Positions 1 through 43,199 of a DNA stretch of 43,199 bases are shown piece by piece. Position numbers and translations under genes: made by a program. Origin of the DNA: a virus. Lineage: Duplodnaviria; Heunggongvirae; Uroviricota; Caudoviricetes. Below the pieces are notes generated by a model. That model did no database searches, was not told the DNA's origin, and saw only the letters and a program-made list of their open reading frames with translations. The stretch is from the IMG/VR virus record IMGVR_UViG_2728369130_000006, positions 1 through 43,199 of that record. One strand, 5' to 3'. How positions within the stretch are numbered: position 1 is the first letter of the stretch; every line of letters begins with the position of its first letter.

Positions 1-50
1 TTTTTTCCTCCTATAATTTTATTAGGTTATCATTATTAATTTGTAGTATA

Positions 51-1340
51 TCAGTCGAATAACTTACCATACGGATGAGAAGGGGAGTCTTCGCGCTTTC
101 CTTCTCCATTTAATAGAGGTAAGTGAATACTACTGCCGCTATTTGATTTTTTAGAGAAATTCTTTTTATTTGCAAGTTTTTTTCCTAAGATTGCGTAACA
201 TTTTTCTTCAATTTCTTCAATTGAGAACTTATGAATATCCAAATCTTTAATATCACTTTCAGTGAGTTGAAAATCATTAAAAATCTTTTGGACTTTGGAT
301 TCATGCTCTGCTTTTTCAACTTTAAGTTTAAATTCTCTCAGTTCTTCTAGTTCTGTCTTTGCATCTGATAGTTCAGTTTTTAGGTTGTCAATTTCATCTT
401 CTAAAGACTTGACTTGAGGATTCTCTTCTTGATCTTCATTTTTAGGCTCTACATTTTTAGGCTCTTTCTGATCTTCATTTTCAGGCTGATCATCTTTTCC
501 ATCATTATCTTCTTTACTAGAAGCGCCTTTTTGATTATCTTTTGAATTATCCTCATCAGGTTTCTCAGTTTCTAAAACCTCTACAATTTTTGCTTCTAAT
601 TCATCTTCTGAAATTTCTTCGAAGTTAATTCCCTTTTCAGTCAACTCCTCCATAGAAGTTGAATATTTTTCAAGCAATTTTTTTAAATCCATTTTATCTA
701 CCTCCTTATCATTTGATAGAGACGCTTTAAGATCACTCATCATTTTGGAAAACTCCCGTTTAAAAGAATCTTTATCTAGTGAATAAGCTGTTATACTCGC
801 GTCTTCAAACGCAGGCTCTACATCGTCTCCTAAGATACATAGAGCTGAAAATGTGAAGTTATTTATTTGATATGCTTCTTGAGTATCATCCCAATTGCCA
901 TCGATAACCTCAATCTCCATTGACTGACCTTTACCTTTCTCGATAACACTATAGGCTTCTTCGTATCTTCCAGTCCATAAATAACATCCATCAATAGAAA
1001 GATATTCACGAGTTAATCCATCTCGTCCTTTGACTTCTTCCCAAGTATAAGTAGCTGATTCAGGAACAACACCATAAGGTTTTGTCGTATGTATAAACTT
1101 GTAAGAATCTAAGTCAACTGCTCCTCCATGACCTTTAAAGTCTTCCGCGGCCTCACTAAACTCTCCAACTATGGGGATATTTTTTAGAGTAGGAAGAGCC
1201 TTTTCAACAGCTTCTTTTGTGATTATTGACATGTTTCTATTCTTTCCTGTATATAAAACACGAACCCTACAAGTTGAGAAAAGAGGGTTGACCTGTTTAA
1301 CATCACTAATACTTGCTTGAAAATCTAATCTTTTACTCAC
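51..1340 (-). CDS. Putative prohead protease/scaffold protein (SPbeta YonD-like)
   Basis: 429 aa directly downstream of the portal; globular N-terminal domain followed by an acidic low-complexity linker and a coiled-coil C-terminus, typical of protease-scaffold fusions. Confidence 0.65.
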   Translation of the reverse strand: MSKRLDFQASISDVKQVNPLFSTCRVRVLYTGKNRNMSIITKEAVEKALPTLKNIPIVGEFSEAAEDFKGHGGAVDLDSYKFIHTTKPYGVVPESATYTWEEVKGRDGLTREYLSIDGCYLWTGRYEEAYSVIEKGKGQSMEIEVIDGNWDDTQEAYQINNFTFSALCILGDDVEPAFEDASITAYSLDKDSFKREFSKMMSDLKASLSNDKEVDKMDLKKLLEKYSTSMEELTEKGINFEEISEDELEAKIVEVLETEKPDEDNSKDNQKGASSKEDNDGKDDQPENEDQKEPKNVEPKNEDQEENPQVKSLEDEIDNLKTELSDAKTELEELREFKLKVEKAEHESKVQKIFNDFQLTESDIKDLDIHKFSIEEIEEKCYAILGKKLANKKNFSKKSNSGSSIHLPLLNGEGKREDSPSHPYGKLFD

Positions 1341-1372
1341 CCTTATTTCTCACCTCCTTTCAGTAAGCTTTA

Positions 1373-2887
1373 TTAATTAGGTTTGTCTCTGTCTCTCGAT
1401 GTCTCATCGGCTATATCCGCGTCATCTTTTTTCGGTCGTCCTTCATCGCCACTTTGATTACTATCGTTTACCGATACAGAGTCACTCATTGTATGAGAGC
1501 TTTGAAGAGGAATCCACTCTTCATGCATCTTTAATAGATCATTCTCTAGGAAGCTCATATTCATAACTTCGATAGGGTCTAATCCAACAGTGGCACTCAG
1601 ATGGTTTTTAACAGGAACGCCATATTGAGCATTTTCTAAGTACATCTTATACATTTCGCCTTGGTTAAACCTTGTTACAGGAAGAATGCTCACGTTGAAC
1701 ATTAAATCTTTAAATTGACTTTTTAGATATCGATTCAACCATCTTTCAATTTGAGTCAATAACTGAAAAACAATTTCCTCGTCTGACTTGATTGACATTG
1801 CCAATCCTGCGGATGAATTATTATCAGAAGAGAAGAGGAGCTGAGAAACACCTGTTCCTTCCCAAAAGTCTCTAGTTGCCTTTCCAACGCCATCATTATC
1901 TGCTTTATTTTCTTTAAATGTAATAGGATCAATTTCCATTGGAGAAGTAATAACTCCGACATTTTCAGGAACTACATCTGATGCTTGGTTATGGAAGAAC
2001 ATCATGAAGTCTTTATCGATTAAGAAGTCATTGTTATTATCTGAATCTGTACGCATAGGGAGTTTTTGCGTAAGAACCATGTAATTTCCCAATTTTTCTT
2101 TGTCTTTACGCAGTTCTTTAAACCCTTCAATATCAAATACAGAATCAAAAACACCAGCAAAAGGAGGGAAGATTTCTAACATTTCTTCATTAACTTTTAT
2201 ACAAATGGTATTCTTCGCATCCAACTCTACCCATTTTGAAATTTTAGGATTCTTTTCTTTTAAGACTTTCCATTCTCGATACTTGTATTGAATCTCATCT
2301 GCCCATTTATAGAGCTGGTCTTCATTTTTTTCAAAGCTAGACATGTCAATACTGTAATTCAAAACCCCATCTTCAACAGATGACAACTTACAAATCTCAA
2401 AAGGCATTTGCTGTATGTGGAAAGACTTTGTGCCTTCCTTATGTATATACCCATAAAAAATATCTTCACGAAAGGCCACGCTTAAAACTTTTGTCATCTC
2501 ATGTCTGAGGTTCATAAGTTTTACAAGCTCGCCAATCTCTACATACTGTTTCATCACTCTGGTTTTATTCATTTTTCTTATTTCTTTGATTGGAGGCACA
2601 ACATGAGCGAATGTTGCCATTCCAGCAAAGTGCTTCAATAAACGTTGATATTGAGGCGATTTAGCCCAAATTAATAAAGATATTTCGCGAAGTTTTTCTT
2701 GATTTTTTTCATCTTTATAATTTTCGATTATTTCACGAACTTCGCTTTGCTTATACTTTTTGAGAAACTTCCTTCCAGACTTACTACTGGACAGATCGTT
2801 AATAATTAATTTGGCAAATTCCTCTTTCTTAAAAGACACCACAGAAGGTCTAGCTACTTCTTTAATTTCTTCGGTCAAATCTTTCAC
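1373..2887 (-). CDS. Phage portal protein (SPbeta YonE-like)
   Basis: 504 aa between terminase and scaffold; acidic C-terminal tail ending GDEGRPKK, typical of portals. Confidence 0.75.
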   Translation of the reverse strand: MKDLTEEIKEVARPSVVSFKKEEFAKLIINDLSSSKSGRKFLKKYKQSEVREIIENYKDEKNQEKLREISLLIWAKSPQYQRLLKHFAGMATFAHVVPPIKEIRKMNKTRVMKQYVEIGELVKLMNLRHEMTKVLSVAFREDIFYGYIHKEGTKSFHIQQMPFEICKLSSVEDGVLNYSIDMSSFEKNEDQLYKWADEIQYKYREWKVLKEKNPKISKWVELDAKNTICIKVNEEMLEIFPPFAGVFDSVFDIEGFKELRKDKEKLGNYMVLTQKLPMRTDSDNNNDFLIDKDFMMFFHNQASDVVPENVGVITSPMEIDPITFKENKADNDGVGKATRDFWEGTGVSQLLFSSDNNSSAGLAMSIKSDEEIVFQLLTQIERWLNRYLKSQFKDLMFNVSILPVTRFNQGEMYKMYLENAQYGVPVKNHLSATVGLDPIEVMNMSFLENDLLKMHEEWIPLQSSHTMSDSVSVNDSNQSGDEGRPKKDDADIADETSRDRDKPN

Positions 2888-2890
2888 CTC

Positions 2891-4624
2891 CTAATCCCAT
2901 CCTCTGATTCTCATTTTTGGTTTTCTAACTGCGAAGAATCCTTTCGCATCAACCGTTTCTCTTTTTCTTTGTTGATTTTTCTGTTCTTCAAGATAAATAT
3001 AATAAAGCCCATAAGAAACAGCAGAATACCTATCCTTTTCCATACTTTTAGAAACTCTCTTTACAACTGTTTTATTTCCTCTAGCTTCATATATTAAATT
3101 CATAACTTCATCCACAAATAAACCAGTTTCAACATGAGGAACAAGTTGATCCGCCAATTTTTCAAAGTCTTTTTCTTTAGATTTTTCTTTAATTGTGGAA
3201 TCAGAAACTAACAATTTTAAATCATGATTTGATATTACCGCCATGAAGTTGTTGTGAATATTTGAGGCATTTGTTTCTTTTGTATTAGACATAACATTAA
3301 AGATAAGAGGGAGGGAGTTGGGGAGTTTATATTTCTGATAAGTTCCATCATCATTTACGACTGAGTAAGAAGGGTACTTATCTTCTTTAACCAAATAATC
3401 CAACAATCCGCGACCAAGGCCGTTACCATCAACAACAACCATTGACGCGTCAAACTTGTCCACTAATTCTTTTATGTAAATACTTTGATCTTCAAAGTGC
3501 ATATTTCCTTTATAGGTATGAACATTTACTAACTGTTTAAAGTAAGTTCCGTTTCCTCTAGGAATTAACTTAAATATTGCAATTGCTGTGGTGGCTGTAT
3601 TCTTTCTCTCTGAACGTGCAACGTCAACAGCTATTACATATTTATGATCACCTTTGGCGGCACTAAATTCTGCTTTCGTAAGAACTCGGCATTTTTCTAA
3701 ATCTTTGAGTTGTACCAAGCTATTTTCACTAGAGCCTGTCCATACACTCATATATTCACGCGCAAATTGAAGAGGAGACATGGAAGGATCAGACCTTACC
3801 TCTTCGATATAGTCTGGATCAAGCTGTTCGAACATTACTGGCAAAGAATAATCATTACCGATTACGTAAGCGCTTTTTCCTCTAGCCATATCAACCATTA
3901 CCGAGAACAATTGTTCCCAAGCGTATGACTGCCGCGATGAAGCGGTTGTAACATACATTAGTTGCTTATGTATCTCATGCTTTGAAACCTTTCCATCCGC
4001 ACCCTTACGGTTATTTGCTAACAGCGGCAGTAAAACTTCACCAATGACTTCTCTATGCTTTTCCATTTGACATATTTCCTCAAAAGATAATCCATGCCTA
4101 CGAAGACCACGCGATCCCTGAGAGGCTACTACAATGTCAAGAACGCTATTATTTAAAAATTTTAATCTTGTATAGTCTTTAGCAAATGTAGCGCCTTTTG
4201 GCTTGATTTCCTTTTGTAGTAAGGGTATGAAATTCCAGATTGCTTCAATATTTTGTTGAGCTATCTGACTAGCTTGATCTTTTTGTGGTGCAACTAGAGA
4301 TAATTTAATGCCTGGAAAAAATATGCATTTGAGATACATGGATAAAATATTTAGAAATGATTTAGAAGTTCCCCTTGTAGCGGTGATATATACTTTCTTA
4401 TATCTAGCCATTACTCTTAAAAAGATTCTTTGGAAGGGATATAACTTGAAGGTACTATCTTCTGGAAGAATATAATCTATAAAACGATCGGGGTAGACTT
4501 GAAAATAGGAAAGCATTTCTGCGAAATCAGGAAACATTTCATGAATACTTTTACTTGAGTTTGTTCCTTTTACATTTTCTAACTCATCCCAAGTTTTCCA
4601 CTTTTTATTGCTCATCTTCTTCAT
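2891..4624 (-). CDS. terL: Terminase large subunit
   Basis: ATPase motifs (ATRGTSKS; RGLRRHGLSFEE) and RNase H-like nuclease motifs (AVDVA, VVDGNGLG, KDRYSA); adjacent to portal. Confidence 0.9.
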   Translation of the reverse strand: MKKMSNKKWKTWDELENVKGTNSSKSIHEMFPDFAEMLSYFQVYPDRFIDYILPEDSTFKLYPFQRIFLRVMARYKKVYITATRGTSKSFLNILSMYLKCIFFPGIKLSLVAPQKDQASQIAQQNIEAIWNFIPLLQKEIKPKGATFAKDYTRLKFLNNSVLDIVVASQGSRGLRRHGLSFEEICQMEKHREVIGEVLLPLLANNRKGADGKVSKHEIHKQLMYVTTASSRQSYAWEQLFSVMVDMARGKSAYVIGNDYSLPVMFEQLDPDYIEEVRSDPSMSPLQFAREYMSVWTGSSENSLVQLKDLEKCRVLTKAEFSAAKGDHKYVIAVDVARSERKNTATTAIAIFKLIPRGNGTYFKQLVNVHTYKGNMHFEDQSIYIKELVDKFDASMVVVDGNGLGRGLLDYLVKEDKYPSYSVVNDDGTYQKYKLPNSLPLIFNVMSNTKETNASNIHNNFMAVISNHDLKLLVSDSTIKEKSKEKDFEKLADQLVPHVETGLFVDEVMNLIYEARGNKTVVKRVSKSMEKDRYSAVSYGLYYIYLEEQKNQQRKRETVDAKGFFAVRKPKMRIRGWD

Positions 4625-5579
4625 CCTCTAGAGAAAAGTCCATGTCATCATAATCATTCTCGTTTAATTCTACTGGAGTTTCATCCACTTCATAAAATTC
4701 ATCTAATTCTTGCTCAATTTCTTCTGGAAGCTCTGATAAGACTTGTTTTCCAACTAACCTGTTGTAATAATTGGCGAGAGCAACTATCATTGCATCAACA
4801 ACATCTTCTTCAAATGTAACAACGGGAGGTTTTCTAAAACCACGCTTTTCTACTTCCTCGAATATTTGAGAAAAGCTTCTAATTCCAGTTGCATCATCTA
4901 ATCCTTGTCTATCTACAGGTCTAAACCCAGCGGATTTAGTCATATCTTCCATAGTCTTTGATAGCTTGTTGTAATTGTTCCAATCGCCAGCCTGCCTTAA
5001 TCTGTCTCGCTCAACAGACAAGTAAGATAATTGTTTTAGTTGGTCTATATGAATAGAGGTGCTAATCTCATGAGTCTCTTTCATATCTGTATAAAACTTT
5101 TCCATCTGGAGATACTCATGCTTTTTATATCCGATACCCCATTTATCCACCAGATCATCTGAATACTCAATGAGTTTTCCTTGTTGGGTTTCAATTGTAT
5201 CTGACAGCTTTGCTGTCTGTAGGTCTGTTGACTTTCCAATACCTTGTATACCATCACTATCATCAAATGTTTTACCTTTTAATTGTTGGAGCGAATTAAT
5301 CTTTCTAATGTATTCACCAAGGGCATGTCTTCCAGACTGAACAGCTTCATTCCATATCTTTTCCACAAAGGGTTTGTCGATCTGTCTTAAAAAGCCAATC
5401 ACAGCTTCTATATCGTCAACATCTACTTGTTCACGAACACAGTCACGACAAATATTGATCATCCCATCGGGGAATAGTGGACTATCTACTTTGTAGAAAA
5501 ATGTGTTCGCTTTTTCTTTCTCGCAAGAACTACATTTTTTCTTAGGTTTATCGTTATTCCTTCGCCTTGAATTACTCAT
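4605..5579 (-). CDS. Putative terminase small subunit with N-terminal CxxC..CxxC zinc finger
   Basis: 324 aa overlapping the terL start; CSSC and CRDC motifs; called mainly from position. Confidence 0.5.
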   Translation of the reverse strand: MSNSRRRNNDKPKKKCSSCEKEKANTFFYKVDSPLFPDGMINICRDCVREQVDVDDIEAVIGFLRQIDKPFVEKIWNEAVQSGRHALGEYIRKINSLQQLKGKTFDDSDGIQGIGKSTDLQTAKLSDTIETQQGKLIEYSDDLVDKWGIGYKKHEYLQMEKFYTDMKETHEISTSIHIDQLKQLSYLSVERDRLRQAGDWNNYNKLSKTMEDMTKSAGFRPVDRQGLDDATGIRSFSQIFEEVEKRGFRKPPVVTFEEDVVDAMIVALANYYNRLVGKQVLSELPEEIEQELDEFYEVDETPVELNENDYDDMDFSLEDEEDEQ

Positions 5580-5608
5580 ACATTCGTTCCTTTCTTTTGT
5601 TCATTTAA

Positions 5609-5677
5609 AAAAGAGCATTATTAAAGCGTCTTAGTTAAAAAGGGAGGGAAAACTAAGGCGCTTTGAAATGCTCTTTT
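5609..5677. other. Long nested hairpin upstream of the packaging genes
   Basis: AAAAGAGCATT/AATGCTCTTTT outer arms and AAAGCGTCTTAGTT/AACTAAGGCGCTTT inner arms. Confidence 0.6.
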
Positions 5678-5752
5678 CATAGAAAAATACCTTCTATAGT
5701 TTATCGTGTTTTGAAACGGTTTTTGTACCACTTTTTTAATAAAATGTTGTTT

Positions 5753-6019
5753 TTATACTTTGGTTTCGACTTGTAAGTTTAGTTTTTCCATTAATTTATC
5801 ATCATCTGTATTATTAATCACATAGGTAAAAGTTTTTCCTCGTAATTTTGTATCTAAATCTTTAGCAGTGTTGTGAAGATTAATAATTGTAATAGCAACA
5901 TTACCTTTTGTAAATATGACATGATCACCACATCTTTGATATTTATCGGATTTACCTAGTAAATTTCGAAACGTTTTAAAATGTATTACAGACTCCATCA
6001 AAATCTTTTTCGAATACAA
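5753..6019 (-). CDS. Hypothetical phage protein
   Basis: 88 aa ORF co-oriented with the operon; start uncertain because it overlaps the upstream ORF. Confidence 0.5.
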   Translation of the reverse strand: MYSKKILMESVIHFKTFRNLLGKSDKYQRCGDHVIFTKGNVAITIINLHNTAKDLDTKLRGKTFTYVINNTDDDKLMEKLNLQVETKV

Positions 6020-6170
6020 TAATTGACTCCTTCTCTTGCTTAGGAAACAAAAGATTATGCAATAATTGAATAGATTCTCCGATCATATCATCTGCTTTCA
6101 AAATACCTTTATCATTCATTCTCATCAATAGATTAATATAATCAATTAACTCCTGTGGTTTTGTTGTCAT
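5976..6170 (-). CDS. Hypothetical phage protein
   Basis: 64 aa ORF with an AAAGGA RBS. Confidence 0.55.
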   Translation of the reverse strand: MTTKPQELIDYINLLMRMNDKGILKADDMIGESIQLLHNLLFPKQEKESIIVFEKDFDGVCNTF

Positions 6171-6194
6171 AACTATTCATTCCTTTATTATTTT

Positions 6195-7433
6195 TTATCC
6201 AACCTTAATTCTCTTAACTTCAACGTCCCCATTTTCATCAACGATAATAATTCCTTGAGAAGGAGAGGAAAGTTTCCTTAATTTATTTTTACTATAATCA
6301 TCTGCGCCTTTTAGCGATCCTAATGTAACAATTCTTTTATCTAACCCAACTTCGATGTCTCTAAAACTATGATAATGACCCATTACAATCATATCGTAAA
6401 CAATATTGTCCATCGCAGAATGTTTTGCTAAAAGAAATTCATCCTTAAAAGAATCTCTATCTCCATGAATAAATTTTATATTACGTGAATTAATCCTTAA
6501 TCGATATTCATAGTCATCGGCTTCATTAAAAGTAATTCTTTCAGTTTTTGTATTTTGAATAAATGACTTGATTGAATAGTTTATTGACTTTACTACATGA
6601 TCTCCATCTGTGTTTTTTTCTTTGTCGGTAATTCGATCGTGATTTCCTGCAATTCCTGCATAAGAAACATTAAATCTTTTTTCGGCAAGAAACATTAGGA
6701 ACTTGATTATTAAATCCGAAGCTCTTACAATTTGATCGGAAAATAGAAATTCAACATTATATCCTTGATTAAATCTCATAGATGAATGCTCGATAACATC
6801 ACCCAAGTTAACAACATGAAGATCTGTTATATTGTTCATATTTGCCTCTCTAATTATTTTAGAAGCATAGACACTCAGTCTTTCGAGTGCAATATTGAAA
6901 TTATATTGATTTACATTAGTATCTACTAATGCACCTATATGTAGGTCAGACAATCCAACAATCATTTTTTTGCCAGAAGAGGGAAGGGGAGAGGTTTCAA
7001 TTTTTAAACTAGAGAAATCATAATTTTTGAAAGCGCTTCCAATTTGATCAGCAACAATACTAAAATCAATTAGCTCTCTTTTCCCTTTATTAATTTCTCT
7101 TAAGACATTTTGATTCTCTCTTTTCTCATAAGATATTTCTCCAACTAATTCTTTAATCGATTCAAGTTTATTATCAGTAACCATGTCCGCATGCTTTTGA
7201 ACATCTGGAAGTTCTCCAATTGATTTTTGGTATGATTTAATCATGCATCGATAGGATTCGCTGTTTTCAGCATCATAGAACCCTTCTTTCTCCATTAGTT
7301 TAACTAATTGATTCCAAGAAGCCCGTCTAGATGGAGAAGCCTTTTGTAATTCTTTTTTTATTCGAACAGCAGTTATCAAATGCTCCTTTGAAACAGTGAT
7401 TAGCTCACCAGATTTATTTGTATATGATCTCAT
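6195..7433 (-). CDS. Calcineurin-like metallophosphoesterase (SPbeta YonJ-like)
   Basis: Motifs SDLHIG, LGDVIE, GNHD, HGD, GHYH. Confidence 0.85.
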   Translation of the reverse strand: MRSYTNKSGELITVSKEHLITAVRIKKELQKASPSRRASWNQLVKLMEKEGFYDAENSESYRCMIKSYQKSIGELPDVQKHADMVTDNKLESIKELVGEISYEKRENQNVLREINKGKRELIDFSIVADQIGSAFKNYDFSSLKIETSPLPSSGKKMIVGLSDLHIGALVDTNVNQYNFNIALERLSVYASKIIREANMNNITDLHVVNLGDVIEHSSMRFNQGYNVEFLFSDQIVRASDLIIKFLMFLAEKRFNVSYAGIAGNHDRITDKEKNTDGDHVVKSINYSIKSFIQNTKTERITFNEADDYEYRLRINSRNIKFIHGDRDSFKDEFLLAKHSAMDNIVYDMIVMGHYHSFRDIEVGLDKRIVTLGSLKGADDYSKNKLRKLSSPSQGIIIVDENGDVEVKRIKVG

Positions 7434-7468
7434 TCTATATATTCATCCTTATCTTTTTATTAATACAA

Positions 7469-7500
7469 AATAAGCCAAAGGCATCAACCTCTGACTTATT
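7469..7500 (-). terminator. Intrinsic terminator closing the tRNA/Y-like RNA/DUF2828 unit
   Basis: Minus strand AATAAGTCAGAGG-TTGATG-CCTTTGGCTTATT followed by TTGTATT. Confidence 0.6.
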
Positions 7501-7555
7501 ATTCTGCCTTCCCGACCACTCGCAGAAGCGAGAAATTATATACAGAAGGGACAGC

Positions 7556-9016
7556 CTAAGCTGTAACCTTTTGATAACGATCGCCACAGATGACATCTAG
7601 CATGAAGTCATATGGTGTTTTCCCATCAGAGCTTAACAACTGTGTTAAGATGCTTGGCGAGAATCCGCTTACAAGCTGTACTCCAACTTCGTTCATTGTC
7701 ATAGGCGTATTACTATGCGCGTTCACATTCCAAAAAACAATGTTAGGTAAATCGTAGCCATAACTATTGAATTTTTCCTCCATATTTTTAAAAATGTTTT
7801 TACTAGCCCCATCAACACAGTGGTTAAACTGCATATCTGAAATGATGTAAATCTTCTTTACTACTTCATCGTTTGGAAGATTGTTTTTCACTGCTACATC
7901 TAAGATTGTTTGAAGTGATTTTTCGATATTGGTACTACAACCCCAATTCACACGTGAAATATTGTTAACTTTTTCGACAATATTTGTTCCTTGAATCTTG
8001 ACTAACTCTGGACGCGCACTAAATGTCATGAAATGATCTTTATAAGCACCTTTATTTCTCTCAGCGATATACATCGCTAATGAGATAGCAACATTCATTG
8101 GTGTACCAGACATACTTCTACTTACATCAGCCATAACAATTGAGTCTTCTGATTTATCTCCCATGTAGTTAGGAAGATTATTCCACTGACCTTCAAATAA
8201 TTTGATTTCTTGCTTTGAAAGTCTAGGTTTTAACCAATGATGATTGCCTAAAATTTTTCCAACAATGTCATTAGGGTATAATGTGCCAGAGTTAACCTTT
8301 GTCTCTCCGTTAGTTAGAGAATCAAGAAATGCACGGTATCTCTTTTCATCATTTCGAAAGAACGCATCACGGTAAATCATGCCCGCTTTAGAAGGGAGTT
8401 TATCATATGAAATTTCTTCGTATCTTCTTTCCGTAAGCTTTGTCTCAACAATGTTAATCTTTTCTCTAAGAGAGGCTAAAAGTTTACGGTACTGCTTTGG
8501 AGTTCCACCAAGAGCTTTTCGGAATATTCTCGCATACTTCTTAGTTCTCGTGGAAGAGGCATTTTCAGAGGGCATCCATTTTGCAAGTAAAGATGGATTA
8601 TCCGCCTCTTTATCAGCTAGTAATTGTTCTTTAACTAGCTTAAGAATTTCTTTTTGTACAGGTGTTTCAAGTAACTCCCACATATCGTCCCATCGACCAT
8701 ACAAAGGAATTAAGTGAAGATTTTTCACTAGAGAATCCTTGTTATATACTGACAAATGGCGGAGAGCTAAACGAAAAAATCTACGTTCTCCTTGACCTTG
8801 AGCGATATCACGAAGATAGAAGAGAGCCTTCATTGCTAAAGTTGCATCTTCTGCATAGGCTTTTGAGAACAATTTGACTACTTCATCATCACTTTTATTT
8901 CTATAAGCTCCACCCATAGAAAATAAGTCTAGCACAGCAGATTTAGTGCTTTTATAAGCTAATGCTCCATTTAGGGTTTCTGTTTCATTAAATTCATTTA
9001 CTAAGTGATTTAACAT
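7556..9016 (-). CDS. DUF2828-family protein with C-terminal vWA domain (Ro60/TROVE-like RNA-binding protein)
   Basis: N-terminal T.NGA.AY.ST, LFYLRDI..G.GER, YGRWDD and LAKW.PSE motifs; MIDAS-like DVSRSMS; STN, ISDMQF, IVFWNV. Relationship to Ro60 is inferred from architecture. Confidence 0.8.
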   Translation of the reverse strand: MLNHLVNEFNETETLNGALAYKSTKSAVLDLFSMGGAYRNKSDDEVVKLFSKAYAEDATLAMKALFYLRDIAQGQGERRFFRLALRHLSVYNKDSLVKNLHLIPLYGRWDDMWELLETPVQKEILKLVKEQLLADKEADNPSLLAKWMPSENASSTRTKKYARIFRKALGGTPKQYRKLLASLREKINIVETKLTERRYEEISYDKLPSKAGMIYRDAFFRNDEKRYRAFLDSLTNGETKVNSGTLYPNDIVGKILGNHHWLKPRLSKQEIKLFEGQWNNLPNYMGDKSEDSIVMADVSRSMSGTPMNVAISLAMYIAERNKGAYKDHFMTFSARPELVKIQGTNIVEKVNNISRVNWGCSTNIEKSLQTILDVAVKNNLPNDEVVKKIYIISDMQFNHCVDGASKNIFKNMEEKFNSYGYDLPNIVFWNVNAHSNTPMTMNEVGVQLVSGFSPSILTQLLSSDGKTPYDFMLDVICGDRYQKVTA

Positions 9017-9109
9017 GTTATCACTTCTCCTTTTTCTTCTTTTACATTCCGTAAAACTAAGAAACTATAAATAAATTATTATTTCATTATTAATTTTATT
9101 ATAAAAGTA

Positions 9110-9180
9110 TATGATCTATCGGATTCGAACCGATACCCAATGGTTGGAAGCCATCGATACTACCTTTATACTAAGCTCAC
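9110..9180 (-). tRNA. tRNA-Gly(TCC), atypical (acceptor-stem mismatch, A discriminator)
   Basis: GTGAGCT/AGATCAT acceptor, GATGG-CTTCCAA-CCATT anticodon arm, TATCGG-TTCGAAT-CCGATA T region. Confidence 0.65.
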
Positions 9181-9185
9181 ATGAA

Positions 9186-9270
9186 CGGAGTGTAGAGGAT
9201 TCGAACCTCTGCCACCTTTCGGTGCTAACTGCTTAGCAAACAGTCCTCTTAACAACTTGAGTAACACTCC
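9186..9270 (-). tRNA. tRNA-Ser(GCT)
   Basis: GGAGTGT/ACACTCC acceptor, ACTGT-TTGCTAA-GCAGT, long variable arm, G discriminator. Confidence 0.93.
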
Positions 9271-9275
9271 AAAGC

Positions 9276-9352
9276 TAGGCGCAATAATATCTGTCAATTT
9301 ACCATAATTATTTTTAAACCTACACTATTAAGAATATTGCTGTACGCGCCTA
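9276..9352 (-). ncRNA. Y-RNA-like element A (ACAGCAA family)
   Basis: TAGGCGC-GT-ACAGCAA...GCGCCTA; 7-bp terminal helix and shared motif. Confidence 0.65.
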
Positions 9353-9354
9353 TC

Positions 9355-9478
9355 AAGACACTGTTTATAAAGTCCTGTCTTAAGCCACTTGACGACTATC
9401 GGTACTTGCCGACAGGTAGGATTCGAACCTACGAATGGGACTGACCACGTTATGCATTAGAATAGCTGTTAGTGTCTT
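9355..9478 (-). ncRNA. Y-RNA-like element B enclosing a circularly permuted tRNA mimic (YrlA-like)
   Basis: AAGACACT/AGTGTCTT terminal helix, ACAGCTA motif, then T arm GTAGG-TTCGAAT-CCTAC, loop-closed acceptor CTGTCGG/CCGATAG, D arm GTC-AAGTGGCTTAA-GAC, and AGTCC/GGACT in place of the anticodon stem. Confidence 0.8.
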
Positions 9479-9482
9479 TTGA

Positions 9483-9563
9483 TACCGAAGGCAGGACTTG
9501 AACCTGCACGTCTTTCGACACCAGAGTCTAAATCTGGCGTGTCTGCCTTTCCACCACTTCGGC
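9483..9563 (-). tRNA. tRNA-Leu(TAG)
   Basis: GCCGAAG/CTTCGGT acceptor, CCAGA-TTTAGAC-TCTGG, variable arm, T arm. Confidence 0.92.
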
Positions 9564-9570
9564 ATAATAG

Positions 9571-9647
9571 ATGAGATGAAGGGATTCGAACCCTCGATAT
9601 TAGGATTTGCATTGCAATCCTATGCCTTACCACTTGGCTACATCCCA
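9571..9647 (-). tRNA. tRNA-Cys(GCA)-like with a 5-nt tandem duplication in the anticodon loop
   Basis: TGGGATG/CATCTCA acceptor, U discriminator, stem TAGGA/TCCTA with 12-nt loop TTGCAATGCAAA. Confidence 0.75.
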
Positions 9648-9653
9648 TATGAA

Positions 9654-9733
9654 TACCGAGGCGCCAACTGATTTGCCTCGCTGTCGCTAAACAGGTTTTC
9701 TTCGTGCCTCCTACGCGCGATTGTCGATACGGC
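9654..9733 (-). ncRNA. Unclassified GC-rich structured RNA candidate
   Basis: 80-nt GC-rich island right after a sigmaA promoter; hairpins CTGT/ACAG and CGAGGC/GCCTCG; no T-loop. Confidence 0.4.
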
Positions 9734-9744
9734 AGAAATTTCAA

Positions 9745-9773
9745 TTTATAATCCATAGTTTCAAATGTGTCAA
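9745..9773 (-). promoter_or_regulatory. SigmaA promoter internal to the tRNA array
   Basis: TTGACA-17 nt-TATAAA on the minus strand. Confidence 0.7.
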
Positions 9774-9826
9774 TCTATTTTTGAGAGTCAATTAAACTAT
9801 GGATGAAAGGTTTATTTTATTTATTA

Positions 9827-9897
9827 TGCACCCGTCTGGAATCGAACCAGAACCGAGCGGTTATGAGCCGCCTGCTCGACCTTCGAGCTACGGGTGC
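9827..9897 (-). tRNA. tRNA with CAT anticodon, probably Ile2 (lysidine-type)
   Basis: GCACCCG/CGGGTGC acceptor; GGCGG-CTCATAA-CCGCT resembles Bacillus tRNA-Ile2 more than elongator or initiator Met. Confidence 0.85.
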
Positions 9898-9903
9898 GAA
9901 ATC

Positions 9904-9961
9904 TAGACACACTCATTTCGCCTAAATAAAATTTTGAAAGTTAAATTGCTGTGGGTGTCTA
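9904..9961 (-). ncRNA. Y-RNA-like element C (ACAGCAA family)
   Basis: TAGACAC-CC-ACAGCAA...GTGTCTA. Confidence 0.6.
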
Positions 9962-10003
9962 TATTTTCTATAGAAGGGGAGAGGGTGACTAATCCTCTCA
10001 AGC

Positions 10004-10125
10004 AAGACACAGTATATAAATGCTACCGTTACACCACAGAGATAGTCTGTCTCTGGAGGGATTCGAACCCTCACCACTGTTTTATCATAGCCAATATGTA
10101 GTAATAGTTTTGCTGTATGTGTCTT
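10004..10125 (-). ncRNA. Y-RNA-like element D enclosing a circularly permuted tRNA mimic (YrlA-like)
   Basis: AAGACACA/TGTGTCTT terminal helix, ACAGCAA, T arm GAGGG-TTCGAAT-CCCTC, loop-closed acceptor CAGAGA/TCTCTG, D arm GTG-TAACGGTAG-CAT. Confidence 0.8.
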
Positions 10126-10130
10126 TAAAA

Positions 10131-10204
10131 CTGCGAAGGTAGGCTTCGAACCTACAAATCCTAGCTTCAAAGGCTAGTGACTTTACCAGTTTGTCTACTT
10201 CGCA
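10131..10204 (-). tRNA. tRNA-Gln(TTG)
   Basis: TGCGAAG/CTTCGCA acceptor, CTAGC-CTTTGAA-GCTAG. Confidence 0.92.
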
Positions 10205-10205
10205 A

Positions 10206-10282
10206 TGGTCTGGGTAGCTGGATTCGAACCAACGACATCTCCTGCCCAAGAGGAGTAGGCTACCAGACTGCCCTATACCCAG
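10206..10282 (-). tRNA. tRNA-Pro(TGG), CCA encoded
   Basis: CTGGGTA/TACCCAG acceptor, CTCCT-CTTGGGC-AGGAG, 3' ACCA. Confidence 0.93.
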
Positions 10283-10419
10283 ATTTAAGCTTTTTGAAGA
10301 GAAGCATAACTCTGGTCTACGTCTTTTTGAGGTCTAGCACACCAGTAAGACCTAGAAAGGAGTGGTGCATATGTGCAAACTTTACATTACAGAATACGGT
10401 GGAGTGGAAGCTCCACCTA

Positions 10420-10491
10420 CTCATCCAGCAGGGTTCGAACCTACAACCCCCTGATTAACAGTCAGGTGCTCTACCATTGAGCTATGGATGA
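10420..10491 (-). tRNA. tRNA-Asn(GTT)
   Basis: TCATCCA/TGGATGA acceptor, CCTGA-CTGTTAA-TCAGG. Confidence 0.92.
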
Positions 10492-10497
10492 AAAATC

Positions 10498-10572
10498 AAG
10501 GCGCAAAATTTTCAATAACGATTTTATAAACATTAACAATTTAGCCTAAAATAATTTTGCTGTGAGCGCCTT
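10498..10572 (-). ncRNA. Y-RNA-like element E (ACAGCAA family)
   Basis: AAGGCGC-TC-ACAGC-AAAATT...AATTTT-GCGCCTT; first element after the promoter. Confidence 0.65.
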
Positions 10573-10587
10573 ATTGGTTATGTAATT

Positions 10588-10616
10588 ATAATAACATTAT
10601 TAATTAGTTTTGTCAA
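10588..10616 (-). promoter_or_regulatory. SigmaA promoter with repeated operator AAACTAATTAATAATG, driving the RNA module
   Basis: TTGACA-AAACTAATTAATAATGT-TATTAT; the same motif recurs at several other promoters. Confidence 0.75.
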
Positions 10617-10625
10617 GTGCTATTC

Positions 10626-11867
10626 TTACATTCTGTCAGCGATGTCTGCAATTTTACTTCTGTGAATTGTTTGAAGTTCAATTTCTCCATAAATTTCATT
10701 CCCCCTAAACACTTCACTCATTCGTCTCATGCCATTGTTTGATGAGTATACATCTTTATCTACTTGAGCAAAATAATCTCCGTCAACAATAACCTTTGTA
10801 TTGTCGCTAATACGTTGCAGTCCCAATTTCAACAGGTCGGCTGTTAAATTTTGTGCCTCTAAAATCCAAACAATTGTTTTCATTTCTCCTGTATCATAAC
10901 CGCGCAAGTCTACAAAAGGGAGGATTTCAAGATTATTATCATTAATCTGTTTAATGATTTCATCTTCATCACCAAATTTAGACCTAAGCATAGTGCCTAC
11001 AGCCGATTGTAATAGTTTCTCCAATCTATCTCCCTTATAAAATCCAAGTTCTTGAGAATCGCGAAGTGGGGTAGGGTTGACGAAGATAACCAGTTTATAT
11101 CCTTCTTTTTCAACGAGATTCCATGCTGTATTCAATGCGATAATTGATTTTCCACTTCCTGCACGACCTCGAATAGAAGTTAGTTGATTATTCAAAATGC
11201 TGTCTACGGCCATAACTTGTTGTTCATCACGAGGCTGAAATTCTCCAAACTGATCGGTTTTGAATCCATTTTTAATACGACCTTTTTTATTGCGTAGCGA
11301 CTGGAGCATTTCACCATTCCATTTCAAGATGTCCATCAGTTCACCATTTAAATCGTCATTGATAACTGCATATTCATTTATTAATAAGTTAAATTTGTTT
11401 ACATTTAAATTCAGATAAACTTCCTCTAGCTCCTCTTGTGTCATCAGAAATTCTTTAAATCCTTTATATTCAATAAAGGTGTTTTCGTTTAAATGTTTGA
11501 TAGGGACACCAAACATTTTACATTTTTCTTTAATAAGTCGATCGTTTGAAATCATCCCATATCCATTATCTACTGCGACTTGAAGCAAGATATTATCGAC
11601 ATATTGCCCATCTAACCTTTCGTCTAGAGTAAAAGTATAATCCTTCAAATCAATATAAATATGAGATGATGTATCATCTAAAAATCTTTTTAACTTCCGA
11701 ATATCGTATTGAAGCTGACGGTCACTTTTTCTTGTCTTTTCTAAATGTTCAACTTCTCTTAATACATGAGAGGGGATTACACAATCATATTCATTAATAA
11801 TCTCTGGCTTAATTAAAAGAACATTTGTATCTACAATAAACTTCATACCGTTTCTCCCTTTAGTCAA
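10626..11867 (-). CDS. phoH: PIN domain-PhoH family ATPase fusion (PhoH2/YlaK-like)
   Basis: N-terminal FIVDTNVLL PIN motif; GRAGSGKS Walker A; LRG, EAQN and DGD..Q PhoH motifs. Confidence 0.9.
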   Translation of the reverse strand: MTKGRNGMKFIVDTNVLLIKPEIINEYDCVIPSHVLREVEHLEKTRKSDRQLQYDIRKLKRFLDDTSSHIYIDLKDYTFTLDERLDGQYVDNILLQVAVDNGYGMISNDRLIKEKCKMFGVPIKHLNENTFIEYKGFKEFLMTQEELEEVYLNLNVNKFNLLINEYAVINDDLNGELMDILKWNGEMLQSLRNKKGRIKNGFKTDQFGEFQPRDEQQVMAVDSILNNQLTSIRGRAGSGKSIIALNTAWNLVEKEGYKLVIFVNPTPLRDSQELGFYKGDRLEKLLQSAVGTMLRSKFGDEDEIIKQINDNNLEILPFVDLRGYDTGEMKTIVWILEAQNLTADLLKLGLQRISDNTKVIVDGDYFAQVDKDVYSSNNGMRRMSEVFRGNEIYGEIELQTIHRSKIADIADRM

Positions 11868-11876
11868 TGTCTTTTC

Positions 11877-12212
11877 TTATTTGTTTAATTTATTTAGTTC
11901 TTCTCTCATTTTCTTAGAGAGTCTAGTACCAATTTTAAAATAATCGTTTGAATACATGTGCTCTCCCGTTTGAGGATTCTTAATCTTTCTTCCTCTCGCT
12001 TTTCGAACTTCTAAAGTGAATAAATTCTTCAATTTTACAACACCGTGATTTAATAGACCTTTACCGACTTTATCTATCAAGACTTCTACTAAGATTTTAA
12101 CTTCATCTTTTCGCAATCTTAATTCACGTATACGGTCATCTTTCCATACTTCATGAATCAGCTTCGAAAGATTCAATATGCAGACGCTCCTTTCATTCTT
12201 TAACTTTAACAA
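11877..12212 (-). CDS. HU/IHF-family DNA-binding protein
   Basis: VKLKNLFTLEVRKARGRKIKNPQTGEHM arm motif. Confidence 0.85.
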   Translation of the reverse strand: MLKLKNERSVCILNLSKLIHEVWKDDRIRELRLRKDEVKILVEVLIDKVGKGLLNHGVVKLKNLFTLEVRKARGRKIKNPQTGEHMYSNDYFKIGTRLSKKMREELNKLNK

Positions 12213-12492
12213 ACTTGTTATCTATCAAATCATAATTTTGGTTATAGAAGTGTAACCTACCATCATCATCTATTGATACAAGAATTTCCTCCATGTACGC
12301 TTCATTTGTGTAATCATCAATCGTTCCAGCCTTATTATGTACTTTGTATTCCTCGACCTTGTTGCTTATAGTAAAAATTTTATCCATAAACCTAAATTCA
12401 TTATCTGTATTAACATAACACCATTGGGTTATTTTGGAGTTATTTAGAATGGCCGTAGATTTTTGTAACTTAGTTTTTCTTTTTGCCATCAT
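12193..12492 (-). CDS. Hypothetical phage protein
   Basis: 99 aa, overlap-coupled to neighbours. Confidence 0.6.
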   Translation of the reverse strand: MMAKRKTKLQKSTAILNNSKITQWCYVNTDNEFRFMDKIFTISNKVEEYKVHNKAGTIDDYTNEAYMEEILVSIDDDGRLHFYNQNYDLIDNKFVKVKE

Positions 12493-12820
12493 TATTACCC
12501 TCCAACCCTAACAATTCCTTATTAATCGTTGATAGACTTGAGAACGGAATACTGTTCGTCTTTCTTTTTCCTTCCATCTGCTCGATCTTCCAATTTGATA
12601 TCATATCTTTATTATGCTTGTTTTTATCATCTTCATCCTTGTGCCAAACAAGATAATTAGCTAATCCATCTAAGAAAAACCTAATCGTATTGGAATCCCA
12701 ATTTCGCTCTATGGCAGATCGCCATTCATTAGTCAAGTCTTCAACTTTTTTAAGCTTTTGTTCTAAGGTGATATTTTCATCAAGATTAAGCTTAATCCCA
12801 TTGGGGAGTTGAATCTTCAC
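12470..12820 (-). CDS. Hypothetical phage protein
   Basis: 116 aa with an AGAAAGGA RBS. Confidence 0.6.
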   Translation of the reverse strand: MKIQLPNGIKLNLDENITLEQKLKKVEDLTNEWRSAIERNWDSNTIRFFLDGLANYLVWHKDEDDKNKHNKDMISNWKIEQMEGKRKTNSIPFSSLSTINKELLGLEGNNDGKKKN

Positions 12821-12882
12821 TCAAAAACAATCCTTTCTATAATTTTCTCACTACAACTCATCGTTTTAACAGTAATCCTTAA

Positions 12883-13305
12883 TTATTTGGTTGGAATCAA
12901 GTTGGCTTTTATTGATTTGATCCAATCTTCTTCGTTCGTATCAACTATCCTAGCTATGATTCTGTCTAAAGTTCGATAGGCTGTCATTCTTGGATAATCA
13001 AAATTTTCAATAATATCAGATACAGAATGTCCATCAAATAATAAATTGAGAAACTGTTTATCTTTTTCCTTGAATGAAATTTTCTCAATCAGTTTATCTA
13101 GAGAGGCATATAGAGAAATTAACTCCTGATTAAACTCAAAAATATCTCCAGCTTGATCAATATTGATATTCACACTTGCCAATCGAGATGTATCAACTTT
13201 GCTTCTGAATAATATTAAATACTTAACCACCATTTCATCTGACAAAGTTAAAACTTTGAAATCCCTCTCTTTTTTATGTATGTCAATTGCAACAGACCCC
13301 ACCAA
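12883..13305 (-). CDS. Putative transcription regulator with sigma70 region 4-like C-terminal HTH
   Basis: FLNLLFDGHSVSDIIENFDYPRMTAYRTLDRII resembles a sigma-4/LuxR-type HTH; first gene after an operator-bearing promoter. Confidence 0.55.
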   Translation of the reverse strand: MVGSVAIDIHKKERDFKVLTLSDEMVVKYLILFRSKVDTSRLASVNINIDQAGDIFEFNQELISLYASLDKLIEKISFKEKDKQFLNLLFDGHSVSDIIENFDYPRMTAYRTLDRIIARIVDTNEEDWIKSIKANLIPTK

Positions 13306-13367
13306 CTCACCCCATTGTCATTATTAATTAGTTTAGTAGAGAGGAATGATCCGAACTACTTATAATT

Positions 13368-13396
13368 AATATAACATTATTAATTAGTTTTGTCAA
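13368..13396 (-). promoter_or_regulatory. Promoter with repeated operator (second core copy at 13319-13334)
   Basis: TTGACAAAACTAATTAATAATGTTAT on the minus strand, identical to the motif ending at 10616. Confidence 0.75.
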
Positions 13397-13526
13397 GATC
13401 GATAAATGTGATCGGCTATACGAAGGTGTTTTTATTGACAGTTACATTCTTGACACCAAAAACATTATTTGTTATATTGGTAAGGAGGTTATTTAAACCT
13501 AAGTATAAGGAGATGGTGATTTTGAT

Positions 13527-14369
13527 ATGATGAATCATTTTGAAGGGATTTACAATCAGGATGTACTGTCTAGTGTGAGACTTCCTAATAGCATTTTTAA
13601 AACATTATCTAAATGTATTAGGAATAGAAATGGGAGTACAAATATTCAGCAGGTTGCCTTTGGATATTCTTATCTTGTTGCAGTTGCCTTTTTATATAAA
13701 TATACATACTTTGTCGATCTTGATAATCAGACCTATGTCCAAAACAAAGATATTAAAGAGCTTCTTGGTTATAGTAGAGATACAAAAACTATTGACAGAG
13801 TTATTAAAAAGGATGGACTGTTAGACAAACTTCACCTTACACTGACAACACGAGAGTATCCCGTGAGATACACAATCGATAAAGAGGAGACGATAAATAA
13901 AATTCCTTTAAGAGAATTTATATTGATTAGTGAATTGAAATCTGATGACGTAAATTATGCTAAGTTTAAAAAGATAGTTAAAAATAAAAATTATGTAGTG
14001 AAAGAACCTTTGTTTCTCACTTCTGGCTATGAAGGTTCAGAGTACGGGACTTTATACAGTATTGAGCGAACACATAAGATAACAATTAAAGAATTTTTGA
14101 CTTTTTTAAGGAGCGATGATTTTAATAACATTGAGTTTTTAATATACGGTTTTTTAAAGTCACGGTGCTTTGGAAGAAAAAACAACATGTATTCAGTGCC
14201 AATTTATAAGATTATATCTGAGGTTGGGATCGACAGAAGCACTTTTTATACTTATCTTGAAAATTTAAAGAGAAAGAATTATATAAAAGTGATTCATAAA
14301 GAGTGGAAGACAAAAGGCGATAACTTTAAGAAGATGGAGGCGAATGATTATATCTGGTTGGGAGTGTGA
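13527..14369 (+). CDS. Winged-HTH DNA-binding protein (SPbeta YomD-like; possible replication initiator)
   Basis: 280 aa; C-terminal HTH (IISEVGIDRSTFYTYLENLKRKNYIKV); promoter TTGACA-17-TATATT at 13450-13478. Confidence 0.55.
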   Translation: MMNHFEGIYNQDVLSSVRLPNSIFKTLSKCIRNRNGSTNIQQVAFGYSYLVAVAFLYKYTYFVDLDNQTYVQNKDIKELLGYSRDTKTIDRVIKKDGLLDKLHLTLTTREYPVRYTIDKEETINKIPLREFILISELKSDDVNYAKFKKIVKNKNYVVKEPLFLTSGYEGSEYGTLYSIERTHKITIKEFLTFLRSDDFNNIEFLIYGFLKSRCFGRKNNMYSVPIYKIISEVGIDRSTFYTYLENLKRKNYIKVIHKEWKTKGDNFKKMEANDYIWLGV

Positions 14370-14379
14370 ATGGAAGATG

Positions 14380-14534
14380 TTTTACAATTTTTTAGAAGGT
14401 TATCCAAACCTACCAATATCAATACAGTTAATATTTAATTAACAATATTAAGGTCTATAGTATTAATTATTATATATATTATAATAGTATTGATAATTTA
14501 GTAGGTTTGAGCAACCTCCTAAAATGCTGTAAAA
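14380..14534. repeat. ~46-bp imperfect inverted repeat around an AT-rich core
   Basis: TTTTACAATTTTTTAGAAGGTTATCCAAACCTACCAATATCAATAC vs GTATTGATAATTTAGTAGGTTTGAGCAACCTCCTAAAATGCTGTAAAA. Confidence 0.8.
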
Positions 14535-14610
14535 AATAGTAAATGATTGGGTTTTTATAGGTTATTATTTATTATCACAAGTTAAAGAATAAGTACAATA
14601 TAATTTAATT

Positions 14611-15654
14611 ATGTTATACTTAGAAGAGGAGGGGCATATGGCTAAATTAGAGAATGTAATTCAATTCAATACAAAAAATGAGGATAAAAATGTTTATGGA
14701 ACAATCAGGACTTATTTGATACGTAAGGGACAGAACAGTCAAAACACCGCATCAACTTATGAAAGGCATATTCGTGATTTCTTTAGGACAATGAGAGGCA
14801 AAGAACTAGAACAACTGGTCGAGGAAGACCTTATCTTCACCAAAAAACAAATTGAAACATATCAAGTAGCGCTTAAAGAACGCCATAAAGGGACGACAGT
14901 AAACAACGTAATCTCTTCAATTCGTGAATGCTATAAAAGACTATTCGATGACGGATTTAATGTGGATGTATCGTGGTTTAATGTGGAAAGGTACGATGAA
15001 CACGATAAAGAAAGTTATGACTCTATGACTCATGATGAAGTTATTACAGCAATGGAGCTTGTGTCTAAAACGAGAAAAGGAAAAGAAAAATCTCTTTTTA
15101 TTAGAGTTGCCTACGCAACAGCTTGGCGATTGCAGTCTATATTAAATCTTGAGTTCAATGATATCATAAACATTGATGATATATGGTATATCAAAACAAT
15201 TGGCAAGGGGAATAAGACATCTTACAAGAAGCTATCTGATGATCTATATCAAGAATTAATGCAGTTCAAAGAAGAGGTGAAAAGGGATAAAATTTTTCAG
15301 CTAACAACTAAAACTATTCAGAAAATGATGGATTACATTCGAGATAATATTGATTTTGGTCATAGAAGAATTGTATTCCACTCTTTCAAAAAAGCATCAA
15401 TAAACGAGGTGAGTATTCTAAGTGGTGGAGATATAAAGTTGATGCAAGCCCATGGAGACCATGCCAATGCTACAACAACATTAAACGATTATGTATCTAA
15501 GAAAAACTTAGAAGAACTTTTAACTGTGGACGTTGACACAAAAATCCCACTTGAAAAATTAGAAGACATGTCTAAAGAACAGTTAATTGATTTAATTAAA
15601 AAAGCAGATCGAACTACACAAATTCGTTTATTGAAGAAAGCAAACTTTATGTGA
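14611..15654 (+). CDS. Tyrosine recombinase (SPbeta YopP-like)
   Basis: SAM-like N-terminus; catalytic-type motifs AWRLQS, GKGNK, HSFKK, GDH, NDY. Likely start is the ATG at 14638. Confidence 0.8.
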   Translation: MLYLEEEGHMAKLENVIQFNTKNEDKNVYGTIRTYLIRKGQNSQNTASTYERHIRDFFRTMRGKELEQLVEEDLIFTKKQIETYQVALKERHKGTTVNNVISSIRECYKRLFDDGFNVDVSWFNVERYDEHDKESYDSMTHDEVITAMELVSKTRKGKEKSLFIRVAYATAWRLQSILNLEFNDIINIDDIWYIKTIGKGNKTSYKKLSDDLYQELMQFKEEVKRDKIFQLTTKTIQKMMDYIRDNIDFGHRRIVFHSFKKASINEVSILSGGDIKLMQAHGDHANATTTLNDYVSKKNLEELLTVDVDTKIPLEKLEDMSKEQLIDLIKKADRTTQIRLLKKANFM

Positions 15655-15868
15655 ATGACATAAATGCCTCTCAAAATCATTTTAAGGGGTCATACAGACG
15701 TTTTAAATATATTCTAATGTATTTGTATTCGGAAGTGCAAAAACTTCTTAGAACGAAAAATAAAACAAATTAATAATGATGATATAATTAAAACCGTTTT
15801 TAACGGGGAATATAAATGATATGATTTAAACACAGGTAGACGAACTTATTAACGAAAGGGAAGAGATT

Positions 15869-16189
15869 ATGATTGAGTCGAATAAAATTGATATTGTACT
15901 TATAATAAAATCATTAGACAACTTAGGCGTTGCAAAGGAGATAAGAAAAGAGGCTCTTTCTGTTTTTGGAGACACCGAACGAGTAGAAACTTATTATTAT
16001 CAAGGGTTGGATGCTAAGCATATCGAAATTGAAGTTATAGGGTATTTATCTTTTAATATATCTACAGATTTCTATGCTAATTTATTTAAATTTGAAGAAG
16101 TTTTCCAATCTTTACTGTACCAAGGAGTAATCGAATGCGGGAACGGAAATATTTATAATATGAATAATTTTACAGTCAAAGTCATTTAA
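15869..16189 (+). CDS. Hypothetical protein
   Basis: 106 aa with an RBS. Confidence 0.6.
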   Translation: MIESNKIDIVLIIKSLDNLGVAKEIRKEALSVFGDTERVETYYYQGLDAKHIEIEVIGYLSFNISTDFYANLFKFEEVFQSLLYQGVIECGNGNIYNMNNFTVKVI

Positions 16190-16197
16190 CGAGGAGT

Positions 16198-16533
16198 GTG
16201 AGAATCTTGATAAAAGTATATGAAGTAAATGTTGAAAATAATATTATTGACGCCGTTTTTAAAATTTTCAATATACAGCATGATACTCCAAGAAAAGCTG
16301 AGCATATAAGTATGCTCGAATATTTTGAAGACGGGAAAACCTTAAATGATTTATCTTATACAATGTCCGATTCTTCAATGTTTGGTTATATGGATGCGGA
16401 AGTGCAAGGAGAGATGGATTATCCTGAACTGCAAGACATTGTTGATATTATTGAAGAAATGTATATAAAAGAAAGAAGAAAGATCAAAGGAAAAGCATTT
16501 CTTATAAATGGTATTCACGTTATGATTATCTAG
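16198..16533 (+). CDS. Hypothetical protein
   Basis: 111 aa, GAGGAG RBS, GTG start. Confidence 0.6.
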   Translation: MRILIKVYEVNVENNIIDAVFKIFNIQHDTPRKAEHISMLEYFEDGKTLNDLSYTMSDSSMFGYMDAEVQGEMDYPELQDIVDIIEEMYIKERRKIKGKAFLINGIHVMII

Positions 16534-16642
16534 ATCATGTTGATATCTATTTAGAGGGATGATCTTATTTTATGTGAGTGATTCTTTTTAAATAGATATT
16601 CTTTTGCATAAATTTAATAAGTGTCTAAACAGCATTTTTTAA

Positions 16643-16671
16643 TTGACAAAACTAACTAATAATGTTATAAT
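16643..16671 (+). promoter_or_regulatory. Promoter with repeated operator upstream of the recD2-like gene
   Basis: TTGACA-AAACTAACTAATAATGT-TATAAT. Confidence 0.8.
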
Positions 16672-16715
16672 AATTGTATTATTATTGTTCCAAAACTAAA
16701 GGGAGATGATATGGA

Positions 16716-19700
16716 GTGATTGAACTTAGAGTAAAACCAACGAAGCGTATATTTTTTAATGATGAAACATTCTTTAGTATATATGGAGTTGAAGTTCATC
16801 CAGACTATTTAGAGTCTGGAGTCAAACTGAATAAGTATGGAAATATTTCAATTAAGGGAGTTATGCCCAATCTAAATTTACATGAGGAGTACACAGTTGT
16901 AGTGAAAGAAGACTCTTCTAGTAATTATAAAGGTAGCTATATCGTAGAATCTATTCAAAAAGACAAACCTAAAACAGTTGACGACCAAAAGGAGTTTTTG
17001 TCTACAATTCTAACTCAAAACCAAATTGAGAATATTTATAATGTTTACAAAGAAGATCAAGATGTTATTAGTCTGATTGAATCGGGTGAATTTGACTACA
17101 CCAAGGTAAAAGGCTTAGGAGAAAAGTCTTTTCAAAAGCTTCAAAAGAAAGTAATGGACAATATTGATATGAGTGAAGTTTTAGCTTTCTGTAATAAGTA
17201 TGGGATTAAATATAATATGATTGCTAAGCTAATCAAGGAATACAAAAACCCATCAATTGTCATTGATAAAATCAACTCCAATCCATATGTTTTAACAGAG
17301 GTGAAAGGTGTAGGATTTAAGAAGGCTGATGAAATTGCAAAAGCAGTTGGGTTTGATATGAAATCTGATCATAGGATAGATTCTTGTTTGAGATATATTA
17401 TTAGCGAAGAAAATGCTAATGGTCATTCGTGGATCAGTCGTAAACAACTCCTAAATAGAGCAATTGAGCTTTTAAATATCGATAAGAAAGATATTGAAAA
17501 TCGCCTAGATGGAAATGCAAAAGGTGTAAAAAATGTTGATGGAGAAAGGTTTACAAGAGATGTTGTTTTTGAGGCAGAAAATTACATAGCACAAAGAATG
17601 ATTCAGTTTAAAACAACTTCCAAACAACTATTCTCAAGAGAAGAATTAGATTCATTTTTAGATGAATATTGTCAAAATAACGATGTTGAGTTGGAAGATA
17701 ATCAAAGACAGTTTTTTTATGATTGGAATGAAAACAATATCTTATTATTAGTTGGTGGAGGAGGTATGGGTAAACAATTTGTTTAATAAATTTATACTAA
17801 AACCCCAAATCATTTGTTGAAATAAGGAGGTGAGATATATGGAAGCTAAAAAACTAAAAGCATATGAATTATTTGTCTATGGAATGTCTATAGCTAAAGC
17901 TTCTAAAGAAGTGGGTATAGATGAAAGGACACTTTCTAGATATTTGAAATCAAAAGGCGTTGATACAAAAAGAAACTCAAGAAAGCACATTTATGATGAG
18001 AGTTATTTCAAAATAATTGACACAGAAGAGAAAGCATACTGGTTAGGATTCATATATGCAGATGGTTGTGTTAGAGCCAATCAGGGCAATATGAAGAACA
18101 AAGGTTTAGGATTAGAAATAACACTACAGGAACTAGATAAAGAGCATTTGTTTAAATTTGCAAAATGTCTAAAGCTCGATGAAAGTGTTGTTAAGAAGAG
18201 GGCATCTAAGTCAAATGGGAAATGCTACAATTCATATCGTATCACATTGACATCAACAAAAATGTGTAATTACTTAATCAATAAAGGAGTTACTTTAAGA
18301 AAGTCTTTGACTTTAGAGTTTCCATCAACTGAAATAATCAATGAAGAACTACAACGTCACTTTATAAGAGGATATTTTGATGGAGATGGAAATATTGGGT
18401 TAAGAAATACACAAAGATATAAAAACTGTCCAAGGGTTACACTTTTAGGGACAGAAAATTTCCTTAACGATACAAAGAACTTATTTGAAGACATCTTGAA
18501 TGTTACAAATGTTAAACTTCAATTAAAACAAAACAATAAAGCATTCTCTTATCAAAAATCTGGAAATGATGCTAGAAAGATTTTAAGATATATGTATGAT
18601 GGGGCATCCATATATCTCGTTAGAAAGTATAAAATTTATGAACAAATATTTGCCGTCTTAGATAGAAATGTCTAAGATTATAATCGGGCAATATCGGTGA
18701 AAGCTGAAATGCTAATACCGAGATAACCTAAATAACTAAAGATATTTAGGTATCGTAGAGCATAGCAAGTGAACCTGTGAAAACAGAATATAATCTTGCC
18801 AAGAGTGTCCGACACCTTACCAAGTAATGTTGAAGGTGAAAATGTATGCCGAGCTTGCACGAATAACAAGTGTAAGAACTATTGGATAAAAAACCAATAG
18901 GATAACAAAACTGAAATCTTGGTTACAACGTATCCTCCTAGAACTTATCGATAAAAAAAATCTTACAACTGCCCTACTAGCACCAACAGGTAAGGCAAGT
19001 AAAGTTATGACTGGTTATACTGGAAGACAAGCTTCAACTATTCATCGTAAAACAGGAGTGTTTGGAGAGGATGAAAATGCAATAAATCCTATCACTGAGG
19101 ATGTTATCATTGTGGATGAAAGCTCTATGTGTGATGTTTTTATTTTGTCAAAACTCTTCAAATCAATTGAAAATGAGAATGCGCGAATTTTATTTGTGGG
19201 AGATGACTTTCAATTACCAAGTGTGGGGGTTGGAAACTTCTTATACGATTGCATTAATAGTTTAAGTATTAAAATTTCAAAGTTAAAGAAAGTCTTTAGA
19301 CAAGCGGATGGAGGGATTTTAGATATCTCCACCAAAGTTAGGAATGGTGAAATATTTCTTAACGAAGAAGCGGAAGGTCGTATCCAGTTTGGCAGAGACT
19401 GCGTATTTTGGCTGTCAGATCAAAAATATGTTCGCGATGGAGTAATTAAAAATTATAAAAATGTTTTAAAGAGATTTAGTCATGATGAAGTTGTTATCTT
19501 AACTCCAACAAATAAAGGAAAACTTGGGACAATAGAGCTTAATAAGGAAATTCAAAAAATTGCGAACCCTCCATCAGATAACAAGAAAGAGAAAACGGTA
19601 GGTAACAAAGATAACCAAGTAACATTTCGCGTGGGAGACTCAGTGATGAACACAGTGAATACATATAGAGTAGAAACCTCTGATGGTGGTTTGGCAGATG

Positions 19701-20140
19701 TGTTCAATGGTGACACAGGGACAATTGTAGATATTAATGAAGAAGAAAAGGTTTTTATCATTGATTTTGATGGCATTAAAGTTAAATTTAAATTCGGAGT
19801 AATTCTTACGAATATCGTTCATTCATGGGTTACTACAATTCACAAGTCTCAAGGTAGTCAATATAAAGTAGTTATAGTCATTATTGATAAATCATCAAAA
19901 TATCAATTAAATGCGAACCTAATTTATACTGGTTTTTCACGTGCTAAAGAATTTATGCTGGTTTTAGGACAATCAGAAGCAATTAATCATGGAATTAGAA
20001 AATTTGCAAATATGGAGAGAAGAAGCTTTTTGAAAGAGTGTCTTAGCGATTTTAATGAAGATAAAACTAAATTGTTTGTGTCTGAAAAAACAGTCGAAAA
20101 AGTTGAAGAAAATAGCGAAAACGAACTTTGCTATTTGTGA
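16716..20140 (+). CDS. recD2: RecD2-like SF1B helicase, two exons: join(16716..17771,18914..20140), ~760 aa
   Basis: Splicing restores Walker A GGGGMG|KSW; APTGKA, TIHR, DESSM, GDDFQLPSV, FRQA and TIHKSQGS motifs; HhH repeats in exon 1. Confidence 0.9.
17772..18913 (+). mobile_element. Group I intron (1142 nt) in the helicase Walker A codons
   Basis: 5' exon ends in U, intron ends in G; P3 TCGGGCA(18684)/TGTCCGA(18806), P4 AATATCGGTGAA..AATACCGAG, P7 GAGCATA(18758)/TATGCC(18845), P9 CTATTGG/CCAATAG. Confidence 0.9.
17830..18675 (+). CDS. Intron-encoded double-motif LAGLIDADG homing endonuclease with N-terminal HTH
   Basis: KAYWLGFIYADGCV and HFIRGYFDGDGNI motifs; AAGGAGG RBS. Confidence 0.9.
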   Translation: MRYMEAKKLKAYELFVYGMSIAKASKEVGIDERTLSRYLKSKGVDTKRNSRKHIYDESYFKIIDTEEKAYWLGFIYADGCVRANQGNMKNKGLGLEITLQELDKEHLFKFAKCLKLDESVVKKRASKSNGKCYNSYRITLTSTKMCNYLINKGVTLRKSLTLEFPSTEIINEELQRHFIRGYFDGDGNIGLRNTQRYKNCPRVTLLGTENFLNDTKNLFEDILNVTNVKLQLKQNNKAFSYQKSGNDARKILRYMYDGASIYLVRKYKIYEQIFAVLDRNV

Positions 20141-20196
20141 CTTTAATTTAATTAAACTAATTAATAATGATTAAATAGTTAAAGGTGGTTGTGTAA

Positions 20197-21426
20197 ATGA
20201 CTAAAATTAAAAAGTATGTGCGGATTAAGAGGGCGTATAGTAAAGGTGTCTGGTATGCAAACCAGATCGGGAGCGTCTTTCCTTCACTGGGAACATGGGA
20301 GAATGCATATAAAGTCAATAGTCCAGACAGGGCGTTGTATATTCGTCAAGAAGACGCCGAACTCATCGTCACAGAAAAGCGTCCGGCTGAGGTTGGCGAG
20401 CGTGTCTTGATTACGGAAAAACCAGTCCGTAAAGACTACGAAATTTATGAACCTGTGACAGTAGACAACGTTAATATTTACGGTGTTGAATCGTACAAGA
20501 ACGGTCGTCCAATATTCTTAAACCATTACGAATACGAAGTCATCGTCAGTAACGAAGTTAAAAACGAGGAGGCTGACGAAATGAATAAAATGTTAGTAGA
20601 TCAAGCGAAAACTGTGTTCGAAAGAAAGGACGACAAATATTTTGGGTATAAATCTCGATTGGGAGATATTGTCATCGGTGGGGCGTATTCTTATGCATTC
20701 GTTGTTCATTACGCAAAAACAAATGAGGATGTTGTTATTATTCCGGGCGATGTTAATGCAGTTACAACACCAGTTTGCACAACAGAAGAAGAACGTCTGT
20801 GGAAGCCAGAAAAGACCGCACAAGAACGCCGAGATGAAATCGTTGAGCGGGCGAAGGCAGATATCGAAAACCTTAAATATCGGACATTCTACGGAGAACT
20901 ACGATATTCTTACCACGGCATTGTTTGTAACGTAGAGTTCGTTGTTAATAAAGAGAAACGGACTGTTGTCGCTCTCCTTAAATCGGTAGGAGAGGGTGCA
21001 GTCAAGTCAAAAGGGATCGCCAAGGCCATGCCGGACGACTGCTTTAACATCCATATCGGAGAAGCCATCGCTCTCCATCGCGCACTTGGACTCAAAGTAC
21101 CTGACGAATATCTTAACGCACCGCAGCCGACTGAGGTTCGTGTGGGGGACGTTTTAACATTTCTCCAAAATGATGAGCTGTTCGATAAAATTCACTACAG
21201 AGTCAACTCTGTGGAAACATCCAAAGAAAATCTTACGATTATAAAAGATGAACTAACTAATGATGGGGTCGGACAAACAGCTAGTGCAGATTTGTCTGCG
21301 GTAAAAATGCATTATCACTTTAATTCAGTAAGTCCGACAAAAGAGAAGATTATACTATTAAAAGGTGCATTCAATACTTTTGTAAGTGAATTGATGATTA
21401 TCGATGATAGCAGAACGAATAGCTAA
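20197..21426 (+). CDS. Hypothetical Bacillus phage protein
   Basis: 409 aa after an operator core copy (20154-20169); C-terminal GIAKAMPDDCFNIHIGEAIALHRALG motif resembles other Firmicutes phage proteins. Confidence 0.7.
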   Translation: MTKIKKYVRIKRAYSKGVWYANQIGSVFPSLGTWENAYKVNSPDRALYIRQEDAELIVTEKRPAEVGERVLITEKPVRKDYEIYEPVTVDNVNIYGVESYKNGRPIFLNHYEYEVIVSNEVKNEEADEMNKMLVDQAKTVFERKDDKYFGYKSRLGDIVIGGAYSYAFVVHYAKTNEDVVIIPGDVNAVTTPVCTTEEERLWKPEKTAQERRDEIVERAKADIENLKYRTFYGELRYSYHGIVCNVEFVVNKEKRTVVALLKSVGEGAVKSKGIAKAMPDDCFNIHIGEAIALHRALGLKVPDEYLNAPQPTEVRVGDVLTFLQNDELFDKIHYRVNSVETSKENLTIIKDELTNDGVGQTASADLSAVKMHYHFNSVSPTKEKIILLKGAFNTFVSELMIIDDSRTNS

Positions 21427-21691
21427 TTTAATTTTAAAAGTAAAGCATAGGGATGGAATGTCAACTTTAAAACAGCATTAAGAAAATGGTGAAGAAATGA
21501 TTTTATTATTGTTAGCAGGTTTTTATTTATTATTAGGATTAGTCACTTATGCATATTGTGTATTCGTGACATATTGGTTTTAGGATTTTTGATTTTTCGG
21601 ATAGATGATACATATGTGGGAATCTGCAAGTATCCAAGGTGGCTTATGTTTTGGATATATTGGATTGTAAGTAAGGTGAAGGTGATTAAAG

Positions 21692-21982
21692 GTGTGGGAT
21701 GATATACTAACGTATCAAGCAGTAAGGTTTATTACTAAAGCAACAGAGGACGATGAAGATAAAATCTATGAAATGTTTGATCTCATTAAAGAAAGAATTA
21801 AAGATCACAAGATCGTTGTGGTTCTAGCTAAACAATGGAATAGATATAATGAGGAGAAACAGGCGGTATTTGCGGTTCATTTCGCAGGTATGTACAGGGC
21901 TAGTATGTTTATGGCTTTAATGGATTACTTGTCCTACAAGTATGAAAAACTAAAAAATGCTAAAAGTATTGACAAACCATGA
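21692..21982 (+). CDS. Hypothetical protein
   Basis: 96 aa ORF with an AAGGTG RBS. Confidence 0.55.
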   Translation: MWDDILTYQAVRFITKATEDDEDKIYEMFDLIKERIKDHKIVVVLAKQWNRYNEEKQAVFAVHFAGMYRASMFMALMDYLSYKYEKLKNAKSIDKP

Positions 21983-22046
21983 CAAAAGTTCTAAAATTAT
22001 CTTTGACAGAACAACCTGTCAAAGAAGTAAGCCCAAAAATGTAAAA

Positions 22047-22081
22047 GAAAAGAGAGACTTTAGTCGTGAGTCTCTCTTTTC
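22047..22081. terminator. Bidirectional terminator between convergent genes
   Basis: GAAAAGAGAGACT-TTAGTCGTG-AGTCTCTCTTTTC. Confidence 0.7.
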
Positions 22082-22109
22082 ATATTTAGGCGAGGTTTTA
22101 CTTAAAAAA

Positions 22110-22976
22110 TTATTTTGTTCCTCCGTAAATATTTCCGTTTACGGTTGATCCAACATATACTTCAACTGTTTTTGTTCTCAGAACTACTCCTCCCCATTTG
22201 AATCCTGCTATAGATTCAACTAGAAGGCGAGAGTAAACTTCTTTATATTTATACTTCCCTATGCTTGCATCTCTTTCTTTACCCATACCTTTTGATGTTA
22301 ATGTTAAAGTAGAACCCCAAAAGTGTTTTGAGTAATCTCCATCCTTACTGATTACAGAAACCTTTTTACCGTTATAGCTAAAGTTCCCTTCTGCCCATAC
22401 AGTGAAAAGTTTTGCTCCACCTAACCCATATCCAACTCCTGTTGTTCTTTCTTTTCCTGTAGCTAAAGCTATTTTATTTCTCTTAGACTGAGAAGATGGT
22501 GAACTTTTTTGCTCGATGATATTGATGTCTCCAGTTTCTCCTAAAAGGACTGCCACCTTACTGTTATCGTTTTCAAAATTAATTATCTCACCTAATGAAG
22601 ATAATTTTGGGTCAGTCATGAGGTTATTCAAGCTTAAAGTCTTTCCTTCGAGTTTATTATATTTGTTTACTTTATCAGGGAAAACGTCAAAGACAGATAG
22701 TTCTGGATTTTCAAGAGCTTTTGGAGCAGGATGTTTTTTGTAATGTTCTGATATCAGTTCTTCAATTTCTTCCAGAGAAGAATTACTCGGCAATTGTTTC
22801 AATTCAGACTCCAAAATAGGCATTTGGTTTTCAACATAATGTCTTATTTCTTGAATATCTTTTTGTCTATCTGTTTCACTAGCTGAGACTCCTGATGGAC
22901 TAAGTCCTAAAATACTTAAAGTAACTACAACTAATAAGAAAAGTGTCTTTTTCATTTTTCTCCTCCTAATTCTCAC
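22110..22976 (-). CDS. Secreted protein with Sec signal peptide
   Basis: MKKTLFLLVVVTLSILGLSPSGVSA signal; basic, beta-rich C-terminal domain. Confidence 0.75.
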   Translation of the reverse strand: MRIRRRKMKKTLFLLVVVTLSILGLSPSGVSASETDRQKDIQEIRHYVENQMPILESELKQLPSNSSLEEIEELISEHYKKHPAPKALENPELSVFDVFPDKVNKYNKLEGKTLSLNNLMTDPKLSSLGEIINFENDNSKVAVLLGETGDINIIEQKSSPSSQSKRNKIALATGKERTTGVGYGLGGAKLFTVWAEGNFSYNGKKVSVISKDGDYSKHFWGSTLTLTSKGMGKERDASIGKYKYKEVYSRLLVESIAGFKWGGVVLRTKTVEVYVGSTVNGNIYGGTK

Positions 22977-23008
22977 CCCGCCTACCTACCAATTCTATAC
23001 ATATAAGG

Positions 23009-23191
23009 TTATTCCTTCCCGTTTTTTAATTTTTTTAATTCGAATTTTATGGCGAAATATAAGCATAAAATCAAGGCAATAAATAATCCGATCCATATCG
23101 GCATGCCTAGAAATGGTAGATACTTTCCTACCAAAAATAAAACAAGCAATAATATAAGCAATATGCTTAAAAATCTTAAAATGAAGATCAA
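23009..23191 (-). CDS. Small two-TM membrane protein
   Basis: 60 aa with two hydrophobic helices; GGGGAG RBS; upstream of the secreted protein. Confidence 0.6.
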   Translation of the reverse strand: MIFILRFLSILLILLLVLFLVGKYLPFLGMPIWIGLFIALILCLYFAIKFELKKLKNGKE

Positions 23192-23353
23192 AATTTACTC
23201 CCCCTTGTCGTTTGGTATATCACATTCAAGATTAACATATTCGGCAACCCTGTTTAAAGACATTTCCAATAAATAGGATGAAATCACTAACAAATTTGTG
23301 AACATTCAAATAAAATATATTGTGTTTATTTGGATAATGAGGTAAAATAAACT

Positions 23354-23559
23354 TGATCAGTAATGATTCAATCATTACATGGATCACTTCCTATATTGCA
23401 GTCTCGGAGAGCATTGTGTTCTTGCAAGTGTTCAGATTGCGTCTGAATGATTGTGTGAAGGATTGCCGAGACATCCTTTTACACGCCAAAGGCCGAAGAT
23501 GTTTTTACATCATGCGGCCAGTCCCTTGATCTTACCGATTTTTATCGGTAAGATTTTTT
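23354..23559 (+). ncRNA. Structured RNA/leader upstream of the Pycsar operon, ending in an intrinsic terminator
   Basis: Promoter TTGTGT-17-TAAAAT (23320-23348), multiple hairpins, terminator ATCTTACCGAT-TTTT-ATCGGTAAGAT-TTTTT. Confidence 0.6.
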
Positions 23560-23588
23560 ACTGCTAATTTAGAATAGAGGTTGGAGCT

Positions 23589-24158
23589 TTGAGCGAAATC
23601 AACAAAGAGAATTTAATCAATCGTCTAGATAGACATTTAGACTGGATAAAAAGTTGCGACACTAAAGCTTCCATTGTTTTGGCGATAATTGGAGTGTTTT
23701 TAACTCTATTTTTGTCAGATCAGTCATTAAACATGTTAAAGGAAATATTTAAACAGATAGTTAACAATATTAATTTTTCGAACATCCTGTATTTAATTTT
23801 CTTTATTTTTTCTTGGTGTTTATTTATTTATGTCTCAAATTGTTTAGTTAAAGTTTTGATTCCTAGAGATAAAAAGATTTTAGAGGAAGAGGGTCTCTAT
23901 AAAGATTCTTTATATTATTTTGAAACCATATCAAATAACAGTTTTTTAGAGTTTAAAAGAAAAGTTACAATTAGAGATAAAGATAATGATAACGAATTAA
24001 GCGATATATTGTCTCAAATTTATGTAAACGCAAAGATATGTACAATTAAATATCGGTTCTTTAAAAAAGGTGTCAAATATTCATTTTTCGTCATTGTCAG
24101 CATCATATCAGTTTTTATGATAGGGGCTTTGCTTGTAAACATAGGGGGATTCAATTAA
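23589..24158 (+). CDS. pycTM: Pycsar transmembrane effector (DUF5706)
   Basis: HLDWIKSCDTKASIVLAIIG signature, 3 TM helices, C-terminal KYRFFKKGV; abuts the cyclase. Confidence 0.85.
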   Translation: MSEINKENLINRLDRHLDWIKSCDTKASIVLAIIGVFLTLFLSDQSLNMLKEIFKQIVNNINFSNILYLIFFIFSWCLFIYVSNCLVKVLIPRDKKILEEEGLYKDSLYYFETISNNSFLEFKRKVTIRDKDNDNELSDILSQIYVNAKICTIKYRFFKKGVKYSFFVIVSIISVFMIGALLVNIGGFN

Positions 24159-24911
24159 ATGAAACTTTTAGGATACGACTACAAAGAGAGAAAAAAGAAA
24201 GTAGAAGAGATACTTGATGGAACAGATGCGGTTAAAGAAGTGAAAAGATTCCCAAGGGATGAAGAATTTACATATACTAATGGCTATAAGGCATGGGCGG
24301 GAGCTATATTTGTAGATTTAAGAGATTCTACCTCTTTGTTTAAAGATAAGGAAGATGTAGATATAGCAAAAGTTATAAGAGGATTTACCTCTGAGATCAT
24401 TGAGATATTAAGAAAAGATGTGGATAATGATCTGAAAGAGATTGGAATACGTGGAGATTGTGTTTACGCTGTCTATTCAACTCCTCTAAAAACTGATCTA
24501 TGCGACATATTCGATAGAGCAGTTTATATAAATACATATATGTCGATGTTAAACGAATTATTAAAGGAGAGAGACTTACCAACAATTACAGCGGGGATTG
24601 GATTGAATGTATCGCGAACACTCTCCGTTAAAGCTGGAAGAAAATCATCTGCAATAAACAATTTAGTGTGGATTGGAAAATCTGTACCGATTGCCGCAAA
24701 ACTTTCTGATCTAGGAAATAAAGATGGAGTAAATCCTATTGTAATGTCAGGATTATTCTATGATAATATAAATGAATTAGAGAGAGCGAAAGAATTACTG
24801 ATTGATGAATTTAGCATGAAAACTCATGACAATTATGGATGCTATTATCATGGAAGTATTGTCATAAAGGGTTTTTCAGATTGGATTGCAAACGGAATGA
24901 AGGATGAATAA
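24159..24911 (+). CDS. pycC: Pycsar pyrimidine cyclase (class III nucleotide cyclase)
   Basis: IFVDLRDST and GIRGDCVYAVY metal-binding motifs, AGIG, KAG, VWIG; coupled to DUF5706. Confidence 0.85.
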   Translation: MKLLGYDYKERKKKVEEILDGTDAVKEVKRFPRDEEFTYTNGYKAWAGAIFVDLRDSTSLFKDKEDVDIAKVIRGFTSEIIEILRKDVDNDLKEIGIRGDCVYAVYSTPLKTDLCDIFDRAVYINTYMSMLNELLKERDLPTITAGIGLNVSRTLSVKAGRKSSAINNLVWIGKSVPIAAKLSDLGNKDGVNPIVMSGLFYDNINELERAKELLIDEFSMKTHDNYGCYYHGSIVIKGFSDWIANGMKDE

Positions 24912-24913
24912 AG

Positions 24914-24940
24914 TTAAAGCGCTAATATAGCGCTTTTTTA
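24914..24940 (+). terminator. Intrinsic terminator after pycC
   Basis: AAAGCGCTA-ATA-TAGCGCTTT-TTT. Confidence 0.7.
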
Positions 24941-25046
24941 TTGCTTTCAACACTGTGGAACGTTCGGTTATAATGGAATTGATGCACTTCTATGCAATGA
25001 TTGACCAATATAGATATTATTAATGCTTGCGAGAGGAGGAGTATGA

Positions 25047-26498
25047 ATGTCGAGAAATATAAAAAGCGCATTTCCCAAAAAGGCCATGATGAAAAATCAA
25101 ATAAAACAAAATAAAAAGAACAAAGATAAAAGAGAAGAAATAGAAAAAAATATTCAAGAAAAGATAAAGGAAGGTATGGTTAATAAAAATTTTGATTCAA
25201 ATGAAGAAATAGATCAAGAGGAAAACGATATTAAATATAAAGAGCTATATAAAGATGTAAAGAAAAATTTAAAAAATGCTGAAAAAGAGATTCAAAAGAA
25301 GTCTAAAGAGACATCACGATTAAGTTTGGACACCAAGGAAAAAGATAAAGAGATATCTAAACTTAAAAAGACTATTCATGAAATGAGTTCAGGATATGAT
25401 GGGTTGGAGAGAAAATTTAAAGAGCTTGAAAAGGAAAAGACAAACGTCGAAAGTTCTTTGAAAAACGAAATTTGTGAATTAGAGCTAAAGATCAAAGAGT
25501 TGAACAAAATACTTGAACATAGAAACATTGTTGAGGAGCGAAATGAAGAACGTTATAACAATCTAGAAAAGCGTTATGAAAAACTCAAGAAAAAACACGA
25601 AAATTTCGAAAAAATAGAAACCGTTCACAAAGATATCATTGAAAAAATGAAACAAAGCTTGACGAGAAAAAAATATGCAATTAAAAATCTAAAAACTGAG
25701 CTTAATGAAAAACTGGCTGAAATAGATGATTTGCAAGAAATGATAAGAAAAAATAAGGAAGCGGCAGAAGGGATTAGTCCTGAATTTATGTTGCAAACCT
25801 TTATTGACTCTGTAGATCGTTCAAATTTTCATAGATATGAACTTGCGTTTGAATTAACCCGTAAAATAAAGCAGATGCGCCAAATAAATGCAATCTCAAG
25901 AAAAAATGAAAGTCAGGGAGAAATGTATTACGAAGATAATAGATTATTTGGAAACGTGTTCTCTGATGAAAAGGGTTGTAAATTTATTGATATTAATGGG
26001 TTTGAATATAATGTAGATAATGATGATTATCTGAGGTATAAATATAAGAATGGATCATCTGTTTCGGCAGTTCCAGTTTCAGATTCGACTGTGAAAATTG
26101 TCTACATATATAAAGAGGAGTTTAAAAAAGAATTTGCAAGAGAGGCAGAGGTGTCTCATAGCACTAATAAAAGTAAAGTTGATCGATCAATTTATCATTA
26201 CATTGGTGACTTTAATGTATTAATTGTCTCATCAAGAAATGGTTTGAAATATAGAGACAGACTCCGATTGCATGGTTTGAAAGCAAACTGGATAGAAGGA
26301 TTCGAAAAAGAGAAACGTGCAAAAGAGTTAATGGAAAAGGCAGATGTGGTTATATTGTGCATTGATAGTGTGTCACATGCGTTTAGCGATTTTGCAAAAG
26401 ATCAGAATGATCCAAAGTACCAACTTATATATAATCATAATGAAGATAAGGTTGTATCTAGAGTCATATATGCGAAGCATGAACTTGGGCTAGGTTAA
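25047..26498 (+). CDS. Long coiled-coil protein with C-terminal DUF2325-like domain
   Basis: Lys/Glu-rich heptads in the N-terminal half; VLIVSS...KADVVILCIDSVSH resembles DUF2325. Confidence 0.7.
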   Translation: MSRNIKSAFPKKAMMKNQIKQNKKNKDKREEIEKNIQEKIKEGMVNKNFDSNEEIDQEENDIKYKELYKDVKKNLKNAEKEIQKKSKETSRLSLDTKEKDKEISKLKKTIHEMSSGYDGLERKFKELEKEKTNVESSLKNEICELELKIKELNKILEHRNIVEERNEERYNNLEKRYEKLKKKHENFEKIETVHKDIIEKMKQSLTRKKYAIKNLKTELNEKLAEIDDLQEMIRKNKEAAEGISPEFMLQTFIDSVDRSNFHRYELAFELTRKIKQMRQINAISRKNESQGEMYYEDNRLFGNVFSDEKGCKFIDINGFEYNVDNDDYLRYKYKNGSSVSAVPVSDSTVKIVYIYKEEFKKEFAREAEVSHSTNKSKVDRSIYHYIGDFNVLIVSSRNGLKYRDRLRLHGLKANWIEGFEKEKRAKELMEKADVVILCIDSVSHAFSDFAKDQNDPKYQLIYNHNEDKVVSRVIYAKHELGLG

Positions 26499-26553
26499 AA
26501 TTATATTCACATCCTAAAATCAATATTGTATGATATGCTTAAGAGGTGATTAG

Positions 26554-26787
26554 ATGGACTTTCATAAAATCAAAGGATATATTGGGATTTTAAATATTTG
26601 CTTTACTGTAGCGGGGATATATCTGGTGCTGTATTTAATACTATCAGGTAATCATATCTTTTTGCAGTCTTGGATTTTTTATTTTCTTGTTGGTAATACC
26701 ATTTTTAGTTTATTCATTATGTTGTTTAGCAATGATCTATTTTGGGAGCTTATTGATAAATTAAATAAAAAAGATAAACATAAGTGA
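26554..26787 (+). CDS. Small membrane protein
   Basis: 77 aa, two TM segments, GAGGTG RBS. Confidence 0.6.
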   Translation: MDFHKIKGYIGILNICFTVAGIYLVLYLILSGNHIFLQSWIFYFLVGNTIFSLFIMLFSNDLFWELIDKLNKKDKHK

Positions 26788-26789
26788 AC

Positions 26790-26945
26790 TTGACAACATT
26801 TGATATATCTCCTATAATATAGATAGCCTACCTGCCATGTGTAGGAAAGGAATCCGGTTTTCGTAATGCGATTACCGGTTTTTATTCAAAGTTGCTGTAC
26901 TAGAGGAATCCGTGAGTTGCTTGGCAATGAGCGGATTTTTTATTT
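26790..26945 (+). ncRNA. Promoter, short hairpin RNA and tandem terminators
   Basis: TTGACA-17-TATAAT; CCTAC/GTAGG hairpin; CCGGT..ACCGG-TTTTTT and AATCCG..CGGATT-TTTT terminators. Confidence 0.5.
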
Positions 26946-26995
26946 AGTCTGGTATTACAATCGGTGATGTACATAACCATAAAGGGGATGTCTAT

Positions 26996-27205
26996 ATGAA
27001 TCCTTTGAAATTCAGGGTTTATTGGGAGTTATTACATATATGCTTTACTGTTGTCCAAGTGGTCTATATGATTCCAATAAATATTTATTTTGGGATTGAG
27101 ATATCTCCAATTGACTTATTGATAGCATTTGGTGGCACATATATAATGGTTACACACAATCAAATGTATCATGAATTTAAAGATAAATGGTTTACAAAAA
27201 GGTAG
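26996..27205 (+). CDS. Small membrane protein
   Basis: 69 aa hydrophobic ORF with an AAGGGG RBS. Confidence 0.6.
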   Translation: MNPLKFRVYWELLHICFTVVQVVYMIPINIYFGIEISPIDLLIAFGGTYIMVTHNQMYHEFKDKWFTKR

Positions 27206-27244
27206 ATGTTTTTTATATTGCTAAAGGCAACAGAGGTGTAAATA

Positions 27245-28228
27245 ATGGAACTATATAATGATGCTGTGAAAAAGAAATTTATAAAACAATTTAAAGAAGA
27301 GGAACAACCTCAGTTAATATCTATATTTAGAAAAGGTATAGAGCAAGAGAAATATTTAAATAAAGATATTTATGATTTTAATTCTAAAGAAATATTAGAA
27401 TTATTAACTTTATTAAACAGATCGACACTTTCTTCAATAATGAGTTGTTGGTCTCATATCACAAAGTATATTGATTGGGCTATTCATCAAAAAATCACAA
27501 GAGGTTCTACGAACTTGTCTAGAAATTTGAACATAAATGATGTCAGGAATTGCCTAGATAAAGGTAAAAAGCTTTATATCACTTTGGATGAGTTCAAAAT
27601 AATGTTAGAAACTTTAGTGAATCCAAGAGATAAAGCGATTTTAACTTTATTATTCGAAGGTGTTCAGGGTTATGAATATAGTGAAATATTAAACCTTAAA
27701 AGACAAGACATTGAAGAGGCAATTAAGAATAATAACGCCTTAATTGTCAAGGATAATAAATATGGTCAAAGGTACGTAAAAGTTAGTGATGAATGTCTTA
27801 AAATTTGTTTAGAATCAGCTAATCAGATTGTTTATCAAAAGAAAAATGGATGTTCACAAGCATATAAGAAAGATATTATACTATCATCTGATACTGATTA
27901 TGTTATTAAAAACAGTAGAACAGGGAAAAGTTCAGTTTCTATTATCCTTAATACAATGAGATATTTATTTTCACCTGATTTCTTTGATTACCCATATATT
28001 AATCCTACTCGAATAAAGAGGTCAGGGGTTTTGTATGAAGGCTTTAAAGTGTATAAAGAAAAAGGAAAATTAGAGACAGAAGATTACATTAATATAATTC
28101 AAAAGAGAAGCGAAAGATATGAGGATATTCATAAGAAAGTTTACAAAGTTAAAGAATATATGAATGAAGATGAGATTAAAAAATATTATGCGAAAGAGTT
28201 GGGTATGAATAGTCTTATGCTACGTTGA
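27245..28228 (+). CDS. mrpR: SPbeta MrpR (YopR)-like master repressor with degenerate tyrosine-recombinase fold
   Basis: Colinear resemblance to SPbeta YopR as recalled (NKDIYDFNS.EILEL, YIDWAI, KKLYIT, LLFEGV.G..YSE.L.L, KVS.ECL, RSG.LY, KYYA.ELG); canonical catalytic Arg and HxxR absent. Confidence 0.8.
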   Translation: MELYNDAVKKKFIKQFKEEEQPQLISIFRKGIEQEKYLNKDIYDFNSKEILELLTLLNRSTLSSIMSCWSHITKYIDWAIHQKITRGSTNLSRNLNINDVRNCLDKGKKLYITLDEFKIMLETLVNPRDKAILTLLFEGVQGYEYSEILNLKRQDIEEAIKNNNALIVKDNKYGQRYVKVSDECLKICLESANQIVYQKKNGCSQAYKKDIILSSDTDYVIKNSRTGKSSVSIILNTMRYLFSPDFFDYPYINPTRIKRSGVLYEGFKVYKEKGKLETEDYINIIQKRSERYEDIHKKVYKVKEYMNEDEIKKYYAKELGMNSLMLR

Positions 28229-28244
28229 GATAAGGAGAATTATT

Positions 28245-28421
28245 ATGAAGAATGAACAATTAGGTATTGAGTTAAATTATGTTATTACTGATCGAAAAGA
28301 TAAAGATATTACAGAGGAACAGATGGATGTTTTTGTAGATGAGCTTACAAAGCTTGTCGAATCAAAAGGGTGGGTATTTGGCGGAGGTGCAAAGATTATC
28401 AACGTAAATGAAGAGGAATAG
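28245..28421 (+). CDS. 58-aa YggL/DUF469-like protein
   Basis: AAGGAG RBS; EEQMDVFVDELTKLVESKGWVFGGG resembles the YggL core. Confidence 0.5.
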   Translation: MKNEQLGIELNYVITDRKDKDITEEQMDVFVDELTKLVESKGWVFGGGAKIINVNEEE

Positions 28422-28467
28422 TATAATTAGAAGTTGACAACCTATGGATCATATGGTATTGTGATAA

Positions 28468-28748
28468 TAGCTCACGTACCATGCTGTACGAGGAGTTCCT
28501 AAATACGCCTTTATAAGGCGTATTTTGCTCTTGACTGCTCCCACAGTCAAGATATCTTTTTGATTGTCTTGTTTTGACGATTTTTCTTCCGACGAAGAAG
28601 TGTCTACTTTTTCTCTTGCAAATATTTAACTGTTGTTTTGCTATCGAAAGTATTACCACTTAAGATAGTAAGACCGCAGGTGCGTCACCACCGTACGGTC
28701 AATATGTGTCTTATATCTTACTGATTGTTTTTGTCAGTAAGATTTTTT
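28468..28748 (+). ncRNA. Multi-hairpin structured RNA, paralogous at its 3' end to the 23354-23559 RNA
   Basis: Promoter TTGACA-17-TATTGT (28434-28462), at least 5 hairpins, terminator ATCTTACTGA..TCAGTAAGAT-TTTTT. Confidence 0.6.
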
Positions 28749-29273
28749 GTTCATTAATACAGTAAATCACAGTATAGTGTGTAAATAATGTTGTTTGTCA
28801 ATTGTTGGAGTTATAGCAATCGCCCTGCAAGATGCATCTTTTCCTTTCCTCGCATGGATACTCCTTTTGATTTTGACTGTATGTTATTTTATCCTCAAAA
28901 ACAGACATTCCAGTATCAAGTACCTTTGGATAATCCTTCTATAGCAGTCATATACTCTCTATACATTCTTATTCAGAAATACTAAAAGGGAACAGTTCTA
29001 GCTCCTCCTTTGTAGTTCACTCCAATTTAATGTCCGATTGAAGGTGATTTTTCCTTAAAATTGAGAACAATCCATTTTTGTATTCCTGTACAATCGATGT
29101 AGCTTTGTATCCAATTTTTTATTGGTGAAATGACATTTACTGTTGAATGATTTATTTCTATGTGTTAATTTGAATAAGAAGGGAGGGTTGGAAGATAAAT
29201 ACTTTTGATTATATCTGAAATTTCGGACATTTGCATCAAGACAAGTCACCCAGTTTAATATAAACTTGAAAGG

Positions 29274-29911
29274 GTGGTAAGTATGAAAAAAGTAATTTTG
29301 TCATCGATCGCATCTGTGGCGTTGATTTTTACACTATTTTTTGTTCCTGCTACAAACTCGTCAGCAAGTGAATTGGATGCAGATGTTAATTCTGGATTAG
29401 CAGAAGGTGAAGTAGTTGTTGATACTTACACGAATTTTACACCTGACAACGAGACAATAGGTGAAGAGATCCTTTTTGGAGAAGATAATTCCGATAATTC
29501 ATTTACTCCATTAGTAAGAAGCTTAATGTGGTTTGGGGTTTCTAAAACTTATCAAGGCCATTCATATAGCTCATGGAAATATGCTGGAGCTTCTACGGTA
29601 AGTGGGGGGGAAGATTAACTGCATCTCATACTAAAACTGTCGCTAATAGATATTCTGGTACACTTAAAATTCCGTTTAGAGATTTGGAGGGTATGGTTGG
29701 TTTTGATGTTACGGACTCGTGGTCGCAAACAGTAGGTTTTGTGTCTAAGGAATATAAGAGTGGAAGATATCGTTTAGAATATAGACATGTATACAAAAAG
29801 TATAAGGTTAAACAAGAACAAAAGTATCATCCCCGTTCAAAAGTTTACGCTACTAAATATGTGTACCCGCAAAGATGGGTAGAGCGTCAATATAGAGTGG
29901 TTAAATTCTAA
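29274..29911 (+). pseudogene. Secreted protein gene frameshifted at a G7 tract (29604-29610)
   Basis: Signal peptide in ORF 29274-29618; the second half continues in another frame to 29911; G5 or G8 fuses them into ~212 aa. Confidence 0.7.
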
Positions 29912-29932
29912 AATGAAAAGAGCAATAAATTT

Positions 29933-30160
29933 ATGATTAAAAGTATTTTAGGTTCCGTTTTTTTATTAATATCAGCTATGTTTTATTCGACTAGGTATAT
30001 TTGTGCTTCAATTGGTGTTTCAAATAGTGACACTTGGTCTGTGGAGGAATTTAATGTTCTTCTTGAGAATGTTCCTAATAACTTATTGATATTGAGTATT
30101 ATATCTTTATTAATAGGGTTGGTATTTATTGTGTGGAGTATTCTAGATCGACCTAAATAG
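29933..30160 (+). CDS. Small two-TM membrane protein (immunity-like)
   Basis: 75 aa directly after the secreted-protein gene; terminator at ~30175-30206. Confidence 0.65.
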   Translation: MIKSILGSVFLLISAMFYSTRYICASIGVSNSDTWSVEEFNVLLENVPNNLLILSIISLLIGLVFIVWSILDRPK

Positions 30161-30339
30161 TAAAGAAGCTTTGAAAATCAGCGTCCATTTGGTATGCTGA
30201 TTTTTATGGATATAAGCATGATAAATAAGGTGTTGTATAAGATAGTCAAGATTAAGGCCTTCATTTAAATTTGTAACAACTTTCTTTTTGTCTTATCAGC
30301 ATAGAATATTTTGAATGAGAAGAGTGGGGTTATAACGCT

Positions 30340-30553
30340 ATGATATATGTCAAGCCAGATAAGATCGATGAAATATTAAATGATCGTGGATGGTCAAGAA
30401 ATAGGTTAGCTCAAGAGACAGGTTTAAGACCCGGCCGTTATTAGTGAGTTGTGCAATAATGGCAGAACGACAATAAACCGTTCAACCTTATACAAAATTA
30501 TGAAGACGCTAGGGATTAAAGATATGAATGAAGTGTTGGAAATTAGAGAATAA
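30340..30553 (+). pseudogene. Cro/CI-type (XRE) HTH regulator with a +1 frameshift
   Basis: Removing one C at 30430-30432 gives MIYVKPDKIDEILNDRGWSRNRLAQETGLRPAVISELCNNGRTTINRSTLYKIMKTLGIKDMNEVLEIRE. Confidence 0.75.
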
Positions 30554-30655
30554 AATTTATGGTGGGTTGGCGAATTTAAAGAGGGTTTAATTTGCTTTGC
30601 TTATTTGCTATAATAAAATATAAGACAATAATAGTGAAGTGAGGTTATGTAGATT

Positions 30656-30826
30656 TTGACCATTTCAGATAAAAATGATCGAATGACTATTATTATCCCA
30701 AAATCATTAAAGAATAAGTTGAGAGAGGTTGCCGCCTCAGAGAATAGGAGTATGGGAAATTTAGTTGTAAAAATTGTAGAGGAATACATAGAGAATCAGA
30801 AGAATGATAAATCAGTTAATGATTAA
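30656..30826 (+). CDS. Ribbon-helix-helix (CopG/Arc-like) DNA-binding protein, 56 aa
   Basis: TTG start after GAGGT; RMTIIIPKSLKNKLREVAASENRSMGNLVVKIVEEYI is an RHH pattern. Confidence 0.75.
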   Translation: MTISDKNDRMTIIIPKSLKNKLREVAASENRSMGNLVVKIVEEYIENQKNDKSVND

Positions 30827-31473
30827 TAGTCTGATTATATATCCACGAAAGCGGTTGAAATAGAATACTGTCAATAGAGTATATTTTATGTATGAATGGA
30901 AAGAACTAAATTTTTGCTTGTTTTATGCACAGGGGTAAACCCTGTCTGTAGAGAAGGTTTTAATATGGTTAAAAGTATACCCCCGTCAATAGAAGGGTTT
31001 TTCTTATGGATTGGAATAATGTCTATAAAGAGGGTTTGTACGTGTGAAAAAAGGTGAAAAATAGAGGAGTTTAGGTGGAATAAAATGGATATTTGTTGAA
31101 AACACCCGCAGGGTGTGGGGGTGGAAGAGCTATACGGGTTTTGGGATTGGGGCTTTTCTTTTTTGGTGAAAAGTACCCCCATAACGTACATTATGTGTTA
31201 CTTTGTTGCGTTTTCTCTTTATTTTTGCGCTTGCTCCTGTAGGTTTATTTTTTCTTTAAAAGGATTCTTTGAATTTTCCTATATTCCCGATTTCCCAAAA
31301 TGTGGGGAATGTCCCTATATCCGGTTTTCTAAAAATGTGGGGGAAAATATGTGTATACGCACGTACACATGTTTAATAACAGACTGCGGGCGCTCATCTA
31401 TCCCACAAAACCCCACAACTCCGTTGTGTCTAAATCCGAATCCTCAAAATTCCCCAAAAATAAAAAGCACCCT

Positions 31474-32601
31474 TTACATAGGATACTTTTCCATATGCTC
31501 ACGCATTTTACTAGCCTTCACATCTATTAAAATATGGTCTCCGTTATGTGTGTAATCATCTGCATAAGTTGAGATAGGTAAACAGTCCTCAACTTCAATA
31601 ATTTCATCAATTATATGACTTACACTTACTTTGTATTTTCCATTTTCAAAACACATTGGGCAAGGGACATCTATTTCTTTTTCTGATCTCTTTAACCACG
31701 CTTTATATTTTCCACTTCCTGAACATAAAGGACAATCAATATATTCATCATGGTTTACTTCTTCATGAATGATTACATCTTCTATCATGCTCATGTGATA
31801 CTTGCCGTTCGCTCTCTGCTTGATCTGTATCTTGTCATTATCATCATCAATGAACATATCATATCTTATATCGTTAGTATGTATATGCTTCTCTTCCAAT
31901 TGCCTGATACATCTGTCCATGATGTCCTTTGTTTCAACACTTCCATAGTAACGTGAAGGTATTAGATGGGTAACGCCTTGATACTCGACAGCCCTAAACA
32001 GTACACGAGCCAACAATAAACCTTCCATATCTTCAAGGTCATCTATGTTCTTATGCAACATCCCAATATATAGGCCATTATCATATAGCGCACCTGCAAG
32101 ATGTACACTATCTTCATGATCAGGATACTGACAAGATTCAAATGTATCAGAATAAAATGTCATTCCTGTAATGTGTTGTGGTAGGTCGCTGATAGTGAAA
32201 TAATATTTCTCTTTCCCCGTTTTAACCTGTGCGGAATATGCGTCTATTATATCCTGCGTATATCCTTGTTTCTTTAACCATTTCCCAAGCCTGATTGTTC
32301 TGCCTTCATAAACAATTCTGTTACTTTTCCATTCTTCAATAGATGGATAATAACTTGTATCAGCAGGCAACATATTTACAAAGTTATCATATTCTTGAAT
32401 GGAATCTATACAACACTCATAGATTCCAGTAAACCCATGATGTAACCTTTCCTCATATGCGCTTTCTACATCTATATCTTTCGTATACTCTCCATAATCT
32501 AAAATATTCTGCGCTTCCTCAAAGTTAGCTTTTACTAAATCTTTTAAGTTATAAACCTTTGCACCTGATCTAAGAATATTGAAAGGCTTTATATCTTGCA
32601 T
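31474..32601 (-). CDS. Hypothetical phage protein with DnaJ-like zinc finger
   Basis: 375 aa; CPLCSGSG and CPMCFENG; AAAAGGAG RBS. Confidence 0.7.
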   Translation of the reverse strand: MQDIKPFNILRSGAKVYNLKDLVKANFEEAQNILDYGEYTKDIDVESAYEERLHHGFTGIYECCIDSIQEYDNFVNMLPADTSYYPSIEEWKSNRIVYEGRTIRLGKWLKKQGYTQDIIDAYSAQVKTGKEKYYFTISDLPQHITGMTFYSDTFESCQYPDHEDSVHLAGALYDNGLYIGMLHKNIDDLEDMEGLLLARVLFRAVEYQGVTHLIPSRYYGSVETKDIMDRCIRQLEEKHIHTNDIRYDMFIDDDNDKIQIKQRANGKYHMSMIEDVIIHEEVNHDEYIDCPLCSGSGKYKAWLKRSEKEIDVPCPMCFENGKYKVSVSHIIDEIIEVEDCLPISTYADDYTHNGDHILIDVKASKMREHMEKYPM

Positions 32602-32677
32602 TTTTGAAGGTTCTCCTTTTATGTTTTATTATTCATCCTTCACAATAAACCGCTATTATTCTTAATTCTGGATTTTG

Positions 32678-32744
32678 CTATTTCTTGCACAGAAAACAAA
32701 ACAAAATCCAGAAGGGGAGTAGGAGAAAAATTTGACCCACCCCC
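32678..32744 (+). repeat. Bipartite direct repeat, copy 1
   Basis: CTATTTCTTGCAC...AAAATCCAG...AAAAATTTGACCCACCCCC, matching 38653-38720. Confidence 0.8.
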
Positions 32745-32789
32745 ATTTATTTAATATATCATTATTAATTAGTTTTATGGTGCGAATCA

Positions 32790-33266
32790 TTAATAAATAA
32801 TTTTATCAACGCCGTTTAATACTTCCATCAAACTGCAATATTCTCCAGCATGTTTATTATATAATTCGCTTTTATAAACCTTTTCCCAGGAATCTTTTTT
32901 CTTTGCTTCCATAATTAATTGTAGATCGTTTTTATTCCAATGTTTTTTATTTCTTTTCTTTTTCATTTCATTTCGTATTTGAGAATATTCCTTTGTAACT
33001 TCTGTTTTATCTGCAAAGAATTGAAGATTCAGTTTTTGATATGCTTCACGACTGTTTTTTGTTTGTTTTCTTGCTTTTGCAAACTGTTTCGCTAGTGCGG
33101 ACTGACTAACCTTTTTTGTAACTTCTTTAGTCACTTTTACAAAGAACGGTTTTAAAGCTTCGATCAATTCCGCTTTTCTCATTTTTGAGCGGTTAGGGAT
33201 TTCTTTTTCTTGTGCCAGTTTATACAATTCCTTTGCGTTCATTTCAGTTAGTTTTTTCATGTTCAA
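32790..33266 (-). CDS. Rho N-terminal-like domain protein with internal LNLQFFA motif
   Basis: MNAKELYKLAQEKEIPNRSKMRKAELIEAL (Rho_N); KLNLQFFAD. Confidence 0.75.
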   Translation of the reverse strand: MNMKKLTEMNAKELYKLAQEKEIPNRSKMRKAELIEALKPFFVKVTKEVTKKVSQSALAKQFAKARKQTKNSREAYQKLNLQFFADKTEVTKEYSQIRNEMKKKRNKKHWNKNDLQLIMEAKKKDSWEKVYKSELYNKHAGEYCSLMEVLNGVDKIIY

Positions 33267-33318
33267 AACATCTCCTTTTGTGTTTTACGATTTTATGTAA
33301 AAGAGGGGAAATCCCTTT

Positions 33319-33651
33319 TTAAATAGGGTGTGCATAATTACAAAATGTTTCAGTATCACTGCTTTGATTCGTTTCACGAGCATCATATTCACAATGACAA
33401 TCTTCCTTGTAATAAACACCCCAATACCTTTCAATCGGGTTGTAAACAATCCAATGATCAAAGATGTAGTACGTGTAACTATCTTTACGATATCTTTCTA
33501 AATAATCGCCAACAATATCATAAATTTGAGAAAGTAAACCTGATGGTGATGCGTGCGGGTTTTCTATAATACCTGCCAACACTGTTCCACGTTGCTCAAA
33601 ATCTAAAGTTGCACGATATTCACTATTTGACATCCATTCAGTTTTTTTCAT
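33319..33651 (-). CDS. Hypothetical protein
   Basis: 110 aa, AAAGGGG RBS, own promoter. Confidence 0.65.
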   Translation of the reverse strand: MKKTEWMSNSEYRATLDFEQRGTVLAGIIENPHASPSGLLSQIYDIVGDYLERYRKDSYTYYIFDHWIVYNPIERYWGVYYKEDCHCEYDARETNQSSDTETFCNYAHPI

Positions 33652-33701
33652 TTTTTATTTCCCCTTTCGGCTACCTTATAATTAAATTATATAGTATAAC
33701 A

Positions 33702-33720
33702 AATCTGTTGTCAAAAGATT
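33702..33720 (-). promoter_or_regulatory. Palindromic operator on a -35 box (copy a of 8)
   Basis: AATCTGTTGTCAAAAGATT; minus-strand TTGACA-17-TATAAT. Confidence 0.75.
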
Positions 33721-33733
33721 AGGGGATAAAATC

Positions 33734-34051
33734 TTAAAAATCTTCTTTTCTTAAATAATTTATATATTTTGGTGGAATTGGATTATAAGTACATACTTCA
33801 TATTCACATGTTTTTTCAACCTTAAAATTTTCTGGAATATTGACTTTTAATGTATGCAAATTCCCTTCATAATCTTCAAATTCATTTCCTAGCCATCCAT
33901 ACAAAGCGTTCGTTAAATCATCAATAGTAGGGAATAGATATATCGCAGGATGTTTTTCTATTTTTATTGATCTTTCACCTATCAACGGTTTTAAACCGTC
34001 TTTTAATATGCTGTCTAGACTTTCGTCAGTTGTCACATGATACAAGATCAT
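33734..34051 (-). CDS. Small ADP-ribosyltransferase-fold protein (Tpt1/DUF952-like)
   Basis: LYHVT..SLDSILKDGLKP, IYLF, E.....PIPPKYI pattern. Confidence 0.6.
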   Translation of the reverse strand: MILYHVTTDESLDSILKDGLKPLIGERSIKIEKHPAIYLFPTIDDLTNALYGWLGNEFEDYEGNLHTLKVNIPENFKVEKTCEYEVCTYNPIPPKYINYLRKEDF

Positions 34052-34548
34052 TATTTGCTCCTTTTCGTTACTTTTACAAATTCCCCATATTCATTAGATA
34101 CAATATTCACCGTATCACCTTTTTTAATTCCTGCTTTTTTAGCTTCATCAGGTAGTAAGAAATAATCTGATCCATCAGTTACGCTTTTAAAGTTATAGTT
34201 ACCGTCATCATCAATTTTATCGAATTTGTATTTGTCTACATGATTAAATCTTGAATCTGTCCCACTATCGGTTTTTTGATAGATTTCTTTTTCGGATTTT
34301 CCTTTATTATCATAAGTATATAAGATGTCTTTCAAGTCTTCGGATTCTTTATAGGAATAAACTTCTTTATTCAATGCCTTGCCTAGTAATTTTTCGCGAT
34401 AGTCAATTTCATTATTTTGATCTAGTGTGATTTTCTTGTATGTAAGTGCCTCTTCTTTCCATGAATGAGCATCAATAGCAAAATAAACGATAAGACCGAC
34501 AGCAACCAAACCCAGAACAAAAGTGATCATATTTTTTACGTTTTTCAT
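34051..34548 (-). CDS. Membrane-anchored hypothetical protein
   Basis: N-terminal TM helix, 165 aa. Confidence 0.7.
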   Translation of the reverse strand: MKNVKNMITFVLGLVAVGLIVYFAIDAHSWKEEALTYKKITLDQNNEIDYREKLLGKALNKEVYSYKESEDLKDILYTYDNKGKSEKEIYQKTDSGTDSRFNHVDKYKFDKIDDDGNYNFKSVTDGSDYFLLPDEAKKAGIKKGDTVNIVSNEYGEFVKVTKRSK

Positions 34549-34623
34549 AATTAATCGCTCTCCCTTGTGTTTAAATTATATAATTATTTATATCATTTTA
34601 CTATTTTTAATGAAATATTGTCA

Positions 34624-34908
34624 TTACATATATCCATTTTCAGTTAAAACTTTTCTGTTTTCTGGCGTATCCAATATATACCATCCATCGTATTCTTCAT
34701 GTTCGATTGTAAATAATTTGTATCCGTCCTTTAATGCTTGCTTTCCTGCGTCCGTGTCGTTGATAAACCTTTTCATACCATATGCGTCCAGACAATCAAT
34801 CTTTTGTATCACTGTAACTAAACCTTCATTAAAAACAGTGTAACCTCTCTTTAATTCAGTAACAGAATACCCTTCTTTTTCTGAAATTTGCTCGTATAAA
34901 GTTTTCAT
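34624..34908 (-). CDS. Hypothetical protein
   Basis: 94 aa with an AAGAGTG RBS. Confidence 0.65.
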   Translation of the reverse strand: MKTLYEQISEKEGYSVTELKRGYTVFNEGLVTVIQKIDCLDAYGMKRFINDTDAGKQALKDGYKLFTIEHEEYDGWYILDTPENRKVLTENGYM

Positions 34909-35211
34909 AATAAATCACTCCTTTTTATTTATTGTTCATTATTAATTGGTTTTGTTGTGTTTTTTAAAATTGATATTTACTTTTTTACCTTTAGGCAATT
35001 CTTTTTTAGTCAAGTTTACAAATGGTTCTTTTTTAAGATTGATCATTGTAACCACTCCTTTATGTATATTTTCTGACTATCCTAAGTATATATATATTTT
35101 TAAATCATTTGTCAACAGATTAATTATAATAAAAGTTAGATTTTATATTCTAGGCCAAAATTATTTACACAACATGTGAAAATTTCACTTCATATATTGC
35201 CCGAGTTATAA

Positions 35212-35454
35212 TCATTTGATTATTCCTTTCTGTTTAAAATATGTATTTAATAGTTGATGCACCTTTTCCATACTATCCATCATGTCAGGATACACTGTAT
35301 GAAATACTTCTAGGTCATACTCTTCTAAGAGAACATTTTCTAATGATTCGTACTTCTCATCAATTTCTAATTCATATTCCCTAGCTACCATTAGCATTGA
35401 TTTAAATGCGTGAATTAAATCCATTTCATTTAATGATTGTTTTACTTTCTTCAT
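35212..35454 (-). CDS. Hypothetical protein
   Basis: 80 aa with an AAGGAG RBS. Confidence 0.65.
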   Translation of the reverse strand: MKKVKQSLNEMDLIHAFKSMLMVAREYELEIDEKYESLENVLLEEYDLEVFHTVYPDMMDSMEKVHQLLNTYFKQKGIIK

Positions 35455-35524
35455 TTTTCATTCTCCTTATAATTGTTTTTATTCTGCTCACAATATGAAT
35501 TATGAGCAGATAAAGACAATTATT

Positions 35525-35935
35525 TTAGAAAGGAGAGTATCCGCATTTATCAAAAATCGGTTCTAAATCTCCTTCATATTTTTCATATATTTCTTGATTG
35601 TTTTTGAACCAAATATGAGAATCAATAAAGTTTGTATACGTTTCAAAGTCTTCATAAACATCTAATGTTTTTAATTCATCAGCTTTGTCATATTCTTCAT
35701 TATCTTCTAATTCTTCAATTTTGTTTTGAATAAAGTCGTTAATTTCGCTTAGTGTTAACTGAAAGTTAGCATCTAAAAGACCATTGAGCGTTATTTTTTC
35801 ATTTTCGCCGTAATTTTCATTATGATACTTGATAATATCTGAAAAATCTCTTTCAATACTTTCTAACGCCTGCAAATCTAACCAACCACAATCCAATAAT
35901 TTTACTAATAAAGTTTTCGCTTGTTCTAATTTCAT
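35525..35935 (-). CDS. Hypothetical acidic protein
   Basis: 136 aa with an AAAGGA RBS, downstream of an operator-bearing promoter. Confidence 0.7.
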   Translation of the reverse strand: MKLEQAKTLLVKLLDCGWLDLQALESIERDFSDIIKYHNENYGENEKITLNGLLDANFQLTLSEINDFIQNKIEELEDNEEYDKADELKTLDVYEDFETYTNFIDSHIWFKNNQEIYEKYEGDLEPIFDKCGYSPF

Positions 35936-35993
35936 GTTTTATCATCCTTTTTATGTTGGTTTTGTTTAACTGTCTTTATTATATAACGGGTTC

Positions 35994-36012
35994 AATCTGT
36001 TGTCAACAGATT
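35994..36012 (-). promoter_or_regulatory. Perfect palindromic operator on a -35 box
   Basis: AATCTGTTG-T-CAACAGATT; minus-strand TTGACA-17-TATAAT. Confidence 0.8.
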
Positions 36013-36025
36013 ATAAGAAATATTT

Positions 36026-36532
36026 TTATTCACTATGATATTTTAATCCTCTAGCTTTATATAGAGGAATCCAGTGACTATCATAGAAATCATAACCGCC
36101 GCCATCAATCCCAAAAAATAAACCTAATTCCTTAGATTCATAAACCCAAAAACCGCATTCTTTCATTTTATCAAGGTTTTTCTTTGCCCAAACTTCATCA
36201 TATTCATGCTTAAATGTCCACATTGTTTCCCAAATAGGAAACTCACACTTATTATAAATATCATTGCTATTACAAGAGCCGCAATATAATTCATTATCTT
36301 TGTTTTTATGAATGTCTTCACTTCCACAATATCCGCATTCTTTTTCAGTTACTAGGATTTCAAAACCTTCTGATGTTGGATAAGCTTTATTAATAAGGCT
36401 TTGAGGAATTTCGTTAAATTCTCCATACCATTTTTGAGCCGCTTCTCTAATAGTTAAATTTTTCATGATTTCATTCTCCTTTATGTATTCTTTAGTATAC
36501 CAAGTTTGATAGGGGAGGGTAGAAAAATGCAA
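36026..36532 (-). CDS. Hypothetical protein with zinc ribbon
   Basis: CGYCGS..CGSCNS; likely start at the internal MKNLT (AAGGAG RBS). Confidence 0.7.
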   Translation of the reverse strand: MHFSTLPYQTWYTKEYIKENEIMKNLTIREAAQKWYGEFNEIPQSLINKAYPTSEGFEILVTEKECGYCGSEDIHKNKDNELYCGSCNSNDIYNKCEFPIWETMWTFKHEYDEVWAKKNLDKMKECGFWVYESKELGLFFGIDGGGYDFYDSHWIPLYKARGLKYHSE

Positions 36533-36577
36533 CTATATTTAACGTTTAACTTATTATATCATTATTAATTAGTTTTG

Positions 36578-36682
36578 TCAGTGAGAAAAATGAGAAATAA
36601 ACAAAATGCAAAGGTTTGAAACAATAACGAACAGACAGAAGAAAAATGCGTTATAAAAATCAATCTTAAAAATTGTTTTCAT
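36578..36682 (-). CDS. 34-aa hydrophobic peptide
   Basis: AAGGAGCGG RBS; MKTIFKIDFYNAFFFCLFVIVSNLCILFISHFSH. Confidence 0.5.
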   Translation of the reverse strand: MKTIFKIDFYNAFFFCLFVIVSNLCILFISHFSH

Positions 36683-36755
36683 TTTAACCGCTCCTTATCT
36701 TTGGTAATTCCATGTTACACCGATTCAAATCTTTTGTCAACAGACTAATAAAAAT

Positions 36756-36975
36756 TTATTGTAATTTTCTACTTTTTAATAGCTTCATTTTCACTCTTGA
36801 AAATCCAGTCTTAAAACCATTTGTAAATTGCCATGTACCTATGAAATAATCAATATCAACACCGACATATACAAGAATTGTATTGTTATTATGTCTTTTT
36901 GCTCTTTCATAATCACTTATATGAAACAAAGCATTATCAGCTAACCACAATGGAGCGACACGTTTTTTACATTCA
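36756..36975 (-). pseudogene. Small gene frameshifted in an A6 run
   Basis: GGAGG RBS then MNVK; one extra A at 36963-36968 joins it to the frame of ORF 36756-36950. Confidence 0.5.
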
Positions 36976-37021
36976 TTTTTCGACCTCCGTTATTTGATAA
37001 TGCAAGGATATCATCAATAGT

Positions 37022-37040
37022 AATCTGTTGTCAACAGATT
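37022..37040 (-). promoter_or_regulatory. Perfect palindromic operator on a -35 box
   Basis: AATCTGTTGTCAACAGATT. Confidence 0.75.
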
Positions 37041-37217
37041 AAACAAAAAATAATTCTTTCATTATATAGATGAAAAATAAATAAAACTAAAGTAAAAAAG
37101 ACAAAAGAGAGGAGGGGCATAAACAAAAAAAGATAAAAAATGAAATGTATGTGAGAGTATGTTTATAAGAGGTATCTATAAATAAATATTTTCAATCCCT
37201 GTATTTTCACTATTACA

Positions 37218-37734
37218 TTAACAGCAATCCTCAAAAGTTGCTAAAACATATATATTAACAGCAACCCTAAATTATTGCCAAAGCAAATATCATATATATT
37301 AACAGCGTGCTCAAAAAGTTGCCAAAGCAAAGTGAATAGTTTTTAAAAGAGAGGAATTTTGAAGAAGTAAGAAAGAAAGTAAAAAAAAATACAAAAAGAG
37401 TTCTATTATATTCGGTCGCGACTCCGAAAAGAACTCTTTTTGTTGGCAAATGTGCCAGAGTATGTTGCTTTCTGTCCTTGTGTTATTAATAATAACATAT
37501 ATATAATATTTTGTCAATATACGCAACGAATAACATAGCAATTTTTTTATAATTATATATGAAAATAATTGATGAGATAGCGGATGAGATAGCGTTTTAT
37601 ATTGTATTTTAATCTTGTTAAATGGATTGAATAATAGATTGAATATATAAATTAACAGGCGATCTATATAGTTGCCAAAGCAAAAAAATTTATATATAAA
37701 ATGACAGCAACCTTAAAAAGTTGTCAAAACAAAA
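37218..37734 (+). repeat. Five ~33-bp direct repeats (iteron-like) with a central hairpin
   Basis: Consensus TTAACAGCAAYCYTAAAAAGTTGCCAAAGCAAA at ~37218, 37255, 37299, 37652 and 37701; hairpin 37394-37440. Confidence 0.75.
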
Positions 37735-38028
37735 AATAAAATAGGAAAAGCTTAAAGATTAAAATATAAGACAGATATAATATTTATTGTATTTTAGAAG
37801 AATTACTATTCAGATGAGATATAAATGATTATAATAAACTGAATATAAAAGATTTCTAGTTTATTGGATTTTAAAATCTCTTGACAACGGAATTAACAAA
37901 TGATACAATTACATTAGTTAGTATACAAGGAATAATGGATTGCTAGAAAATATTAAATAGCAATATCCTGTTAGAATTTTATTAATTGAATCTAATATAA
38001 AAAACTATAAGTTGATATATTAGATGTG

Positions 38029-38342
38029 ATGCAGGTTGTTAATTATGTTCAGATTTTATTAAGAGGAGGAATTACAGAACATATTGAAGCGATGATGGAA
38101 GCTGGCGATGGAGCAACAATATGGGGTTATGTTGATGCAAAATTATTAAGAGAATTGCTAGATACGACAAAGACTTAATAGAATTTGTAGAGTTAGATGA
38201 GCTAGGAAAGATTGATCCGAAAGTAGCTAAACTAACTGGTGCAGAGAGATTACCTTATTTCGGTGCTGTAATAACTGATAAAGGCTTTGAATTTCTTGAA
38301 AATGAAGGGGAAGAAGTATTCCTTGCAGAGAAAACAAAATAG
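38029..38342 (+). pseudogene. ~104-codon gene with a -1 frameshift
   Basis: MQVVNYVQILLRGG...LLRE| continues in another frame as ARYDKDLIEFVELDELG...EKTK*. Confidence 0.55.
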
Positions 38343-38652
38343 ATAATTTTAAATACTCTCTATTGAGAATGCTTAAAACCCCAAATAACAAGATAAAATC
38401 AGTATTTTATTAAGTATAAAGAGGATAGAAGAAAGGAAGAGAAGAAGTGTGTAAATGTGGTTTATGAAGTAAATTTTCAACCCTTTATTAGAGATCATAC
38501 GTAGTACAGAAATCAAATGAAAGATATACAACAGAAGAGAGAATTTTCGCCATGCCGCCAAGCATGGTTTTTTGTTGTATTTTAAACATTGATATCTAGG
38601 ACAACAATTGAATTTTCAGCTTAATTACTAAACTAGAGGGACTTATAATATA

Positions 38653-38720
38653 CTATTTCTTGCACCCAAAACCGTTTAAAATCTAGGGAAAACCACTTCA
38701 AAAAAATTTGACCCACCCCC
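38653..38720 (+). repeat. Bipartite direct repeat, copy 2
   Basis: CTATTTCTTGCAC...AAAATCTAG...AAAAATTTGACCCACCCCC. Confidence 0.8.
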
Positions 38721-38902
38721 TATAAAATAAATCAAAACAAATTGGTAAACCTCCTATTATTTTCTTTGAATCCGTTGACAATAGATTACAATGATGCTAT
38801 AATAAACATATATTATAAAAATAATTAAAAATAAAAATATATATAAATTCGTACGAATAACAAACATACATAAAACCGATTGATTTTAAACATAAAAGGA
38901 GA

Positions 38903-39103
38903 ATGATTAACATGAATGAGATTTTAGTGAGAAAGCATGTTAAAAAAATAATGAAATATGGAATCCCTAGAGAAATGGCAAAAGAAATTGTATTAACCGC
39001 ATATGAATCAGGAAGAGAAGAGAATATCGAATTATACATTAATTATGCAATTGATTTAACATATGGGCTAGGGTTCTCAAAGAAAGAAAAATACACTAGC
39101 TAA
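38903..39103 (+). CDS. Hypothetical protein
   Basis: 66 aa, AAAGGAG RBS, promoter TTGACA-17-TATAAT from 38775. Confidence 0.65.
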   Translation: MINMNEILVRKHVKKIMKYGIPREMAKEIVLTAYESGREENIELYINYAIDLTYGLGFSKKEKYTS

Positions 39104-39108
39104 TAAAT

Positions 39109-39143
39109 AGTCTGTTGACAACAGATTATAATGATGGTATAAT
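39109..39143 (+). promoter_or_regulatory. Consensus sigmaA promoter with palindromic operator
   Basis: AGTCTGTTGACAACAGATT; TTGACA-17-TATAAT. Confidence 0.8.
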
Positions 39144-39405
39144 ATTTACATGATATAACTTATAGATGATGATATAATAAATGGAACGAGAAATTGATTG
39201 AGAAGCGTCATAATAATAGAATTGACTCAAAACGAAATAATAGTTAAGAAATTCATGTTTAATAAAATTACACCCACCCTCCATAATCTACATAGTACGG
39301 CCGATGCTACAACATGGAACGGAGATTTTTTTAGCGGCGGAAGAAGTTTATTGAGTGTCTGATTTTTGATATAGACAGCGTTATCAAAGAGTAGGAGGAA
39401 ACGGC

Positions 39406-39678
39406 ATGGAAGATAAAATCTTAAAGATGCTAACAACAATTTCAGATGATATCAATGAAATCAAGGATATCAAAGGAGAAATTTCTAACATTAAAAACGG
39501 CATTGCAGAATTAAAAGAAGGTCAGAAACAGATTATCAACGGAATAGGCGATTTCACGGAGAATATTGCAGAATATACGAAAGAGATTGATAATAGTCTT
39601 TCTGTTTTAAATGAGCGGCTTTTTAAAGTTGAATCAAAAATGAAAAGAGTTGAAAGTAATAGCGATCTAAAACAATAG
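39406..39678 (+). CDS. Small coiled-coil protein
   Basis: 90 aa heptad pattern; AGGAGG RBS. Confidence 0.7.
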   Translation: MEDKILKMLTTISDDINEIKDIKGEISNIKNGIAELKEGQKQIINGIGDFTENIAEYTKEIDNSLSVLNERLFKVESKMKRVESNSDLKQ

Positions 39679-39693
39679 AAGGGGGAAAATTTA

Positions 39694-39855
39694 ATGACTA
39701 AAGAGAAATTAGGCAATCTAGGCGAGATAGAGACGTTACAACGGATATTAGCGATAAGAAAGACTGACTGTGCTGTAAAAGAAAAACCCATCACTCTTTC
39801 AGAAGAAGAGTTAGATAGAATAGAAGATGTTTTACAAGATTTAGTTATGTATTAA
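39694..39855 (+). CDS. 53-aa hypothetical protein
   Basis: AAGGGGG RBS; MTKEKLGNLGEIETLQRILAIRK... Confidence 0.5.
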   Translation: MTKEKLGNLGEIETLQRILAIRKTDCAVKEKPITLSEEELDRIEDVLQDLVMY

Positions 39856-39943
39856 GAAATTTGAGTATGTATGAACATATACTGAAAAGTGAAAACTTTG
39901 GTGCATTAGTCGATATAATTAAAGAGATGGAAAATAAAGGTTA

Positions 39944-40219
39944 TTGATTCGACTTTGCTATAACGAACTTAAAAATAGAGGAGAGATATATATGCAGAAT
40001 GAACTATTTCAATTAGCAAGGAATACAAGAGATTTATTTAATGATCTTATCAATAGAGGGTTTCATGATCCAGAGTTATATGACAAAGTTATAGACATTA
40101 AAGATAAGCATTTTAAAGAAGTTGATTCAAATGGGGAGTATGGTTTTGAAGCATGTTGCTTTAAAATAGGATACGACCAAACTTTAAAGCTTTACAATGA
40201 ATTAGATAACTTTAATTAA
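39944..40219 (+). CDS. Hypothetical protein
   Basis: Likely start at MQNELF after AGGAG; followed by terminator AAGAGGTG-A-CACCTCTT-TTT. Confidence 0.6.
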   Translation: MIRLCYNELKNRGEIYMQNELFQLARNTRDLFNDLINRGFHDPELYDKVIDIKDKHFKEVDSNGEYGFEACCFKIGYDQTLKLYNELDNFN

Positions 40220-40252
40220 GAAGAGGTGACACCTCTTTTTTAATTAATTAAC

Positions 40253-40287
40253 GATCTGTTGACAACAGATTTAACATATGTTATATT
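40253..40287 (+). promoter_or_regulatory. SigmaA promoter with palindromic operator
   Basis: GATCTGTTGACAACAGATT; TTGACA-17-TATATT. Confidence 0.75.
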
Positions 40288-40318
40288 TAATATATAAGAT
40301 AAAAGGATAAGGTGTATC

Positions 40319-40657
40319 ATGAATAAACAAATAAATGATATGATCGTTAATGAAGTTGTAGAAAATGGTGGCAGATTAACAGAAAATGTTCACCACGCTC
40401 TATATCTCTTGACTGATGGAAGAATGATTGACGGGGTGTTTGAAGAAGGTTGTGGTAGGACGGAAGACCACACAATGATCGAAGTTGTTTTAGGCGATAG
40501 ATATGCAAAAGATTTTTGGGAAAGAGTTCATTTTGAGTTGGGGTTAGTAAGATTAACTCCAGAAACAAAAATTGCACTTATAAATAAAGGGCAAGAGTTG
40601 ACAGAAATTCAAAAGGAAATCATATTAAAATCAGGGTATAATATAGAAGAATATTGA
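40319..40657 (+). CDS. Hypothetical phage protein
   Basis: 112 aa with an AAGGTG RBS. Confidence 0.7.
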   Translation: MNKQINDMIVNEVVENGGRLTENVHHALYLLTDGRMIDGVFEEGCGRTEDHTMIEVVLGDRYAKDFWERVHFELGLVRLTPETKIALINKGQELTEIQKEIILKSGYNIEEY

Positions 40658-40677
40658 TTATATAGGAGGAACATAAT

Positions 40678-41002
40678 ATGATTATTAAAGGTTTTTATCA
40701 TTTAGTTGAATCATATTATGGGGCGTGAGTTAAAAAATGCATCATATGTAGATGAAATAACGATTGGATTATATTCAGAAGATGAAGGTACGGAAGGAGA
40801 ATTTGCAATTAAATGGTTTAAAGATGAAGAACTTGGTGCGAGGCTCGAAGCGTATGATGATTCATGGTTTATTTTAAACCAATGCTTAGACTTAATTTAG
40901 GCGCTAAAAGATAAAGAGGGTATAAAACCAGATGAATGCGTAGAACTACTATTGAAATTAGAATATAAAGATTTAACAAATAGAGAAAATCCATACAAAT
41001 AA
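40678..41002 (+). pseudogene. Gene disrupted by a frameshift (G4 at ~40721) and an in-frame TAG (40898-40900)
   Basis: AGGAGG RBS, MIIKGFYHLVESYYG| then RELKNASYVDEITIG...DLI*ALKDKEG...NPYK*. Confidence 0.6.
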
Positions 41003-41016
41003 AAAGAGGGATAATT

Positions 41017-41247
41017 ATGAAAAGATATGTTGTGAAAATGAACGACAATAAATTTGCGAAATGGATTCAATGGACAGCAGGAGTTGTCCCATTAATAAGA
41101 GAAGATGTATTCGATAAAGCTTTTATTATAAGTGATGAATATCTTAGTTATGTGATTGAAGGGGTACAACAAACTAGAAGAGAACTAATTCATGAACACT
41201 ATCCAACTGCTGAAATAATTCCTGTTAAAGTAACACTTGAGGTGTAA
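41017..41247 (+). CDS. Hypothetical protein
   Basis: 76 aa with an AGAGGG RBS. Confidence 0.65.
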   Translation: MKRYVVKMNDNKFAKWIQWTAGVVPLIREDVFDKAFIISDEYLSYVIEGVQQTRRELIHEHYPTAEIIPVKVTLEV

Positions 41248-41279
41248 TACCATTTTATAGGGAAAGGGTTAGAAAGTTT

Positions 41280-41576
41280 ATGAATCTTACTTCTTATACA
41301 GTATATATGGATCGCATTCATGATGAATTAGAGCCGCAAGAAATACTGGTATCTAAGTCTCTATATAGTGCAGTTATGTATGCAACAAATGCCTAAAATG
41401 CAACAATAGACAATAAAGAAATGTTTGATATATTCATTATTCAAACAACTGTTACAGGTGGTCAGTATTCTGGATTTAAAGTTAAGTATAATTGTTATGA
41501 TTACGATGGAACAGAATGCGGAGAAATTAGAATGAGTAAATTATTAAAGCGGCATAGGGCAAATTGTTTGAGGTAA
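41280..41576 (+). pseudogene. 98-codon gene with an in-frame TAA at 41394-41396
   Basis: The reading frame continues uninterrupted for ~59 codons after the stop. Confidence 0.55.
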
Positions 41577-41626
41577 TTGCAAGAGTTGTTAAGGAAAAGA
41601 TCATACAAGAGAGGATTTGAAATGGC

Positions 41627-41848
41627 ATGAAGGAGTTGTTGTTAAACTTTAAAGAAGAACTTGATTTTATAAAAAAGTACGCAAAAGCAAATAAACCAGA
41701 AAAGAAATTGATGCTGTCAAACCTTTTAAATGTAATGGTCTCCACTTTTAACATTCCGCCTACATATGACAGAAAGTATGCCAATGAAAATAAGGAAGTT
41801 ATAAATGTCTTTGAATCAATCATAAATGAAATCAAAAAGCTAGATTAG
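41627..41848 (+). CDS. Hypothetical protein
   Basis: 73 aa ORF in the operon direction. Confidence 0.55.
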   Translation: MKELLLNFKEELDFIKKYAKANKPEKKLMLSNLLNVMVSTFNIPPTYDRKYANENKEVINVFESIINEIKKLD

Positions 41849-41878
41849 CATATAGAGAACTATGGGAGGATTAAAATA

Positions 41879-42442
41879 ATGAAAAGAGTTTCAAATGAGG
41901 AATTACCCTCTTCAGACATCAAGAAAGCAATTCTAAAACATAGGAAATGGATAATTGGAGTTATTGGAATCTTCATCATTTGGTATATCTTCTTTGGTAG
42001 AAATTCAGGATTGACTCAAAAGCAATTTGAAAATAAACTAAGTGATTTGTCTGATGGGATGATTCGTATAACAGATTCTAGAATCGAAAAGACAAATGAT
42101 GGCTCTTCTGTTTATATGGCCAAATGGAATGGATTCACAATTACTGCAACTGTTGATGGGAAGAATAATGTTGTATTACCATATGGTGTTATAGCTCCTT
42201 CTCCAAACCAGATGAATGAGATATCATTAGGCCAATTTCAAGAAGTATCAAAAGCGTTGAGTGGTGTTGCAGATTCAAAACTATCGAAAGATGATAGAGA
42301 TCATTTAATTCTAAATGACTTAAATTTTAATGAAGTCGTGGAGACTGGCACAAAGCATTCGACTTCCAAGAATGGAAAAGATTATGACATAATTGGTTCT
42401 AACGGAATGTTTATATTTATGGTTGGAGATGAAAGAAAATAA
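41879..42442 (+). CDS. Membrane-anchored hypothetical protein
   Basis: Single TM helix (WIIGVIGIFIIWYIFF) and an extracellular domain; GGGAGG RBS. Confidence 0.75.
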   Translation: MKRVSNEELPSSDIKKAILKHRKWIIGVIGIFIIWYIFFGRNSGLTQKQFENKLSDLSDGMIRITDSRIEKTNDGSSVYMAKWNGFTITATVDGKNNVVLPYGVIAPSPNQMNEISLGQFQEVSKALSGVADSKLSKDDRDHLILNDLNFNEVVETGTKHSTSKNGKDYDIIGSNGMFIFMVGDERK

Positions 42443-42638
42443 ATAATAAAAAATTTAAAAAAACATCCAAGATATGAATCTCCTCTAAAGTTAATGTATG
42501 CGACTCATAGAATTGATGAACATAATGGTATTACAAGAGATGAAATAGAACAGTTTATTTTAGAAAATTTCGAATTGGTCGGAGAACAAAAAAGTTTGGA
42601 CGAATATGTGTAACCATTTCTGATAAAGGAGAGAAGAT

Positions 42639-43061
42639 ATGCTTGTTAATTTAAAGAAGCTAAAGACAAGAAATAAAAATAGATTGACAAAAGGCGTTTA
42701 TCAACTAAGAGGATGGGATCAGTTTAATTTTGATAACTGTTTAAGAGATAAAGGAATAGACTTTTATGATGATCCTGAGTATTTTAGAATTAAAGATGCT
42801 GATGGAATTTATCGTCCAACATTCGGGGTATGTGATCATTTTCAACAAGTTTTAGATTTGCATCCAGTTATAACACACTCTCCAGATAGGTACGTTATTG
42901 GTGTGACAAAGGTTAGGAAAAAGAATCAGCCGAGGAAATATGGATGGAGATGGCACAAATGGGGAGAGTATATTGGAAATCATACACCAGATCATGAATA
43001 CCTTTATGATGAAAAAGAAATTGAAGAAATTTTTGTGTATCAAATTATACGTATTAAATAG
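42639..43061 (+). CDS. Conserved-looking phage hypothetical protein
   Basis: 140 aa; AAGGAG RBS; GWRWHKWGEYIG motif. Confidence 0.75.
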   Translation: MLVNLKKLKTRNKNRLTKGVYQLRGWDQFNFDNCLRDKGIDFYDDPEYFRIKDADGIYRPTFGVCDHFQQVLDLHPVITHSPDRYVIGVTKVRKKNQPRKYGWRWHKWGEYIGNHTPDHEYLYDEKEIEEIFVYQIIRIK

Positions 43062-43199
43062 TGAATTTCAGTAATTTAAAAAGAGGTGTATGTTAAATTG
43101 ATTGATGATTATGTACGTGAATGCACAAATGGTTGGGAATTGGAGGATTCATCGGAAGACTTAGAACTATATTCTTTTGTTGATCGTGTTAAATGGAAA

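What the first reader, a model, noticed from the sequence alone, without database searches (positions are those of the whole stretch)
9355..10125. Two circularly permuted tRNA mimics embedded in the Y-like RNAs
Seen: elements B (9355-9478) and D (10004-10125) read T arm (TTCGAAT loop), acceptor 3' strand, 6-7 nt loop, acceptor 5' strand, D arm. The anticodon loop is replaced by an opening into the ACAGC-bearing terminal helix. Both end in TTTATAWAC-WGTGTCTT. Their tRNA parts differ in sequence, which suggests independent derivation from different tRNAs. Established: YrlA-class Y RNAs have this permuted T/acceptor/D arrangement and receive tRNA modifications. Inference: elbow mimics with no anticodon and no CCA end could decoy tRNA-targeting defence nucleases or recruit tRNA-handling enzymes. 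A tRNA finder would miss them or call them pseudogenes.
Basis: partly seen in the sequence, partly recalled or inferred. Interest (0 to 1): 0.85.

Follow-up and report, generated by a model that had tools for sequence, protein, structure and literature searches.

The report
Permuted tRNA mimics in Y-like RNAs
Two small RNA genes in a Bacillus phage's tRNA cluster fold like tRNAs whose halves are swapped and whose anticodon end is replaced by a conserved "handle". They belong to a widespread RNA family, for which I found no publication, that sits beside a Ro60-like ring protein and so looks like a second version of the Ro/Y-RNA particle.

Summary
On the minus strand, B (9354-9478) and D (10003-10125) each read: 8-bp terminal helix, ACAGC, T arm, closed acceptor hairpin, U8, D arm, 3' helix strand.

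- **tRNA finders:** ARAGORN and Rfam miss both as they stand. Rotated at the acceptor loop, both are called tRNAs. Shuffled controls gave 0 of 992 calls.
- **Covariance model:** a model built only from B and three relatives recovers D and about 40 further elements. All lie on the strand of a DUF2828 gene. Of the cells, 92% are paired against 36-48% in slid controls, and 26 of 27 pairs show two-sided changes.
- **Tertiary signature:** U8, A14, G19, Y48 and G53-T54-T55-C56-A58 are conserved.
- **Neighbouring gene:** 7556-9016 models as a Ro60/TROVE ring plus vWA domain.
- **Handle:** the helix-NN-ACAGC handle accompanies this gene in 90 of 105 phage loci and 71 of 80 bacterial loci.

The RNAs work like YrlA Y RNAs but are not YrlA. 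They lack the GNCGAA motif and score 18 bits against a 69-bit threshold. Protein binding, processing and the proposed decoy role are untested.

I found no publication. This scan had already noted the same family on other DNA. I class it as a new variant of a known kind.

The parts
9354..9478 (-). Element B: a handle RNA with a complete permuted tRNA-like module (anticodon-stem analogue, T arm, closed 7-bp acceptor hairpin, D arm).
   Evidence: Sequence reading. ARAGORN calls a tRNA on the rotated sequence. Model R1 scores 145.6 bits. Covariation.
9465..9478 (-). B handle, 5' side: 8-nt helix strand (9478-9471), a one-nt spacer (9470), then ACAGC (9469-9465).
   Evidence: Motif scan, 5 hits against 0.45 expected. 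Helix 1 is 94% paired with two-sided changes in all 7 pairs.
9416..9432 (-). B T arm: 5-bp stem and UUCGAAU loop.
   Evidence: In the MFE fold. G53 T54 T55 C56 A58 C61 are 97-100% conserved in 34 family members.
9396..9415 (-). B acceptor hairpin: 7 bp closed by the 6-nt loop CAAGUA.
   Evidence: In the MFE fold. Stem sequences differ completely between loci yet still pair, 92% of cells.
9377..9393 (-). B D arm, preceded by U8 C9 at 9395-9394.
   Evidence: U8 94%, A14 91%, G19 88%, A21 82%. D stem 95% paired.
9355..9375 (-). B anticodon-stem 5' strand GGACU (9375-9371, pairs with 9442-9438), an A/U-rich linker, and the handle 3' strand (9362-9355).
   Evidence: Three different fully compensated versions of this stem occur in L007 and L030. 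The helix is 75% paired across the family.
10003..10125 (-). Element D: a handle RNA with a permuted tRNA-like module (hairpin before the T arm, T arm, closed acceptor hairpin, D arm). It has no clear anticodon stem.
   Evidence: Model R1, built without it, finds it at E 0.038. The best sub-threshold Rfam YrlA hit in the genome falls on its core, 10018-10078.
10056..10072 (-). D T arm (GAGGG/UUCGAAU/CCCUC).
   Evidence: The stem changes by compensation in relatives: GUGGG/CCCAC, CUAGG/CCUAG, GAGAG/CUCUC.
10020..10055 (-). D acceptor hairpin (10055-10037), U8 G9, and D arm (10034-20, a 4-bp stem with a 7-nt loop).
   Evidence: Acceptor stems in relatives: CAGAGA/UCUCUG, CAAGGG/CCCUUG, UAGAGG/CCUCUA.
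9275..9352 (-). Element A: a handle RNA without a tRNA module.
9903..9961 (-). Element C: a handle RNA without a tRNA module.
10497..10572 (-). Element E: a handle RNA without a tRNA module, first in the transcription unit.
   Evidence: A promoter-like site lies just upstream.
7556..9016 (-). Gene for a 486-aa DUF2828/DUF7788 (vWA) protein with a Ro60-like predicted fold. It is the presumed protein partner.
   Evidence: Pfam. AF2 model with pLDDT 82.6. The top 13 PDB matches are all Ro60/TROVE over the full length. D297, S299 and S301 are invariant.
10588..10616 (-). Promoter-like site (TTGACA, 17 nt, TATTAT, with TG) in front of element E and the RNA array.
   Evidence: 11 of 12 matches. This is a consensus match only.
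9109..10492 (-). Array of eight tRNA genes interleaved with A-E. Handle RNAs start 2-4 nt after a tRNA 3' end and end 3-5 nt before a tRNA 5' end.
   Evidence: ARAGORN and Rfam. Spacing read.

Best explanation
B and D are small non-coding RNAs of the Y-RNA type, not tRNA genes.

1. They are transcribed with the phage tRNA array.
2. They are probably released by the RNase P and tRNA 3'-end processing of the flanking tRNAs.
3. Their 5' and 3' ends pair in a 7-8 bp helix. Next to it lies a single-stranded NN-ACAGC. Helix and motif together form a 'handle' shared with elements A, C and E.
4. The handle most likely docks the RNA on the Ro60-like DUF2828/vWA ring protein encoded just downstream.
5. 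The distal part folds as the upper body of a tRNA: a T arm stacked on an acceptor stem closed by a loop, and a D arm whose loop meets the T loop to form the elbow.
6. This module probably presents a tRNA elbow, without anticodon or CCA end, to tRNA-recognising proteins. Candidates are modification enzymes, RNase P, an exoribonuclease or a host tRNA-targeting factor. It could tether them to the ring or gate the ring, as proposed for Rsr with YrlA.

Shown here: the fold, by comparative analysis; family membership; the Ro60-like fold of the neighbour's predicted model; and the co-occurrence of handle and gene.

Inferred: co-transcription, processing, protein binding, and what the tRNA module does.
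For: - Permuted cloverleaf parts are present in B and D. ARAGORN calls tRNAs once they are rotated. It made 18 such calls on 248 real elements and 0 on 992 shuffles.
- Model R1, built from B and three close relatives, finds D and distant members in IMG/VR and bacterial loci. Every hit is on the strand of the DUF2828 gene.
- Covariation: 92.2% of cells are paired, against 36-48% when partners are slid. 26 of 27 pairs show two-sided changes, and 0 of 500 shuffles reach the observed values.
- The tRNA tertiary signature is kept: U8, A14, R15/Y48, G19, A21, and G53 T54 T55 C56 R57 A58 C61.
- Handle elements on the gene strand versus the opposite strand: 277 versus 27 in 105 phage loci, with 90 loci positive; 208 versus 24 in 80 bacterial loci, with 71 positive. 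Control pentamers gave 17-47.
- No other protein family is conserved beside the gene.
- The protein model matches Ro60/TROVE structures over its full length, including Thermus phage phiLo Ro60, which binds phage Y-like RNAs (PMC12135203).
- Precedent for this permuted topology in Ro60 partners is YrlA, which is modified by DusA and TruB. M. smegmatis YrlA is cut by RNase P (PMC4201824).
Against: - There is no expression, end-mapping or binding data.
- The alignment used for pair counts was fitted to the model's structure, which favours that structure.
- Thermodynamic folding alone does not give B's anticodon-stem analogue or D's D arm. The proposed folds are 3 kcal/mol above the MFE.
- The anticodon-stem analogue is only 75% paired across the family, and D lacks it.
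- The handle scan requires a helix, so handle pairing is not an independent test. Only the strand and control-motif contrasts are.
- Co-location in one operon does not prove binding.
Confidence: 0.7

Rival explanations
1. B and D act as free decoys or sponges for host tRNA-targeting defence proteins or tRNA-handling enzymes, without the Ro-like protein. The handle only stabilises the ends or directs processing.
For: The tRNA elbow signature is conserved. The elements sit in a phage tRNA array, a setting often linked to tRNA-directed conflict. In other loci, handle RNAs carry native-order tRNA bodies with intact anticodon loops.
Against: B and D have no anticodon loop or CCA end. About three quarters of handle RNAs have no tRNA part at all (224 of 248), yet they keep the handle and stay beside the DUF2828 gene in very different genomes. 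That points to the protein as the handle's partner.
Confidence: 0.1
2. The handle is a processing or punctuation signal of the tRNA operon, or the end of a small mobile RNA cassette. Its closeness to the DUF2828 gene reflects shared operons rather than binding. On this view B and D are by-products that carry tRNA junction fragments.
For: Handle RNAs abut tRNAs within 2-5 nt. In L012 a handle encloses a whole tRNA-Ile. Some permuted modules look like the junction of two tandem tRNA-Tyr genes, with ACCA after the acceptor 3' strand.
Against: In many loci the handle RNAs lie directly beside the gene with no tRNA nearby, for example L013-L029 and L023. The tRNA-like modules keep tertiary nucleotides and compensatory changes, which junk would not.
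Confidence: 0.1
3. B and D are circularly permuted tRNA genes. After cleavage in the acceptor loop and removal or ligation at the handle, they would yield working tRNAs, as in the permuted tRNA genes of the red alga Cyanidioschyzon merolae (recalled from my own knowledge).
For: The order is 3' half, linker, 5' half. B has a 7-bp acceptor stem suited to RNase P. ARAGORN accepts the rotated forms as intron-containing tRNAs.
Against: There is no 7-nt anticodon loop in B or D, and D has no anticodon stem. No CCA or conserved discriminator context follows the acceptor 3' strand. The same handle sits on RNAs with no tRNA part. No RtcB was found in the 107-kb record, and only a sub-threshold RNA-ligase-like hit. 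Bacteria lack the splicing endonuclease that this pathway uses (established knowledge).
Confidence: 0.04
4. B and D are decaying tRNA pseudogenes or recombination scars with no function.
For: tRNA finders do not call them.
Against: Both lineages are conserved in phages whose DUF2828 proteins are only 62-85% identical, and their stems show compensatory changes. Invariant tRNA tertiary positions are retained.
Confidence: 0.03

Closest known systems
YrlA, the tRNA-like bacterial and mycobacteriophage Y RNA bound by Rsr/Ro60 (Rfam RF02553; Chen et al. 2014, PMC4201824)
   Same: The terminal stem joins the 5' and 3' ends, with a conserved single-stranded motif next to its 5' strand. The distal domain runs (V) - T arm - closed acceptor stem-loop - D arm and keeps tRNA tertiary nucleotides. 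The gene lies close to, and on the same strand as, a gene for a ring protein of the Ro60 fold. Sister RNAs without the full tRNA module occur, like YrlB.
   Different: The motif is ACAGC, not GNCGAAN0-1G. The Rfam YrlA model gives at most 18.1 bits (threshold 69), and only on D's tRNA-like core. The partner protein is of the DUF2828/DUF7788 family, with no Pfam TROVE match. Here the RNAs are embedded in a tRNA array, five per locus.
Deinococcus radiodurans Yrn1 and the Ro60-Y RNA-PNPase complex (as summarised in PMC4201824 and PMC12135203)
   Same: The RNA is modular: a protein-binding stem plus an effector module with tRNA-like arms. In Yrn1 the T and D arms have the other orientation relative to the ends. 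This family also shows both orientations.
   Different: A tethering role to PNPase is shown for Yrn1. Nothing is known for the present RNAs. The binding motif and the protein family differ.
Thermus phage phiLo Ro60 with Yrl1/Yrl2 (PMC12135203; PDB 9KOP, 9L5Y)
   Same: A phage-encoded Ro60-fold protein has phage-encoded Y-like RNAs just upstream of its gene. It is the best structural match of the window's protein model.
   Different: The phiLo RNAs were picked by a CGAA motif and are not described there as tRNA mimics. Sequence identity of the proteins in the structural alignment is about 15%.
Circularly permuted tRNA genes (Cyanidioschyzon merolae) and two-piece permuted tmRNA (both from my own knowledge, not checked here)
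   Same: The 3' part of a tRNA-like body is encoded upstream of the 5' part, joined through the acceptor ends.
   Different: Those systems regenerate a working anticodon arm or a tmRNA with a chargeable CCA end. B and D have neither.
Dictyostelid Class I RNAs (Rfam RF01414; PMC7919456)
   Same: These are short RNAs with a short stem joining the 5' and 3' ends, a conserved motif next to the 5' strand, and a variable remainder.
   Different: The Rfam model hits none of elements A-E and none of five other loci at E<=1. I could not read the motif's letters in the paper. This is a resemblance of shape only.

Membership tests
YrlA (Rfam RF02553) | tRNA-like domain in the order T arm, closed acceptor stem-loop, D arm. 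| tested here: met
YrlA (Rfam RF02553) | Conserved nucleotides at tRNA-invariant positions, allowing tRNA tertiary contacts (PMC4201824). | tested here: met
   U8 94%, A14 91%, Y48 100% of occupied cells, G19 88%, and T-loop G53 T54 T55 C56 A58 C61 97-100%.
YrlA (Rfam RF02553) | GNCGAAN0-1G motif near the 5' end (the presumed Rsr site). | tested here: not met
   The 5' parts of B and D carry NN-ACAGC instead. The only CGAA in either lies in the T loop.
YrlA (Rfam RF02553) | Score at or above the family's gathering score (69 bits). | tested here: not met
   No hit at gathering level or at E<=10 in the cmscan. A direct search gave 18.1 bits on 10018-10078 only and nothing on B. No hit in five related loci.
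YrlA (Rfam RF02553) | Encoded within about 4 kb of a Ro60 (TROVE) ortholog, on the same strand. | tested here: inconclusive
   B and D lie 340-1110 nt upstream of 7556-9016 on the same strand. That protein's model has the Ro60 fold, but the protein has no Pfam TROVE match.
YrlA (Rfam RF02553) | Bound by Rsr in vivo, and carries dihydrouridine and pseudouridine made by DusA and TruB. | not testable with these tools
   Needs immunoprecipitation and modification mapping.
Handle RNAs beside DUF2828 genes (unnamed family, defined here and in earlier notes of this scan) | A 7-8 bp helix joining the ends, then two nucleotides (in the 8-bp helices of B and D the first of them pairs as the helix's 8th bp), then ACAGC (mostly ACAGCAA) on the 5' side, and a G after the 3' strand. 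| tested here: met
Handle RNAs beside DUF2828 genes (unnamed family, defined here and in earlier notes of this scan) | Lies near a DUF2828/vWA gene on the same strand. | tested here: met
   277 versus 27; 90 of 105 loci; 208 versus 24; 71 of 80 loci.
Working tRNA gene, including permuted tRNA genes | A 7-nt anticodon loop on a 5-bp stem that can be restored from the two halves. | tested here: not met
   In B the stem opens straight into the handle. D has no such stem.
Working tRNA gene, including permuted tRNA genes | Recognised by tRNA finders in its genomic order. | tested here: not met
Ro60/TROVE proteins (the neighbouring gene) | A ring of helical repeats followed by a vWA domain with a DxSxS metal site. 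| tested here: met
   AF2 model with pLDDT 82.6. Top 13 PDB matches are Ro60 over 516-575 aligned columns, E 3e-7 to 1e-4, TM about 0.4-0.57. D297, S299 and S301 are invariant in 16 homologues.
Ro60/TROVE proteins (the neighbouring gene) | Match to Pfam TROVE (PF05731). | tested here: not met
   One search gives only DUF2828, DUF7788 and weak vWA matches. One search finds no TROVE match in the whole 107-kb record. Sequence searches of the PDB found no Ro60.
Dictyostelid Class I RNA (RF01414) | Match to the Rfam model. | tested here: not met

The most novel reading that the evidence does not exclude
B and D are working parts of a second, widespread Ro/Y-type particle: a DUF2828 ring plus ACAGC-handle RNAs. 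The particle displays interchangeable pieces of tRNA. The pieces seen are permuted bodies, native-order bodies with anticodon loops, and lone T arms. It would sense, shield or repair tRNAs during the conflict between phage and host. For example, it could capture a host tRNA-targeting nuclease, or recruit RNase P, the CCA-adding enzyme or an exonuclease. RNase P would cut B in its acceptor loop into a two-piece RNA, as happens to M. smegmatis YrlA.
Probability: 0.2. Interest if true: 0.85.

Novelty: new variant of a known kind. Interest (0 to 1): 0.7.

Why it matters
Ro60 and its Y RNAs are conserved from bacteria to humans. What the tRNA-like part of bacterial Y RNAs does is still open.

Here the same design appears with a different docking motif and a protein family that sequence profiles do not link to Ro60. 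The design is a terminal helix, a short single-stranded motif and a tRNA elbow.

This protein family is encoded in at least 705 cultured phage genomes, of Escherichia, Salmonella, Listeria, Staphylococcus, Campylobacter, Mycobacterium, Bacillus and other hosts. It also occurs in many gut bacteria.

- The recurrence argues that "ring protein plus tRNA-mimic RNA" is a general solution, either evolved twice or diverged very far.
- It gives tractable systems to test what the tRNA mimic is for. B. subtilis phages FADO and PJN02 carry B and D homologues.
- It has a practical side. These genes are missed by tRNA finders and Rfam, and genome annotations leave the region blank or fill it with hypothetical ORFs.

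Tried and rejected
- **Rfam:** searches at gathering level and at E<=10 found nothing for B or D except chance-level partial hits.
- **PDB sequence searches:** neither the protein nor its profile found Ro60. Only the fold comparison did.
- **MAFFT alignment:** aligning the B-type and D-type elements together misaligned the acceptor and D regions. I used a covariance model instead.
- **Minimum-free-energy folds:** these recover the handle, T arm and acceptor hairpin. They do not recover B's anticodon-stem analogue or D's D arm. I rely on comparative evidence for those.
- **First motif pattern:** it had the wrong spacer and found nothing. It was corrected.
- **Conserved partner proteins:** clustering of neighbouring ORFs found none. 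PIN-PhoH and the metallophosphoesterase are confined to 9-10 close relatives.
- **Class I RNA lead from earlier notes:** the Rfam model does not hit the elements, and the motif's letters are not in the held text.
- **Literature:** searches for DUF2828, Ro-like phage Y RNA and permuted tRNA in phages gave no description of this family. Two reviews were not held.
Full report
**Setting.** The window is the first 43 kb of a 107-kb IMG/VR virus record. Its nearest cultured relatives are the large Bacillus siphophages 2S-4, vB_BsuS_PJN02 (Zhangjivirus), PK-3 and FADO. Positions 9109-10492 carry eight tRNA genes, all on the minus strand. Each starts with AGRCRC-NN-ACAGC and ends with the complement of the first hexamer. 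That gives 5 matches in the window against 0.45 expected, and all five are in this array. The same five are present in each of the four relatives.

**The observation.** Read on the minus strand, B (9478 to 9354) is laid out as follows:
- an 8-bp terminal helix, then ACAGC one nucleotide after the helix (two after its 7th pair) and about 22 unpaired nucleotides;
- AGUCC and a 5-nt variable loop;
- a T arm with loop UUCGAAU;
- a 7-bp acceptor stem closed by a 6-nt loop;
- U8 and C9;
- a D arm with GG in its loop, then A26;
- GGACU, which pairs with AGUCC;
- an A/U-rich linker and the 3' strand of the terminal helix.

D (10125 to 10003) has the same handle, a T arm, a 6-bp acceptor stem plus a C-A pair, U8 G9, and a canonical 4-bp D stem with a 7-nt loop. 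It lacks a convincing anticodon stem and has a hairpin in front of the T arm. ARAGORN and the Rfam tRNA model call neither element. When each sequence is rotated at its acceptor loop, ARAGORN calls a tRNA whose "intron" is the handle. Across 248 unique handle elements collected later, 18 give such a permuted call and 6 a native-order call. None of 992 shuffled versions does. The shared UUUAUAWAC is real in the window but is not conserved beyond close relatives.

**Comparative support.**
- *Lineages.* B and D each have their own lineage in related phages, and their stems change by compensation. B acceptor stems are CUGUCGG/CCGAUAG, CUUGCCG/CGGUGAG, CAAUCGC/GCGGUUG and CUUCGGU/ACCGAAG. B anticodon-stem analogues are AGUCC/GGACU, AUCUU/AAGAU and ACUUU/AAAGU. 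D acceptor stems are CAGAGA/UCUCUG, CAAGGG/CCCUUG and UAGAGG/CCUCUA. D T stems are GAGGG, GUGGG, CUAGG and GAGAG, each with its complement.
- *Covariance model.* I built model R1 from B and its three closest relatives only, with the structure above. Searched over 1.2 Mb of loci, it gave 45 matches at E<=1. These included window D (E 0.038), the D homologues (0.0085) and elements from many unrelated metagenomic phages. Every match lay on the strand of the DUF2828 gene.
- *Pair counts.* On the resulting alignment 92.2% of cells form standard pairs, against 36-48% when partners are slid by 1-3 columns. 26 of 27 pairs show changes on both sides, and no shuffle of 500 reaches the observed values. 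By helix the figures are T arm 99%, D stem 95%, handle 94%, acceptor 92% and anticodon-stem analogue 75%. The alignment was fitted to the model, which favours the structure, but the two-sided changes are many and varied.
- *Tertiary signature.* In 34 unique members the tRNA tertiary signature is kept: U8 94%, A14 91%, a purine at 15, a pyrimidine at 48 in all occupied rows, G19 88%, A21 82%, a purine at 26, and G53 T54 T55 C56 R57 A58 C61 at 97-100%. This is what an L-shaped tRNA elbow needs.

**The neighbour.**
- *Fold.* Directly downstream on the same strand, 7556-9016 encodes a 486-aa protein. It matches Pfam DUF2828 and DUF7788, with weak vWA matches and no TROVE match. An AlphaFold model built on 16 homologues (pLDDT 82.6) has Ro60/TROVE structures as its 13 best PDB matches. 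These cover the full length and are led by the Ro60 of Thermus phage phiLo (E 3e-7), followed by Xenopus, human and Deinococcus Ro60. D297, S299 and S301 are invariant among the homologues, as in a vWA metal site. Sequence searches of the PDB do not find this link, and the whole record has no TROVE match.
- *Distribution.* Homologues occur in at least 705 cultured phage records. In some mycobacteriophages they are annotated "Ro-like RNA binding protein".

**The handle follows the gene.**
- In 105 IMG/VR loci found through the protein (37-85% identity), a scan counted 277 elements on the gene strand in 90 loci. The scan looked for a 7-bp helix, two nucleotides, ACAGC, the 3' strand and a G. It counted 27 on the other strand, and control pentamers gave 18-47.
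- In 80 bacterial genome loci the figures are 208 in 71 loci against 24, with controls at 17-25. R1 finds seven permuted members there at E<=0.1, all just upstream of the gene.
- Helix sequences differ freely between loci, for example GGGCGC, GGAUAG, GGGGUU and GACUCC, while ACAGC stays.
- No other protein family is conserved beside the gene. PIN-PhoH (10626-11867) and the metallophosphoesterase (6195-7433) occur only in 9-10 close relatives.
- The conserved unit is therefore the Ro-like protein plus the handle RNAs.

**Variety of the displayed module.** Most handle RNAs are 50-80 nt and carry no tRNA part. Others carry a lone T arm, a permuted body like B and D, or a native-order D-anticodon-T body in which the handle takes the place of the acceptor stem. 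In L012 a handle encloses a complete tRNA-Ile. Some permuted modules keep ACCA after the acceptor 3' strand and a tRNA-Tyr-like anticodon hairpin (L044-L046, L061, L075). That is what capture of the junction between two tandem tRNA genes would give. The two orientations parallel YrlA versus Deinococcus Yrn1 (PMC4201824).

**How it most likely works.**
- *Transcription.* A promoter-like site (10616-10588) precedes E.
- *Processing.* The handle RNAs begin 2-4 nt after a tRNA 3' end and stop 3-5 nt before a tRNA 5' end. RNase P and tRNA 3' processing would therefore release them. This step is inferred.
- *Docking.* The handle would dock on the Ro-like ring. This is inferred from co-occurrence and from Ro60 with Y RNAs.
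- *Function of the tRNA body.* It would present an elbow with no anticodon or CCA end to tRNA-recognising proteins. B's 7-bp acceptor stem stacked on the T arm is the substrate type that RNase P cut in M. smegmatis YrlA (PMC4201824), so a two-piece mature form is possible.
B and D cannot mimic an anticodon loop.

**Comparison with known families.** In architecture and context these RNAs work like YrlA. They are not members. They have no GNCGAAN0-1G motif. The Rfam YrlA model gives only 18.1 bits (threshold 69), on D's T-acceptor-D core, and nothing on B. It gives nothing in five related loci. The partner protein belongs to another sequence family. B and D are not working tRNA genes, permuted or otherwise. 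They have no anticodon loop, and their handle is shared with RNAs that have no tRNA part. The 107-kb record has no RtcB and only a sub-threshold RNA-ligase-like match.

**Novelty.** Full-text searches found no description of RNAs associated with DUF2828 proteins, or of permuted tRNA mimics in phage tRNA arrays. Earlier notes of this same scan report the same family on other DNA. So it is not new to the scan, but it seems unpublished. I class it as a new variant of a known kind: Ro/Y-type RNAs with tRNA mimicry.

Noticed in passing
window 9570-9647 (-): A tRNA with an oversized anticodon loop. ARAGORN reports 'tRNA-???', and the Rfam tRNA model scores 60.3 bits with a 7-nt insertion in the loop.
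   Followed up: no
window 10283-10418 (-): The 136-nt spacer between tRNA-Asn and tRNA-Pro folds better than shuffles (-35.9 kcal/mol, z -2.9). It begins with a 7-bp GC-rich hairpin at 10417-10398. It may be another structured RNA or an attenuator inside the array.
   Followed up: partly
L012 7405-7523 (+): A handle (helix plus ACAGC) encloses a complete, high-scoring tRNA-Ile(GAU) (Rfam tRNA 73.3 bits at 7432-7504). In some phages a whole tRNA is therefore displayed on the handle.
   Followed up: partly
L044 3019-3150, L045, L046, L061 2268-2403, L075 3481-3613 (+): These permuted modules keep ACCA right after the acceptor 3' strand. They also keep a tRNA-Tyr-like anticodon hairpin or its GUAAA half in the 5' part. 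This looks like capture of the junction between two tandem tRNA-Tyr genes.
   Followed up: partly
window 10626-11867 (-) and 6195-7433 (-): A PIN-PhoH fusion protein and a 412-aa metallophosphoesterase flank the array and the Ro-like gene. They accompany it only in 9-10 closely related loci out of 106, so they are not core partners.
   Followed up: partly
G000:C1:102875-103300 (outside the window; L110): A 437-aa open frame gives a sub-threshold match to Pfam RNA_ligase (20.8 bits, cut-off 27). It could be a DNA or an RNA ligase.
   Followed up: no
L013-L020, L027, L029 about 6468-6591 (+): In high-GC phage or prophage loci, with protein identity of 39%, two short handle RNAs (50-57 nt) sit immediately downstream of the DUF2828 gene rather than upstream, with no tRNA nearby. 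Their helices are GGGCGC and GGACCC. In L013, the one of these loci included in that search, the Rfam YrlA model found nothing.
   Followed up: partly
window 9469-9756 (-), 9922-10170 (-), 10177-10458 (+): Open frames of 82-95 aa overlap the tRNA and handle RNA genes and are almost certainly not genes. In FADO, PJN02 and PK-3, short 'hypothetical protein' CDS are annotated inside the same RNA array, and no RNA genes are annotated there.
   Followed up: no
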